Source: Candidatus Daviesbacteria bacterium
GTDB taxonomy: Bacteria > Patescibacteriota > Microgenomatia > Daviesbacterales > UBA10151
Length of the DNA: 64,000 nt
Assembly (NCBI GenBank): GCA_016186955.1
Contig: JACPKP010000004.1
Location: 5,942 to 69,941 of the forward strand
Reading direction: 5' to 3'
Positions 1 through 64,000 of the stretch are shown here, one piece after another (the stretch's first letter is position 1; every line of letters begins with the position of its first letter). The notes beneath the pieces are model-generated. The model made no database searches, was not told the DNA's origin, and was given only the letters and a program-made list of their open reading frames with translations. The position numbers and the translations under genes are program-made.

Positions 1-9564: not shown

Positions 9565-10514
9565 AGTTAGTTATATCTATAATTATCCCAAATTTTAATG
9601 GTCTAAAACTATTAAAAATTTGTCTACAATCACTTAAGAAACAAACCTTTAAAAATTCCGAAATTATTATTGTTGATAACGGTTCTACCGACTCCTCGGT
9701 TGCATTTATAAAAGAAAATTATTCTAGTTGTCAGATTATTCAACTTGACAAAAATTATGGTTTTGCAAAAGCTGTAAATGAAGGCATTAAAAAATCTAAA
9801 GGAAAATATGTAGTACTTTTAAATAATGATACCGAAGTAGATAAAAATTTTTTAAAACACCTGGTGGAAACTGCTGATCAACAAGACGTTGGTTTTTTAA
9901 CGGCTAAAAGATTTAATTATTATAAAAGAAATTTAATCGATAGTGCGGGTGATGACATGGATTCTGCCGGGCACCTGATTCTTCGTGGATTTGGTCAAAA
10001 AAACTCTGCAGAATTTGATAAATCAGGCTATATATTTTTAGCTAGCGGGGGAAGCTGTTTAATTAAAAAAGAAGTCTTTGAAAAGATTGGCTATTTTGAT
10101 GAGGATTATTTTATGTACATGGAAGATGCAGATTTTTTCTTCAGGGCTCAACTGGCCGGGTTTAAGGGTTGGTACCAACCAAAGGCTTTGGTCTATCACA
10201 TGAGGATGGCGTCTTCAAAAAATCTTGATTTTGTTGAATATTTAAATTTTAGGAATATGATGGCAAATATTATTAAAAACTTTCCATGGTCTTTACTTAT
10301 ACATAATTTTAACTGGCTAAAAATTATTTTAGTAAATATTAATACAATAAGATACCTAAGCTGCAAAGGATTGTTATGGCAGGGCATTAAAGCTGAAGCA
10401 TATATTTTATATAATCTTCCTAAACTACTTAAAAAAAGAAAAAATATTCAGCAGAATAAAAAAGTCTCTGATGAATATATTATAAATAAAATTTTGAATA
10501 AAAAATTCATCTAA
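9561..10514 (+). CDS. glycosyltransferase family 2
   Basis: IIIPNFNG...EIIIVDNGSTDSS and LLNNDTEVD. Overlaps the previous gene by 4 nt. Confidence 0.8.
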   Translation: MKLVISIIIPNFNGLKLLKICLQSLKKQTFKNSEIIIVDNGSTDSSVAFIKENYSSCQIIQLDKNYGFAKAVNEGIKKSKGKYVVLLNNDTEVDKNFLKHLVETADQQDVGFLTAKRFNYYKRNLIDSAGDDMDSAGHLILRGFGQKNSAEFDKSGYIFLASGGSCLIKKEVFEKIGYFDEDYFMYMEDADFFFRAQLAGFKGWYQPKALVYHMRMASSKNLDFVEYLNFRNMMANIIKNFPWSLLIHNFNWLKIILVNINTIRYLSCKGLLWQGIKAEAYILYNLPKLLKKRKNIQQNKKVSDEYIINKILNKKFI

Positions 10515-10518
10515 AGTT

Positions 10519-11574
10519 ATGAAAATCCAAAAGAGTATTACAATATATTTTACTGCTTGGCTAATTACGGTAACGTTTATCCTATTTTTCAGCTATTTTT
10601 CAATTAGTCACGGTACAAAAGAAAAATTTGTGCAGAGTTTGGAAAATTGGGATGGCAGGCATTATCTGAATATAGCAAAAGATGGTTATACTCAAAACTT
10701 TCAATATGCATTTTTTCCACTTTTTCCTTTAATTGTCAGAATTATGACAGGGATAACACATAATTTTTTAGTTTCTGCAATTCTTATAAGTTTGTTAAGC
10801 TCTTTTTTGGCAATCAATATTTTTTATAATCTGATGAGGATAGAGTTTAAAAAAGCAGTAGCTGAAAAGGGAGTTTTTTTTCTACTCTTTTTTCCAACTT
10901 CATTTTATCTTTTGATGTCTTACTCAGAAGGGTTATTTATTCTATTTGTCATGTTAAGTTTTTACTATTTAAGAAAGAAAAAAATACTTTTTTCAGTTAT
11001 TTTTGCAAGTTTAGCTTCCGCTACCAGACTTGCGGGTTTGGCGGTTGTTTTAGCCCTGATGGTGGATATTTTATCAAATCATTCTTTACACCGTAAAAAA
11101 TGGCTCATCTTAATTGCCCCGACAGGATTTTTAAGTTATTGCCTATATCTGTTTTCAAAAACAGGAGACCCTTTTTATTTTCTGACTTCACAGCTGCATT
11201 GGATGAGAAGTTTAGCTATTCCCGGCTTAAATATATGGGAAACCTTGCGTGTGGTATCTTTCCCGGGATTATTGTTGAAATATCCTAATATGGCAATTGA
11301 TTTAATATTTACCATTTTTCTAATAGGGATGGTTTTGAGGAGCTTTAGATTCTTACCCTTCTCATATGGGGTCTATGGACTAATCTCATTACTTCTTCCA
11401 CTTACTACACCAACTTTAATGTCAATGCCAAGATTTATTTTACCCATATTTCCGATTTTTATTTTATTGGCAAAAATTAATAACCAGTATTTTATTTTTA
11501 TATACCAGTTGGTTTCAATAATGCTGCTTTCAGCCTTTGCAGTAATGTATATTAATGGTTATTGGGTGAGTTAA
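10519..11574 (+). CDS. GT-C fold membrane glycosyltransferase, PIG-V/Mannosyl_trans2-like
   Basis: Multi-TM protein. WDGRHYLNIAKDGYT resembles the FDxEHFLxIAExGY motif of the PIG-V/GPI-mannosyltransferase II family. Confidence 0.5.
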   Translation: MKIQKSITIYFTAWLITVTFILFFSYFSISHGTKEKFVQSLENWDGRHYLNIAKDGYTQNFQYAFFPLFPLIVRIMTGITHNFLVSAILISLLSSFLAINIFYNLMRIEFKKAVAEKGVFFLLFFPTSFYLLMSYSEGLFILFVMLSFYYLRKKKILFSVIFASLASATRLAGLAVVLALMVDILSNHSLHRKKWLILIAPTGFLSYCLYLFSKTGDPFYFLTSQLHWMRSLAIPGLNIWETLRVVSFPGLLLKYPNMAIDLIFTIFLIGMVLRSFRFLPFSYGVYGLISLLLPLTTPTLMSMPRFILPIFPIFILLAKINNQYFIFIYQLVSIMLLSAFAVMYINGYWVS

Positions 11575-11581
11575 GGTAATA

Positions 11582-12316
11582 CTACTGCGGCAAGTAAGTG
11601 ACCCTTCTCTCAACCTGGGAGGTATTCCCGACCAGGTTTGTTGCAACTACAGTAATGACATTATCACCTTCATTTATATCAACCGTTTTGGAAAAATTAC
11701 CATCGCCGTTTATGATTACCGTATTTCCGTTAATTGCCAGTGAGCTTGTTGCATCAGTTTTACCTGAAACACTGACTTTTTTATCTCCTCCCTGAATTTG
11801 TTGTCCGTCTGCAGGCTCGCTCAACTCAAGTTTTGGTTTTTCACTACTGTATAGTAGTTTAATTGTTTTAGAAGGGAGGCTTTTTTTACCATCTTCATTG
11901 ACCGTCAGGCCGTAAATGTTATTTGTACCCAGTGACAAAGGAATAGCATCCGATTGAAAGCTACCGTTCTCCCCAGCTGTTGTTTCATTTTTTAATTCAT
12001 TATCAATATATATTTCAACTTTATACTTTGGTGTTGAGTAACCGGAAATTTTAATTGTAGCGCTGTTTGTAGCATCAAAGGGGATATTTAAAACAGGCGG
12101 GGCGATAACTGTCTCTTCGGATACGGAGTTTACCTTTGTGCTGGGTTTAAATTTATTAAAGAAAGATAATCCTCCGATTAAGGCCGGCAGCCCCCAAGTT
12201 GCCATAAAGTAAATCAGGCTGAATATAACAATCACACTAAGTAGAATATTCCTTCTGCTTTTTTTCTCTAGCCTTCTGATAGATCTTGGTTGGTAAGTAG
12301 ATCTGTAGCGCTGCAT
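11582..12316 (-). CDS. hypothetical membrane-anchored secreted protein
   Basis: Basic N-terminus followed by one TM helix. The remainder is T/S/N/G-rich and beta-rich. Confidence 0.5.
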   Translation of the reverse strand: MQRYRSTYQPRSIRRLEKKSRRNILLSVIVIFSLIYFMATWGLPALIGGLSFFNKFKPSTKVNSVSEETVIAPPVLNIPFDATNSATIKISGYSTPKYKVEIYIDNELKNETTAGENGSFQSDAIPLSLGTNNIYGLTVNEDGKKSLPSKTIKLLYSSEKPKLELSEPADGQQIQGGDKKVSVSGKTDATSSLAINGNTVIINGDGNFSKTVDINEGDNVITVVATNLVGNTSQVERRVTYLPQ

Positions 12317-12340
12317 ATTTAGATTATATCAAGTTTTGGG

Positions 12341-12412
12341 AGCCGATGGACGGAATCGGACCGTCACTCTTACGCTTACGAAGCGTCTGCTTTACCATTA
12401 AGCTACATCGGC
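12341..12412 (-). tRNA. tRNA-Thr (anticodon CGT)
   Basis: Reverse complement gives GCCGATG-TA-GCTT-AATGGTA-AAGC-A-GACGC-TTCGTAA-GCGTA-AGAGT-GACGG-TCCGATT-CCGTC-CATCGGC-T. There is a G27/A43 mismatch and an unusual T-loop TCCGATT. Confidence 0.65.
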
Positions 12413-12482
12413 ATAACTATATGAAGTTGCATTTTAATATTTTACATCAAACAGGAGGATATTTTTAGTGTAAAATGGCTTC

Positions 12483-13160
12483 ATGCTTAAAAAATTGAAT
12501 TACCTGGTAGCCTCTCTTTTACCCTCAAAAATCTACTGGTACTGGGCTGGTTTAATTCACCCCTGGCAGGCTGTCTTGGAGGATGCTTCTATGCCAGAAG
12601 AGGTTTATAACAGGGGAGTGGAGTTTGTTGCTATTTTAACAACCTTAAAGTTGATCAATAAAAACAGTAGGCTGCTTGATATCGGTTGTGGGGTGGGTAG
12701 GATGGAGTATGCTTTATGCAGAAAGGTTCAAAGTTGTACAGGCGTCGATATATCTGCATCAATGGTTCGTTTGGCCAAAAGATATGTTAACCAAAATAAT
12801 GTGTGTTTTGCAGTTACTAATGGAAAAGATTTAAAGGTTTTTAAAAACAATAATTTTAATTTGGTGATATCTATACTTGTGTTTCAGCATGTACCCAGGA
12901 AAATTTTTACAAATTACTTGAAAGAAAGTTTTAGAGTTTTAGATTATAAGGGTAAGTTATTTTTTCAGATACCAACAGATGAGTCAGGAGTACAAAAAGA
13001 TCCTGCAAAAAACCATCCATGGGCTTTGCGTTACTACCAGACTGAAAAACTCCAAAAAACGTTGGGAAAGATAGGATTTAAGCGTATTAATTTTTTTAAT
13101 ACAAAGGGATTAAAATTCAAAAAACAGGATAACCAGGCTCTGGTTCTGGCTGTAAAATAG
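12483..13160 (+). CDS. class I SAM-dependent methyltransferase
   Basis: Motif I LLDIGCGVGRMEYAL and motif II-like NLVISILVFQHV. Confidence 0.7.
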   Translation: MLKKLNYLVASLLPSKIYWYWAGLIHPWQAVLEDASMPEEVYNRGVEFVAILTTLKLINKNSRLLDIGCGVGRMEYALCRKVQSCTGVDISASMVRLAKRYVNQNNVCFAVTNGKDLKVFKNNNFNLVISILVFQHVPRKIFTNYLKESFRVLDYKGKLFFQIPTDESGVQKDPAKNHPWALRYYQTEKLQKTLGKIGFKRINFFNTKGLKFKKQDNQALVLAVK

Positions 13161-13301
13161 TGGTGGGACAGCATTTCTGACCTAGAACTAAAGAAACAAG
13201 AAATACTTCCTTTACAGTTCTATTATAACGATATTGACCTTAAAATTCTTCATTTTGCTTCTAGTAATAACAATTTTCTACAAAGTCTAGCTAATTAGCC
13301 T

Positions 13302-13901
13302 ATGGATATAAGAAAAGAAGTGATACAAACATTTGAAGAAGAATTTATTCAACAACACGTTTCTGATAGCGTGTACCGTAGTATCGTAAAAGAACTATCT
13401 GGTGCGAAAGACCCAAAAAGGCGTGGTAGGAAGATAGAATTAACCGCCGAAAAACTCCATAACTTTTTGTTTTATCTATCCCTCGGCCATACGTACAAGG
13501 ATTCGGCTATTTACGCACATATCCCAGAAAATACCAGGCAAAAGTATATGGCTAGTTCTGAAACATTTCAGCGGGTAGCTAGCCTTGCAAAGGACAATTT
13601 AACAATGCAAGCGCGATTAGCCTTGGCGTTTGCTATAGAGGGGTGTAAGCCATGCTACCGTGCCTTTATGCACCCTGTAACAAAAGAAGCAATTTATATA
13701 CTCGTGTCAGAACGACAACCAAATGTTCGTGCCGCAATGTGGTATTTAGACCAAATAAAATACTTTGAAAAATTAAGTGAAAAAAGGGGTGATTCACAAC
13801 AACTTGGCGCACCAAGAAATGAAGAAGAAGCTAGTTTGCTAGAAGAACTTCTAAATAGACATTACGATTACGTAAGAAGCAAAGAACAGGAAGATAAATA
13901 A
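13302..13901 (+). CDS. hypothetical protein (island cargo)
   Basis: 199-aa ORF with no recognisable motif. G+C is visibly higher than in the surrounding core sequence. Confidence 0.5.
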   Translation: MDIRKEVIQTFEEEFIQQHVSDSVYRSIVKELSGAKDPKRRGRKIELTAEKLHNFLFYLSLGHTYKDSAIYAHIPENTRQKYMASSETFQRVASLAKDNLTMQARLALAFAIEGCKPCYRAFMHPVTKEAIYILVSERQPNVRAAMWYLDQIKYFEKLSEKRGDSQQLGAPRNEEEASLLEELLNRHYDYVRSKEQEDK

Positions 13902-13925
13902 CCCAATATCAGATATAATTCCACT

Positions 13926-14426
13926 ATGCTTTATATATTAACAGGGCTTCCATATTCAGGAAAAACAACTTTAACTAAAGAACTAGTAAATCGTTTTGGG
14001 TTTATAAAAGTTTCTATGGACGACGTTATAGACGAAAAAGGCCTTGAAGTCGAAGATATGTCGCAAGAAGATTGGAATACCGTTTATTCAGAAGGGTATG
14101 AGAAGCTAAAAACACTGCTGGAAGAAGGCGAGACGGTAGTTTTAGACCTTGGTAATCTTAAAAGAAGCGAACGACAAACAGCTAGAAATATAGCAGAAAG
14201 TTTAGGTAAAAAGTTCAAAGTTATCTATCTTAATGTTCCATTAGAGGAAATCAAAAGACGGTGGGAAGTTAACGAAAAAACACAAGAACGGGGTCAGCTT
14301 GAAGAAGTAACACTTAAACGGGCATTAGATATGTTTCAAAAACCGACCGAAGACGAAGAATATATTACCTACAATCAACAAATGGATTTAGATAAGTGGA
14401 TTGAAGAAAATATAAAGTCTTCTTAA
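13926..14426 (+). CDS. P-loop kinase (AAA_33/polynucleotide-kinase-like)
   Basis: Walker A ILTGLPYSGKTTL near the N-terminus. Small (166 aa) kinase-only fold. Confidence 0.6.
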   Translation: MLYILTGLPYSGKTTLTKELVNRFGFIKVSMDDVIDEKGLEVEDMSQEDWNTVYSEGYEKLKTLLEEGETVVLDLGNLKRSERQTARNIAESLGKKFKVIYLNVPLEEIKRRWEVNEKTQERGQLEEVTLKRALDMFQKPTEDEEYITYNQQMDLDKWIEENIKSS

Positions 14427-15433
14427 ATAATCGTAATTATTGAAGGCGTTTGTCCTAAAAATCCTATTTGAAACTTTTCTATCTTCTTATTTGGGAAAAA
14501 TGCCTTAGCGTGTTTAATTAGCAAATCTGGTTTGGATACTAGCAGGCATAATCTTCCGTCTGGTTTTAGAATACGGGCATATTCTGATAGCGAACCGACG
14601 TATAAATCTGTAACGCTTTTAATTTCAATTTGTTTGTCCCATGGCAAATTAGATACAGCGAAATCGAACTGCTTATCCTTCCATGGTGCTTTTAGGGCGT
14701 CTAACCTTTTAATCTTGCTTTCTGTTTTACACCCCAAATTAGATAAGTTCTGTAGAGTAGCCTCGACTGCCATATTTTCGATATCGCCACCAAAAATATC
14801 ATTACCTGCAAGATACGCTTCGGCAAGTATCGTTCCACTACCACAGAAATTATCTACGACTATACCTTTATCGCCCAACGTCGCGAGTTTAACCATGGAG
14901 TTAGCAATACTAGGTCTTAGACCGCCCTTAGAAGAAACGGTGCGGTAACTCCTATGAAATAATGGCTTCTCAGTGAGACGCACTGAAACATAGAGTTCTT
15001 TATTGTCTATAAAAACACGAATATCAAAATTAGAATGGTCGAGTTCTGTATATTCCCAGTTATAGTCTTCACCAATAACCTTACTTAGAGAACTTTGAAG
15101 TTCTTCTACCTTAATTTTTGTTTTCGCAAGGCTAAAAGTAACAGAAAAAGTATTGTTAACTTTTCGGTACTGTTCTATTTGTTCCTTTGCAGATTTAAGG
15201 TTAATATCTCTAAAAATGTTTAGAACGTCCTCTACCCTGGATATTTCACCCGTAGCAAGTAACAAGCAAATATCATCAACAGTTTTTAGGTCAGTTAACA
15301 CTTTACTATATTTAGTTTCGAAGACAATTCGTTTAGGTTTTAGGTCGACAAAGTTTACTTCACGAACCAAGTTTTGAATTTCTTGCTTCGCAACTTCCTC
15401 TAATCCTTTTACTGTGTACGCTATTATTTTCAT
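14423..15433 (-). CDS. THUMP-domain class I SAM-dependent (RNA m2G/N6-A type) methyltransferase
   Basis: Motif I VVDNFCGSGTILAEA and motif IV NLPWD (amino-methyltransferase (D/N)PP(Y/W) box). The N-terminal ~150 aa are THUMP-like. Confidence 0.55.
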   Translation of the reverse strand: MKIIAYTVKGLEEVAKQEIQNLVREVNFVDLKPKRIVFETKYSKVLTDLKTVDDICLLLATGEISRVEDVLNIFRDINLKSAKEQIEQYRKVNNTFSVTFSLAKTKIKVEELQSSLSKVIGEDYNWEYTELDHSNFDIRVFIDNKELYVSVRLTEKPLFHRSYRTVSSKGGLRPSIANSMVKLATLGDKGIVVDNFCGSGTILAEAYLAGNDIFGGDIENMAVEATLQNLSNLGCKTESKIKRLDALKAPWKDKQFDFAVSNLPWDKQIEIKSVTDLYVGSLSEYARILKPDGRLCLLVSKPDLLIKHAKAFFPNKKIEKFQIGFLGQTPSIITII

Positions 15434-15443
15434 ATTATGTTTT

Positions 15444-16259
15444 CTAAATGGCTTGACGCCTAAAGTCTAAGTATAAAGCTACAAACTTTGGCCTAGGCAT
15501 TCCATTCTTAACGTCGCGCTTTTCTTCTTTTTCCACTTTCTTTGATTCTGAACTTAAAGTTTTTTTGTCAAAATCATAGTTAATAAGCATACCTTCTTTA
15601 AGATATTTCGATAACTTCTTTTCTTCTGATTCTCTAATCGCCACCTTACACATACTTAATAGGTTTAAGGTCTTTTTATCTACTAAGTCGCATTGGTATT
15701 TTAAGTAATTAAGCATTTCTAAATAAACACCTATCTTACTAAAGTCGATTTTGCCTTGCTTGTGGTCTTCGATAATTTGGTTCACTACACCATTTGTATA
15801 TTGAAAATCCGAGTTAAGGGATTCAACCATTGAATATGCTTCGGCATATTCGTTAATAAGGTCTAAATTAAGAAGTTTCAGACTAAGTCCGGTACTTATT
15901 GAAATGTTATAAAAGCGTAGTATTATTCGGATATTATTGTCATTTGTATTTTGCAGAGCATCTTCAACAGACGCGATATTTCTTGACATATTTACTCTAA
16001 CGGGAATTAATTCGTGTTCGATTTGTACTACTGTATTTCTGTGGTCGAAATATTTATCACGCCGTAGCTGGTTTATCCTTCTTCGTGATTCAAAGTAATT
16101 GGAAAATAAGGCGGCGAAGAATCCCCCTAGAAAAGCGGATAATACTATTTGAAAGGTATTATCTTGTAACAGATTTCCTATGGACGAAGGAATACTGGTA
16201 ATAAATAAAACTGCACTATTTGAAGCGATATTATTCATAATTAATTCTTTTGCCGTCAA
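15444..16259 (-). CDS. hypothetical membrane protein (island cargo)
   Basis: Two N-terminal TM helices (ITSIPSSIGNLL..., IVLSAFLGGFFAALF). No motif recognised. Confidence 0.45.
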   Translation of the reverse strand: MTAKELIMNNIASNSAVLFITSIPSSIGNLLQDNTFQIVLSAFLGGFFAALFSNYFESRRRINQLRRDKYFDHRNTVVQIEHELIPVRVNMSRNIASVEDALQNTNDNNIRIILRFYNISISTGLSLKLLNLDLINEYAEAYSMVESLNSDFQYTNGVVNQIIEDHKQGKIDFSKIGVYLEMLNYLKYQCDLVDKKTLNLLSMCKVAIRESEEKKLSKYLKEGMLINYDFDKKTLSSESKKVEKEEKRDVKNGMPRPKFVALYLDFRRQAI

Positions 16260-16443
16260 TAATCTTTTGAATGTCTTCTAGTTTGTATCGTCTGTCTTGA
16301 CGCTTGCCAATCCGTATAGCTTTTAGGCGACCTTCATTATCCCAACGTCGCAATGTTTGGGGATTAACACTTAATAGTTCGGCCGCTTCTTTAATTCGTA
16401 AAAGCTTTATTTTACCAGTCATAACTTGTACTAAATTATACAT
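16231..16443 (-). CDS. MerR/excisionase-type HTH DNA-binding protein (Xis-like)
   Basis: IKEAAELLSVNPQTLRRWDNEGRLKAIRIG matches the MerR-type/excisionase HTH pattern. 70 aa, adjacent to the recombinase. Confidence 0.55.
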   Translation of the reverse strand: MYNLVQVMTGKIKLLRIKEAAELLSVNPQTLRRWDNEGRLKAIRIGKRQDRRYKLEDIQKIIDGKRINYE

Positions 16444-16469
16444 TTTTTAGTTATAATGTGTAAGTATCT

Positions 16470-16868
16470 ATGAAGAAAAGAAATAAGAAATACGAGCTTC
16501 CCGACTTTGCAGACGATATATTCATGCCTGACGATTTAATGAAGGTTCTTGTGGAACGTAATGGGTGTAAATACTTCTGGGGTATACCTTACAGAATTTA
16601 TAAATCTAGTCGATTTCAGAACATGGAAGAACTTTATAAAGACGAAGACTTAGAGGCACTAGGCGGGGTTTTGTTAGATATTCTCGTAGTTAATAAGTAT
16701 TCAATCGACTTCAAACAAAAAACGGGCGTACAGAAGCTACAAGTGGTCGTGCGGTCATCGGAAAGCGAAGATAAACAACTACTTCATAAGTTGGCTACTG
16801 GGATTCGAGCAAACGATAAACCATTGAATAGAGATAGCATTCCAGGAACTAATAACGACAATGAATAA
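16470..16868 (+). CDS. hypothetical protein
   Basis: 132-aa ORF immediately upstream of, and overlapping, the recombinase gene. Confidence 0.4.
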   Translation: MKKRNKKYELPDFADDIFMPDDLMKVLVERNGCKYFWGIPYRIYKSSRFQNMEELYKDEDLEALGGVLLDILVVNKYSIDFKQKTGVQKLQVVVRSSESEDKQLLHKLATGIRANDKPLNRDSIPGTNNDNE

Positions 16869-18598
16869 ACAACAAACCGTACCACTTCGAGCCGCAGTTT
16901 ACCTTCGTGTATCTACGGACGACCAGATAGAAAAATACGGCATACCTTTACAGAAGGCCGCCGTTGACGCGGTAGTTAATTCTAAGGGAAAACTAGACGA
17001 CGGTTCACCAGCTATGGTACTGGCTGGCGAACCGTACATTTATAAAGACGAAGGGATTAGTGGCACAACACCACTAGAAGAACGACCAGGTTTCGTACTA
17101 TTGAAGGAAGATATTGAAAACGCGCCAGGTGGCGCAAAACCCTTCGATATTGTGGCCGTTTATCGTATCGACAGATTCGCCCGAAAACTAAAAATTCTTT
17201 TAGAAGTAATTGACTACTTCGAGGCACATGATATCCAGTTCATTTCGGCTAACGAAAGCATAGATACTTCTACACCGTTTGGTAAGGCCATGCTCGGTAT
17301 TATTGGTGTGATAGCTGAACTCGAACGGGAAACGACCAAAGCCAGAACACAGGCGGGTAAAGAACAAGCTATCGAACGCGGTGTCTACATGGGTGCAAGT
17401 GCGCGATACGGTTACATTAAGAATAAAGATAAGCGTCTTGAAATCTTCCCACCAGAAGCCGACGTAGTTCGTAACATTTTCGAAATGTTTGTGGTCGAAA
17501 AAAGAAACACGCAGCAAATTGCTGACCGTCTTACAGATAAAAAAATTCTTACCCCATTACCTTCTGCACTTCATTATGGGAAAAGAACAACTGGCAAAAC
17601 AAAGGTTAATGACCTTTATTTCTGGCGGGGTTCCACAGTTAGAGATATTGTAAAAGACGAAGTATATCTGGGAATCTATTACTACAATAAAAACCAAGGA
17701 AGCAAACGCCTAGATAGGTCTTTATGGAAGGAATCACCTTTACTTACTGTCTGGCCTATTAAAATGCCACGCTTGCTACGACGCCAATTCTGACCGCGAC
17801 CCGCTAAACTGGACGGGTACGAGTAAAGTTATAAAGAAAAACAACAAGCGTGTGTATTATTACCAATGCGGCGCAAAAAATACCAAAAAATACTCGACTG
17901 TCTGTAAAGCTATACCCTTCCCAGCGGACGAAATCGAACAATTTGTAACAGGCTTTGTAAAAGACCTTCTAAGCGACCCTGAAAGTGTCTATAACCATGT
18001 TAATTCCCTTCAATCGACTAAGGCTAAGAAACGACAGCTAGAGAAAAAACAGTCCGAATTAACAAAGCTATTTAATGAACTTCCGCGCCGACGTCAAAAT
18101 ATACAGCGAATGTATAAACGCGGCGACATTGGCGACAGTGAATACGACAAAGAAATGGAAGGTATAAAGGCTAAAGAAGTTGAATATAAGACAGATTTAG
18201 GGGCAATACAATTACAAATCGGCGAAAGTAAATTGTCAGATATTTATGCTCGCACACTTAAATTGTTTGCTAAGAAGTACAAACCATTCTTAGACGGCCT
18301 AATGACTGACAGACAAGAAGTATCAGAACTGATACACCTAATAGTCGATAGAATCCATGTCTACACACGTAAGGCGACTAAAAACGACAAAATAGCGGGT
18401 CGTAAGAAGGAAGACCAGGTCATCCCGTACCAAGTGAGGATAGACTTACGCTTACCACAAGACATGATGAAGCGGTTCTCCCAACAAGGGAAGTTCGAAG
18501 TCAAAAATGCTGAATTGAGCGGGAGACGGGATTCGAACCCGCGGCCTTCTCCTTGGGAAGGAGACATACTACCACTATACTACTCCCGCAATAAATAA
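16861..18598 (+). CDS. large serine recombinase, apparently frameshifted (two ORFs: 16861..17793 frame 1; frame 2 open 17714..18598)
   Basis: N-terminal AAVYLRVSTDDQ catalytic-serine motif and the resolvase/recombinase domains lie in ORF1. The zinc ribbon (LKCHACYDAN...YYYQCGAK) and coiled coil lie in frame 2, which is already open from 17714. The 3' end reads through tRNA-Gly on the opposite strand. Confidence 0.75.
18518..18589 (-). tRNA. tRNA-Gly (anticodon CCC)
   Basis: Reverse complement gives GCGGGAG-TA-GTAT-AGTGGTA-GTAT-G-TCTCC-TTCCCAA-GGAGA-AGGCC-GCGGG-TTCGAAT-CCCGT-CTCCCGC-T. Confidence 0.85.
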
Positions 18599-18733
18599 AT
18601 TATACCAAATCCGCAAAATACTATTTTGATATCTTATGATATCTTGACAATTTTTCTCAAAAACCCTAATAATGAAATATCGCATCAATTGTTCAAAGGC
18701 CTTGAATAATAGCGACAAAAGGGGGTGAGTTAA

Positions 18734-19042
18734 TTGGCAGAAAGAAATTTGGAGAATGTAGAAGTTTCTGAAGAGGCTGTTACAGACTATGCAAAAAAAG
18801 GGTTTGGTTTGGTAGGTGAGTACGCTTGGACTCTTGCAAAATATGGAGCGGGTTTAGGGGTTTCAGGATGGGGATTAGAAAAAGGTTACAACTTTGTTGC
18901 TGGACTTCCAGTACTTAGTAATGTAAACACCTTGATTGGTAGTATCGACCATGCCCCAGCAGTCATAGCTGTTTTAGCAACCGGCTTTGCCGGATGGCGA
19001 GCGAAGAAGCATGTAGATAACTGGTTGGAGAAACATGCTTAA
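18734..19042 (+). CDS. hypothetical small Gly/Ala-rich protein
   Basis: 102-aa ORF followed by a clear intrinsic terminator. Confidence 0.4.
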   Translation: MAERNLENVEVSEEAVTDYAKKGFGLVGEYAWTLAKYGAGLGVSGWGLEKGYNFVAGLPVLSNVNTLIGSIDHAPAVIAVLATGFAGWRAKKHVDNWLEKHA

Positions 19043-19098
19043 AGTGTAAGAAACCCTGAATAATAGCTAATATTTTAGGAGTTTCTGGAAATTATTTA

Positions 19099-19132
19099 AA
19101 ATACCCCTCACTGCAGTGCGGGGTATTTTTTA
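19099..19132 (+). terminator. rho-independent terminator
   Basis: ATACCCC-TCACTGCAGTG-CGGGGTAT hairpin followed by a run of T. Confidence 0.6.
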
Positions 19133-19191
19133 TTGGAGGAAAGATATGTATCATTCTGGAGCGTACTGAACTAAAACTGTCACCCTGAGTG

Positions 19192-19479
19192 TTAACGAAG
19201 GGTATAAGCCAAATCATTCCACTCATCGTTGAATTGATTAATCAATTTATCTTTTTTAAATCTTGTCCAACCCTTTATTCTCTTTTCTCCAGCTATTGCT
19301 TGATTCACATCAGAAAACTCTTCATAGTAAACAAGTTTATTTAAGTTATATTTTTCAGTATATCCATAAATTAATTTACGTTTATGTTCCAATACTCTTC
19401 GTTCTAAGTCATTAGTGATACCAACGTAAAGCATTTTGTTATTCTTTGTTGTGAGTATATAAACATAATAACTCTTCAT
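19192..19479 (-). CDS. GIY-YIG nuclease family protein (small, COG2827-like)
   Basis: YVYILTTKNNKMLYVGITNDLERRVLEHK carries the GIY...YIG and R...E motifs. 95 aa. Confidence 0.8.
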   Translation of the reverse strand: MKSYYVYILTTKNNKMLYVGITNDLERRVLEHKRKLIYGYTEKYNLNKLVYYEEFSDVNQAIAGEKRIKGWTRFKKDKLINQFNDEWNDLAYTLR

Positions 19480-19556
19480 TTAGTTATATTCTTCGCTTCG
19501 CTCAGAATGACAAGAGAGTTCTTTAATGATAAAAAAACTACATAATAACACCTGAT

Positions 19557-20189
19557 TTATCTGGGTATCTTAAGGGTCGTGCCAACTTCTATGGCGTCTG
19601 CATTGGATAGGTTGTTTGCCTTTGCTATTTTTTCATACATATATATATCACCATAAGCCCTGCCGGCTATAGTTGAGAGCCAATCCCCTTTGACAACTGT
19701 GTAGGTATCACCTGTAATCTTTTCACCCCAAATAGTTTGGTTGATGGCTCCGCCTGTTCCCTGGCCGTTTGTAGGTGTTTTAGCCTCCTCCAGCTTGGGT
19801 ATGTCCAAAACCTGACCAACCTCAATCTTATTCTCATCAGCCAGTTTATTGGCCTCAACAAGCTTAGAATATTTATATCCGTCATTGTAGTAATTTTGTG
19901 CTATCAGAAAAAGGGTATCACCTTCTTTAATAGTATATTGGCCAGGTAAGTCCTCTTTTTTGACATCTGCAGTTTGTTCATCTGTCTGGCCTGATGGTCC
20001 CAGGCTTCCTTCTGGCTTGTTGAAGTAGTTAAAGATTAAAATTCCCAAAACTATAACTATTAAGGTTCCGAGCACCAGGTTTAGGAATGAATTATTTTTT
20101 TCCAGATCTGTCTGAATTTTATCAAAAAAGCTCTCATCCTGTGAGCTTTTTGCGGAATAGCGTCTTACTGCCTGTTTTTTCTTTGGCAC
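19557..20189 (-). CDS. LysM domain-containing membrane protein (two LysM repeats)
   Basis: N-terminal TM helix. YTIKEGDTLFLIAQ...IEVGQVLDIP and YTVVKGDWLSTIAG...IEVGTTLKIP are LysM signatures. Confidence 0.8.
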   Translation of the reverse strand: MPKKKQAVRRYSAKSSQDESFFDKIQTDLEKNNSFLNLVLGTLIVIVLGILIFNYFNKPEGSLGPSGQTDEQTADVKKEDLPGQYTIKEGDTLFLIAQNYYNDGYKYSKLVEANKLADENKIEVGQVLDIPKLEEAKTPTNGQGTGGAINQTIWGEKITGDTYTVVKGDWLSTIAGRAYGDIYMYEKIAKANNLSNADAIEVGTTLKIPR

Positions 20190-20264
20190 TTTTTAGATCC
20201 TTGGTTGGCAGACTCAACTGAGTCATATTTAACCCATTTTTAGAACATTGTCAAGAGGGCAATT

Positions 20265-20700
20265 TTGCAAAAGTTTAGCGCCCTCATGGTTTTCCACTGT
20301 TTAGTGGCCTACCCGAGGGCGCTTAAAGCTATGCACCTGATATTGCGGAATAAAAGATGTAGCTTGCCTGCCACTAGGCAGGTGTTAGTTCTTGTTCTTT
20401 TGGAGCATAGTCTCCGCAGGATACCCCTGCGAGCTCATGCTCCAACTTGTCCTGCTCGGCAAGCCAACGCAACCAGCGCAAATGAGCTGGGTTCGGCTCG
20501 CGGGGGGGCACGGAAAACATCTGCAGCTCTGCGTCGTATCTGTTCATTTCCTCCTCCAGAATCCGTTCGTGACTCCGCTAAATCAAGGTGCACCCGGGTT
20601 TCCCCGGAAATACAAAGGAAACAAAGCCCAGGTTGCAATCAGCCCACCCTTGTTTCTAATGTAATACGTATTATATCAGAATATGTCAAGAAACACAAAC
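20265..20700. other. G+C-rich ORF-free segment; candidate structured non-coding RNA (identity unresolved)
   Basis: Strikingly G+C-rich relative to its flanks. Only arginine-rich junk ORFs appear in all frames. Several strong hairpins are present (e.g. GGAGCAT...CCGCAGG-ATACC-CCTGCG...ATGCTCC and GCCTGCC-ACTA-GGCAGG). Confidence 0.3.
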
Positions 20701-20764
20701 TATAGGATTTTAGTTTTACATTGCGTTGAAAGAAAAGGGTGGAATTGTTACAATACTACCACTT

Positions 20765-20820
20765 GGGACCGTAGTGAACTGGTTATCACGGTCCGATGGA
20801 CATCGGACAGATAGCGGGTT
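20765..20820 (+). pseudogene. tRNA-Asp 5' partial duplicate (pseudo-tRNA)
   Basis: Its first 26 nt are identical to the intact tRNA-Asp 330 nt downstream (GGGACCGTAGTGAACTGGTTATCACG). The anticodon arm is diverged, the identity AGATAGCGGGTT is shared, and the sequence then diverges with no T-arm or 3' acceptor strand. Confidence 0.6.
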
Positions 20821-20840
20821 GATTGGTTACCAGGTGAAAT

Positions 20841-21104
20841 ATGGGAATAGTTTATATTTTAAGATCGTTAGTAAACGGAAGGTTTTACATTGGGTCGACG
20901 AATGATTTAGAAAGGAGATTTGGAGAACATAATTTAGGAAAATCAAAAGCGACAAAATTTACAGCGCCGTTTGAATTAGTCTTTAGACAGGAATATGATT
21001 CGTTAAACAAAGCCAGACGAGTTGAAAATAAGTTAAAAAAATTTAAGAGCAAGATAATTTTAGAAAAGATAATAAATGATAGTTTTATAACTTTGGGACC
21101 GTAG
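20841..21104 (+). CDS. GIY-YIG nuclease family protein (small, COG2827-like)
   Basis: IVYILRSLVNGRFYIGSTNDLERRFGEH. 87 aa. The stop codon TAG lies inside the 5' acceptor/D region of tRNA-Asp. Confidence 0.8.
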   Translation: MGIVYILRSLVNGRFYIGSTNDLERRFGEHNLGKSKATKFTAPFELVFRQEYDSLNKARRVENKLKKFKSKIILEKIINDSFITLGP

Positions 21105-21167
21105 TGAACTGGTTATCACGTCTCCCTGTCACGGAGAAGATAGCGGGTTCGATTCCCGTCGGTCCCG
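21095..21167 (+). tRNA. tRNA-Asp (anticodon GTC)
   Basis: GGGACCG-TA-GTGA-ACTGGTTA-TCAC-G-TCTCC-CTGTCAC-GGAGA-AGATA-GCGGG-TTCGATT-CCCGT-CGGTCCC-G. Confidence 0.9.
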
Positions 21168-21291
21168 CCTAGGCACTAAATTTTAATATTTCAGTCAGTT
21201 TTCCTGAAATTTGAAGTTAATAGTGTTCGAATTACATCAAGCGAATATTTAGTAAAATTCTGCAGAAATTAACTTTATTTTTAGTAAAAAG

Positions 21292-21579
21292 TTAATAATC
21301 TTCAACTGTTCTTATTCTTCCATCAGCTCTATGTATATATACGGATGTACCTTGGTTTTGAGCAATTGATTTAGCTCGATCTATAGCTGCCTTTTGAGTT
21401 TTAAAAATATCACTTGCTCTTTCTGCTCCACCACGAATTACTACCCATGAATTATCTTTATGTATAACATGGTGGTTTTGTTTACCTCTCTCGACAGCTT
21501 GTTTATAAGCCCTTATCTGAGGATTATTTTGATTTGTCTTATATATAACTTTTTTCATATTAAAATTTAGACTGAACAA
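21292..21579 (-). CDS. DUF2188-like small protein
   Basis: HVIHKDNSWVVIRGGAERASDIFKTQKAAIDRAKSIAQNQGTSVYIHRADGRIR matches the DUF2188 pattern W.V...GA.RAS..F.TQ.EAI..A..IA.NQ...L.IH..DG.IR. Confidence 0.5.
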   Translation of the reverse strand: MFSLNFNMKKVIYKTNQNNPQIRAYKQAVERGKQNHHVIHKDNSWVVIRGGAERASDIFKTQKAAIDRAKSIAQNQGTSVYIHRADGRIRTVEDY

Positions 21580-22162
21580 ATGAAATTATATCATTTTCTG
21601 ACATTTGAATTTTATTTAAATAAGCAATGAATTCTGTTCTGTTCCCAAATTCAATCTTGGCAAACTGCATTGTTTGGTTCTCCGTATAAGAACTTTCTAC
21701 AATGTTTATTGCTATTTGAGGATATTTTAGAGTAATCCACAATAACGTTTTTCTAGCACCAGAATGAGTTTTGTAAAAGTGAGAATCTTTAAATTTTCTA
21801 TCACGACTTAAAAAAGCAATAAATGCTCTTTTAAGATCATCAGGTATAATAGCATAAATGATAGGCTTTTTCTTTAATTTAAAAACTTCATTTAATTTAA
21901 TTCTTGCACCTTCCTCTGTAGAAAGCGTTGCATCAAATACAATACTTTTTTTACGGCTTAGTTGTGATGATAAAAACTCTGTTTTTCCAGATGCTGCGCC
22001 ACCATTTAAGAAGATTATGTTGTTGAACTTATGCTTTTTTAATTCTTCATAAAACAACTTATCTGCTTGTTTTGCTGACGCTGTATGGAATAACTCAGCC
22101 TTCTTGGGTAAATAACCAAACATAGTTTTCTTGATTTCATCTGCTGAAATGATAACGACCAT
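21560..22162 (-). CDS. zeta-toxin-like P-loop kinase
   Basis: Walker A NGGAASGKTEF within a zeta-toxin-like layout. 200 aa. Its 3' end overlaps the DUF2188 gene by 20 nt. Confidence 0.5.
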   Translation of the reverse strand: MVVIISADEIKKTMFGYLPKKAELFHTASAKQADKLFYEELKKHKFNNIIFLNGGAASGKTEFLSSQLSRKKSIVFDATLSTEEGARIKLNEVFKLKKKPIIYAIIPDDLKRAFIAFLSRDRKFKDSHFYKTHSGARKTLLWITLKYPQIAINIVESSYTENQTMQFAKIEFGNRTEFIAYLNKIQMSENDIISFVQSKF

Positions 22163-22361
22163 ATGTTAGTGAGTGAAATATAGCATAAAATATACTAAAG
22201 GAAGATCATTAGATTTGAATTACCATTTGTTACAAAGTTTTATGCTGATAAATTAAGCTGGAATATAGGTGTTCCAAATTTAAGCCTTCAAGCCCGCATA
22301 GGCTCGACAAGTTAATATTTACCAATTTTTAGTGAATTTTGAAGCTAAAAGTGTTCAAATC

Positions 22362-23094
22362 CTATTTAACGACAATTGAGTCGCCTGGGGAGATTATATA
22401 ATCTGCTGGTCTACGTGGGGATCTAAACTCTACCATGAAATCAGATTTCTGGTCACCTGATTTTATTAAATCTTGAATTAATTTCTCCTCGTCAAGAATA
22501 GAAAAATTATTATCCCCACCAAAATACCGAGCACAACTTGATTGATAACCTAAATCTTCAAGCATATTATTGGCTCTATCTTTAGCAGGGTAGTACCCAG
22601 AATGAGAACCCCCACAAAAAACTACCACTTTCGAATTTTGATCATTCTCCAATCTATCTCTAATAATTTCTGTCCATTGTCTATTCCTTTTACCAAATGT
22701 AGCTGACTGACTAGAGGCTAGGTATTCCTCGTTAGAAATATCCAATCCGTGTATATTCATCCCTAATGATTTAGCTAAAGAGTAAATTTCAAAATATTTA
22801 TCTCCCATACTAGGATCTTTATCATTCCAATGATCCTGTAAATATTGCCTTACTTTTTCTGAATCTGTAGTATCAAATCCCTTTGGTAACATTTCTAAAG
22901 CAAGATCTGTTACCCCCCCCCTCGGCCAATCTCTCTAGAGCACCTTTGAAGGCTTCTTTATCTGTAAAAGAGGTATGGCTATCGTTGATGAACAAAACTC
23001 TATTATTTCCAAGAATTTTACCATAATCAACTGGTTCTGGGTCACCAACTTCTTTTGTGCCTAATCCCAGTTTCACCTCATCATCCATATTCAA
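22362..23094 (-). pseudogene. hypothetical protein interrupted by a frameshift at a C9 (coding-strand G9) homopolymer
   Basis: ORFs 22873..23094 and 22362..22892 are adjacent, run in the same direction and overlap at the poly-C tract 22913-22921 (coding-strand GGG Gly codons). Joined they give ~245 aa. Confidence 0.55.
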
Positions 23095-23256
23095 ACTATA
23101 CCATAATCTGATCCTACATTTATTTGTTGCAAAGTTTTGTACTGATATAATAAACTTTGATATAGGTGTTCAAAATTTTTACCTTTGAGCCCGCTAGACT
23201 AACTGTGGGTGTCTTATAGTTGACTTCTGGGATCAATTTATGTTAGGATTGCTTTT

Positions 23257-23640
23257 ATGAAAGAGTATGTAAGACATCCTTTAGGCTCTCCATCTGGTGA
23301 ACCATTTGATGACAGAACTCAGGTTGAGCTGGAAGAAAAACCTACTCAACTAATGATGGCGACACACAATAACGTCGGCTTAGATGTGAGCAATCTATTA
23401 CAAACATTAGGTTTTGTGCAGGTTGAAGGAGAATCGGCAGGTGATTTGTTTTTAAGGAACACCCCAAAGAAAATTTTTAGTAGGGATTGGGCTATTTCTT
23501 ATCAAAAGGCAGAAAAGGGAGAAAAACGGGATCTTAACATTTTTACAATTTATCTCAATCATGGATCAGAGGTAGGTTATATGGATTTTCTGAGACAGAT
23601 TACAAACAGACAAGGTAGATACTGTGTTTTCTTCCCCTAA
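23257..23640 (+). CDS. hypothetical protein (cassette)
   Basis: 127-aa ORF about 60 nt downstream of a conserved repeat copy. No motif recognised. Confidence 0.4.
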   Translation: MKEYVRHPLGSPSGEPFDDRTQVELEEKPTQLMMATHNNVGLDVSNLLQTLGFVQVEGESAGDLFLRNTPKKIFSRDWAISYQKAEKGEKRDLNIFTIYLNHGSEVGYMDFLRQITNRQGRYCVFFP

Positions 23641-23870
23641 ATACAATTGGATTGCTTGAGACTCAACTCAAACGGGTGCCCTTTTCATGGGTAAAAAATT
23701 TCAAACTCTGCAAAGTTTTATACTGCTCCACTAAACTCTTATAAAGGTGTTCTAAATTTAAACTCTCAAGCCCCTCAATATTTTACGTTGCAAAAAATTA
23801 AAGAATATGGTATATTATTGTCATAAACGCCTCAGCTTGTGCGAAAGCCCGCTGAGGTTTTTTGTAATAT

Positions 23871-24461
23871 TTGTTTATGTCTAAGTGCATACTATTTATT
23901 GATGGCGAGAATTTTATACATAAAATTGAAGAGGTTTTAAAACAAGAGGGTATAAATAATAACAAAAAAGATTTAGCCTTAATAAACCTAAATAAACTTT
24001 TTAAAGAAGCATTGCAAGGCTTTGATTTTTCCAGAAAGATATTTTATGCCGCCAGACTTCACTTACACCCGGATACTAAAAAGAAATCAGAAGAACTTAT
24101 CAAACTCCAGCGCAAACTGCGCAACAATCTTATAAATCAGGGGTATGAATTCATTATCGCTGGGAATGTTAGAGCTCAAAAGGTGGGGAAGAGTGTGGTT
24201 TTCAGAGAAAAAGGTGTGGATGTAAAAATTGGTGTTGATATGACCTCGCTGGCTTGTGATAAAAAAATTGAAACTGCTATTCTTTGCAGTTCGGACTCAG
24301 ATTTACAACCTGCAATTACAGAACTTAAAGAAAGAGGTATAAAAGTAATCTATTTAGGTTTTGAAAACAATCCCAATAAAGGACTTACCTTTACCACAAA
24401 CAGAACAATCCTGTTAAGAAACTCTGAAGTAATTGAGGCTTGTCAAAACAGAAAAGATTAA
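23871..24461 (+). CDS. NYN/LabA-like (PIN-fold) domain protein
   Basis: N-terminal ILFIDGENF and the later ILCSSDSDLQPAI match the NYN-domain signatures (hhFIDGENh and hhSGDSDF). Confidence 0.6.
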   Translation: MFMSKCILFIDGENFIHKIEEVLKQEGINNNKKDLALINLNKLFKEALQGFDFSRKIFYAARLHLHPDTKKKSEELIKLQRKLRNNLINQGYEFIIAGNVRAQKVGKSVVFREKGVDVKIGVDMTSLACDKKIETAILCSSDSDLQPAITELKERGIKVIYLGFENNPNKGLTFTTNRTILLRNSEVIEACQNRKD

Positions 24462-24763
24462 ACTACACATAACTGTTGTAAAGCTCTATACTGTTCAACT
24501 CAACCCTGATACAAGTATTCCAGATTTGAACCCTCAAGCCCGCAATAAACCTATAGTTGCATTTTTATTTAAAATCTGTTACTATGCCTTGACTAAAGAA
24601 TGAGCTCAGATTAATTGTTATCCAAAGTTTATTTCTTTTGTTTTAATTCTCTTGCACTTTTAAATAACCTCTTAATACTACTGTGCAATTAGTGCATCTT
24701 AATTTTTGGTGTATTAATTGTGCAGTAGTACTGCATAAAATAATTTGTGCTAAGGAGGAACTG

Positions 24764-25546
24764 GTGAGAAAGGATCTTAAGTTTGAGGTATCCGAAGGAT
24801 TGACATTGTCGCTTGAAGATCTTTGGGCGAAAGTGTCTATCCGAACTAGCCCAAAGGGAATTGCAACAGTGGTTCTTGAGGGCGAAGAGAAGTTTATTAA
24901 CCAGGTGAAAGTGGAGCACCCAAACCCCTCTGAACTAACTCTCAAGGGTGAACAGGGTGGCAACACTGTCATTATGGGAGGCGGTTCCTCTATCGTCCTA
25001 GGAGGCCGGGGCAATGTTGTGATCGGCGGAAATATCCGAGGCAGTGTGATCTCATCGGGTAATCTCGTCATCATCAACGGCCGAGTGGTCTCTGGTGGCA
25101 AGGACGTGACTGTAACTTTGGGCGATGAAATGCTCAAGATTAAGATCACAGTCCCGGAAGGTACTGATCTCTCCAGCCATAGTGTTGAGGAACTCGATTC
25201 CAATGGACTTCGAGGAAAACTCTCACTTTCATTAAGCGGCCAGCAGCAAGCTGTTGTTGGTTTTGCCAAGAAGGTTAGGGTTTCCTGCAGCGGTCAGTCT
25301 GAGATTCAAGTTACCGAAGCTAGCGGAGATTTGAATGTCTCCACTAGCGGACAATCTTCTGTTGCCATCACAGGCAGCTTTGAAGATGTTGAGACTCACA
25401 GCAGTGGCCAAAGTCACATTGGAATCAACGGCAATTGCCGTAATTTCGAAGGTGACTCATCTGGCCAAAGCTCAATTTCGGTTTTGGGATCTGTCTCTGG
25501 CCGTGTGCGAAAGCACTCAAGCGGTCAAAGCAATATCCGAGTTTAG
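24764..25546 (+). CDS. beta-helix repeat protein with reiterated SGQS units (DUF4097/DUF2807-like putative adhesin head)
   Basis: Likely GTG start 6 nt after the AAGGAGG RBS (the track ORF starts upstream at 24683). Repeats: CSGQSEIQV, TSGQSSVAI, SSGQSHIGI, SSGQSSISV, SSGQSNIRV. Markedly G+C-rich relative to neighbours. Confidence 0.55.
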   Translation: MRKDLKFEVSEGLTLSLEDLWAKVSIRTSPKGIATVVLEGEEKFINQVKVEHPNPSELTLKGEQGGNTVIMGGGSSIVLGGRGNVVIGGNIRGSVISSGNLVIINGRVVSGGKDVTVTLGDEMLKIKITVPEGTDLSSHSVEELDSNGLRGKLSLSLSGQQQAVVGFAKKVRVSCSGQSEIQVTEASGDLNVSTSGQSSVAITGSFEDVETHSSGQSHIGINGNCRNFEGDSSGQSSISVLGSVSGRVRKHSSGQSNIRV

Positions 25547-25567
25547 TTGAGAGTTCGGCAAGAGAAA

Positions 25568-25607
25568 CCGCCCTAAGGGTTATAAACCCAAGGGGCGGAT
25601 TTTTTTG
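25568..25607 (+). terminator. rho-independent terminator
   Basis: CCGCCCTAAGGGTT-ATAA-ACCCAAGGGGCGG followed by T7. Confidence 0.65.
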
Positions 25608-26198
25608 TATATTTAAATATTGTTTAAAATGTAATTTGGGTACGCGTCCATTAAGGTATTTAATAGAGCTAATGATTCATATAAACCTACATTGCTCCCG
25701 CCTTCGTCTCGCTGAAGCTCGACTACGGCGAGGTAAACCCGTAAGTAGTCGAGCGTAAGCGGAAAGTATGAATTATGTGTATTTCTTGTTATGTTGGGAT
25801 GGAAAAATCTATACTGGTTCAACTAATAACTTATCCTTTGAACTTGAAAAATATTTTAAATCAGGTTCAGGAAGAGCATTTATGAAAAAACATAAACTGG
25901 TTGATCCTTAAAAATTTGCTATATTTTCCCCGTTTAACCCTGAGCCTGTCGAAGGGTCGATCCCGTATTAATCCTATAACTTGACTTTGGGTTTAAATTT
26001 GTTAAAATAATCCCACTTTAGAAATAAACCCAGATTAATTGTTATCTTGTTTTTGTTTCTTTTGTATGTTTTTTGCACATTAATTTTAGAATTTCAAATC
26101 CAATCCTTAAGCAAAGGTTTAAAGCAGGTAAAATAGCTTACCTTTTTTAAGTCTTTGCTTAGGTGGAAGCGGAGATAATAAACCGGAGAGTTACGTAA

Positions 26199-26612
26199 AT
26201 GACACATGCAGTGAGCGAAGTGTCTACTGAACAGTGCCTGCACTGGAAGGAAGAGGTGGCATTTATTGCCTCCATCAACCCATCCTTTTTGCGGGATGCA
26301 TGGCTAAACGCCATGGGTGGGCTAAACCCAGAGTACAATCTTCTTGAGATGCTTCTAAAGCCTCTCGAGGGACAACTCTGGTGGCATCTGACCCGCCATC
26401 CTCAGAAATGCAAATACCAAATGATCAAGCTTCTCGAGGAAAGGTTGGATCAGTTCCGTAACTGCCATTACTGGAGGAAACTCCTAGAAATAGCTGTGAC
26501 TCCAGGGATGGAACGGAGTGATTCTCATTTGAAGGATTGTGTGTTTTGTCAGAGGGACCTGCGGCAGATGAAGCCGAAGCTCCCTTACTACAAAGAGTTC
26601 TATAAACGCTAA
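26199..26612 (+). CDS. hypothetical protein (cassette; Cys/His-rich)
   Basis: 137-aa ORF ending with CVFCQ. Followed by the terminator GGGCGGT...ACCGCCCTTTTT at 26662-26692. Confidence 0.4.
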   Translation: MTHAVSEVSTEQCLHWKEEVAFIASINPSFLRDAWLNAMGGLNPEYNLLEMLLKPLEGQLWWHLTRHPQKCKYQMIKLLEERLDQFRNCHYWRKLLEIAVTPGMERSDSHLKDCVFCQRDLRQMKPKLPYYKEFYKR

Positions 26613-26820
26613 GCTAATGGGGACCACCTTCCCCCGAATGCTTAGTTCTAAGTGCTCATTCAAGGGCGGTTCTATATGGACCGCCCTTTTTATATCCCAA
26701 AACCTTGTAGGGTTTTATATTGAATCTTCAAACTCTTATAAAGGTGTTCCAGATTTGAACCCTCAAGCCCGCAAATAACTATAAGTTGACCCTTAAAGCA
26801 AGAAGTGTTATTATTGGTTC

Positions 26821-27750
26821 ATGGCTATTGATGTTGAACCTAAAGATCTTGGAAAAGTTATCCAGCTTGTTGCCAAAAGCGATGGTTGGAAAAGACAAGA
26901 AACAAGATTTAGTATAGATAGAACAGTTCTAATTACAGGCAATCCTAGCCCTGAAATCACTCATCAAACACCTGCTGAACTAATACAACCCTTAAGAGCA
27001 GCTTGGCTTACTACGAAAGATAAAAGACCTAATGATTTTAATGGTCCAAAAGTTGCTGTTAGGAGACTCGCTGTTGTTGATGGTATCTTGCAAACAGATG
27101 CTGTTGAAACTGATTACTTTACTTTATGGGGATTACCACAAGCCGAAGAATCAAAGTCCTATTTTATGGAACATGAGCAACAGGTAGTTATCAATAGATC
27201 TTTCTTCCCGAATGCTTTATATGAAACTAATATTCCTTGGGGTATTTGTACACATAATACTCTGCTTGATGCAAATGGAGATATACTGTTTGTCATTCGT
27301 TCCATGTCTCAAGGATTTAATCAGGGAAGAGTCTCTGTTACTGAAGAGGAACAAATGGAGCCAGATGATTCTAGCCCTTTTTTTGCTTCACATAGAAGTT
27401 TTACCGAGGAGTTAGGTTTATTTGTTCCAGAACGAAGAATCTCTTTAGTTGGAGTAGCTGTGGAAAAAGGGGCTGCTTATCCAGCATATCATTATATTGC
27501 CGAAACAGATACATTGGCAAAAAACATTGTTGATAGTTGGAGGCAGGCGAGGGACTATAATGAACACACAGCGCTTTTTGTTGTACCTATGACACAAATT
27601 GATAATTGGATGAATTCAGATGATATAAACCCAGAAATATGGCAAGCACATTTCTTAGCAGGCAATATTGCTCCTGATGCAAAATTGAGGCTGCATAATA
27701 CTTCTGCCTGGAGATTAGAATTAGCAAGAAGATTTACTCAATCTGTATAA
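26821..27750 (+). CDS. hypothetical protein (cassette)
   Basis: 309-aa ORF 35 nt downstream of repeat copy 5. A weak Nudix-box-like RSFTEELGL was seen but is not convincing. Confidence 0.4.
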   Translation: MAIDVEPKDLGKVIQLVAKSDGWKRQETRFSIDRTVLITGNPSPEITHQTPAELIQPLRAAWLTTKDKRPNDFNGPKVAVRRLAVVDGILQTDAVETDYFTLWGLPQAEESKSYFMEHEQQVVINRSFFPNALYETNIPWGICTHNTLLDANGDILFVIRSMSQGFNQGRVSVTEEEQMEPDDSSPFFASHRSFTEELGLFVPERRISLVGVAVEKGAAYPAYHYIAETDTLAKNIVDSWRQARDYNEHTALFVVPMTQIDNWMNSDDINPEIWQAHFLAGNIAPDAKLRLHNTSAWRLELARRFTQSV

Positions 27751-27910
27751 TAATTAACATTTGATCCTTGTAAAATTTGATATTGTTAGACCAAACTTTT
27801 TAATCTTATAGCGTATAGTTGATTTTTTAAGGGGTTTTTGCTACAATTTTCCAGTTTCTTTTGAAACAGCACATTAAGGCTGGAATAGCCACAGAAGCAA
27901 GGAGGATACC

Positions 27911-28207
27911 GTGGAGGTTCTGTTAGCAGGAGCCGCCATTTGGGCGGTTTGTGGGGCGCTGGCGTATGGCTTAACGCTAGCTTACTTTCAAATGAAGTAC
28001 CCGGCGATAGCCTACCCGTGGCGTCATGCGGATACTTTGGTTGCATTATTGGTAGCAGTTTTTGGTCCGTTTGGACTCATAGTTACATTATTAAGCAGTG
28101 AGGGCTGCAGGTATGGCCTGCGGTATAAGCCTCTTTCCGATAAGGAAAGCTGGGCAGCTTTCCAGAAGAAGTACCCAGGGTTGTCAAAGGAGGATTGGTT
28201 GCGCTAG
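27911..28207 (+). CDS. small membrane protein
   Basis: 98 aa with two TM helices. Followed by the terminator GGGCGGCCC-GTTA-CGGGCCGCCC plus T-run at 28221-28250. Confidence 0.45.
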   Translation: MEVLLAGAAIWAVCGALAYGLTLAYFQMKYPAIAYPWRHADTLVALLVAVFGPFGLIVTLLSSEGCRYGLRYKPLSDKESWAAFQKKYPGLSKEDWLR

Positions 28208-28291
28208 TTCCGGCAAGTGCAGGGCGGCCCGTTACGGGCCGCCCTTTTTCATGCGTAAAAGTGTAAAACAGATCTGTGTTAAAATAATTCC

Positions 28292-30106
28292 ATGGGTGAG
28301 GGTAAATTTTCCAACCGGCAGGTTGTCAAACTGCTCAGGTCTGTTGCGGCAGCGCTGACTCTTAAAAAAACTAACCCATTTCAAATCAGGGCTTATGAAA
28401 ATGCAGCAGATTCAATTGAACACCTTGACAGTGAAATTAAGGATGTTTGGGAAGAAGGCAAGATTGACGGTGTTCCCGGTATTGGCAAGAACCTGCAGGA
28501 ACATTTAAGTGAGCTTTTTAAAACAGGGGTAGTTAAACATTTTGAGTCACTTATGCGTGGAGTAAACCCGGTAATCTTTGACCTTTTGGATATCCCCGGC
28601 ATTGGGCCTAAAACAGCCCAGGAACTGGCTGAATTGGGCATTAAGGACTTAAACCATCTTAAGAGTGAAATCAAAAGCGGAGAGATCATAAAAAAGGGTT
28701 TTTCCGGAAAGATAGCTGAAAAAATTATGTCCGGCCTTGAGGAGTTGTCAGGCAGGGGCGGAAGGATGCTTTTGCCTTATGCTTCAGCCCAAGCGCAAAG
28801 GATTTTGGCGTACCTGCAAAAAAGCCCTTTGGTTTTGAAGGCAGATCCATTGGGTAGTTTAAGAAGGCAGGTTGCTACAATTGGCGATTTAGATTTCTCG
28901 GTAAGTGCCAAAAGCAGCAAAGAAGTTGTGGATTATTTTATCAAAATGCCTGGGGTGAGTCGAATCATAGATCATGGGACAAATAAGGCTTCTGTGGTTT
29001 TAAATTCAGGTTTGCAGGCTGATTTGTTGGTAGGGGAACCTGGAAGCTATGGGGCTCTACTGCAGCATTTTACAGGTAGTAAAAACCACAATATACATTT
29101 GAGAAGTATTGCAAATACAAAAGGATATTCTTTGAGTGAGTATGGGCTAAAAAAAGTCAAAAGTCAAAAGTCAAAAGTCAAAAATGGGGAAGTTTTGCCT
29201 TGCAAAACTGAAGATGATTTGTATGGGATACTTGGGATGGAGGTGCCGCCTCCTGAGATTAGGGAAGATACAGGGGAGATTGAAGCAGCCATCGCCCAAA
29301 AACTGCCAAAGCTGGTTGGGTTTAAAGATATCAAAGGGGATTTGCATACCCATTCAAACTTTCCCATGGTTAGCCCTTCACATGGGCCAGGTGCAAATTC
29401 CATAGATGAGATTATAACCAAAGCAAGAGCGTTAGGATATGGATATATTGGCATTTCAGACCACCCGCCAGGTTTCAGAACTACTACCAAGGATCAAATT
29501 GTTAAAATTCTGGAAAAGAGGACAAAAGTTATCCAAAATCTTAAAAAGAGCCTGCCTGCCGACCTGCCTGACGGCAGTCAGGGCAGGCAGGGTACAAAAA
29601 GTATCCGGGTACTTAATGGCCTCGAAGTTGATATTTTGGGTGACGGAAGTTTAAGCGTTCCTGATGAGATTTTAAAAACCCTAGATTACTGCATTGCCGG
29701 AATCCACTCGGGACACAGGGGTACTAAAGAGCAAATTACCAAAAGACTTGTGAAAGCCCTGGGAAATCCTTATGTGGATATAATTTCCCATCCTACGAAC
29801 AGGCTTTTAAACGAAAGAGAATCATCAGAAGCGGATTGGGAGGAGATTTTTAAGCTTTGTGCTAAAAATCAAAAAATTCTTGAGGTTAATGCTTACCCAA
29901 ACCGGTTGGATTTACGTGATGATTTGGTCAGGCAGGCTTTAAGTTTTGGGTGTAAGTTCATCATCGATACGGATGCCCATGAGGTTGCCCAGATGGAAAA
30001 TATGAAGTTTGGAGTTTCAGTTGCCAGACGTGGATGGGCAGAAGGGAAAGATATTATAAATTCTTGGGACTGGACAAAATTTGCAAAATGGTTTAAAATT
30101 AATTAA
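28292..30106 (+). CDS. polX: DNA polymerase X family protein with C-terminal PHP domain
   Basis: N-terminal 8-kDa/HhH region ([22 protein letters not shown]) and a C-terminal PHP domain (DLHTHSNF...GISDHPPG...IIDTDAHE). Confidence 0.85.
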
Positions 30107-30117
30107 GGTTTAAGTAT

Positions 30118-30669
30118 ATGGATCCGATATTTATTATTCTTGGAGCAGTAGCCGTAGCAGGATTTTGGCTATTGATGACTTATAACAGCTTAGTGACTCT
30201 CCGTAACAGAGTAAGAGAGGCATGGAGCCAGATTGATGTGCAGCTTAAGAGACGCTCATCTTTGATCCCCAATTTAGTTGAAGCTGTAAAAGGCTATGCA
30301 AAACATGAGAAGTCTGTTTTTGAGGAAGTGACCAAGGCTAGAAGCGCCATGGTTGGGGCAACCACCAAAGGGGAAAAAGCAGTAGCAAATGATATGTTAA
30401 CAGGGGCTTTAAAATCCCTTTTTGCTGTTGCTGAGGCTTACCCTGACCTAAAAGCTTCGGAGAACTTTAAACAGTTACAGGAAGAGCTCTCTGATACTGA
30501 AACTAAGGTGGCAGCTTCCAGGCAATTTTATAACACCAATGTTTTGGATCTGAACAACTCTTTGGAGATGTTCCCTTCATCTTTGATCGGATCCATGTTT
30601 GGTTTTACCAAAGAGGAATTCTTCAAAGCCTCTGAAGAAGAAAAAAAAGACGTGGAAGTGAAAATTTAA
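30118..30669 (+). CDS. lemA: LemA family protein
   Basis: N-terminal TM then [46 protein letters not shown], which is the LemA signature. Confidence 0.8.
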
Positions 30670-30672
30670 AAT

Positions 30673-30879
30673 ATGAATCAAGAAAACAAAGGGAAAATTG
30701 ATCCGTTATTCAGCCCTAATCCTGATCCTGATCTTCATGTGGAAATTATAGCTGTGGAACCTGTTTCTGTAGTCCCGATGAGTCGGGATCAGTTCCGTGA
30801 AGCCAATAGAGGTTATTTTGAGATTTTAGCCAAATACATGGGAAGGGAAAGAGCGGAAAAAGCCTGGAAGCTCATTTAG
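30673..30879 (+). CDS. hypothetical small protein
   Basis: 68-aa ORF 4 nt after the lemA stop. Confidence 0.35.
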   Translation: MNQENKGKIDPLFSPNPDPDLHVEIIAVEPVSVVPMSRDQFREANRGYFEILAKYMGRERAEKAWKLI

Positions 30880-30948
30880 ACCGGCTTGAAGCGGAAAAAC
30901 CAACTACCGATAGAATCCACCCCGTTGTTACTATAATAACCTGATGAA

Positions 30949-31040
30949 AGAACAAAAATCAGGCAACCCTATTTAAAAAACACATCTACTGAACATTTTG
31001 TGCTAAAATACTTCTGATATGGCTACTGTGAATACTGCAA
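30949..31040. repeat. direct repeat copy A (duplicate of the htpX promoter and first 7 codons)
   Basis: About 92 nt, roughly 85% identical to 31560..31650, including a 44-nt perfect core AGAACAAAAATCAGGCAACCCTATTTAAAAAACACATCTACTGA. Confidence 0.85.
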
Positions 31041-31067
31041 GGGAGTAGGATATGATATAATCATGTC

Positions 31068-31328
31068 ATGTCAAGACCCAAACAAGAGCTACAATTTAAG
31101 ATATTAATCGAACAGGATGAAGATGGGATTTATGTGGCTTCTGTACCAGAACTTCCTGGTTGTTATACCCAAGGAAAAACTTTAGAACAGGTTAGGAATC
31201 GGATTAAAGAAGCGATAGAACTGGTTCTAGAATCTGATCAGGAAATAAAAAAAGAAAAGTTACAATCTCCGAAACCAGCTTCTAATTTTTTTGGGATAGA
31301 AGAGATAACTGTCAGCAGTTATGCCTAA
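31068..31328 (+). CDS. hicB: type II TA system HicB family antitoxin
   Basis: FKILIEQDEDGIYVASVPELPGCYTQGKTLEQVRNRIKEAIEL matches HicB/UPF0150. Confidence 0.8.
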   Translation: MSRPKQELQFKILIEQDEDGIYVASVPELPGCYTQGKTLEQVRNRIKEAIELVLESDQEIKKEKLQSPKPASNFFGIEEITVSSYA

Positions 31329-31542
31329 ATTATCTCCAATTAATGCCAAAGAGTTAATTAAAATCCTACAGAAAAAAGGATTTGAGGTTATTCATCAAAA
31401 AGGAAGTCATGTCAGACTTAGATATCCAGATGGCAGAAAAACAACAGTGCCTATGCATGCCGGGGAAAAAATTGGAGTAGGATTGTTGAGGAAAATCTTA
31501 AGGGACGTGAATATCTCAAGAAGTGAGTTTGAAAAGAGATAA
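31321..31542 (+). CDS. hicA: type II TA system HicA family toxin
   Basis: AKELIKILQKKGFEVIHQKGSHVRLRYPDGRKTTVPMHAGEKIGVGLLRKILRD matches HicA/YcfA. Overlaps hicB by 8 nt. Confidence 0.8.
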   Translation: MPKLSPINAKELIKILQKKGFEVIHQKGSHVRLRYPDGRKTTVPMHAGEKIGVGLLRKILRDVNISRSEFEKR

Positions 31543-31559
31543 ATTAAGTTTTGAATGAC

Positions 31560-31650
31560 AGAACAAAAATCAGGCAACCCTATTTAAAAAACACATCTAC
31601 TGAGCATTTTGTGGTAAAATTTACCATAATATGGCAACTATAAATACTGC
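31560..31650. repeat. direct repeat copy B (native htpX promoter and 5' end)
   Basis: See copy A. Confidence 0.85.
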
Positions 31651-32581
31651 TTGGGATCAGGTTTCTTCAAATACATTAAAAACCTGGGCTATCATGATTT
31701 TATTTACCATCTTTGCTGTGGGGGTGGTTTATGTGATTACAACAGCCTGGCTTGGGCCTGATGTTGACGGCTTGGGGATAGTGGGGATGGCATTTATTGT
31801 GGCAGGGGTGATGAATTTTGTGTCATATTTTTGGTCTGACAAAATTGTGCTGGGAATCTCCGGAGCAAAGCCTGTGGATGAGAAATCAAACAAACAGTTA
31901 TACCATCTGGTGGAAAATTTATGCATTGCTGCAGGATTACCTACCCCTAAAATTTATACCCTTGAAGACAGCGCCCCGAACGCCTTTGCAACCGGAAGGG
32001 ATCCAAAACACGCAGCAATCTGTTTTACAACAGGAATCCTGCAAAAACTTAACAAACAAGAGTTGGAGGGTGTGACAGCCCACGAGCTTTCCCATGTCGG
32101 CAATAGGGATACACTTTTGTTGAGCGTTGTCTCTGTTTTAGTGGGTACAATCGCTCTTTTATCCGACTGGTTTTTAAGGTCGCTTTGGTTTGGCGGCGGC
32201 AACCGTGATAATGACAATAAAGGCAGCGCTATTTTTATGGTCCTGGCGCTTGTTGCGGCAATTTTAGCCCCGATTGTGGCAACTTTAATCCAGCTGGCAG
32301 TTTCCAGAAGAAGGGAGTTTTTAGCAGATGCATCAGGGGTGCTTTTAACCCGCTACCCTGAGGGGCTTGCAAGCGCATTGCTGAAAATCTCCTCAGATAA
32401 AGAACCCTTGGAGGCAGCGAACAGAGGTACAGCTCATCTGTACATAGTTAATCCCTTAAAAGGCCTGCCTGCCGGCAGGCAGGGCCATGATGCAGTAGGT
32501 TTTTTGGCAGGGCTTTTCAACACCCACCCCCCAATCCAGGCTAGAATAAAGGCTTTGCAGGAGATGGAAGGCAAAATTTAG
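31631..32581 (+). CDS. htpX: zinc metalloprotease HtpX (M48)
   Basis: TM helices plus HELSHVGNRD (HEXXH) and a downstream EFLAD glutamate. Confidence 0.85.
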   Translation: MATINTAWDQVSSNTLKTWAIMILFTIFAVGVVYVITTAWLGPDVDGLGIVGMAFIVAGVMNFVSYFWSDKIVLGISGAKPVDEKSNKQLYHLVENLCIAAGLPTPKIYTLEDSAPNAFATGRDPKHAAICFTTGILQKLNKQELEGVTAHELSHVGNRDTLLLSVVSVLVGTIALLSDWFLRSLWFGGGNRDNDNKGSAIFMVLALVAAILAPIVATLIQLAVSRRREFLADASGVLLTRYPEGLASALLKISSDKEPLEAANRGTAHLYIVNPLKGLPAGRQGHDAVGFLAGLFNTHPPIQARIKALQEMEGKI

Positions 32582-32583
32582 GC

Positions 32584-32877
32584 ATGCAGTTAACTTCTGA
32601 CCAGGTTAAAAAAGTAGCAAAACTGGCAAACCTGCCTTTGTCTGAAGATGAAGAAGAAAAATATGCCGGGCAACTCTCTGTAGTTTTGGAATACATCAAT
32701 CAGCTAAATAAAGTTGATACAAAGGGAGTTGAACCCACCTATAATGTTTCGGGAAATGAAAATGCCCTGAGGAGTGATGAAGCTGAAAGTTGTTTAACTC
32801 AAGCAGATGCTTTATTAAATGGGTCAAATATAACGAATGGTTTTTTTGTCACAAAAGGAGTTTTTAAGGAAGAATAA
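32584..32877 (+). CDS. gatC: Asp-tRNA(Asn)/Glu-tRNA(Gln) amidotransferase subunit C
   Basis: VKKVAKLANLPLSEDEEEKYAGQLSVVLEYINQLNKVDT is the GatC signature. 97 aa. Confidence 0.85.
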   Translation: MQLTSDQVKKVAKLANLPLSEDEEEKYAGQLSVVLEYINQLNKVDTKGVEPTYNVSGNENALRSDEAESCLTQADALLNGSNITNGFFVTKGVFKEE

Positions 32878-34277
32878 TGGCTGATATTCAATCGTTAACA
32901 TTAACTGAAACAATGCAAGCTCTTGAGAGAAAAGAATTTTCTGAGGGAGAGCTTAACTTGACATATCAAAAAAGGATAGCTAAGTTAAATGACAAACTAA
33001 ATGTTTACCTAGATATACAGGTGACTAAAACAGGGATTCCTGCAGCTATTAAGGATTTAATTTCTACAAAAGGGATTAGGACTTCTGCTGGATCAAAGAT
33101 TATAGAAAATTACAAACCTCCATATAATGCCACAGTGATAAATAAGCTGATCGCAAATGGAGTGTCACTGATTGGCAAAACTAACCAGGATGAGTTTGCC
33201 ATGGGTTCTTCAGGGGAAAATTCTGCATATAGAGTCACTAAAAACCCTTGGGATCTAACTAAAGTTCCGGGAGGTTCATCTTCAGGCTCGGCAGCAGCTG
33301 TGGCAGCGGATATGTGTGTTTTTTCTTTGGGGACAGATACCGGCGGATCTATCAGGCAGCCTGCGTCACTTTGTGGAGTGGTGGGGTTGAAGCCTTCTTA
33401 TGGCAGGGTTTCCAGATATGGCGCAATTGCCATGTCTTCATCATTGGATCAGATTGGACCAATTACTAAATCTGTGGAGGATGCTGCTAAAGTATTGGAA
33501 TGGATTTCGGGACCAGATGGATATGACTCAAATTGTTCAAATTTCAAATTTCAAAATAATACACCCGCTGCGCGAACAAATTTCAAATTTCAAATTGATC
33601 TGAAGGGTCTTAAAGTGGGAATCCCAAAGGAATATTTTGGTAAAGGGATTGATCCCGGAGTGGAACAAGTCATTAAAAAGGCTATTAAAAAGCTGGAAGA
33701 GTTGGGAGCAGAAATTGTAGAAATCTCCCTGCCTCATAGCGAGTATGCATTGGCAGTTTATTACATTATCATGCCGTCTGAGGTATCCTCAAATTTGGCC
33801 AGGTTTGATGGTATTAGATATGGTTTGACCAGGGACAAATTTGGCTCAGAACCTAAACGCAGGATTATGCTTGGGACTTATGCGCTGTCTTCCGGCTACT
33901 ATGAAGCTTATTTTAAAAAAGCTGCACAAGTCAGAACTTTAATAATTCAGGATTTTCAGAAAGCCTTTGGAAAAGTGGATGTTATCGTAGGGCCTGTTTC
34001 TCCAACTGTAGCCTGGGATTTAGGAAAAAAGACAGATGACCCGCTATCAATGTATCTATCGGATATTTACACAGTGCCTGCCAGTTTAGCAGGACTTTGT
34101 GGGTTGTCTGTGCCATGCGGTTTTTCTGAAGGTCTGCCTGTAGGATTGCACATATTAGGCAAGCAGTTTGATGAAGCCACTGTTTTTAAGGTTGGTTATG
34201 CTTATGAGCAGGCAACACAGTGGCATTTGAAAAAGCCCGAAATAGCACGGAGCTTAGAGGAGGGAGATAATGTATAG
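32877..34277 (+). CDS. gatA: Asp-tRNA(Asn)/Glu-tRNA(Gln) amidotransferase subunit A
   Basis: Amidase signature GGSSSGSAAAVAA with Ser-cisSer-Lys context. Contains an ~18-aa insertion bounded by NFKFQ...NFKFQ. Confidence 0.9.
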   Translation: MADIQSLTLTETMQALERKEFSEGELNLTYQKRIAKLNDKLNVYLDIQVTKTGIPAAIKDLISTKGIRTSAGSKIIENYKPPYNATVINKLIANGVSLIGKTNQDEFAMGSSGENSAYRVTKNPWDLTKVPGGSSSGSAAAVAADMCVFSLGTDTGGSIRQPASLCGVVGLKPSYGRVSRYGAIAMSSSLDQIGPITKSVEDAAKVLEWISGPDGYDSNCSNFKFQNNTPAARTNFKFQIDLKGLKVGIPKEYFGKGIDPGVEQVIKKAIKKLEELGAEIVEISLPHSEYALAVYYIIMPSEVSSNLARFDGIRYGLTRDKFGSEPKRRIMLGTYALSSGYYEAYFKKAAQVRTLIIQDFQKAFGKVDVIVGPVSPTVAWDLGKKTDDPLSMYLSDIYTVPASLAGLCGLSVPCGFSEGLPVGLHILGKQFDEATVFKVGYAYEQATQWHLKKPEIARSLEEGDNV

Positions 34278-34674
34278 ATTTGAGAAGTTGGAAGTTTGGA
34301 AAATGGCTGTACAATATGCACTAGCAGTATACAAACTAACTAGGTTGTTTCCAAAAGAAGAGCTATTTGGTTTGACTTCACAACTTAAACGAGCTGTTAT
34401 ATCAATATCTAGTAATATAGCTGAGGGTTCCGGAAGTGCAACAATAAGAGACTTTTGTAACTTCTTAGATATTGCTATTAAATCGACACTTGAGACCGTT
34501 TCTCAGCTAATCCTTGCGAAGGAATTAGTTTACATAAACGAAAAAGATTTTAATAAATTGTATGAAGATTCAGAAATATTAGTTAAAAGAATAAGGACTT
34601 TAAAAGCTTATCTTAAAAAACCCCGTGCTCCGCGCCCCAACCACCAACCATTTCAGGAGGGTTACAATGTCTAA
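34270..34674 (+). CDS. four-helix-bundle protein (23S rRNA IVS-protein family, TIGR02436-like)
   Basis: [53 protein letters not shown]. Overlaps the gatA stop and the gatB start by 8 nt each. Confidence 0.75.
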
Positions 34675-36021
34675 CTACCAGCCAGTGATAGGACTTGAGG
34701 TGCATGTTGAATTAAACACTAAAACCAAAATGTTTTGCAGGTGCAGTGCAGACTATTTTGGTAAAGAACCCAATTCACAAACCTGCCCTGTTTGTTTAGG
34801 GCTGCCCGGAGCTTTGCCGTATATAAACGAAGAGGCAATTAAAAAATGTATTCGAATTGGCCTGGCATTGGGATGCAAAATAAATCCAGTCAGCTACTTT
34901 GAGAGAAAAAATTATTTTTATCCGGATTTACCAAAAGGATATCAGATCTCCCAGTTAGTATTGCCGATTGCAGTAGGTGGTGAAATAGAGGTGGAAAATG
35001 ACAAGGGGGAGAAAACTAAAGTTAGAATTAACAGGGCTCATCAGGAGGAAGACACGGCCAAATTGACACATCAATTTGGAATTCAAAATTCAAAAGTAAA
35101 AATGAAGAGGCGAGGTCTCTGGTAGACTTTAATAGGTCTGGAGTGCCTTTGGTGGAAATAGTAACAGAGCCTGATTTTACAGATTCTTCCCAGATTAGAG
35201 ATTATGCAAAAAAACTTCAGGATATCTTCCGGGAGACTGGTGTTTCTAATGCTGATATGGAAAGAGGAGACATGCGTTTGGAAGCTAACGTCTCAGTCCG
35301 CCTTATCGGTCAACAAGAACTGCCCTCTTATAGAATAGAGCTTAAAAATATCAATTCCTTTAGATTCATGGTTGCGGCCGTAGAGTATGAAATAAAAAGA
35401 CAATCGGAAGCTTTAGAGAGGAGAGAAAAACTATTTCAAGAGACTAGAGGTTGGAATGAAGCTAAAAAGCAAACTTATTTGCAAAGATCCAAGGAAGAAG
35501 CCCATGACTATAGATATTTTCCAGATCCAGACCTTCCCAAATTAAGAATAAGGAGTGATTTAGTTGAAAAATTAAGAGAACAGGTAGAACAAAAACATCC
35601 TAAAAATAAGATAAAAAGATGGGAGTTGTTAGGGGTTCCGTATAATTCTGGGGCAACAATTATTAGGCAGGGAATGTCAAACTTTTTTGAAGAGGCTGTC
35701 AAAATAGGTGAATCTGAAGGAGTAGCTGCTCAAAAAATTGCAAATTACATTATAAACCAAAAAGTTGACCTGGTGGATTCTTCGCCAAAACAGGTGGTGG
35801 ATGATGTCGCAGGAAAGAGTATGGGGGTAATCGGTGATACCGGGGAGTTGGAAAAATTGGCAAATGAGGCGATATCGGAAAACCCAAAAATTGTAGAGGA
35901 TTACAAAAAAGGGAAAGAATCAGCAGTGCAGGCGCTAATCGGAGTAGTGATGAAGAAAACTTCAGGTAAGGCTGAGCCGTCTGTTACTAAGAAATGCTTA
36001 GAAAAAATGCTTAAAATCTAA
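34667..36021 (+). CDS. gatB: Asp-tRNA(Asn)/Glu-tRNA(Gln) amidotransferase subunit B, interrupted by a -1 frameshift at an A5 tract (35098-35102)
   Basis: RBS AGGAGG 6 nt before the ATG at 34667. ORF1 (to 35125) ends ...[20 protein letters not shown]. The next frame reads ...[25 protein letters not shown]. One extra A in the A5 run restores the canonical sequence. Confidence 0.8.
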
Positions 36022-36066
36022 ATCTCCTACTTGAAAAGCGCCTCTTGGATACTGGTAAAATGACAC

Positions 36067-39000
36067 ATGTCCAAGTTTGTCCATCTTCACACCCACACCG
36101 AATATTCGCTTTTGGACGGATTATCCAAAATTCCCCAACTGGTTAAATCAGCTAAGGATTTAGGCATGGAAGCCTTAGCCATCACCGACCATGGGGTTTT
36201 GTATGGGGCCATAGAATTTTATAAAACCTGCCAGTCGGCAGGTCTAAAACCAATAATAGGTTGCGAGCTTTATGTTGCCAAAAGGTCCTATAAAGATAAG
36301 GAAGGAAGGCTTGATTCAGAACCGTACCATCTGACAGTTCTTGCTAAAAATTTACAGGGATACAAAAATTTGATGAAACTGGTTTCTATATCCCATCTGG
36401 AAGGTTTTTATTACAGGCCCAGGGTTGATAAAAAACTCTTAGAGGAGTTTGGTGAGGGACTTATTGGCCTTTCAGGTTGCCCGGCAGGGGAATTTGTCAG
36501 AAGCCTGCCTGCCGGTCAGGCAGGTTTGGATGACCAAAAATTGGAGAAAGCCCGGGAAGTAGCCCAATTGTATTTGAGTATATTTGGTGAAGGAAATTTT
36601 TATTTTGAACTCCAGAACCATTTTTATAGTGAGCTTTTAAAAAACCCGGATCTTTTGGATATAGACAAGAGGGACCTGGAAAATATGGGCAAACTGCAGG
36701 AAATGACATGGAAGGCAGTCAGGGAATTGTCAAAAAAATTAAGTATCCCGATGGTTGCCACAAATGACTTGCACTATATCAAAAAGGAAGACGCTGAGGC
36801 GCAGGATTGCTTAGTTTGTATTCAGACGGGAAAATTCCTTACTGACACAAACAGGTTGAGGATGTTTAACACTCCGAACTTATATCTTAAATCAGCTGAT
36901 GAGATGGCAGAGGCATTTGGGGATATACCTGAAGCTTTAGAATCTACAGTCAAAATAGCAAACAGTTGTAATTTGGAAATTTCTTTGGGAAAAGCCAGGT
37001 TTCCCATATTCCAGGCGCCGGATCAAAAATCATCAGCTGATTATTTAAAAGAACTTACGTATCAGAAAGCGAAAGAAAAATTGGAATTGACGGATGAAAT
37101 TAAAGAAAGATTGGATTATGAGCTTGGTTTGATTGAACTGAAAAATTATGCAGATTATTTTTTAGTGGTTAGTGATTTTATAAACTGGGCGCACGAACGG
37201 GGGATTATTACCAACACCAGAGGTTCTGCTGCGGCATCGCTGGTTTTATACAGTTTAGGGGTGACAAATTTTAACCCTTTAGAGTATTTTCTGCCTTTTG
37301 ACAGGTTTTTAAATAAGGATAGGCCCACCCTACCTGATATTGATGCGGATTTGGCTGACGACAGGCGGGATGAAATTATCCAATATGTTTCGGATAAATA
37401 CGGTGAAGATAAAGTTGCCCATATTGTCACTTTTGGGACCATGATGGGGAGGGCAGCGATTCGGGATATCGGCAGGGTGATGGGTGTAGCTTATGGGGAG
37501 GTTGACAGGATTGCCAAACTGGTCCCCCCTCCCCACCAGGGGTTTCATAAACCCTTAAAGGATGCGGTAAGAGAAGTGCCTGAACTTGCAGACCTATACA
37601 AAAACGACCCTAAATATAAAAAATTATTGGATTTGGCTATCAAAGTGGAAGGTACGGTCAGGCATGCCTCTGTCCATGCTGCAGGGATAGTTATCTCCCC
37701 GGAACCGCTGACGGATTTCACCCCGCTTCAGCGGGAATCCAACGGGGATAAAGTTGTTACCCAATACGATATGTTTGCAGTGGAAGATGCGGGTCTTGTA
37801 AAAATGGATTTTTTAGGAATCAGGAATTTATCAATTTTGGGCAGGGCGGTCGAATTTGTGGAAGCAAATGGGGTAAAAATTGATTTGGATAATATCCCCC
37901 TTGATAATGAGCGCAGCTCCATCCATCCTTATTTACCGCCGGATGGATGTAAAAAAGCTTATGAGCTTTTAAAAAGAGGGGAAACAATGGGAATTTTCCA
38001 GCTCTCCAGCGCCGGTATGACTAAATATTTAATTGACCTTCAACCAAACAGCATCAGAGACCTGTCGGCAATGGTTGCACTCTACCGCCCGGGTCCTCTT
38101 AGCGCAATTCCGGATTATATCGCCAGAAAAAGAAACCCCAAACTGATTAAATATTTCGATCCCAGGATGGAGGAATACATGAAGGAATCACTGGGGCTTT
38201 TGGTTTACCAGGATGATGTTTTAAATACCGCTGTCAGGCTTGCCGGTTATTCATGGCAGGATGCGGATAAATTCAGGAAAGCGATGGGTAAAAAGATCCC
38301 CTCGGAGATGGCCAAACAAAAAGATAAGTTTGTTGAAGGTTGTGTAAAAAACGGGATGATTCAGTCTAAAGCAGAAGATTTATTTGAACTGATTGCCCCG
38401 TTCTCGGCCTATGGTTTTAATAAGGCTCATGCCGCATCTTATGCAATGATTGCTTACCAGACAGCCTATATGAAAGCAAATTACCCTGTTGAATTTATGG
38501 CAGCGGTTATGACTGCCGAATATGGGGATTCTGATAAGATTGCTGAGGCTATTGAAGAATGCAAGAGGATGGGTATAGTGGTACTGCCTCCTGATATTAA
38601 TTTTTCCAAGGTGGGTTTTACCCTGGAAAAACTCAGGGGTTTGAAAGAGCAGGATTTGGAGAGGCAGTTGACTGAAGGGGGTAAGGAAAAAGAAGGGATC
38701 CGTTTTGGGCTTTCCGCCATTAAAAATGTCGGGCTGTTGGCTATAGAATCCATACTCAAAACCAGGGATGAAAAGCCTTTTGAGAGCCTTTTTGACCTTT
38801 GTTTGAGGGTAGATACCAGGTTGGTAAACAGAAAAACATTGGAGAGTGTAATAAAAGCAGGGGCTTTGGACTCATTCGGTTCAAGGGCTGCCCAACTTTT
38901 GGCGCTCGATCAATGTTTGGAAGAAGCGCATAAAAGCTCTAAAGCTAAAATTTCCGGCCAAACCTCCCTGTTTGACAGTGAAGAGCTTGGAGCCGGGTCA

Positions 39001-39684
39001 AAAATAACGCTTCCTGTAATTGAAGAGATGTCTGTTGATAAGCTTCTGGTGTTTGAAAAGGAGCTGTTAGGTTTTTATCTGCATGAACCTCCTTATCTGG
39101 AGAATCTGCGCAAAGTTACTATCTTGACAGGTATAAAATTTTTAGACATTTCAGATGATGACATCAATAAAAAATTGACTTTGGGCGGAGTTGTTGCAGA
39201 GGTGAAAAAAGTCATGACCAAAAAATCAGCCCAGGAGATGGCTTTTGTAAAGTTGTCTGATGGGACAGGGGAGATTGAATGTGTTATTTTCCCCACTATT
39301 TATGCCCAAAATAAACAGATACTCGAAAAAGAGGAGGTGCTTTTGATAAGCGGCCGTATTGACAAAAGGGAAGATGATTACTCGTTGATAGTTGAATCGC
39401 TGCAAAAATTTGATCCGGATAGTCATGAAAACAAATTGGGTTGGGTTGAAACAGATTTTGTTTCCAAAGTAGAGATAGATATTCCCCAAAAAGCCAATGG
39501 AGATTTACTAAAAAAGATTAATTCCCTGCTTAGGCAGTCTCCGGGTAATTCTCCAGTCTCAATTTTGATACCGATTGGGAACTCTGTTAAAAAAATTAGC
39601 CTTTCTTTTGCTATTAATCCAAGCCAGGAACTTATTAAAAATATTGAAACAATTCTGGGTCCGAACTCAGTCCGCTTGATTTGA
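36067..39684 (+). CDS. dnaE: DNA polymerase III alpha subunit
   Basis: 1205 aa. PHP domain HLHTHTEYSLLDG, a polymerase core, and a C-terminal OB fold. Confidence 0.9.
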   Translation: MSKFVHLHTHTEYSLLDGLSKIPQLVKSAKDLGMEALAITDHGVLYGAIEFYKTCQSAGLKPIIGCELYVAKRSYKDKEGRLDSEPYHLTVLAKNLQGYKNLMKLVSISHLEGFYYRPRVDKKLLEEFGEGLIGLSGCPAGEFVRSLPAGQAGLDDQKLEKAREVAQLYLSIFGEGNFYFELQNHFYSELLKNPDLLDIDKRDLENMGKLQEMTWKAVRELSKKLSIPMVATNDLHYIKKEDAEAQDCLVCIQTGKFLTDTNRLRMFNTPNLYLKSADEMAEAFGDIPEALESTVKIANSCNLEISLGKARFPIFQAPDQKSSADYLKELTYQKAKEKLELTDEIKERLDYELGLIELKNYADYFLVVSDFINWAHERGIITNTRGSAAASLVLYSLGVTNFNPLEYFLPFDRFLNKDRPTLPDIDADLADDRRDEIIQYVSDKYGEDKVAHIVTFGTMMGRAAIRDIGRVMGVAYGEVDRIAKLVPPPHQGFHKPLKDAVREVPELADLYKNDPKYKKLLDLAIKVEGTVRHASVHAAGIVISPEPLTDFTPLQRESNGDKVVTQYDMFAVEDAGLVKMDFLGIRNLSILGRAVEFVEANGVKIDLDNIPLDNERSSIHPYLPPDGCKKAYELLKRGETMGIFQLSSAGMTKYLIDLQPNSIRDLSAMVALYRPGPLSAIPDYIARKRNPKLIKYFDPRMEEYMKESLGLLVYQDDVLNTAVRLAGYSWQDADKFRKAMGKKIPSEMAKQKDKFVEGCVKNGMIQSKAEDLFELIAPFSAYGFNKAHAASYAMIAYQTAYMKANYPVEFMAAVMTAEYGDSDKIAEAIEECKRMGIVVLPPDINFSKVGFTLEKLRGLKEQDLERQLTEGGKEKEGIRFGLSAIKNVGLLAIESILKTRDEKPFESLFDLCLRVDTRLVNRKTLESVIKAGALDSFGSRAAQLLALDQCLEEAHKSSKAKISGQTSLFDSEELGAGSKITLPVIEEMSVDKLLVFEKELLGFYLHEPPYLENLRKVTILTGIKFLDISDDDINKKLTLGGVVAEVKKVMTKKSAQEMAFVKLSDGTGEIECVIFPTIYAQNKQILEKEEVLLISGRIDKREDDYSLIVESLQKFDPDSHENKLGWVETDFVSKVEIDIPQKANGDLLKKINSLLRQSPGNSPVSILIPIGNSVKKISLSFAINPSQELIKNIETILGPNSVRLI

Positions 39685-39713
39685 GGGCTTATTTAAGATA
39701 AAATTGCAAGATC

Positions 39714-40028
39714 ATGCTTTCATTACAGTTTAAAGACAACAGTGTAGATATTGGCGATACTGTCCGGATAAAAAGCACTATTGTTGAAGGAGGAAAAACA
39801 AGGGCGCAGACTTTTAAGGGATTGCTGATTGCAATATCAGGCAGAGGCGAAAACAGAACTTTTAAGGTACGCCATATCGGACCTCAGGGTATAGGTGTGG
39901 AAAGAACCTGGCCCTTAAATGCCAAGTCGCTGGTGGATGTGGAGAGAGTCAAACCTGCTAAAAAAGTGAGGAGGGCAAAGCTTTATTATTTGAGGGACTT
40001 GACAGGCAAAATGGCAACCAGGGTATAA
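39714..40028 (+). CDS. rplS: 50S ribosomal protein L19
   Basis: GDTVRIKSTIVEGGKTRAQTFKGLLIAISGRGENRTFKVRHIGPQGIGVERTWPL. Confidence 0.9.
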   Translation: MLSLQFKDNSVDIGDTVRIKSTIVEGGKTRAQTFKGLLIAISGRGENRTFKVRHIGPQGIGVERTWPLNAKSLVDVERVKPAKKVRRAKLYYLRDLTGKMATRV

Positions 40029-40035
40029 TAACTTT

Positions 40036-40290
40036 ATGACAACTCCCGAAGGAGACTGTTTTCATTACCAGGATCTGGAAAAATTAGAAGAAAAGGGTGC
40101 AACGGTTGAGCAAGATGGTGATTTAACAATTATTAATTCAACAAAAGAATCTTTGGAGGAAGAGTTAAGGCAATTAGAAGAACACCTCAAATCCCACACT
40201 GATCCGATGGATCCAGACTATGAAGCAGATTTACTCCGTAGAGCCGGTATTGAGTATATCCTCACTAGGTTTTATACCCCAGTAGTATAA
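40036..40290 (+). CDS. hypothetical acidic small protein
   Basis: 84-aa ORF between rplS and rnhB. Confidence 0.35.
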   Translation: MTTPEGDCFHYQDLEKLEEKGATVEQDGDLTIINSTKESLEEELRQLEEHLKSHTDPMDPDYEADLLRRAGIEYILTRFYTPVV

Positions 40291-40299
40291 TTACCGAAT

Positions 40300-40917
40300 A
40301 TGGTTTATGCAAACTGTAGATTGGAAGAGAGACTTTGGCAAAAGGGATTTCAATATGTTTGCGGGATGGATGAGGTGGGCAGGGGATGTTTTGCTGGGCC
40401 GGTGGTTGTTGGAGCTGTAGTTTTTTCCCCTGATTCAAAAATACCGGTTGGAATAGCTGATTCAAAACTTCTCAAACCGCAGGTGCGGGAAAAACTTGCT
40501 GAGGAGATTAAACAGGTCATACCTTACTGTTCTACCGCTGTAATCGGTGTGGATTTCATAAATAAATTTGGCATCGGTAAGGCGACAATGATGGCTTTTA
40601 GGAAAGCAGTGAAACTTCTGGCAGTAAACCCTGACCATATTTTGGTAGACGCTTTTTATATTGACCACCTGGACCGTATAAAACAAACTGCTGTCAAGGA
40701 CGGGGATACAATTTGCTCATCAATTGCAGCAGCATCAATCATTGCCAAAGTATATCGGGATAAGCTAATGGAAGGTTTGCATGAAAAATATCCCCAATAT
40801 GGTTTTGCAATTCATAAAGGATATGGGACTAAAAAACACCAGGAGGCGATTAAAATCCATGGACTCAGTAAAATCCACAGAACCTCATTTAATCTAACAA
40901 AGTTTTTGGCAGTTTAA
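40300..40917 (+). CDS. rnhB: ribonuclease HII
   Basis: GMDEVGRGCFAGPVVVGAVVF and a downstream DSK motif. Confidence 0.9.
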   Translation: MVYANCRLEERLWQKGFQYVCGMDEVGRGCFAGPVVVGAVVFSPDSKIPVGIADSKLLKPQVREKLAEEIKQVIPYCSTAVIGVDFINKFGIGKATMMAFRKAVKLLAVNPDHILVDAFYIDHLDRIKQTAVKDGDTICSSIAAASIIAKVYRDKLMEGLHEKYPQYGFAIHKGYGTKKHQEAIKIHGLSKIHRTSFNLTKFLAV

Positions 40918-40943
40918 TTATTGTTCGAAGAATAATTCTTAAC

Positions 40944-41315
40944 ATGGTTTTTAAATATGCTAACAAGCGAACCGGAAAAAAAGGCGAGGAGTTGGCATGC
41001 AATTACCTCAAAAAATCAGGTTATAAAATCCTGTCCAGAAATTTTTTAATCAGGGGTGGAGAGATTGATATTATAGCCAGGGATGGGGACATACTGGTTT
41101 TTGTTGAAGTTAAAGCAAGGTATTCCCATGAATATGGCTTGCCTAAAGAATCAATCACGCCCTGGAAAATTAAGGCTTTGAAAAAAAGCGCCCTTTTTTA
41201 TATCCAAAAAATAAACTGGGGGAATAATCCTTACAGGTTTGACCTGGTTGGTATTGATTACGCTTTTTCTAAAGACAGTCCAGATATAGAACTTATCAAA
41301 AATATAACCTTTTAG
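40944..41315 (+). CDS. yraN: YraN family (UPF0102) endonuclease
   Basis: GEELACNYLKKSGYKILSRNFLIRGGEIDIIARDGDILVFVEVKAR. The rnhB-yraN linkage is typical. Confidence 0.85.
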   Translation: MVFKYANKRTGKKGEELACNYLKKSGYKILSRNFLIRGGEIDIIARDGDILVFVEVKARYSHEYGLPKESITPWKIKALKKSALFYIQKINWGNNPYRFDLVGIDYAFSKDSPDIELIKNITF

Positions 41316-41368
41316 TTGACAAGTAAAACCTATCTGATATAGTAATCTTAAAGCAATAGCTTTAAAAA

Positions 41369-42442
41369 ATGGAACCCAAAGCAGAGGTTCTAAAACATTC
41401 TTTAAAAAGATTTTCCAGGCGTAGTTTTTTAAAATATCCGGTTATCTTTGGGGCGGGACTTCTGGTTGGTAAACTGACTGCCCCTTGCCCCCTGATTGCT
41501 GAGGTGACAGATTGTCCGGATAACCCTGTTATTCCCCCGCCTCCGGCAAGAGAAGACCTATCTTCAAGATTTGGGCTGCATATCCCCAACGATGGCAGTT
41601 TTGATCCGGTGCAAATCATGGAAACAGGTGCAGGTTGGATTAGGTTTGTAGCTATGCAAGAAGATAAAGTTGACCCCACCAAAATACTAGAATATCTGGC
41701 CCGGTGCCGTCAGATTGGTATTAAATCCCTTGCTGTTGTTGCCAAAGAAAGCATTGGGGACCGTGATTTAAAAGATGCAGCCAGGTTTTTTGCCCAAGTT
41801 TATGATGGCGCTGTGGATGCATGGCAGATAGGTAATGAACCTGATGATACCAACCCCGATGGAAAATGGAGCTGGAAAATGGATGGGGTTTCTTTCACAA
41901 GCCTGCTCTGGATATTCAGGAACGCAATGGGTCAGAAAGCTTATCTTGTAGCAGGAGGTTTGGATACCAATAGGTTGGAATATTTACAGGATGTTGATTT
42001 AAGTTGGGTTAATGCGTTAGCGATACACCCCTATGGTCAGGGATTGCCTGACTGGCCCTCCCCTTATGGGTTTCCCGGACACATAGGACTTATGGTAGAT
42101 AAATATTTCAAGTATGCAAACATTTTCGGGAAAAAACTCTGGATTACTGAATGGGGGATCAACCATGACCATTTTGGGGAGAATTATGCAGCCGATTATA
42201 TAAGAAAAATGCTGACTTATTTAAGGGATTCTGTAGAGGTTAATACTAAAGTGGATAAAATATTTTATTACAATTTGTTTGATCAGGCCAACCAGGAATT
42301 TTCCCTTGTGCACACGGATTACACCAAAAAGCCTTCATATTATGCATTTAAGGATGTAGCTTTAGGTAAAACAACCGCAGTTGACCCAAAAAGATTGGAC
42401 AGTTTTTCCGATCTTTCCCACATAAGCCCCTTTCCGGGTTGA
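41369..42442 (+). CDS. Tat-secreted glycoside hydrolase, clan GH-A (GH5-like)
   Basis: Twin-arginine signal FSRRSFLKY. WQIGNEPD (NEP acid/base) and ITEWGI (TE nucleophile) are typical of clan GH-A. Confidence 0.55.
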   Translation: MEPKAEVLKHSLKRFSRRSFLKYPVIFGAGLLVGKLTAPCPLIAEVTDCPDNPVIPPPPAREDLSSRFGLHIPNDGSFDPVQIMETGAGWIRFVAMQEDKVDPTKILEYLARCRQIGIKSLAVVAKESIGDRDLKDAARFFAQVYDGAVDAWQIGNEPDDTNPDGKWSWKMDGVSFTSLLWIFRNAMGQKAYLVAGGLDTNRLEYLQDVDLSWVNALAIHPYGQGLPDWPSPYGFPGHIGLMVDKYFKYANIFGKKLWITEWGINHDHFGENYAADYIRKMLTYLRDSVEVNTKVDKIFYYNLFDQANQEFSLVHTDYTKKPSYYAFKDVALGKTTAVDPKRLDSFSDLSHISPFPG

Positions 42443-42533
42443 CACCTGCGGATTTTTAATGTTTTTAGGCTCAAGATTTGGTGCAAATTTTAGGACTTTT
42501 TATTAATAATTACTAGATGTTATACTAAAATTA

Positions 42534-43277
42534 ATGCTGCCTAAGATTTTAATTGGTATTGTGCTTTTAATAATTGGGGTAATATCCTTTGGTTTTTTAA
42601 CTAAAGATAATAATTCCTCTCCGCCTCCTTTTACTAACAACTTTACTCAAAACCCAAGAGAATCTGGTGATGAACCACCATTAAAGATAAAACACATAGG
42701 GGTTAACTTCGAGGATTTTGTTTTTTCCAAGGATTATTTGGAAGCTTTTGAAACACCATTTATGGGTTTTGGATATGTTATCCCAGCAGAAAAAAGTAGC
42801 ACTGGACAAAATAAGGCTAATCCTCAACCCACCTTTATCTTACCTTTGGGCACTAAGGTTTATGCAATAGTTGATGGGACTGTTGCAAATATCCCAACAC
42901 TTTGGAGTAATGATTTATCCATTCAGATTACTGAAAGTGGCAAGATGGAAAAATGGGTCTATGAGGTAGAACATGTAATAAATCCCAAGGTTACAGTGGG
43001 AGATAAAGTTAGGGCCGGTCAAGAGATTGCTGAGGTAAGTAACTATGATAAAAACTTAAAAGGTTTTGGGATTGTGGAAATAGGGATTTTAAAGGGTGGT
43101 AATCTACCTTCCCATGTCTGCCCGTTTGCCTATTTAGACCCCCAAGTTAAAGAAGAGACTGTTGCCAAGATTAAATCACTCTATAAAGGTTGGGAGGAAT
43201 ATATTAAAAGTACCTCTTTTTATAATGAAGCTGAAGAAGTCACAGGTTGTGTTAGCCTAAACCCCATTGATGGTTAA
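42534..43277 (+). CDS. membrane-anchored M23/LytM-like domain protein (possibly non-catalytic)
   Basis: N-terminal TM. VYAIVDGTVANI...VGDKVRAGQEIAEV follows the M23 beta-sheet pattern but no HxH was seen. Confidence 0.4.
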   Translation: MLPKILIGIVLLIIGVISFGFLTKDNNSSPPPFTNNFTQNPRESGDEPPLKIKHIGVNFEDFVFSKDYLEAFETPFMGFGYVIPAEKSSTGQNKANPQPTFILPLGTKVYAIVDGTVANIPTLWSNDLSIQITESGKMEKWVYEVEHVINPKVTVGDKVRAGQEIAEVSNYDKNLKGFGIVEIGILKGGNLPSHVCPFAYLDPQVKEETVAKIKSLYKGWEEYIKSTSFYNEAEEVTGCVSLNPIDG

Positions 43278-43383
43278 AAGGTTTTCAAAAGAAGCAAATT
43301 TTACTCTTGAGATCTTCATTATATTCTCGGTTGAGAAGTTATTGAAGTAAACTTCCACCCCCGGAGTGGAATTGTAGCTACAC

Positions 43384-44136
43384 CTAGGGATTTTGTAGCG
43401 CTTCTTTGCAGTTTTGCTCTATCCATTTCTGTTCGTCTGCACTTACAGGGATTGTCTTTCCATTAAAAATGATAGTTGTTTGTTTATCTTTTTCTGTAAT
43501 TAGCCTTTCAGGGCAGGTGTTTGGTGGAAGCACTTTTGATGAAACTACCTGCTGTCCAGTATTTTTGTGCAGACCGCGGTAAGAGTTTTTCAAAACATAA
43601 ATTTGAAAAGCAAAAAATCCAAAAATGAAAATGTTTATTAAAAGTACAATCAGGATGGCATTTCTCCTGCCCGCCCATCCCCATTTTTGATCCACCCATC
43701 TATAAATAAAATATGGTACCAAGGTAAGAAGAATCCAGAAAGTAAAGGTAAAAACTATTGTGTTAATAAGTGTCGGGCGCTGATCCAGTGGGGTTAATGT
43801 CCGTTGCTCCAATATCCAAAGGGTTGCTCCGATAATCCAAGCCAGTGGCCAGGTAAATATCCTGTATAGAATCCAGATTATTGTGCCGATTATAAGATAG
43901 GCAAAAGGACGATGCAGTAAACCATCTCCTAAAGCCAAATCCAGTATATGAAGTTTATAAGGACCTTCCCCACCTAATCCAGGTCCATATAAATAAGTTG
44001 GCAAGGCCGGTAGCTGTTCACCCAACAGAAAGAACATCAGCACAAAGAAGACAATAAAACTCCAAGGTAGTTTATAGTTTGAACGAAGCGAAAATTTTAA
44101 GCTTTGTTCATAACCACTTTTCCAATTAAAAAACAT
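43384..44136 (-). CDS. hypothetical multi-pass membrane protein
   Basis: 250 aa with 6-7 TM helices. Confidence 0.45.
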   Translation of the reverse strand: MFFNWKSGYEQSLKFSLRSNYKLPWSFIVFFVLMFFLLGEQLPALPTYLYGPGLGGEGPYKLHILDLALGDGLLHRPFAYLIIGTIIWILYRIFTWPLAWIIGATLWILEQRTLTPLDQRPTLINTIVFTFTFWILLTLVPYFIYRWVDQKWGWAGRRNAILIVLLINIFIFGFFAFQIYVLKNSYRGLHKNTGQQVVSSKVLPPNTCPERLITEKDKQTTIIFNGKTIPVSADEQKWIEQNCKEALQNP

Positions 44137-44444
44137 TATTTAAGTGTACACTATTTTTAGTGAAATCTGGTGAGTTCAAAAAACTATAAAATACATAGTA
44201 TTGATGCAATAATTTAATCATGAGTTAGAATCCTAAACAGTCTCTTGGCTATAGGATTGATTTTGAGGAGTTATCCACAATTTTTTCCTTTATCAAAATC
44301 AAACAGATGCGATTTTCTCTTAGACTGCTCCCTTTTGCCCATTTTTCGAATTATCCTTACTCTCTCAATATGCTAGAAAAAGCGACGGTAAGAAGCTAAG
44401 GAGTACAAGCGCTACGATTATAATGATCAGCCATTTTTTAAAAT

Positions 44445-47231
44445 TCATTGACGTAGCTTATTTAAGATTTCTCCCAACTTTTTTATTTCCTCTCCGTACC
44501 TGCCCCAATCTCCCTCCCTTTGTGCATTGATGGCAGATTGATACGCCTGACTAGCTTGTTGAAGAAGACCTTCTTTACTTTCATCGGCAGGTGCACTCAG
44601 GGCAGATTCTGCGGATGGTTTTGTTTGACCCTCGGTAGTGCCAAATATCTTAGCAAAGCCTGCTTCCAATGTCTCTTCCATGGCAATTTTATTTTCATAG
44701 GCAACAATAACCCGTTTGAGTTCCGGGATTTTTCCTGTTGCTGCCTTAAGATAAAGCGGCCGGACATAGACCAAGGATTCCTCAATTGGAATGACCAGAA
44801 GCGGGCCTTGAATTACCTCCGAACCGCCCTGATCCCAAAGGGAAATTTGCTGACTGATCTGTGCATCCTGACTTATCCGGCCGATAATCTGTTTGGGACC
44901 AAACACCAGTTTATCCTTGGGGAAACGGTAGACAACCAGCTTGCCATACTGCTCCCCGTCATTTCTGGCCACCATCCAGGCAGAAAGGTTATCTTTTGCT
45001 CTTGGGGTAAACGGCAGCATCAAAATATACTCCTCGGCTTTCTCACCAGGAAGCTTCATAATCATGTGCCGAGGATCCATTATCGGTACATTGTTGCCTG
45101 TTTGTGCCTCGCCCCCCTGGGCAATAGCAGGAATTTCCCACTGGTCCTCTTTATTGTAGAAAATCTGCGGGTTATCCATATGATAGGTTGTGTAGATTGC
45201 TGTTTGCAGAGTGAACAAATCTTGCGGATAGCGCAAATGAGCAGTTAAGCTTTTAGGCATTTCTGAAAGTGGAAGGAAAGTTTTGGGGAAAATTTTGGCG
45301 TAGGTTTTGATAATCGGATCATCCGGATCTGTTTGATAAAACTTAATCTCTCCTCCATAAGCATCTACCACTGCCTTGACTGAATTTCTAATATAGTTTA
45401 CGTTACCTCCATTTAACGGTAGTTTTTGGGAATATGGATAACGGTCGGTTGATGTATAGGCATCAAGTATCCAATACAACTTGCCCTCGGCAATCACCAA
45501 ATACGGGTCGCGGTCAAGGGTAAGAAATGGAGCAATTTTTGAAACCCTCTCTTTTATATTGCGGTAATAAATGATACGGCTCTCCTGGGTTACATCACTT
45601 GATAAAAATAATTTGAGGGAACCAAAGCGCAAAGCATACAGGAATCGGCGCAGGGGTGAGTTAATCTCAACGCCGCCTACTCCGCTATATGTGGTATAAA
45701 CATTTTCATCCCCTTTGGGGTAATCAAACTCTTTGGACTTAGTTCTGACTATCACATAATCATTGGGGATTTCGCCGTAATAGACTTCAGGCCTTGTGAC
45801 CTCAAGTTCTTTGACTTCGGATTTTGGAGGTAGGTCTTTAACAAATAACACCGGCAATCCTTCCGGAGTAACCTGGTTCACTGGTCCGGCAGCCACGCCG
45901 TAACCGTGAGTAAAGGTCAGCCGCTCATTAATCCAATTCTTGTTAGGTAGACTGTCGGAAGCCAATTCTCTGGGAGAAAGCATAATCTGGCGCACCTCAT
46001 TGTTGATTGTATAGCGATCGTTATCAACAGAGGTAAACTCGTAGTAAGTCCTAATCTCCTGGATTTGCGAAAAAGTGGACAGAAGCGGCGCTCTGTCCCA
46101 GAGTCTGACATTCTTGATGGTCAGATTGTTGGCCGCTATATCAGGAGCTGTAATCGGTTTATCCGCGGCTATTTCCCGCTCTTCCACCTTATCCAAACCA
46201 TAAGCCTTGCGACTCGCCTCAATGTTGTATTTGATAAAAGGCGTTTCTTTGGTAAGTTCATTGGGCGCAACTACCAGTTTTTGAAAAACACCAGGGATGA
46301 TTGAAGAAGCAAACCCGACTATGACAGTCAAAGAAATTGCTCCAAAAAGAGGCGCAATTTTTCCGCTCACACCATAAAATAAAGCCAGAATGGCAGCCGC
46401 CCCGTAAACAAATACAGATATGCGCAATATAGGTACCATAACATTGGCATCGGTGAAGGCCGCACCAAACACCGGGCCGCTCTGGCTGGTGAGTAAATTA
46501 TAAAGTGAAAAGTAGGTACCTGCGGCAATGGTTGAAAGAAAGAGAGATAATAGAATGCTGATATGCAGTCTGGCTTTTGGTTCGGTATGATCTCTCAAAG
46601 ATCTAATAATCAGACTTTCAGGCTTTACGGTTAATTTGGAGAGGTTAATTTTAGGGAAAAGGCTTGATAAATTGAGGCTACCCCGCAGAATGTAGATTGC
46701 ACCGCAACCGATAAGCGATATTAAAATAACGGTTTTTATAAGGCCAAGTCCAAAAGAGTATATAGGGAGGGAAAATACGTAAAAAGATACGTCAGCACCA
46801 AATAACGGGTCTTTTTGGCCAAACGGTACGGCTGAGAGGAATTTTAAAACGTCGTGCCAACTACTTGCGGCTAAAAAAGCGATAAAGATAGAAATAATAC
46901 AGCTTAAGATAATGCCAAGCTTTCCAAGCAAGCGATTACTGAGGTTTAAGGGTTGACCAAGACCAATCAGGGCTTCAGGGATACTTGCTATCCAGGGTAT
47001 TTTTGAACGGATGGCAATTAGTAGATTGGTAAGAAGAAATGCTGCTGCAAGAATTCCTGCTACAGTTCCCACAATGATTTTGGCAACGAGTGATTTGATA
47101 AAAATTTCGGTAAAACCAACCTCCTGGTACCACCACCAGTCGGTAATCAAAGAAACAATGCTTGAGAAGAAAATAAAAGTAACAAAGGCCAGACCTAAGA
47201 ATGTCAAGGAAAAAAATTTAGTGATGTTCAT
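44445..47231 (-). CDS. UPF0182 family membrane protein
   Basis: 928 aa. N-terminal multi-TM region beginning ...LITDWWWYQEVGFTEIF (the UPF0182 hallmark WxxEVGF) followed by a large extracytoplasmic domain. Confidence 0.6.
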   Translation of the reverse strand: MNITKFFSLTFLGLAFVTFIFFSSIVSLITDWWWYQEVGFTEIFIKSLVAKIIVGTVAGILAAAFLLTNLLIAIRSKIPWIASIPEALIGLGQPLNLSNRLLGKLGIILSCIISIFIAFLAASSWHDVLKFLSAVPFGQKDPLFGADVSFYVFSLPIYSFGLGLIKTVILISLIGCGAIYILRGSLNLSSLFPKINLSKLTVKPESLIIRSLRDHTEPKARLHISILLSLFLSTIAAGTYFSLYNLLTSQSGPVFGAAFTDANVMVPILRISVFVYGAAAILALFYGVSGKIAPLFGAISLTVIVGFASSIIPGVFQKLVVAPNELTKETPFIKYNIEASRKAYGLDKVEEREIAADKPITAPDIAANNLTIKNVRLWDRAPLLSTFSQIQEIRTYYEFTSVDNDRYTINNEVRQIMLSPRELASDSLPNKNWINERLTFTHGYGVAAGPVNQVTPEGLPVLFVKDLPPKSEVKELEVTRPEVYYGEIPNDYVIVRTKSKEFDYPKGDENVYTTYSGVGGVEINSPLRRFLYALRFGSLKLFLSSDVTQESRIIYYRNIKERVSKIAPFLTLDRDPYLVIAEGKLYWILDAYTSTDRYPYSQKLPLNGGNVNYIRNSVKAVVDAYGGEIKFYQTDPDDPIIKTYAKIFPKTFLPLSEMPKSLTAHLRYPQDLFTLQTAIYTTYHMDNPQIFYNKEDQWEIPAIAQGGEAQTGNNVPIMDPRHMIMKLPGEKAEEYILMLPFTPRAKDNLSAWMVARNDGEQYGKLVVYRFPKDKLVFGPKQIIGRISQDAQISQQISLWDQGGSEVIQGPLLVIPIEESLVYVRPLYLKAATGKIPELKRVIVAYENKIAMEETLEAGFAKIFGTTEGQTKPSAESALSAPADESKEGLLQQASQAYQSAINAQREGDWGRYGEEIKKLGEILNKLRQ

Positions 47232-47557
47232 ACAAAAAAACCAGCCAAATCTAGTCTTGGCCGGTTATAATTGATGATGTTTCGCAGCTCTAAAACGCAT
47301 GCTATTGACCATCCGTCTTATTGCTCCGCATCACCCAAGGCGCTGTTAGACTAAATTCAGCATAACATAAGGTTCCTGTTCTTGCAACAAAAAAAGAAAA
47401 AGACCCCATTGCTGAGGTCTTAACCCGAAAGATTCTATTGCTAGAAACTTTCTAACTCTATAGCTTACGCCATAAAGCTAATTTTAATTTATACTAATTG
47501 TGCTTTTTTGTAAAGCACATGTACAATCGTTGTTATAAATCTATTGTCTTTTTAGGC

Positions 47558-48056
47558 TTAATTGCCCCCTTTGAGATACCTGTCAAAAAATTCAACCGAG
47601 TGTTCCATAGCGGTGTCGAAACTATTAGTTAAGTTATGGTCATCACCCTCATAAGGATAGAATTCAACAAGTTTGTTAACCTCTTGAAGTTGGCTATTCA
47701 ATTTCTCTGAGAAATTGAAAGGAACGTGAGAGTCGTCTTTTGCGTGGTGCAGCTGAATAGGCCCGGAAATGTCTGCTAAATAAGAGTTTGCCGAGATTGA
47801 GTTCCAAAAGGGGATTTTGTTCCGGAGTACCATACTGGTCGATAAGATTTTGCCTCCATGAGGTTGCCCAATGCGGTGTGCGTCTCCAATTATTGACTAA
47901 ATCAGAATAAGAACCAACCACCCCTATACTGGTTGTAACTGCTCCCCGAAGGAAGGGTTTGCTCAAGTGTAATCTCACTGCCCGGATAAGTCTGCTGTCG
48001 CATGTATTCAATTGACAACGGATGGAGCTTTTCTTCCAAACCGCCTTGATCCTCAC
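47558..48056 (-). pseudogene. alpha/beta-hydrolase (S9 peptidase-like) remnant
   Basis: The C-terminal fragment contains the catalytic-His region LHHAKDDSHVPF. Upstream frames are broken, with overlapping ORFs 47694..48056 and 47558..47833 in different frames. Confidence 0.4.
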
Positions 48057-48057
48057 T

Positions 48058-48747
48058 CTACTTTCTTTTTAACTTCCTGATGATACTTGCCCTGATTTCG
48101 CCGTCAACTAATATATGGTGTAGAGCCGGTAATACGGAGGCAATAACGATCAGTCCAACAATTGGCAGGAGATATTTATCAACATCCGGGATCAGGCTTC
48201 CTAAGTAATATCCTGCCAGAGTTACCCCAATTGCCCAAAGAACAGCTCCAAAAAAATTGAAGAAAACAAACCTTTTGTAATACATCTTACCGGCCCCTGC
48301 AACAACCGGGGCAAATGCGCGAATAACCGGAATAAACCTTGCCAAAATGATAGTTTTACCTCCGTGTTTATCATAAAATCTCTGAGCCCTTTCCAGGTGC
48401 TTTTTATGAAAGAAGATTGAATTATTTTTGCTAAAAATCTTAGGTCCTAAGTTTGCTCCGATTAGATAACCAATGCTGTCACCTGCAATCGCGGCCACAA
48501 AGCAACCTGCAATTAAAATTTTAATATCAAGGTATCCTTGAGATGCTAAAAATCCGGCTGTAAAGAGAAGACTATCTCCGGGAAAAAAGAAACCAATCAA
48601 GAGACCTGATTCTAAAAAAACTATGGTAAAAACTCCCAAATACCCAATTGCTTGAATCAGAGAAGCCAGATCAAAATACATAAAAGTAAGTATAGCAGAA
48701 AAGGGACTTGGAGAATGTAATTGTGCCATAACAGGCGAACAACACAT
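48058..48747 (-). CDS. dedA: DedA family membrane protein
   Basis: GFFFPGDSLLFTAGFLASQG is the DedA/SNARE-associated signature. Confidence 0.8.
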   Translation of the reverse strand: MCCSPVMAQLHSPSPFSAILTFMYFDLASLIQAIGYLGVFTIVFLESGLLIGFFFPGDSLLFTAGFLASQGYLDIKILIAGCFVAAIAGDSIGYLIGANLGPKIFSKNNSIFFHKKHLERAQRFYDKHGGKTIILARFIPVIRAFAPVVAGAGKMYYKRFVFFNFFGAVLWAIGVTLAGYYLGSLIPDVDKYLLPIVGLIVIASVLPALHHILVDGEIRASIIRKLKRK

Positions 48748-48844
48748 TAAAAAATATAAAAATGGAGCTAATCAAACATTTATTTACTATAGATGCACTA
48801 AAAAAATAAAACCCTGTTCTCAAAAATACATTTCAGAACCTGAA

Positions 48845-49431
48845 TTGGAGGGACAAGTAAGAAAAATAGTCTCTGATTGTGCGCTACCCCAAGAATGGGC
48901 TGATGATTGGTATAAATGGATGGAAAAAGATGAGAAAAAAGAACTAATACTTTCTGATGAAAATATTAAGAGGTTAAAAGATGAAGTTAAATCTTTAGAT
49001 AAAAAGTTAAATATCCTGCTGGACAGCTACTTAGATCAAGCTATTGATGCTGAAACTTATAAACCAAAAAGAACGAATTTTTCAATGAAAAATTAAAATT
49101 GGAGGAAGAAATAACAAAAATAAAGACAGACGGTTCGAGTTGGCTCGAACCTATGAAAGAGTGGTTAGGTAGCGCACTTTCGTGCGCAAAAATCGCGCGC
49201 ACAAAAAATACATGCTCCGATTTAGCAATCGGAGCAAAAACTGTCGGCTCGAACTTCTTTTTACTTAACCGCCGGCTGCTGGTAAATTATGAAAAGCCTT
49301 TTGCAGCACTCTGCGCGCCCCCACCCGCGCAGAGAAATTCCGAAGCTTTGGCTTCAAAATCCCTTTCGGTACCGCCTACGGGATTCGAACCCGTGATTAC
49401 TGGGATGAAAACCCAGCGTCCTAACCACTAG
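48845..49431 (+). pseudogene. remnant of a large serine recombinase C-terminal region, ending across tRNA-Glu
   Basis: Two short ORFs. DENIKRLKDEVKSLDKKLNILLDSYLDQAIDAETY resembles the coiled-coil DxYxDGxIxxEEY region of serine integrases. The last ORF reads through the tRNA-Glu complement, as the intact recombinase does at tRNA-Gly. Confidence 0.4.
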
Positions 49432-49442
49432 ACGAAGGCGGC
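49370..49442 (-). tRNA. tRNA-Glu (anticodon TTC)
   Basis: Reverse complement gives GCCGCCT-TC-GTCT-AGTGGTTAG-GAC-G-CTGGG-TTTTCAT-CCCAG-TAAT-CACGGG-TTCGAAT-CCCGT-AGGCGGT-A. Confidence 0.8.
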
Positions 49443-49516
49443 TCGTTACACTCGTCACTTATAAATTTTAACAAAATTTACCTTAAATAACCAGTTTACA
49501 AGCATGACTTAAAGGC

Positions 49517-51298
49517 TCATTTCGTACCGTTTAAATCAACTTTTCTGATCCGGACATTTTTTGGGGTGACTTCAACCAGTTCCGTATCATTAATATATTC
49601 TAAGGCATCTTCCAAATCCATAATTTTTGGTGCATTAAAATGTTCGGATACGCCTTCACCGCTGGAACAGTGGTTAGTCTGTTGTTTTTCCTTGCATACA
49701 TTAACACTCATATCGCCTGCTCTGGCGTTTTGGCCGATTACCTGTCCCTTGTAAACCGTAGTTCCCGGCTGAATAAAAACAATCCCCCTGCTTTGGATTG
49801 AGGCAAGCCCGTAAAGTTTGGTTATCCCGTTTTCATGCACAACCAGCGAACCCCTTTCCCTTTGGTAGTTTTGTCCCAAATCCTGCCTAAACTCAAAAAA
49901 GTTTGCATTTATTATTCCCGTACCTTTGGTATCGGTAATAAATTCACTTCTATACCCAAAAAGTTCTTTTGTTGCAATAAGAAACTCTAAAAATACAATC
50001 CCATTTTCCCGGCTCATCTCCTGCAAAACTCCATGGCGCAGCCCCATTTTTTGCATGACCACGCCCTGATAAAGTTCCGGGACTTCTATAAAAACCCGTT
50101 CAAAAGGGGTTATTACTTTCCCGTCACTTATTTTTTCTATCACCTTAGGTCTGGAAACCTGAAACTCAAAACCCTCACGCCTTAAACGCTCAATTAGAAT
50201 TGCCAGGTGCAATTCACCTCTCCCGCAAACTTCCCAGCCTATCCCGTTGTCGGAAACTTTTAGCGCCACATCATCGTCGGCAGCTTTGTAAAGCCGCTCC
50301 CTGATCTGTCTGGAAGTTTTAAACTCCCCCTCTTTTCCGGCAAATGGGGAGGTGTTTACCCCAAAAGTCATTATGACGGTAGGCTCTTCTATAGATAAAA
50401 GCGGTTGGGGCGGTGTACCAATTTCATCGGTAATTGTTTCACCGATAGTTATATCAGTGATTCCTGAAAAGGCTATAATGTCTCCGGCTCCGGCTTCATT
50501 TACGGCAATTTTTTCCAGTCCTTCAAAAACAATTAAAGAAGTTAAGCGGAATTTAAATCTCTCGCCCTCCCTGTTTATTTGTATAACATCCTGGTTGGCT
50601 TTAATCCTTCCGTTGATAATCCGGCCGGTTGCAATCCGGCCTTTAAAATTATCAGACGCAATAGAGGTGACCAAAACCTGGAGCGGTTTATCCGGGTTAC
50701 CTTTGGGAGAGGGGATATGTTTTATAACCGCTTCAAAAACAGGTGTTATATCTGCCATTGCCGGTAAATCAGGTTTGTTTCCGGCAACGCCATTTTTTGC
50801 CGAGGCGTAGATAATGGGAAAATAAGCGCTTTCCTCATCTGCCCCAAGTTCTATAAAAAGGTCAAAAGTTTTACTTATCACATGATCTATCCTGGCGTCA
50901 GGCCTGTCTATCTTGTTGATTACAACAATAATTTTTAATCCCAGAGCTAAAGCCTCCTGTAAAACAAACCTTGTCTGTGGCATAGGGCCCTCTTTTGCAT
51001 CCACCAAAAGCAGGCAGCCATCCACAAGTTTTAAAACGCGTTCAACCTCCCCGCCAAAATCCGCATGTCCGGGTGTGTCAACAATGTTAATTTTAGTTCC
51101 GCGGTAATTTACGGAAGCGTTTTTTGAAAAAATAGTTATGCCCCGTTCTTTTTCAAGCTCGTTGCTGTCCATAATCAAATTTTTGCCGTCAAATTCTTTG
51201 GAAAGTTTCGTTTGGGTTTGGCGGAGCAGGGCATCCACCAGAGTGGTTTTGCCATGGTCAACGTGGGCAATGATCGCTACGTTCCTTAAATTATTCAC
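49517..51298 (-). CDS. typA: translational GTPase TypA/BipA
   Basis: [20 protein letters not shown] and DTPGHADF G-motifs in the EF-G-like domain order. 593 aa. Confidence 0.9.
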
Positions 51299-51337
51299 AA
51301 GAATTTAATTATAACGGATTACACAAAATATAGCAAA

Positions 51338-52012
51338 CTATGGGGTAGATTCCTGCACAAACTTACAATAAGAACAATCCCCGGAAGAATCAGGAATTTT
51401 TCCGTCCAGAATTTTTTTTGCTTCCATTATTTTATCCTCAACCCATGAGTCATTACCATCATAAGGCTGTACTTTAATATCAAAACTTAAATTGCCTTTT
51501 TTAAAACCCTTCTCCTTATTTACCCTGCAATAGACAAAATATCCCCTGTCCAAAACCTTAAACTTATTTTTTCTTAAGATCCACTGGTAGATTTCCATCT
51601 GGCGTTTGTAACTCTCATATAACTCTCCCTCTTTGGCGCCTGATGCTTTGTAGTCAACCACCATAAGGCTGCCTTTGGAGTCTACCCAGATGTCATCAAC
51701 CGCTCCAAACACTAAAAAATCAGTTTTTTTATGATGATACTGGATCCCGGTAAAAGTATTCCGCCATCTATCTATATCGTTGTGCATAAAGGGGATGGCG
51801 TCAATGCCTTCGCGGGTAATAAGGTAATGGGCTGTGCCGTTTTTGCGGTGTCCGTCAAATTCATTTTTGAGAAGAAAATCTACAGCATTGTTAATTGTGT
51901 AAGGAGCACCGAATGGGCGAGCAATACCCTTGCCGGCGTAAAGCCAGAAACAACGGGGACAGTCAAATAATAATTCTAATTTAGACCTCGATAATTTAAT
52001 CATATGGTTCAA
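51338..52012 (-). CDS. Cas4-like/RecB-family PD-(D/E)XK nuclease (DUF83), stand-alone
   Basis: N-terminal CPRC and C-terminal CSYC cysteines (Fe-S cluster pattern), VVDYK (D..K catalytic) and EIYQWIL (QxxxY) motifs. Confidence 0.55.
   Translation of the reverse strand: MNHMIKLSRSKLELLFDCPRCFWLYAGKGIARPFGAPYTINNAVDFLLKNEFDGHRKNGTAHYLITREGIDAIPFMHNDIDRWRNTFTGIQYHHKKTDFLVFGAVDDIWVDSKGSLMVVDYKASGAKEGELYESYKRQMEIYQWILRKNKFKVLDRGYFVYCRVNKEKGFKKGNLSFDIKVQPYDGNDSWVEDKIMEAKKILDGKIPDSSGDCSYCKFVQESTP
51946..52003. repeat. direct repeat copy 1 (native 5' end of the Cas4-like gene)
   Basis: 58 nt. All but 2-3 positions match 53104..53161. Confidence 0.85.
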
Positions 52013-52036
52013 AATTGAGATAGTTTGATCTAACTA

Positions 52037-53083
52037 TTATTTTCTTTTTTTACTTTTATCAACCAGCTTAACTGCTTTATTTGCAAAAGTCTCAAAATCC
52101 TTATCCGCCTTACTTAGATTTTTTAAACGGTTTTTGTAATAAACATTATATTCTTTTTCTGCCAATTCTTTTGCCAGTTCGTGCGAAATTTTGCCGGCGT
52201 CTTTTAAGATTTCTTTGTTATTGATCTGCAAAAAACTATTCAGCTTATCAATCCAATCTTTCATATACATTGGCACCCTCTGAATTGCCTGTCCCTGGGC
52301 AAACACAAGATATTGCTCGACAAGATTATTTAACACAAGAAGCTCTTGCTCGTTCAAGTAATTTTTGGCAATCACCACTTCTTCTTTTGTCGGTTTATTG
52401 CCTCTAAAGTTTGTTAATCCTACGTTTGGTTTTTTGCTATTCACTCTACCGGCAACTATTTCCGCAGCCGTACTTCCCGTAATCGCGTAATGGACTTTGT
52501 TTTGCACTGTTTTAAAAAATAGAATGCTTTGTTCGTCGGTCGGGTCATAGTCCACGCTGGTGGCATAAATATCAGTAATTTTCCTATAAAATCGTTTTTC
52601 AGAAGTGCGAATGTCCGCGATTCGTCGCGTCAAATCTTCAAAATAATCAAACGGCAAATCAGGATTTTTTAATCGCTCATCATCCAATACAAACCCTTTG
52701 ACAATATATTCGCGCAAGCGCGCTGTTGCCCACTGACGAAACGAAGTAGCAATAGAGCTTTTGACACGGTAACCTATAGAAATGATCAAATCCAAATTAT
52801 AGTATTCTAAATTTCGCGAAACCTCACGCTCACCTTCTTTTTGAACTGTTAAGTAATTCTTAACAGTTGCATTTTGAACTAACTCGCCTTCTCCAAAAAT
52901 ATTTTTTACATGCAGGCTAATATTATTTTTTGTTGTTTGAAACAGTTCTGCTAAAGCATTTTGAGTAAGCCACACCGTATCTCCGTCAAAACGCACATCA
53001 ATTTTTGTTTGCCCGTCTTCGGCTTTATAAATAATGATTTGTGATTTTTGATTGTTTGTTTTTATTCCTTTACTCTTAGACAT
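52037..53083 (-). CDS. rhuM: RhuM family virulence-associated protein
   Basis: IIIYKAEDGQTKIDVRFDGDTVWLTQNALAELFQTTKNNISLHVKNIF matches the RhuM N-terminal signature. Confidence 0.75.
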   Translation of the reverse strand: MSKSKGIKTNNQKSQIIIYKAEDGQTKIDVRFDGDTVWLTQNALAELFQTTKNNISLHVKNIFGEGELVQNATVKNYLTVQKEGEREVSRNLEYYNLDLIISIGYRVKSSIATSFRQWATARLREYIVKGFVLDDERLKNPDLPFDYFEDLTRRIADIRTSEKRFYRKITDIYATSVDYDPTDEQSILFFKTVQNKVHYAITGSTAAEIVAGRVNSKKPNVGLTNFRGNKPTKEEVVIAKNYLNEQELLVLNNLVEQYLVFAQGQAIQRVPMYMKDWIDKLNSFLQINNKEILKDAGKISHELAKELAEKEYNVYYKNRLKNLSKADKDFETFANKAVKLVDKSKKRK

Positions 53084-53103
53084 ATTATTTTTTATATCGT
53101 TTC

Positions 53104-53161
53104 AGAAACAACGGGGATAATCAAATAATAATTCTAATTTAGACCTCGATAATTTAATCAT
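53104..53161. repeat. direct repeat copy 2 (duplicated Cas4-like 5' end upstream of rhuM)
   Basis: Encodes the leader peptide MIKLSRSKLELLFDYPRCF*, which ends 16 nt before the rhuM ATG. Confidence 0.85.
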
Positions 53162-53252
53162 TTATTTTCCTCCAAACCCTTTATTTCCATAGTTTACGCT
53201 ATTTGCCTGGTAGATAATTCTGCCAAAGCCGTAAAAATAAGCTCTGCCTCAG

Positions 53253-53480
53253 TCATACGCTTGCTTGCATTTTCAGTTGGTCACATTTTGTGATAGACTC
53301 ACTTCCTTCATGCTTTAAACGGTTTTTAAGTGTGGTCCAATAACTTTGCGCTTTTTTGAAATTGGGTTGTTCAGTAAGAACAGATATAATATCGATCACT
53401 GAAAAATACCATTTTTCCTTTTTCCCGTCCCATTCCCTGCGGATATTCTTGCCTTTAAAAACAGACAGTTGAACATTCAT
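53253..53480 (-). CDS. Bro-N domain-like small protein
   Basis: FKGKNIRREWDGKKEKWYFSVIDIISVL resembles the Bro-N pattern F....iR....dge.WF...D...vL. Confidence 0.4.
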   Translation of the reverse strand: MNVQLSVFKGKNIRREWDGKKEKWYFSVIDIISVLTEQPNFKKAQSYWTTLKNRLKHEGSESITKCDQLKMQASV

Positions 53481-53676
53481 TGTTTAAATATAAACCATAA
53501 ATTACCCGAAAGTCAATACTTCAATTTCACTCAGCATTGACCCTTAGGGAGAGCGAAGTGAGATTTATCCGGAGAGGTGTGAACTTATCCGCCAGCCGGC
53601 GGACAAATAAAGGGTGGATTTTTTCTTATAACTCTGAGTTTGCCGAAGGGCTATTCCAAGTGGAAGGTGGTTTTGC

Positions 53677-53904
53677 TCACAAAATACCCTGACTTTTGAG
53701 TTCCTGAAATAAGGTAACTGATCTTTCAAGGCCTGAAATTTTTAATGCATCTACATCTCTTCCGTCCCTGAGTTCTTTAATTGCAACATAGGCAAAGTTT
53801 TGTTTAATCCTTGACTCAATTTTTTTACCAATGAGAAGAGTCTTGACTAATCCGTCGTCGGAATAAATTTCTCCCTTAAGAACATCAAGAATAGTTTTAG
53901 CCAT
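53677..53904 (-). CDS. hypothetical small protein
   Basis: 75-aa ORF. Confidence 0.3.
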   Translation of the reverse strand: MAKTILDVLKGEIYSDDGLVKTLLIGKKIESRIKQNFAYVAIKELRDGRDVDALKISGLERSVTLFQELKSQGIL

Positions 53905-54398
53905 ATTATCTATATCCCGCGATTTATAATCTTTTTCCGAGGTAAAATATTGAATGATAAAGATAAATACTTCATTATTTGTGGGGAACTATGGAGTAAC
54001 TCTTAGCGCTTTGCCCAATCGCTCAAGAAAATTTTGTTTGAATGCTTTAAGAGAGGTTTTTTCATCTGCTCTAATCTCTTTTGAAAAAGAGTCTTGTTTA
54101 TACGCTTGTTGAGTTGAGGGAATAATTTCGCCAATGCCAATATCAAAGTCGATTGACGTTTTAGATTGACGTTTTAGGCTGCTTATTCTTCTTTGGCATG
54201 AAATTTTATACTAAGTGGCAGTTACAGTATATAGTTGGGTACCAGCTTTTGTATGAACTTTTTCTACAGCGTTCTCTGGTACTTCTTTACCGGCTTTTGT
54301 GAAGAACGAGACTTGAGCAGGATTATCTTTATATTTAGTCGCAATAAAACAAATAATTTGTTCCAGGGTCATGGTTTGGTCTTGTAACCAATAGCATT

Positions 54399-54650
54399 CT
54401 ATTCATTGATATAGATCTTTCCCTCTATCATAGCTTTGAGGAATTCAAGTTCACTCTCGACAATCTCCTTTCCTATTTTATTTCCGGCCTCAACATTTTC
54501 TATTAATTCGTCTCTAGTAAAATCTCCGGTATTCCCAATTACGACATTGAGTTCGTCTGAGGATGTTTTAAGACGCTCTATCACTAATTTTTTTAATTCT
54601 TCATCTGCATCAAATGATGGTGTTTTTTTTACTATTTTTTCTTCATTCAT
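54399..54650 (-). CDS. hypothetical small acidic protein (downstream partner of an overlapping pair)
   Basis: 83-aa ORF. Its start overlaps the upstream ORF stop (ATGA). Confidence 0.35.
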   Translation of the reverse strand: MNEEKIVKKTPSFDADEELKKLVIERLKTSSDELNVVIGNTGDFTRDELIENVEAGNKIGKEIVESELEFLKAMIEGKIYINE

Positions 54651-54853
54651 ATGAGTATTTTCATTTGAGTTAATTTTTCTAGTATTTCTTTGCCTTTGAG
54701 GGTATTTTTATCTACTTCTAACCATGCTGCGTTCCAAGTTAAAGGCTGACCATCAATAATAACTATTACCCGATCACGTTCGTTTAAAGGTAAATTAGCG
54801 TAGATCTTTAAAAATTTTGATCTTGTATCCATTAATAAGCAATATAATACCAA
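54647..54853 (-). CDS. hypothetical small protein (upstream partner of an overlapping pair)
   Basis: 68-aa ORF. Confidence 0.35.
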   Translation of the reverse strand: MVLYCLLMDTRSKFLKIYANLPLNERDRVIVIIDGQPLTWNAAWLEVDKNTLKGKEILEKLTQMKILI

Positions 54854-55066
54854 AATTCTGTTACATTTACATTCATTTCAATTTTTTCCTTCCACAATTG
54901 CAATTTCTTCCGGCGTCAATCCGTAGAGTTGATAAACTAATTGCTGGATTTGTTTTTTTGTTTCACATTATACTGCATATCCCGCCAGAATCAGGGACTA
55001 TTAAAAACCTGCCAAAAGATTAAAACCTTAGGTAGGTTTTATAGTATCATACACCAAATAATAAGT

Positions 55067-55495
55067 ATGGACAAATTTTCTAAAGAGAAGCGAAGTTTCA
55101 TCATGTCGCGGATTAAAGGTAAAAATACAGGTATAGAGTTAATTGTAAGAAAAAAGCTGTGGGCTTTAGGGTTTAGAGGGTATAGGATCCATTCATCCAA
55201 AGTTTTAGGGAATCCGGACATTACTTTTGGGAAGAAAAAAATTGCCATCTTTTTGGATGGTGATTTTTGGCATGGTTATGTCCTTAAGGAAAGGGCAGGG
55301 AAGTTGCCCATATACTGGTTAAATAAGATCAAGGGGAATATGGGTCGCGATGAAAAATATTCAAAAGAGTTAAGGGGTCAAGGTTGGAAAGTAATAAGGC
55401 TTTGGGAACACGAAATCACGGAAAACTTTGATAAGGCGGTTGCTAAAATTGTAAAGGCTCTTGGAGGGGTAAATACGGCCTGTCAAATTCCTTGA
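55067..55495 (+). CDS. vsr: very short patch repair endonuclease
   Basis: MDKFSKEKRSFIMSRIKGKNTGIELIVRKKLWALGFRGYRIH...IAIFLDGDFWHG matches Vsr. The ORF track starts at 54941, but the Met at 55067 fits the family. Confidence 0.8.
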   Translation: MDKFSKEKRSFIMSRIKGKNTGIELIVRKKLWALGFRGYRIHSSKVLGNPDITFGKKKIAIFLDGDFWHGYVLKERAGKLPIYWLNKIKGNMGRDEKYSKELRGQGWKVIRLWEHEITENFDKAVAKIVKALGGVNTACQIP

Positions 55496-56750
55496 ATTTA
55501 TCCATACTTACATCCTCAAATTTATTATTATCTAACATGGCTATTACACATTGCCCTATATGGTAACCTAGGTTTACAGGGACAGCATTTCCTATTTGTT
55601 TATATTGAGAGCTGGTTGATCCAACAAATTCCCAATCATCAGGAAAAGTTTGTAGCCTGGCATATTCCCTTATTGCCAAAGGCCGTGTTTCCTCCGGGTG
55701 GCAACGTTCGGTTTGTTTCTGGGCAGGCGCACAAGTTAAAGTTAAGCTGGGTTCATTCCAGGATAGGCGTCTTGCCATACCAGTTTTTCCACCACCTAAA
55801 TAGAAACTTTTTCCCATATACTCTTTTTGTAATCCAATAGGTAATGACTTCCAGTATCCACCAGGTGGGACTAATTCCATAATCTTCTTTTTTTTCTCCG
55901 GGTATTGTTGGCCTGGTGATTTTGGGCAACCTCTTAGCGCTTCGCGTAATGAAATTGTATAATCTTTTTCCTTTGGGAAAATGAATGGGATGTTTAAATC
56001 CTTTCGGATGGCAATAATTACCAACCTTTCCCTTTTTTGTGGGACATCCAGGTATTGTGACTTAAGAATTCGGTAAGCAACTTTATATCCTAAATCCCCT
56101 AAACTTTTAACCATTGTAGCTAAAGTCTTACCACTGTCGTGCATTAATAACCCCCTGACATTTTCACCTATCGCTATTTTAGGGTTAGTTTCCTCCACAC
56201 ACCTAGCGAACTGGAAGAACATTGTCCCTCTTATGTCGCCAAAACCTAAACCTTTTCCTGCATAGCTGAATGATTGGCATGGGAAGCCTCCCTGAACTAT
56301 ATTGACTTTACCTACCCATTTCCTAAAGTCGACATTTGCTACATCACCTTGGAGGATATTCCAGCTTGGCCGGTTTTTCTTTAGAGTCTCTACGCAATTT
56401 TTATCGATTTCGTTTAGGAGGATATGGTTTATACCTGCATTTTCAAAGCCTAGTGCAGTACCTCCTGCACCTGCGAACAGTTCAATAGCTGTGTATTTTG
56501 TCTTTTTGCCTGATTTCAGTATGCGGAAGTTATTGATAGTACTTGTTCCTTTAACCTTGGTTTGCACCCGCTGGAGTTCATCTATACTAAAGAGGCGGTA
56601 ATTGTGGTCTGACCTGGCTGATTTTATTAATCCCTTTTTCTCCCATCTTCTTATGGTATCAACAGAAACATCCAGTTTCTGGGCAGCCACATGGATAGTA
56701 AGCAGTTTATTCACTAAACTTATAATAATAGTAACCAATGCATAATGCAA
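55443..56750 (-). CDS. dcm: DNA (cytosine-5)-methyltransferase with N-terminal MerR-like HTH
   Basis: Motif I ELFAGAGGTALGF, motif IV GGFPCQSFSYAGK (PCQ), motif VI ENV. Converges with vsr and overlaps it by about 50 nt. Confidence 0.85.
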   Translation of the reverse strand: MHYALVTIIISLVNKLLTIHVAAQKLDVSVDTIRRWEKKGLIKSARSDHNYRLFSIDELQRVQTKVKGTSTINNFRILKSGKKTKYTAIELFAGAGGTALGFENAGINHILLNEIDKNCVETLKKNRPSWNILQGDVANVDFRKWVGKVNIVQGGFPCQSFSYAGKGLGFGDIRGTMFFQFARCVEETNPKIAIGENVRGLLMHDSGKTLATMVKSLGDLGYKVAYRILKSQYLDVPQKRERLVIIAIRKDLNIPFIFPKEKDYTISLREALRGCPKSPGQQYPEKKKKIMELVPPGGYWKSLPIGLQKEYMGKSFYLGGGKTGMARRLSWNEPSLTLTCAPAQKQTERCHPEETRPLAIREYARLQTFPDDWEFVGSTSSQYKQIGNAVPVNLGYHIGQCVIAMLDNNKFEDVSMDKFKEFDRPYLPLQEPLQF

Positions 56751-56771
56751 GGGTTATAATTATTACAGGAC

Positions 56772-57464
56772 TTATGAATAGGTTTTTTCGAATATTTCCT
56801 TGTAAAAGGGGTCATTAACAATAACTTTTAAAGGTTTGCCTAAAACATCTCCAGTTATTTGAGGGAGAATCTCGTATAACTGTTTTAATGCATCAGGTAC
56901 CCCACTTGCAAGGGCATAGAAAGTTTTTCCGTCAGTTACGTGAATACGGCCAACTGTTTCCCTAACTGTATGGGTTTTATTATCAGGTGGAGAAAAATCC
57001 TTGTCATAAATGTACCTATTTTTTGGTATAATTTCAACATAGTATGCAGTAAAGCCGGGGTATTCGCTATCTAATGCATACTTGAGGTTATCGTAAATTA
57101 CTACCTTGTCAGAACCTTTTGTTGTATTGTGCTTATTTTTTATTTCAGCAATTATTTTTTTCCCAACATTCCTTATGTCTATCAAGTGTCCAGTCCCTAA
57201 ATCCTCCCACCCAGGCATAGAGCCCAGGATCCTTTGGTGGAAATCCCCTAATTTGTTTTGCATTGATTTTTGCCCCTGCCTTACCCTTTCTAATTCCACC
57301 CACTTGGATAAAGTTATTCCCTGGATTGAAGCTTCAAACACAGCGGAAAAAGGATCAACAGCATTTTTATAAAAACTCTTTTCTGTCTCTTGCTTAATAT
57401 ATGAGAGCACCCATGAAACGTGTTTATGTAGGTCTTCGTCTTTAATAAATGTAAGTAAAGCCAT
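56772..57464 (-). CDS. putative type II restriction endonuclease (PD-(D/E)XK)
   Basis: 230 aa directly downstream of the C5-MTase. GHLIDIRNVGKKIIAEIKNK is a plausible D...(D/E)xK core. Confidence 0.4.
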   Translation of the reverse strand: MALLTFIKDEDLHKHVSWVLSYIKQETEKSFYKNAVDPFSAVFEASIQGITLSKWVELERVRQGQKSMQNKLGDFHQRILGSMPGWEDLGTGHLIDIRNVGKKIIAEIKNKHNTTKGSDKVVIYDNLKYALDSEYPGFTAYYVEIIPKNRYIYDKDFSPPDNKTHTVRETVGRIHVTDGKTFYALASGVPDALKQLYEILPQITGDVLGKPLKVIVNDPFYKEIFEKTYS

Positions 57465-57471
57465 ATTTGGA

Positions 57472-58134
57472 TTATACCAAATTCTCTTTACTCATACTGA
57501 AGAAGCCTTCACCAGTAACTATGATGTGGTCGAAAAGTTCAATACCGAGTAATTTTCCAGCGTCGGCCAGTTTTGCAGTTATTTTTATATCTTCTTCTGA
57601 AGGGTCAGGATTGCCAGAAGGATGGTTATGGGCAATAATGATTTGGGCGGCGGAGTTACGAATGGCTGGTTCGAAGACTTCGCGCGGATGCACAAGCGAT
57701 TCATTTAATGTACCAATAGAAATAATTTCCCTACATATTTCCTGGTTCCTGGTATCTAAATAAAAAACCATAAAATGCTCCTTTTTAAGATCCCTAATAT
57801 CTTTTAATTGTTCCCAGACATCTTTTGGAGATAAAATTAACTCTGTTTTTTTCTCTTTTAATAAGCGTTTTCCAAGCTCAAAGCAAGCTACAATTTCACA
57901 TGCCTTTGTTTCCCCTAACCCTGTTGTATTTTTTAATGCTTTTACATCGGCCCTTGTTAAATTGTTGCCGGTAAATTTTTTAAGGATTTTATTTGAAAGT
58001 TCAACAACGTTTATACCTTTAATGCCAGTCCCTAAAAGGATAGCTAGAAGCTCTGAATTTGAAAGTTTTTCAGGCCCGTATCTAATCAGTTTTTCCCTTG
58101 GCCGGTCAATTTTTGGTAAATCCTTTATTTTCAT
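57472..58134 (-). CDS. radC: RadC-family (JAB/MPN) protein
   Basis: PREKLIRYGPEKLSNSELLAILLGTGIKG (HhH) and a C-terminal IIAHNHPSGNPDPSEED JAMM motif. Confidence 0.85.
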   Translation of the reverse strand: MKIKDLPKIDRPREKLIRYGPEKLSNSELLAILLGTGIKGINVVELSNKILKKFTGNNLTRADVKALKNTTGLGETKACEIVACFELGKRLLKEKKTELILSPKDVWEQLKDIRDLKKEHFMVFYLDTRNQEICREIISIGTLNESLVHPREVFEPAIRNSAAQIIIAHNHPSGNPDPSEEDIKITAKLADAGKLLGIELFDHIIVTGEGFFSMSKENLV

Positions 58135-58285
58135 ATTTATAGTTTAATATCTGCTTCGTTACATTCCATATAATTTTTTCTCAAATCCAATATTTAACTG
58201 CCTTAAAAGGCTATATGCTCTTGAGTATTTTATCTCTTTTGCCCCCTACAAACAACAAAAATGAGTAAAGAGTGCCGGAGAGATT

Positions 58286-58726
58286 TTACACCAAAATTTT
58301 TTCTCTTTGCAGGTGGAGGGCGCGGGATTCTAAATCTGCAAAACTTGGCATTACAGAGCGGGCTATGGAAAAGGCCCGGGATTTAAAATGTTCTGCAGCG
58401 GATTTGCCATCATGCAAAATCCTTGAGGCAATATTTGCCAGATAATCCAGCTTTAACATATCAGATCCACACCCGCTATGATCATGATGTCCAGACCTTT
58501 CCTCTGCCACAAAGCCCCCGCAAAGGCTGGCCATCATTCCAATGAGCGCCTCCTCTGCCCCAAAACCTGAAAAGGAAATTGAGGTATAACCTAAAGCATT
58601 ACCTTCTGGTATGATGCAAATTTTACAAACTTCCCCTCCTAAACTTTTTGCCACAGCAGCATGGCCAATTTCATGGATTGCCACCTGCTTTTCCTGCTCT
58701 GCTTCTTTCATGAGTAAATTATACAT
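58286..58726 (-). CDS. putative zinc metallopeptidase (HEXXH)
   Basis: AIHEIGHAAV HEXXH motif. 146 aa. Confidence 0.4.
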   Translation of the reverse strand: MYNLLMKEAEQEKQVAIHEIGHAAVAKSLGGEVCKICIIPEGNALGYTSISFSGFGAEEALIGMMASLCGGFVAEERSGHHDHSGCGSDMLKLDYLANIASRILHDGKSAAEHFKSRAFSIARSVMPSFADLESRALHLQREKILV

Positions 58727-58771
58727 GAAAATATTGTGCTTGGGAGGGATGAGTTTTACTGGTTTAAAATT

Positions 58772-59404
58772 TCATTCTAATGTTGGGGTATTTTGATCAG
58801 TATTTTCTATCATTGAAATTTCCCCTGTTTTCCAATTTAATCTTTTTGATGTCCCAAAAGAATAAAAAGCAACATATTTTGCCCTCTTATCTATTATATG
58901 ATCAGACCCGTATAGATATTTTTCTACTTCCTGATTACCGTCAAATAGATTAAAAGGATAGTATGCAATAAATTCCCATTTCTTCTTAGCGAAACCGAAA
59001 GGCACTACCATTAATCTGTAAAATTGCAATTTATTCAATACCGGCACAAAAGCAAAGATCCTGTCTGTTAAACTCGGGTCTTTTTTGCCTGTCCAAAATT
59101 CTTTTTTTAAGGGATATAAATTTTGAAAAATAATTGGTGTAATCATGGCTATATCAAAAACATCCAATATTTCTTTGGCATTTTCATTCTTGCTTATTTT
59201 TGCAGATTCTGTAAACTCTTTAATGCTTGCGATCACACCATTGATATTTATTGCTACTGTTGTTAAAGGGGTACTCATCAAGGGAATAATTTTTGAGGTA
59301 AAAAAAACCGATACCATTAAGGCTTCCTTGGGAAAGTCAGGGGTTAAATAACAATTTCTGTTTTTTAATTTTTTAATCATGTTATGCCCTATTTTGCCAA
59401 ACAT
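58772..59404 (-). CDS. hypothetical protein
   Basis: 210-aa ORF. Confidence 0.4.
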   Translation of the reverse strand: MFGKIGHNMIKKLKNRNCYLTPDFPKEALMVSVFFTSKIIPLMSTPLTTVAININGVIASIKEFTESAKISKNENAKEILDVFDIAMITPIIFQNLYPLKKEFWTGKKDPSLTDRIFAFVPVLNKLQFYRLMVVPFGFAKKKWEFIAYYPFNLFDGNQEVEKYLYGSDHIIDKRAKYVAFYSFGTSKRLNWKTGEISMIENTDQNTPTLE

Positions 59405-59544
59405 TACTTAATCTTGCAAATTTTGCACACAAGTTTACACCCCACGGGTGATTTAGCCCTACAAGCAACAAAAAATTTCCTTCTTGAAAATAGTGTACTT
59501 GGGAGTAAGATGGGTTTTACTGAATGAAAATTTCTATCAATTGT

Positions 59545-59562
59545 TTTGTGACCCGACTCGGA
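59545..59562. repeat. 18-nt direct repeat of the tRNA-Lys 3' end (TTTGTGACCCGACTCGGA); second copy at 59677..59694
   Basis: Exact 18/18 duplication of the last 3 bp of the T-stem, the 3' acceptor strand, the discriminator and 5 nt of trailer, located 132 nt beyond the tRNA 3' end. Confidence 0.8.
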
Positions 59563-59680
59563 TAATATGCCCTCGCTTCACTCGAGCGAACAACTACCCA
59601 CTATCGTGGTGGCGCAGATCGAATCCTCAAACAGATCAAAAAATTCAAAATGACGGCATGGAGCCGTAATTTTGAATTTG

Positions 59681-59752
59681 TGACCCGACTCGGATTCGAA
59701 CCGAGGACCAAAAGCTTAAAAGGCTTCTGCTCTACCGCTGAGCTATCGGGCC
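59681..59752 (-). tRNA. tRNA-Lys (anticodon TTT)
   Basis: Reverse complement gives GGCCCGA-TA-GCTC-AGCGGTA-GAGC-A-GAAGC-CTTTTAA-GCTTT-TGGTC-CTCGG-TTCGAAT-CCGAG-TCGGGTC-A. Confidence 0.85.
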
Positions 59753-59819
59753 ATTGATAATATTTTACCATTTTAGGCATGGAATAATCCACTTCCGCTG
59801 TAGATTAGAGCCTAGAAGT

Positions 59820-60434
59820 CTATAGAATAGCAACTACTCGAGGTATAAAAGATTTTGTTCCTCTTGTTGTTAATCTAAGTCCATTAGATCCCCTTAATAA
59901 TGAAAAGCCAATATATCTTGTATCTGCAACCTCAATAAATCCTTTATCCTTCGTTACCTCACTGGTAACTAAACATCTTCCCAAAAAATTTATCCAACCT
60001 TCTTGATTAGTAATTTGGTTACCTAAGAAATGATAAGATTGCCCAGTTTCCATTAAAAAGCCTCCTCCAAAATGAGGTATAATGCAAGAACGTAATCTCT
60101 CTTCTGTGGTCTGCAGGCCTGCTAATCCCTTACTAAGCGTTAAATCCATCATTAATAAATGTCCTTTGGCACCATCTAATAAATTAACCCTCGAGTCCAA
60201 AGCTATATTTGCTTGTGTTTCTTCTGCAAAAATTAATATTTTAGGGTCTAATCCTCTAAGAAAATTTTCTCTGGAGACAGGAATCATTTCATCTTTCCCC
60301 AACTGAGCAGGTACATATACATATTTCCTATAAAAAACATTAGCTATTTGAGGGTTTTGCCCAACCACAAATTTTGCAGCCTCTATTGTTGTTGCACCAA
60401 CTAAAGATTCAGACATGCTTGGGTGATTATACAC
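59820..60434 (-). CDS. hypothetical protein
   Basis: 204-aa ORF. Confidence 0.4.
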   Translation of the reverse strand: MYNHPSMSESLVGATTIEAAKFVVGQNPQIANVFYRKYVYVPAQLGKDEMIPVSRENFLRGLDPKILIFAEETQANIALDSRVNLLDGAKGHLLMMDLTLSKGLAGLQTTEERLRSCIIPHFGGGFLMETGQSYHFLGNQITNQEGWINFLGRCLVTSEVTKDKGFIEVADTRYIGFSLLRGSNGLRLTTRGTKSFIPRVVAIL

Positions 60435-60736
60435 GAAAAATCCGACCTTGCGGCCGGATTCATCGAGAACCTGCTTTTTTTTAAAATATCTGCTTGCGCA
60501 TCTATTTTTTTGTTATTTTCTTGCGAATACAACAATAAAAACAGGTAAAATGAACTATACACCTATTTTAATCACTTGTCAACCCCCCAAATTGCTGGTT
60601 GGTGAATTCATTTTGTAGCTTGTTGACAAAGGCGGCTTATTGGTTAAAATCAACCATATGGTAGAAAATATTCAGATAAAAAAGACGGTTTTGCGCCATC
60701 TTACCTGGGATAATTACTTAAGTTTAATTCTTTTTT

Positions 60737-61660
60737 ATGTCCATAGAAGGTAGATGCAGATCGGCAGTTTGTCTTGCAGGATATTTTAAAGATGTCGCCG
60801 CGCTTCATTACTCTGCCAAAAGGAGACTTGGGAAGGATGGGATAATCTGGTACCCTGTCAGCTCTTTTCTTCTTCCGTTTTTTAACCAAGTTGCCGGTAA
60901 AAATATTCCAGAAAATACATATCCGCTTATCTCCTACCTTTGGGAATATGCCAGACAAACAGATGATCTGTTCGATAGATCAACAAAATTCCCCAGTTCG
61001 GATGAAACAGATACGGCGACTGCCTCTGCAAGGGGGAAACTGATAACCGCTATCCAAAAAGCGGAAATTACGGATCTCCAAAAAAATGAGCTGACTGATG
61101 AGATTAGGGAGCTTAGGGAAAGAGTGTATCAAGCTTTTGAGGACCAAAACAATTGGATTAAACAGCCATCTTTTGAAAAAGCATTTAATTACAGAAAAAA
61201 TTCCAGCCTGCTTTTAATGAGAAAAATAGCAGTAATGGGTAATATTCTTGCACTTACATCTGATGAAAGAAAAAAACGGGTTGAAGATTGCCTTGAAGAT
61301 ATAGGGGTTATTATGCAGTTTATAGACGATTTGATGGATGTTGAAGAAGATTCTTTATTGGACGGAAACCTTATACATGCCGTGTTGCATGATGAGGACG
61401 AACAGGAATTATTTACCCGGGCCTTGAGTTTGGCGCCTGATCAGACAGGACTATTTAAGCTGCTGGAGGATTCAGCCCCCAAAACAAAACTTTTTATTTC
61501 AAGGATTATTGCCCAGTCGTTGGCAAATTTGGAAAGTAACTCCTTCAGTGTGGGAATATCGGTCAAGTTCTTTACCGGTTTGCTTTTAAAAAATGTAAAA
61601 ATTTCAAGGCAAAAAAGGGATTTTTTAAGCAAGTTTGCCAATGAGATGCACAGGCTTTAA
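60737..61660 (+). CDS. hypothetical protein
   Basis: 307-aa ORF, alpha-helical and acidic. Confidence 0.4.
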   Translation: MSIEGRCRSAVCLAGYFKDVAALHYSAKRRLGKDGIIWYPVSSFLLPFFNQVAGKNIPENTYPLISYLWEYARQTDDLFDRSTKFPSSDETDTATASARGKLITAIQKAEITDLQKNELTDEIRELRERVYQAFEDQNNWIKQPSFEKAFNYRKNSSLLLMRKIAVMGNILALTSDERKKRVEDCLEDIGVIMQFIDDLMDVEEDSLLDGNLIHAVLHDEDEQELFTRALSLAPDQTGLFKLLEDSAPKTKLFISRIIAQSLANLESNSFSVGISVKFFTGLLLKNVKISRQKRDFLSKFANEMHRL

Positions 61661-61770
61661 GTCAGTTGGAGCGCTTGTTTGAAAGAAAGCCCAGCCTAGC
61701 TGGGCTGAAATCTCACTTTCATGAGACACTCCTTTTTATGGAAGTTTTAAGAGTATAACACACCCTATAG

Positions 61771-62697
61771 TTGTATGTCAAGGTGGTAGACAAAGGGTAT
61801 ATAATAAGGGATATGGTTGAGAAAAATAATGGTTTACCGGAAATTTCTGAGAACCTGAAAGTAAAAATTGGCATAATAGGTTATGGAATTGTAGGTATGG
61901 CGCTGGCCGGTGGTTTTAATCAGGACCATATCTCTTACTTTGATAAATACAAACCAAGCCGGCCCTTGGAGAAGGTAGTAAAAGATTCGGAGTTCATATT
62001 TATATGTCTGCCGACCCCGATGTTTGCTGATGAATCAGGTATTGACTTATCAATCATTGAAGAAAATATTGCCAAAATTACCCCCCTTACAAAAAATACC
62101 GACAAGATAATTGTTATAAAATCTACAGTTGTACCCGGGACTACTGAAAAATTTGAGAAGAAGTATCCCAAAAGTAAATTTGCTTTCAACCCTGAATTTT
62201 TAACCGAAGCTAACTCCTTTGATGATTTTAAAAACGCTGACAGAACAATAATCGGGGCTAGCAATAATCTGGTTTCCAGAAGGTTGGCTATGCTATACCA
62301 AATCCGTTTCCCCAAGTCCCGTATTTACCAGACAGACCCGACCAGCGCCGAGATGGTAAAATATATGGCTAATGCTTACCTTGCCACCAAGGTGATTTTT
62401 GCAAACCAGATGGATGCTCTTTGCCAAAGCTTAGGTATAAGATACGAAGAGGTGAAAAAAATGGTGGTGGCAGACCAGAGAATTGAAGATACACATCTTG
62501 ATGTGACAACAGAAAGAGGGTTTGGGGGAAAATGTTTTCCTAAAGATATAGTGGCATTAATTGCTGAAGCAGACAAAAGAGGTGTTGACCTTTCCCTGGT
62601 AAAAGAGGTTTGGAAAATAAATAAGCATATCAGGCAAAAGCATGACTGGGTGGAGATCCCTTTTGCCACCTCAGAAAAAAATGATGAATTGGGTTGA
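61771..62697 (+). CDS. nucleotide-sugar (UDP-glucose/GDP-mannose) dehydrogenase family protein
   Basis: N-terminal Rossmann KIGIIGYGIVGMALAGGF and the central VIKSTVVPGTTE. 308 aa is short for the family. Confidence 0.65.
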   Translation: MYVKVVDKGYIIRDMVEKNNGLPEISENLKVKIGIIGYGIVGMALAGGFNQDHISYFDKYKPSRPLEKVVKDSEFIFICLPTPMFADESGIDLSIIEENIAKITPLTKNTDKIIVIKSTVVPGTTEKFEKKYPKSKFAFNPEFLTEANSFDDFKNADRTIIGASNNLVSRRLAMLYQIRFPKSRIYQTDPTSAEMVKYMANAYLATKVIFANQMDALCQSLGIRYEEVKKMVVADQRIEDTHLDVTTERGFGGKCFPKDIVALIAEADKRGVDLSLVKEVWKINKHIRQKHDWVEIPFATSEKNDELG

Positions 62698-63637
62698 CCT
62701 GGTGATTTTAGTTTTGTTGGCGTTTTTTGTGATAGAAGGATTTTCCAAGTCCTTTATTTCAGAGCTGCTGGATTTTTTCTCATTCCTGCTGGCTTTTATA
62801 CTTTCAGTCCGTTTTTATAACCTGCCGGCCCTATTTTTTGAAAATAACTTTCAGATTCCTCATTCCTTGAGCAATGTTTTGGGTTTTGCTACTGCCTGGT
62901 TTTTGGTAGAGACTGTTTTTTTGGGGATTACACCAACCATACTGTTAAAAATTCCCGCGGTTTCAAAAATCAACAAGCTGACAATACTGACAATTATCCC
63001 CTCGCTTTTTAAGGGTTTGGTTTTAGTGACGGTTTTACTGCTTTTGATTGGTACGTTTCCGGTTCAACCGAAGGTCAAAATAGCAGTTGAAGATTCTCAA
63101 ATCGGGTCAAAGATTTTGGGATATGCCAGAAATCTCGAGATGCCCCTTAAAAATATCTTCGGGGGGATTACAACGGATAGCCTGACGTTTTTAACCATCA
63201 AGCCAAAAAGCGATGAAAGGGTTGCTTTGGGTTTTCAGACAGACCAGTTTTATCCCAGTGAGGTTTTGGAAAACCGGATGATCGAACTGGTCAATAAAGA
63301 AAGGGTTAACCAGGGATTTAAGCCGCTTACATTCAATGCTAAATTAAAGGAGGTGGCAAGAAGCCATTCGGCTGATATGTTCAAAAGAGGTTATTTTTCC
63401 CATTACTCACCAGAGGGAAAATCCGTGGCAGAACGGGCTGAAAATTATGGAGTTGAGTATTTGGTGATAGGTGAAAATTTAGCCTATGCGCCAAATTTGG
63501 AACTTGCCCACAGCGGACTGATGAATTCCCCAGGCCACAGGGCCAATATTTTATCCCCTGATTTTAATGAAATAGGGATTGGAATTATGGATGGTGGAGT
63601 TTATGGGCTGATGGTGACTCAGGTGTTTACTAATTAA
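62681..63637 (+). CDS. CvpA-like membrane domain fused to a CAP/SCP (YkwD-like) domain
   Basis: MNWVDLVILVLLAFFVIEG is a CvpA-type start (the track ORF begins upstream at 62642). The C-terminus ...ARSHSADMFKRGYFSHYSPEGKS...GENLAY...HSGLMNSPGHRANIL is a CAP domain. Confidence 0.55.
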   Translation: MMNWVDLVILVLLAFFVIEGFSKSFISELLDFFSFLLAFILSVRFYNLPALFFENNFQIPHSLSNVLGFATAWFLVETVFLGITPTILLKIPAVSKINKLTILTIIPSLFKGLVLVTVLLLLIGTFPVQPKVKIAVEDSQIGSKILGYARNLEMPLKNIFGGITTDSLTFLTIKPKSDERVALGFQTDQFYPSEVLENRMIELVNKERVNQGFKPLTFNAKLKEVARSHSADMFKRGYFSHYSPEGKSVAERAENYGVEYLVIGENLAYAPNLELAHSGLMNSPGHRANILSPDFNEIGIGIMDGGVYGLMVTQVFTN

Positions 63638-63674
63638 TCCTAAAAGTGTAAAGTGCAAAGTGAAAAATAAGTCT

Positions 63675-64000
63675 ATGTTAAGCGCTAACCAGGTTAAGCT
63701 GATCATAGTCAGTGTTATTACCCTCACTTTAAGCGGGTTCTTATTTTATCAAGGGTTAAAGCCCCAAAGTACAACCTCACAGGATAAAGAAAGCAAAATA
63801 TCCCAGGGGCAAAAGGCTGGCCAGACTGGTACCAAAGAGGGACAGGATGCTTCAGGATCTGCAGAAGGGCAAAACCTGGTTACAGTGTCAAGGGTGGTTG
63901 ATGGGGATACAATCGAGGTGGTATATTTGGGCCAGGCCAGGAAATTAAGGTATATCGGTGTAAACACCCCGGAGACTGTTGACCCCAGAAGGCCGGTGCA
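63675..64000 (+). CDS. thermonuclease (SNase-like) family protein, 5' partial at window end
   Basis: Signal-like N-terminus then VVDGDTIEVVYLGQARKLRYIGVNTPETV (the GDTI...IRLIGVDAPE motif). No stop before the window end. Confidence 0.5.
   Translation, partial: MLSANQVKLIIVSVITLTLSGFLFYQGLKPQSTTSQDKESKISQGQKAGQTGTKEGQDASGSAEGQNLVTVSRVVDGDTIEVVYLGQARKLRYIGVNTPETVDPRRPV

Follow-up and report, generated by a model that had tools for sequence, protein, structure and literature searches.

The locus described here lies in a window of 64,000 nt, the whole stretch of Candidatus Daviesbacteria DNA that was analysed, in which a leader ORF, a rhuM gene and a nuclease gene follow one another on the minus strand. 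The intact rhuM gene (52037..53083) encodes 348 aa and matches PF13310 over profile positions 1-248 of 252 (E 5.6e-106; 353.9 bits, cut-off 33.7) as well as the PADLOC candidate model PDC-S05 (E 2e-136). A 33-nt spacer without a Shine-Dalgarno (SD) sequence (52004..52036) separates its stop codon from the ATG of the nuclease gene (51338..52003), which is likewise intact, encodes 221 aa beginning MIKLSRSKLELLFDCPRCFW..., and matches the PD-(D/E)XK family PF12705 (E 3.3e-13; 50.6 bits, cut-off 22). PADLOC Cas4/Cas4b models also matched the nuclease, with partial coverage (E 1e-7 to 8e-9). Neither an Rfam CRISPR repeat family nor a CRISPR-like array was found in the window, and the neighbours of the nuclease are typA, rhuM and restriction-modification (R-M) genes; "Cas4-like" therefore denotes the fold only. 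The surroundings of rhuM form a defence island with an Eco47II-type R-M system, Vsr and RadC. Upstream of the leader ORF, a 75-aa ORF (53253..53480, minus strand) is what remains of a truncated gene for a PDC-S13/PDC-S04-type protein of ~290 aa, of which PADLOC recognized the N-terminal part (E 3.8e-25, profile positions 5-73 of 286). Exact-protein look-ups returned no record for RhuM, the 75-aa ORF, the NCBI TypA or the nuclease, the last with two alternative starts. GC content is 0.359 in rhuM, 0.396 in the nuclease gene and 0.377 in the window, and an argument from GC for a foreign origin of rhuM was dropped, given that composition was too little distinctive.

The preliminary description had placed two 58-nt copies of the 5′ end of the nuclease gene, differing at two or three positions, on either side of rhuM. 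This was confirmed and refined by a repeat search, which delimited a 59-nt direct repeat (51945-52003 and 53103-53161; spacing 1158) that is identical at 57 of 59 positions, with the two mismatches at 51960/53118 and 51962/53120. Between the repeats lie 1,099 nt, with rhuM as the sole gene. When the window was searched with 3 mismatches allowed, exactly two sites were recovered, compared with no matches in 100 dinucleotide-preserving shuffles, and the E-value of the pair in blastn-short was 1.6e-25. Similarity stops at the next base (C at 51944, T at 53102), where minus-strand TGG has become TGA. By repeat search and orthologue alignment, copy 1 (51945..52003) is the genuine beginning of the nuclease gene, codons 1 to 20. 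Copy 2 (53102..53161), read on the minus strand from 53161 to 53102, is ATG..MIKLSRSKLELLFDYPRCF-TGA, a leader ORF of 19 codons plus stop (MIKLSRSKLELLFDYPRCF*). Relative to copy 1, it carries one synonymous change, C15Y and W20stop, all of them derived and partly disruptive. Copy 2, with derived changes only, is an extra, decaying fragment of the nuclease-gene 5′ end, in keeping with the duplication originally proposed. The short leader ORF before rhuM also stands as described, except that its stop codon is separated from the rhuM ATG at 53083 by an A/T-rich spacer of 18 nt (53084..53101) rather than by 16 nt.

That rhuM was inserted at the nuclease gene, and that copy 1 is the true start of this gene, were both borne out by comparison with relatives. 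All 16 close nuclease orthologues (74-87% aa identity) lack rhuM, and each begins with the same 20 codons. These orthologues come from other genomes of the Candidate Phyla Radiation (CPR), and their context differs in every case; homology among them starts exactly at the ATG, the upstream contexts being unrelated. Each of the 16 rhuM-less genes has a single copy of the 60-nt segment, within outer flanks that are not syntenic with the window. A strict empty site (identical flanks, rhuM absent) was not found, the best nuclease homologue being 86% identical; TypA relatives (78% identity) had different neighbours and were not syntenic, and no strain-level relative was found. Viral contigs contained one intact copy of the nuclease gene and no additional leader fragments.

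The preliminary description had treated the duplication as a local, one-off event, a view that did not survive the search for similar loci. As seen in L081, an independent JGI metagenome contig, the order leader-rhuM-leader recurs over 1,220 nt at 92% identity to the window, and includes both the 33-nt spacer downstream of rhuM and a junction homologous to the 18-nt spacer upstream. Homology between the window and L081 extends from the first ATG to codon 20 in the second leader; outside these limits the two sequences are unrelated. The rhuM genes of the two loci are under purifying selection (dN/dS 0.115). In L081, one leader+cargo unit directly follows another, and a full nuclease gene is lacking within 3.9 kb. 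A further locus, L007, has the same architecture as the window, with a 192-aa ORF as cargo. Altogether, three cargos join the leader after the same codon, codon 20: rhuM (window and L081), a 128-aa ORF (L081) and the 192-aa ORF (L007). The distance from leader stop to cargo ATG is 18 nt in the window, 1 nt (rhuM) and 16 nt in L081, and 15 nt in L007. The 192-aa and 128-aa cargos had no Pfam or PADLOC match. When the leader copies in L081 and L007 were compared by NG86 path counting, they were found to differ mostly at synonymous sites (pS 0.53-0.61, pN 0.04-0.09). Because this pS exceeds the dS of rhuM between the window and L081 (0.27), the leader copies must stem from distinct functional alleles, and recombination inside the leader is implied. 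The upstream leader of L081 matches the L006-type gene allele (1 mismatch); for its downstream leader, the nearest alleles are those of L008 and of the window type, at 6 mismatches each.

These loci bear on two explanations that would dispense with an insertion altogether. The source of the window is a metagenome-assembled genome, and three Logan contigs of the same organism with identical TypA end at ~51893, 51494 and 51485, short of the repeat; the structure could thus be a repeat-induced misjoin of two strain variants. Against such a misjoin, the copies have distinct flanks and are told apart by fixed differences, and analogous structures occur in ~20 other contigs. Moreover, the same leader-rhuM-leader module was assembled independently, from another sample and in the unrelated context of L081, which makes an assembly artefact unlikely; taking all of this together, we regard it as scarcely credible. 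Tandem or nearby nuclease paralogues do exist, in L020 and L001, and the upstream copy might be the remnant of such a paralogue whose gene body was replaced by rhuM. Yet the two copies in the window are 97% identical in nucleotide sequence, whereas the window protein shares only 42-46% identity with the upstream paralogue in L001, and 49% and 40% with the two tandem copies in L020. A remnant also fits poorly with a single breakpoint for three cargos, with the presence of the whole unit in the different context of L081, and with a repeat-flanked pattern that extends to non-paralogous targets. We therefore consider this origin very improbable.

Flanking repeats were then assessed at rhuM loci in general. 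A significant flanking direct repeat was found at 20 of 60 rhuM loci, compared with at most 26 of 733 control ORFs (odds ratio ~14.7, Fisher p 7e-13). The repeats are target-derived and variable in length (17-128 nt), and consist of local sequence, typically the promoter, RBS or 5′ end of the downstream gene. Among rhuM loci of different context, only the window and L081 have flanking repeats in common; in the others, homology is limited to the ORF. Flanking by a long target duplication is thus a family-wide property of rhuM, and the frequency of repeat-flanked insertions is a finding indicating that rhuM moves as a small cassette without a transposase or integrase of its own. The same repeat-flanked architecture is present at two other sites in the window, a GIY-YIG/tRNA-Asp site and hicBA/htpX, the latter with a 66-nt repeat (30944-31009 and 31555-31620; 95% identical). 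The parallel with hicBA/htpX drawn in the preliminary description therefore holds for the architecture and, structurally, for capture of a leader; its promoter component does not carry over in the same way, as discussed below.

We consider the best explanation to be that a rhuM unit of ~1.1 kb entered the beginning of the nuclease gene by insertion with long target duplication (ILTD), without a recombinase of its own; we assign this reading a probability of roughly 0.6. The unit comprises the rhuM ORF together with its 5′ (18 nt) and 3′ (33 nt) spacers, and no promoter of its own was detected in it. It lies directly after codon 20, with the first 59-60 nt of the gene present on both sides; downstream of rhuM, the nuclease gene is intact. 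The upstream copy has retained the original start codon and a strong SD, as an ORF that is now 19 codons long and ends 18 nt before the rhuM ATG; with this start and SD, rhuM is set behind the expression signals of the target gene. Arrival probably involved DNA uptake and host recombination, possibly by a template switch during replication or repair or by homology-anchored illegitimate joining. Homologous recombination in the 60-nt leader could subsequently have carried the repeat-flanked unit into further copies of this nuclease gene, and through the two repeats rhuM could be precisely lost or released in circular form. Counting against ILTD are the lack of a strict empty site, the lack of a duplicated promoter at this locus, and a codon-20 breakpoint common to three independent leader-cargo junctions, which non-specific recombination does not predict.

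This shared breakpoint would be accounted for if the 60-nt leader were a site-specific docking site (att- or attC-like) at which a recombinase encoded elsewhere inserts promoterless cassettes after codon 20; the site would be regenerated at each insertion, and cassettes would stack as in an integron. Consistent with docking, three different cargos are joined at the same leader codon, module boundaries are sharp on both sides, the leader+cargo units of L081 stand in tandem without a full nuclease gene nearby, and the leader alleles of L081 (L006-type upstream, L008/window-type downstream) show the pattern expected for a right-end crossover. Only 3 junctions are known, however, and no integrase or recombinase was found in the window island or next to the L007 and L081 units. 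Other rhuM loci occupy unrelated targets with repeats of 17-128 nt rather than a single site, and constraint on the protein at the nuclease N-terminus explains why the leader is conserved. In addition, homologues of the 192-aa cargo of L007 occur elsewhere with neither a leader fragment nor flanking repeats. Given these observations, a dedicated docking site is unlikely.

The signals available to rhuM for its expression were also examined. Since the repeat begins exactly at the ATG, no promoter was duplicated at the rhuM site, and a consensus scan detected none immediately 5′ of copy 2. The nearest good promoter-like site on the gene strand, and the only such site, is TTGACT-18-TATATT (10/12; 53487..53516, minus strand), ~330 nt upstream and before the truncated ORF; although the match count of this region was not above that of shuffles, the site is a candidate source of a transcript into the leader and rhuM. 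Thus, capture of the leader by rhuM is supported structurally by the arrangement of the sequence, whereas promoter capture, which the preliminary description had also proposed and which is visible at several other rhuM loci and at htpX, is at the present locus something that we infer. A start-site scan identified a perfect GGAGG (53169..53173, minus strand) 7 nt 5′ of the copy-2 ATG, the sole perfect match among 55 starts (49 long ORFs and 6 around the locus). SD motifs are rare in this genome, with 0 of 49 long ORFs having a perfect match and 3 of 49 having 4 of 5 positions. The proposal that rhuM needs the leader because it has no SD of its own was consequently abandoned, as rare SD use means that dependence of rhuM on a captured ribosome-binding site cannot be argued. 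RNA folds at the two junctions were not better than those of shuffled controls (z +0.39 and -0.77), and a structure-based RNA switch at these junctions was rejected.

These data also bear on whether selection has kept the leader as a regulatory upstream ORF, with its SD-driven translation controlling that of the cargo or coupled to it; such a role would account for its retention before different genes. The leader stop lies 1-18 nt before the cargo ATG in 4 of 4 cases, the perfect GGAGG before the window leader is unique among the starts examined, and leader peptides are near-identical at 9-15% nucleotide divergence. In the window, on the other hand, C15Y and the premature stop show that the peptide is not conserved, and the synonymous bias is equally explained by the origin of the copies in functional genes. 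The junction RNA is without significant structure, and with most starts in this genome lacking an SD, rhuM may initiate alone. A regulatory role for the leader is thus quite improbable.

ILTD has so far been described for R-M units (Furuta, Abe & Kobayashi 2010, PMC2853133), and also, as cited there, by Nobusato et al. 2000. Judged by its sequence, the rhuM locus largely conforms to the features by which Furuta et al. (2010) recognized the class. The 59-nt repeat exceeds the 30-bp threshold, the insert is smaller than 20 kb, and there are no linked mobility genes. Common to both are a small gene unit, long and variable target-derived direct repeats (>30 bp, far beyond the target duplications of transposons), possible survival of the target gene or its signals, and a defence-gene context; most of the bacteria in which the class occurs are naturally competent. 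The idea, put forward for the published cases, that flanking repeats enable amplification or release applies to the rhuM locus too. The survey also required R and M genes within the unit, whereas the cargo here is rhuM alone; because that requirement reflects the scope of the survey and not the rearrangement itself, the rhuM case extends the class and is not a strict published member. What is new for ILTD here is the cargo, the phylum and the coding-region target. The cargo is a single non-RM gene (rhuM/PDC-S05), with HicBA and GIY-YIG cases in the same window, the host is a CPR bacterium, and the target is coding, codons 1 to 20 of a gene, with a short upstream ORF as the result. The unit is also common to unrelated contexts, with three cargos at one breakpoint, and the case rests on non-syntenic single-copy orthologues where published cases rest on empty-site comparisons.

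Other known systems resemble the locus in part. Like integron cassettes, these units are ORF-sized, mostly promoterless, expressed from outside signals and, in L081, stacked in tandem with a repeated site. No intI integrase was found among the annotated neighbours, and there is no attC-type imperfect palindrome, the junction folding no better than shuffles; moreover, the repeated "site" is a coding 5′ end, and other rhuM copies occupy unrelated targets. A Pfam scan of the island genes revealed no integrase, transposase or phage genes, and the repeat search found no terminal inverted repeats at the rhuM insert; with no short fixed target duplication either, the locus does not have the hallmarks of a transposon or IS. 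Some integrative elements enter gene ends, such as tRNA genes or, for SXT-type elements, the 5′ end of prfC, and bring a replacement copy of that end with them. In these elements too, gene-end direct repeats flank the insert and the target stays functional, but they use a tyrosine or serine integrase and a fixed att core, unlike rhuM with its variable repeats and no integrase. During natural transformation of Acinetobacter and Streptococcus, homology-facilitated illegitimate recombination uses one homologous anchor to integrate adjacent foreign DNA. By analogy, this recombinase-free process could generate, and above all spread, rhuM units between nuclease copies; to our knowledge it has no documented regular long duplications, and we regard it as a mechanistic lead only. 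With respect to the family itself, the passages on RhuM in Anantharaman et al. 2013 (PMC3710099) present a predicted toxin domain, often fused to DOC, in R-M and other defence loci, which is the same family in the same type of neighbourhood; those passages describe neighbourhoods rather than gene arrival and make no mention of flanking long target duplications.

A broader version of these ideas, which we find doubtful, is that the first 60 nt of the nuclease gene serve as a reusable landing pad, regenerated after codon 20 at each insertion and yielding integron-like stacks with no linked integrase, and that duplication of a target's expression signals is the main way in which small CPR defence genes move. 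On such a landing pad, promoterless defence or selfish cassettes may each come to lie behind a short translated leader, and the genes concerned may include rhuM, HicBA, AbiV, NYN and GIY-YIG.

The turnover of small genes in defence islands is rapid, and the vehicle of movement is rarely known for single-gene systems. CPR bacteria have few classical mobile elements and are thought to take up DNA. In the present study, rhuM, a widespread candidate defence or toxin gene, was found to have long target-derived repeats on both sides at about ten times the frequency seen for neighbouring genes, and one repeat-flanked rhuM unit has moved between unrelated contexts. The insertion spares the target gene and puts the cargo behind its expression signals. 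The rhuM locus provides concrete junctions for work on the mechanism, and it widens the ILTD class, which had been tied to restriction-modification systems, to include further selfish and defence genes as well as CPR hosts.

A repeat search of the window revealed a direct repeat of 59 nt, with copies at 51945-52003 and 53103-53161 (57/59 positions identical; spacing, 1158 nt). When up to 3 mismatches were allowed, only these two sites were recovered, and no repeat matches were found in 100 dinucleotide-preserving shuffles. All relevant genes of the locus lie on the minus strand. In that direction, a perfect GGAGG (53173-53169) stands 7 bases 5' of the copy 2 ATG at 53161, from which 19 codons (MIKLSRSKLELLFDYPRCF) lead to a TGA at 53104-53102. 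This short ORF, corresponding to the first ~20 codons of the nuclease gene, is hereafter called the leader. It is followed by an A/T-rich spacer of 18 nt and by rhuM (ATG at 53083, stop at 52037), which matches PF13310 over its full length (E 5.6e-106) and PADLOC PDC-S05 (E 2e-136). A further spacer, of 33 nt, separates rhuM from copy 1, whose ATG at 52003 opens a 221-aa ORF (to 51338) encoding a PD-(D/E)XK nuclease (PF12705; weakly called Cas4 by PADLOC), and typA lies 3' of it. The preliminary description of a duplicated nuclease 5' end around rhuM was correct, except that the leader, said to end 16 nt before the rhuM ATG, ends 18 nt before it. As the sequence shows, the nuclease gene remains intact despite the insertion, and rhuM now stands directly behind that gene's original start codon and strong Shine-Dalgarno (SD) motif.

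To compare the locus with rhuM-less relatives, as had been proposed, species-representative genomes were scanned, and 16 close orthologues of the nuclease (74-87% aa identity) were obtained from Daviesbacteria, Levybacteria, Collierbacteria and related metagenome-assembled genomes. None of the 16 had rhuM upstream of the nuclease gene or typA beside it. All 16 proteins start M[I/T]KLSRSK[I/L]ELLF[D/E]CPRCFW, and nucleotide homology begins exactly at the ATG, with an upstream context that differs in every genome (in several, the 3' end of a type IIG restriction-modification [R-M] gene). Because these relatives without rhuM share a common 5' end and homology from the ATG onward, copy 1 together with the gene body represents the normal gene, with copy 2 as the extra, which agrees with the earlier assignment of copy 1 as the true gene start. 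Relative to copy 1, copy 2 carries one synonymous change, Cys15Tyr, and a TGG-to-TGA change at codon 20; neither Cys15Tyr nor the codon-20 TGA occurs in any orthologue, a pattern expected of a fragment freed from protein-level selection. A strict empty site was not found in the nuclease-homologue and TypA-relative comparisons. The nuclease gene often lies directly 3' of a type IIG (Eco57I/MmeI-like) R-M gene, as in L007 (2134-5286), where the upstream ORF was examined in full, and in L011, L015 and L016, which were judged by the C-terminal motif ...YGLT.EEI..IE*. This frequent position suggests that the nuclease is a defence-island passenger or an R-M accessory itself, not a housekeeping gene.

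A metagenome scan with RhuM as the query returned 80 loci, the closest of which was L081 (JGI contig Ga0208373_1004301; RhuM 93% identical). Comparison of the two loci gave a dN/dS of 0.115 for rhuM, which is intact and under purifying selection. The order in L081 is a KAP-type NTPase gene, a leader (20 codons plus NNIQK and a stop), rhuM, a second leader (20 codons plus a stop) and a 128-aa ORF that is unrelated; within 3.9 kb there is no complete nuclease gene. The window and L081 aligned over 1,220 nt at 92% identity, from the ATG of the first leader to just past codon 20 of the second, and were unrelated outside this stretch. Both share one leader-rhuM junction; the L081 leader ORF continues to a stop 1 nt before the rhuM ATG, whereas that of the window is truncated by the TGG-to-TGA change. 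It might be argued that the arrangement in the window arose during assembly, but since L081 was independently assembled with the same leader-rhuM-leader order, an artefact is unlikely. Logan contigs of the same organism end before the repeat. These three independent read-level assemblies (L161-L163; window ~49415-51893) all break at about 51893, 51494 and 51485, inside or just before the nuclease gene and away from the repeat; strain variation or low local coverage may be the reason. In a third case, L007, 15 nt lie between a 21-codon leader fragment (MIKLSRSKIELLFDCSRCFWS*) and a 192-aa ORF that is unrelated; the intact nuclease gene comes next.

The leader copies differ at 8/60 nt in L081 and at 11/60 nt in L007. 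These differences are mainly synonymous (pS 0.53 and 0.61; pN 0.04 and 0.09, respectively), and both pS values are higher than the 0.27 measured at synonymous sites of rhuM when the window is compared with L081. Moreover, the upstream leader of L081 is 1 mismatch from an L006-type gene allele, and the downstream leader has its nearest counterparts, at 6 mismatches each, in the L008 and window-type alleles. This divergence and these allele matches indicate that in L081 and L007 the two copies derive from different functional alleles. This implies that the repeat-flanked unit passed between nuclease gene copies by recombination within the leader. The nearly identical copies in the window fit a recent duplication or gene conversion.

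Flanking repeats were then measured across the rhuM family by comparing, at each locus, 600 nt upstream of the gene with 900 nt downstream (significance, E<1e-5). A significant direct repeat flanked 20 of 60 testable rhuM loci, compared with at most 26 of 733 control ORFs (150-500 aa; same loci and the window). Two of these 26 were themselves rhuM, and without them the controls gave 24/731 (odds ratio about 14.7, Fisher p 7e-13). The repeats (17-128 nt, 87-100% identical) consist of local sequence, mostly a promoter, -10 box, ribosome-binding site or the first bases of the downstream gene; a shared ATGA was included twice and the 3' end of the upstream gene occasionally. On the left, the boundary of the insert is mostly 0-20 nt away from the rhuM ATG. 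When rhuM loci of different contexts are compared, they are homologous over the ORF alone (about -60 to +25 nt) and never over the repeats, save in the window-L081 pair. The repeats are therefore target-derived and form anew at each site. The repeat signature is thus carried family-wide.

Other repeat-flanked genes in Candidate Phyla Radiation (CPR) loci were likewise small defence or selfish genes: AbiV (L086:2967-3584; repeat 60 nt, 100%), an AAA_14/DUF4143 ATPase (L144:4588-5808; 86 nt, 100%), NYN (L094:3301-3798; 148 nt, 88%), a homologue of the PD-(D/E)XK nuclease (L080:5944-6693; 47 nt, 89%), KilA-N and a Y1-transposase-like gene. Within the window, hicB (31068-31328) and hicA (31321-31542) form an insertion ahead of htpX (31631-32581), which encodes an M48 peptidase, between 66-nt repeats (30944-31009 and 31555-31620; 95% identical), with weaker similarity extending over codons 1-9 of htpX. 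The ORF in the upstream copy, MATVNTARE*, ends 19 nt before the hicB ATG, and the duplicated stretch holds an extended -10 (TGTGCTAAAAT). The architecture shared with the rhuM locus, as previously claimed, was borne out, although here, unlike at rhuM, the promoter is duplicated. A third small selfish gene of the window flanked by a duplicated target start is an 86-aa GIY-YIG ORF (20841-21100), located between a decayed tRNA-like copy and intact tRNA-Asp (21095-21169), with a perfect 28-nt duplication of the 5' part of the tRNA (20763-20790 and 21093-21120). At 22225-26777, small genes, among them an NYN-domain gene (23871-24461), are set apart by an intergenic element of ~78 nt, present in five copies that have diverged to 67-76% identity; the series could be an older array in which copies of a single target lie between the cassettes, or the element could be a promoter that occurs repeatedly.

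Expression was assessed by promoter and SD scans based on simple consensus matches. No duplicated promoter was detected at the window rhuM locus, in contrast to htpX and several other rhuM loci. The "promoter-and-leader capture" put forward earlier is partly supported: insertion with duplication and leader formation stand, and at this site promoter capture, like a functional dependence of rhuM on the leader, is hypothetical. The only good promoter-like site on the minus strand (53516-53487) precedes a 75-aa ORF (53253-53480, minus strand) that aligns with PADLOC PDC-S13/PDC-S04 proteins of ~290 aa over just their N-terminal ~70 residues and is thus a truncated gene; we infer that rhuM is transcribed from upstream. 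Small ORFs of this kind also flank rhuM in L081, L082 and L139. The distances from leader stop to cargo ATG, 18 nt in the window, 1 and 16 nt in L081 and 15 nt in L007, would fit translational coupling. Few long ORFs in the window have an SD motif at their first in-frame start (0/49 perfect GGAGG, 3/49 with 4 of 5 bases, with crude start calls), so rhuM may also initiate unaided by the leader. The GGAGG before copy 2 is an exception to this rarity. No significant RNA structure was found in the junction RNAs.

The surrounding island contains a type II R-M module (54941-57464). Its endonuclease belongs to the Eco47II family (56772-57464), its Dcm methylase (55443-56750) bears a MerR HTH at the N terminus, and its mismatch endonuclease, Vsr (54941-55495), is encoded convergently to dcm, with ~50 nt shared by the two genes; RadC (57472-58134) adjoins the module, and an AEP-like protein is also encoded. 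Neither an integrase or transposase in the island nor terminal inverted repeats on the rhuM insert were found. The architecture matches insertion with long target duplication, reported by Kobayashi's group for R-M units, mostly in naturally competent species, with variable repeats of >30 bp, no linked mobility genes and an unknown mechanism (PMC2853133). The life cycle proposed there runs from insertion through amplification via the repeats to release (PMC2853133). RhuM, for its part, is predicted to be a toxin domain and occurs inside R-M loci (PMC3710099). In the searchable literature, this class of insertion is discussed for R-M systems only, with nothing on Patescibacteria or rhuM. The rhuM locus is best filed as a variant of a known, little-studied rearrangement class, in which the cargo, the phylum and the coding-region target are new.

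The first junctions could have arisen by template switching during replication or repair, from the target to foreign DNA and back upstream, or by homology-anchored illegitimate joining following DNA uptake; either route accords with repeats of variable length and with the lack of a recombinase. However, three cargos (rhuM, the 128-aa ORF and the 192-aa ORF) join the leader directly after codon 20, TGG, and one breakpoint with three cargos is not predicted by a non-specific route. This recurrence, together with the tandem stacking in L081, keeps alive the alternative that the leader is a site-specific docking site, even though no recombinase is nearby, other rhuM copies occupy many unrelated targets, the 192-aa cargo family occurs elsewhere without leader or repeat, and the known junctions number only three. 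Taken together, two observations stand out: the repeat signature that accompanies rhuM across its family, and the single breakpoint that recurs with three different cargos.
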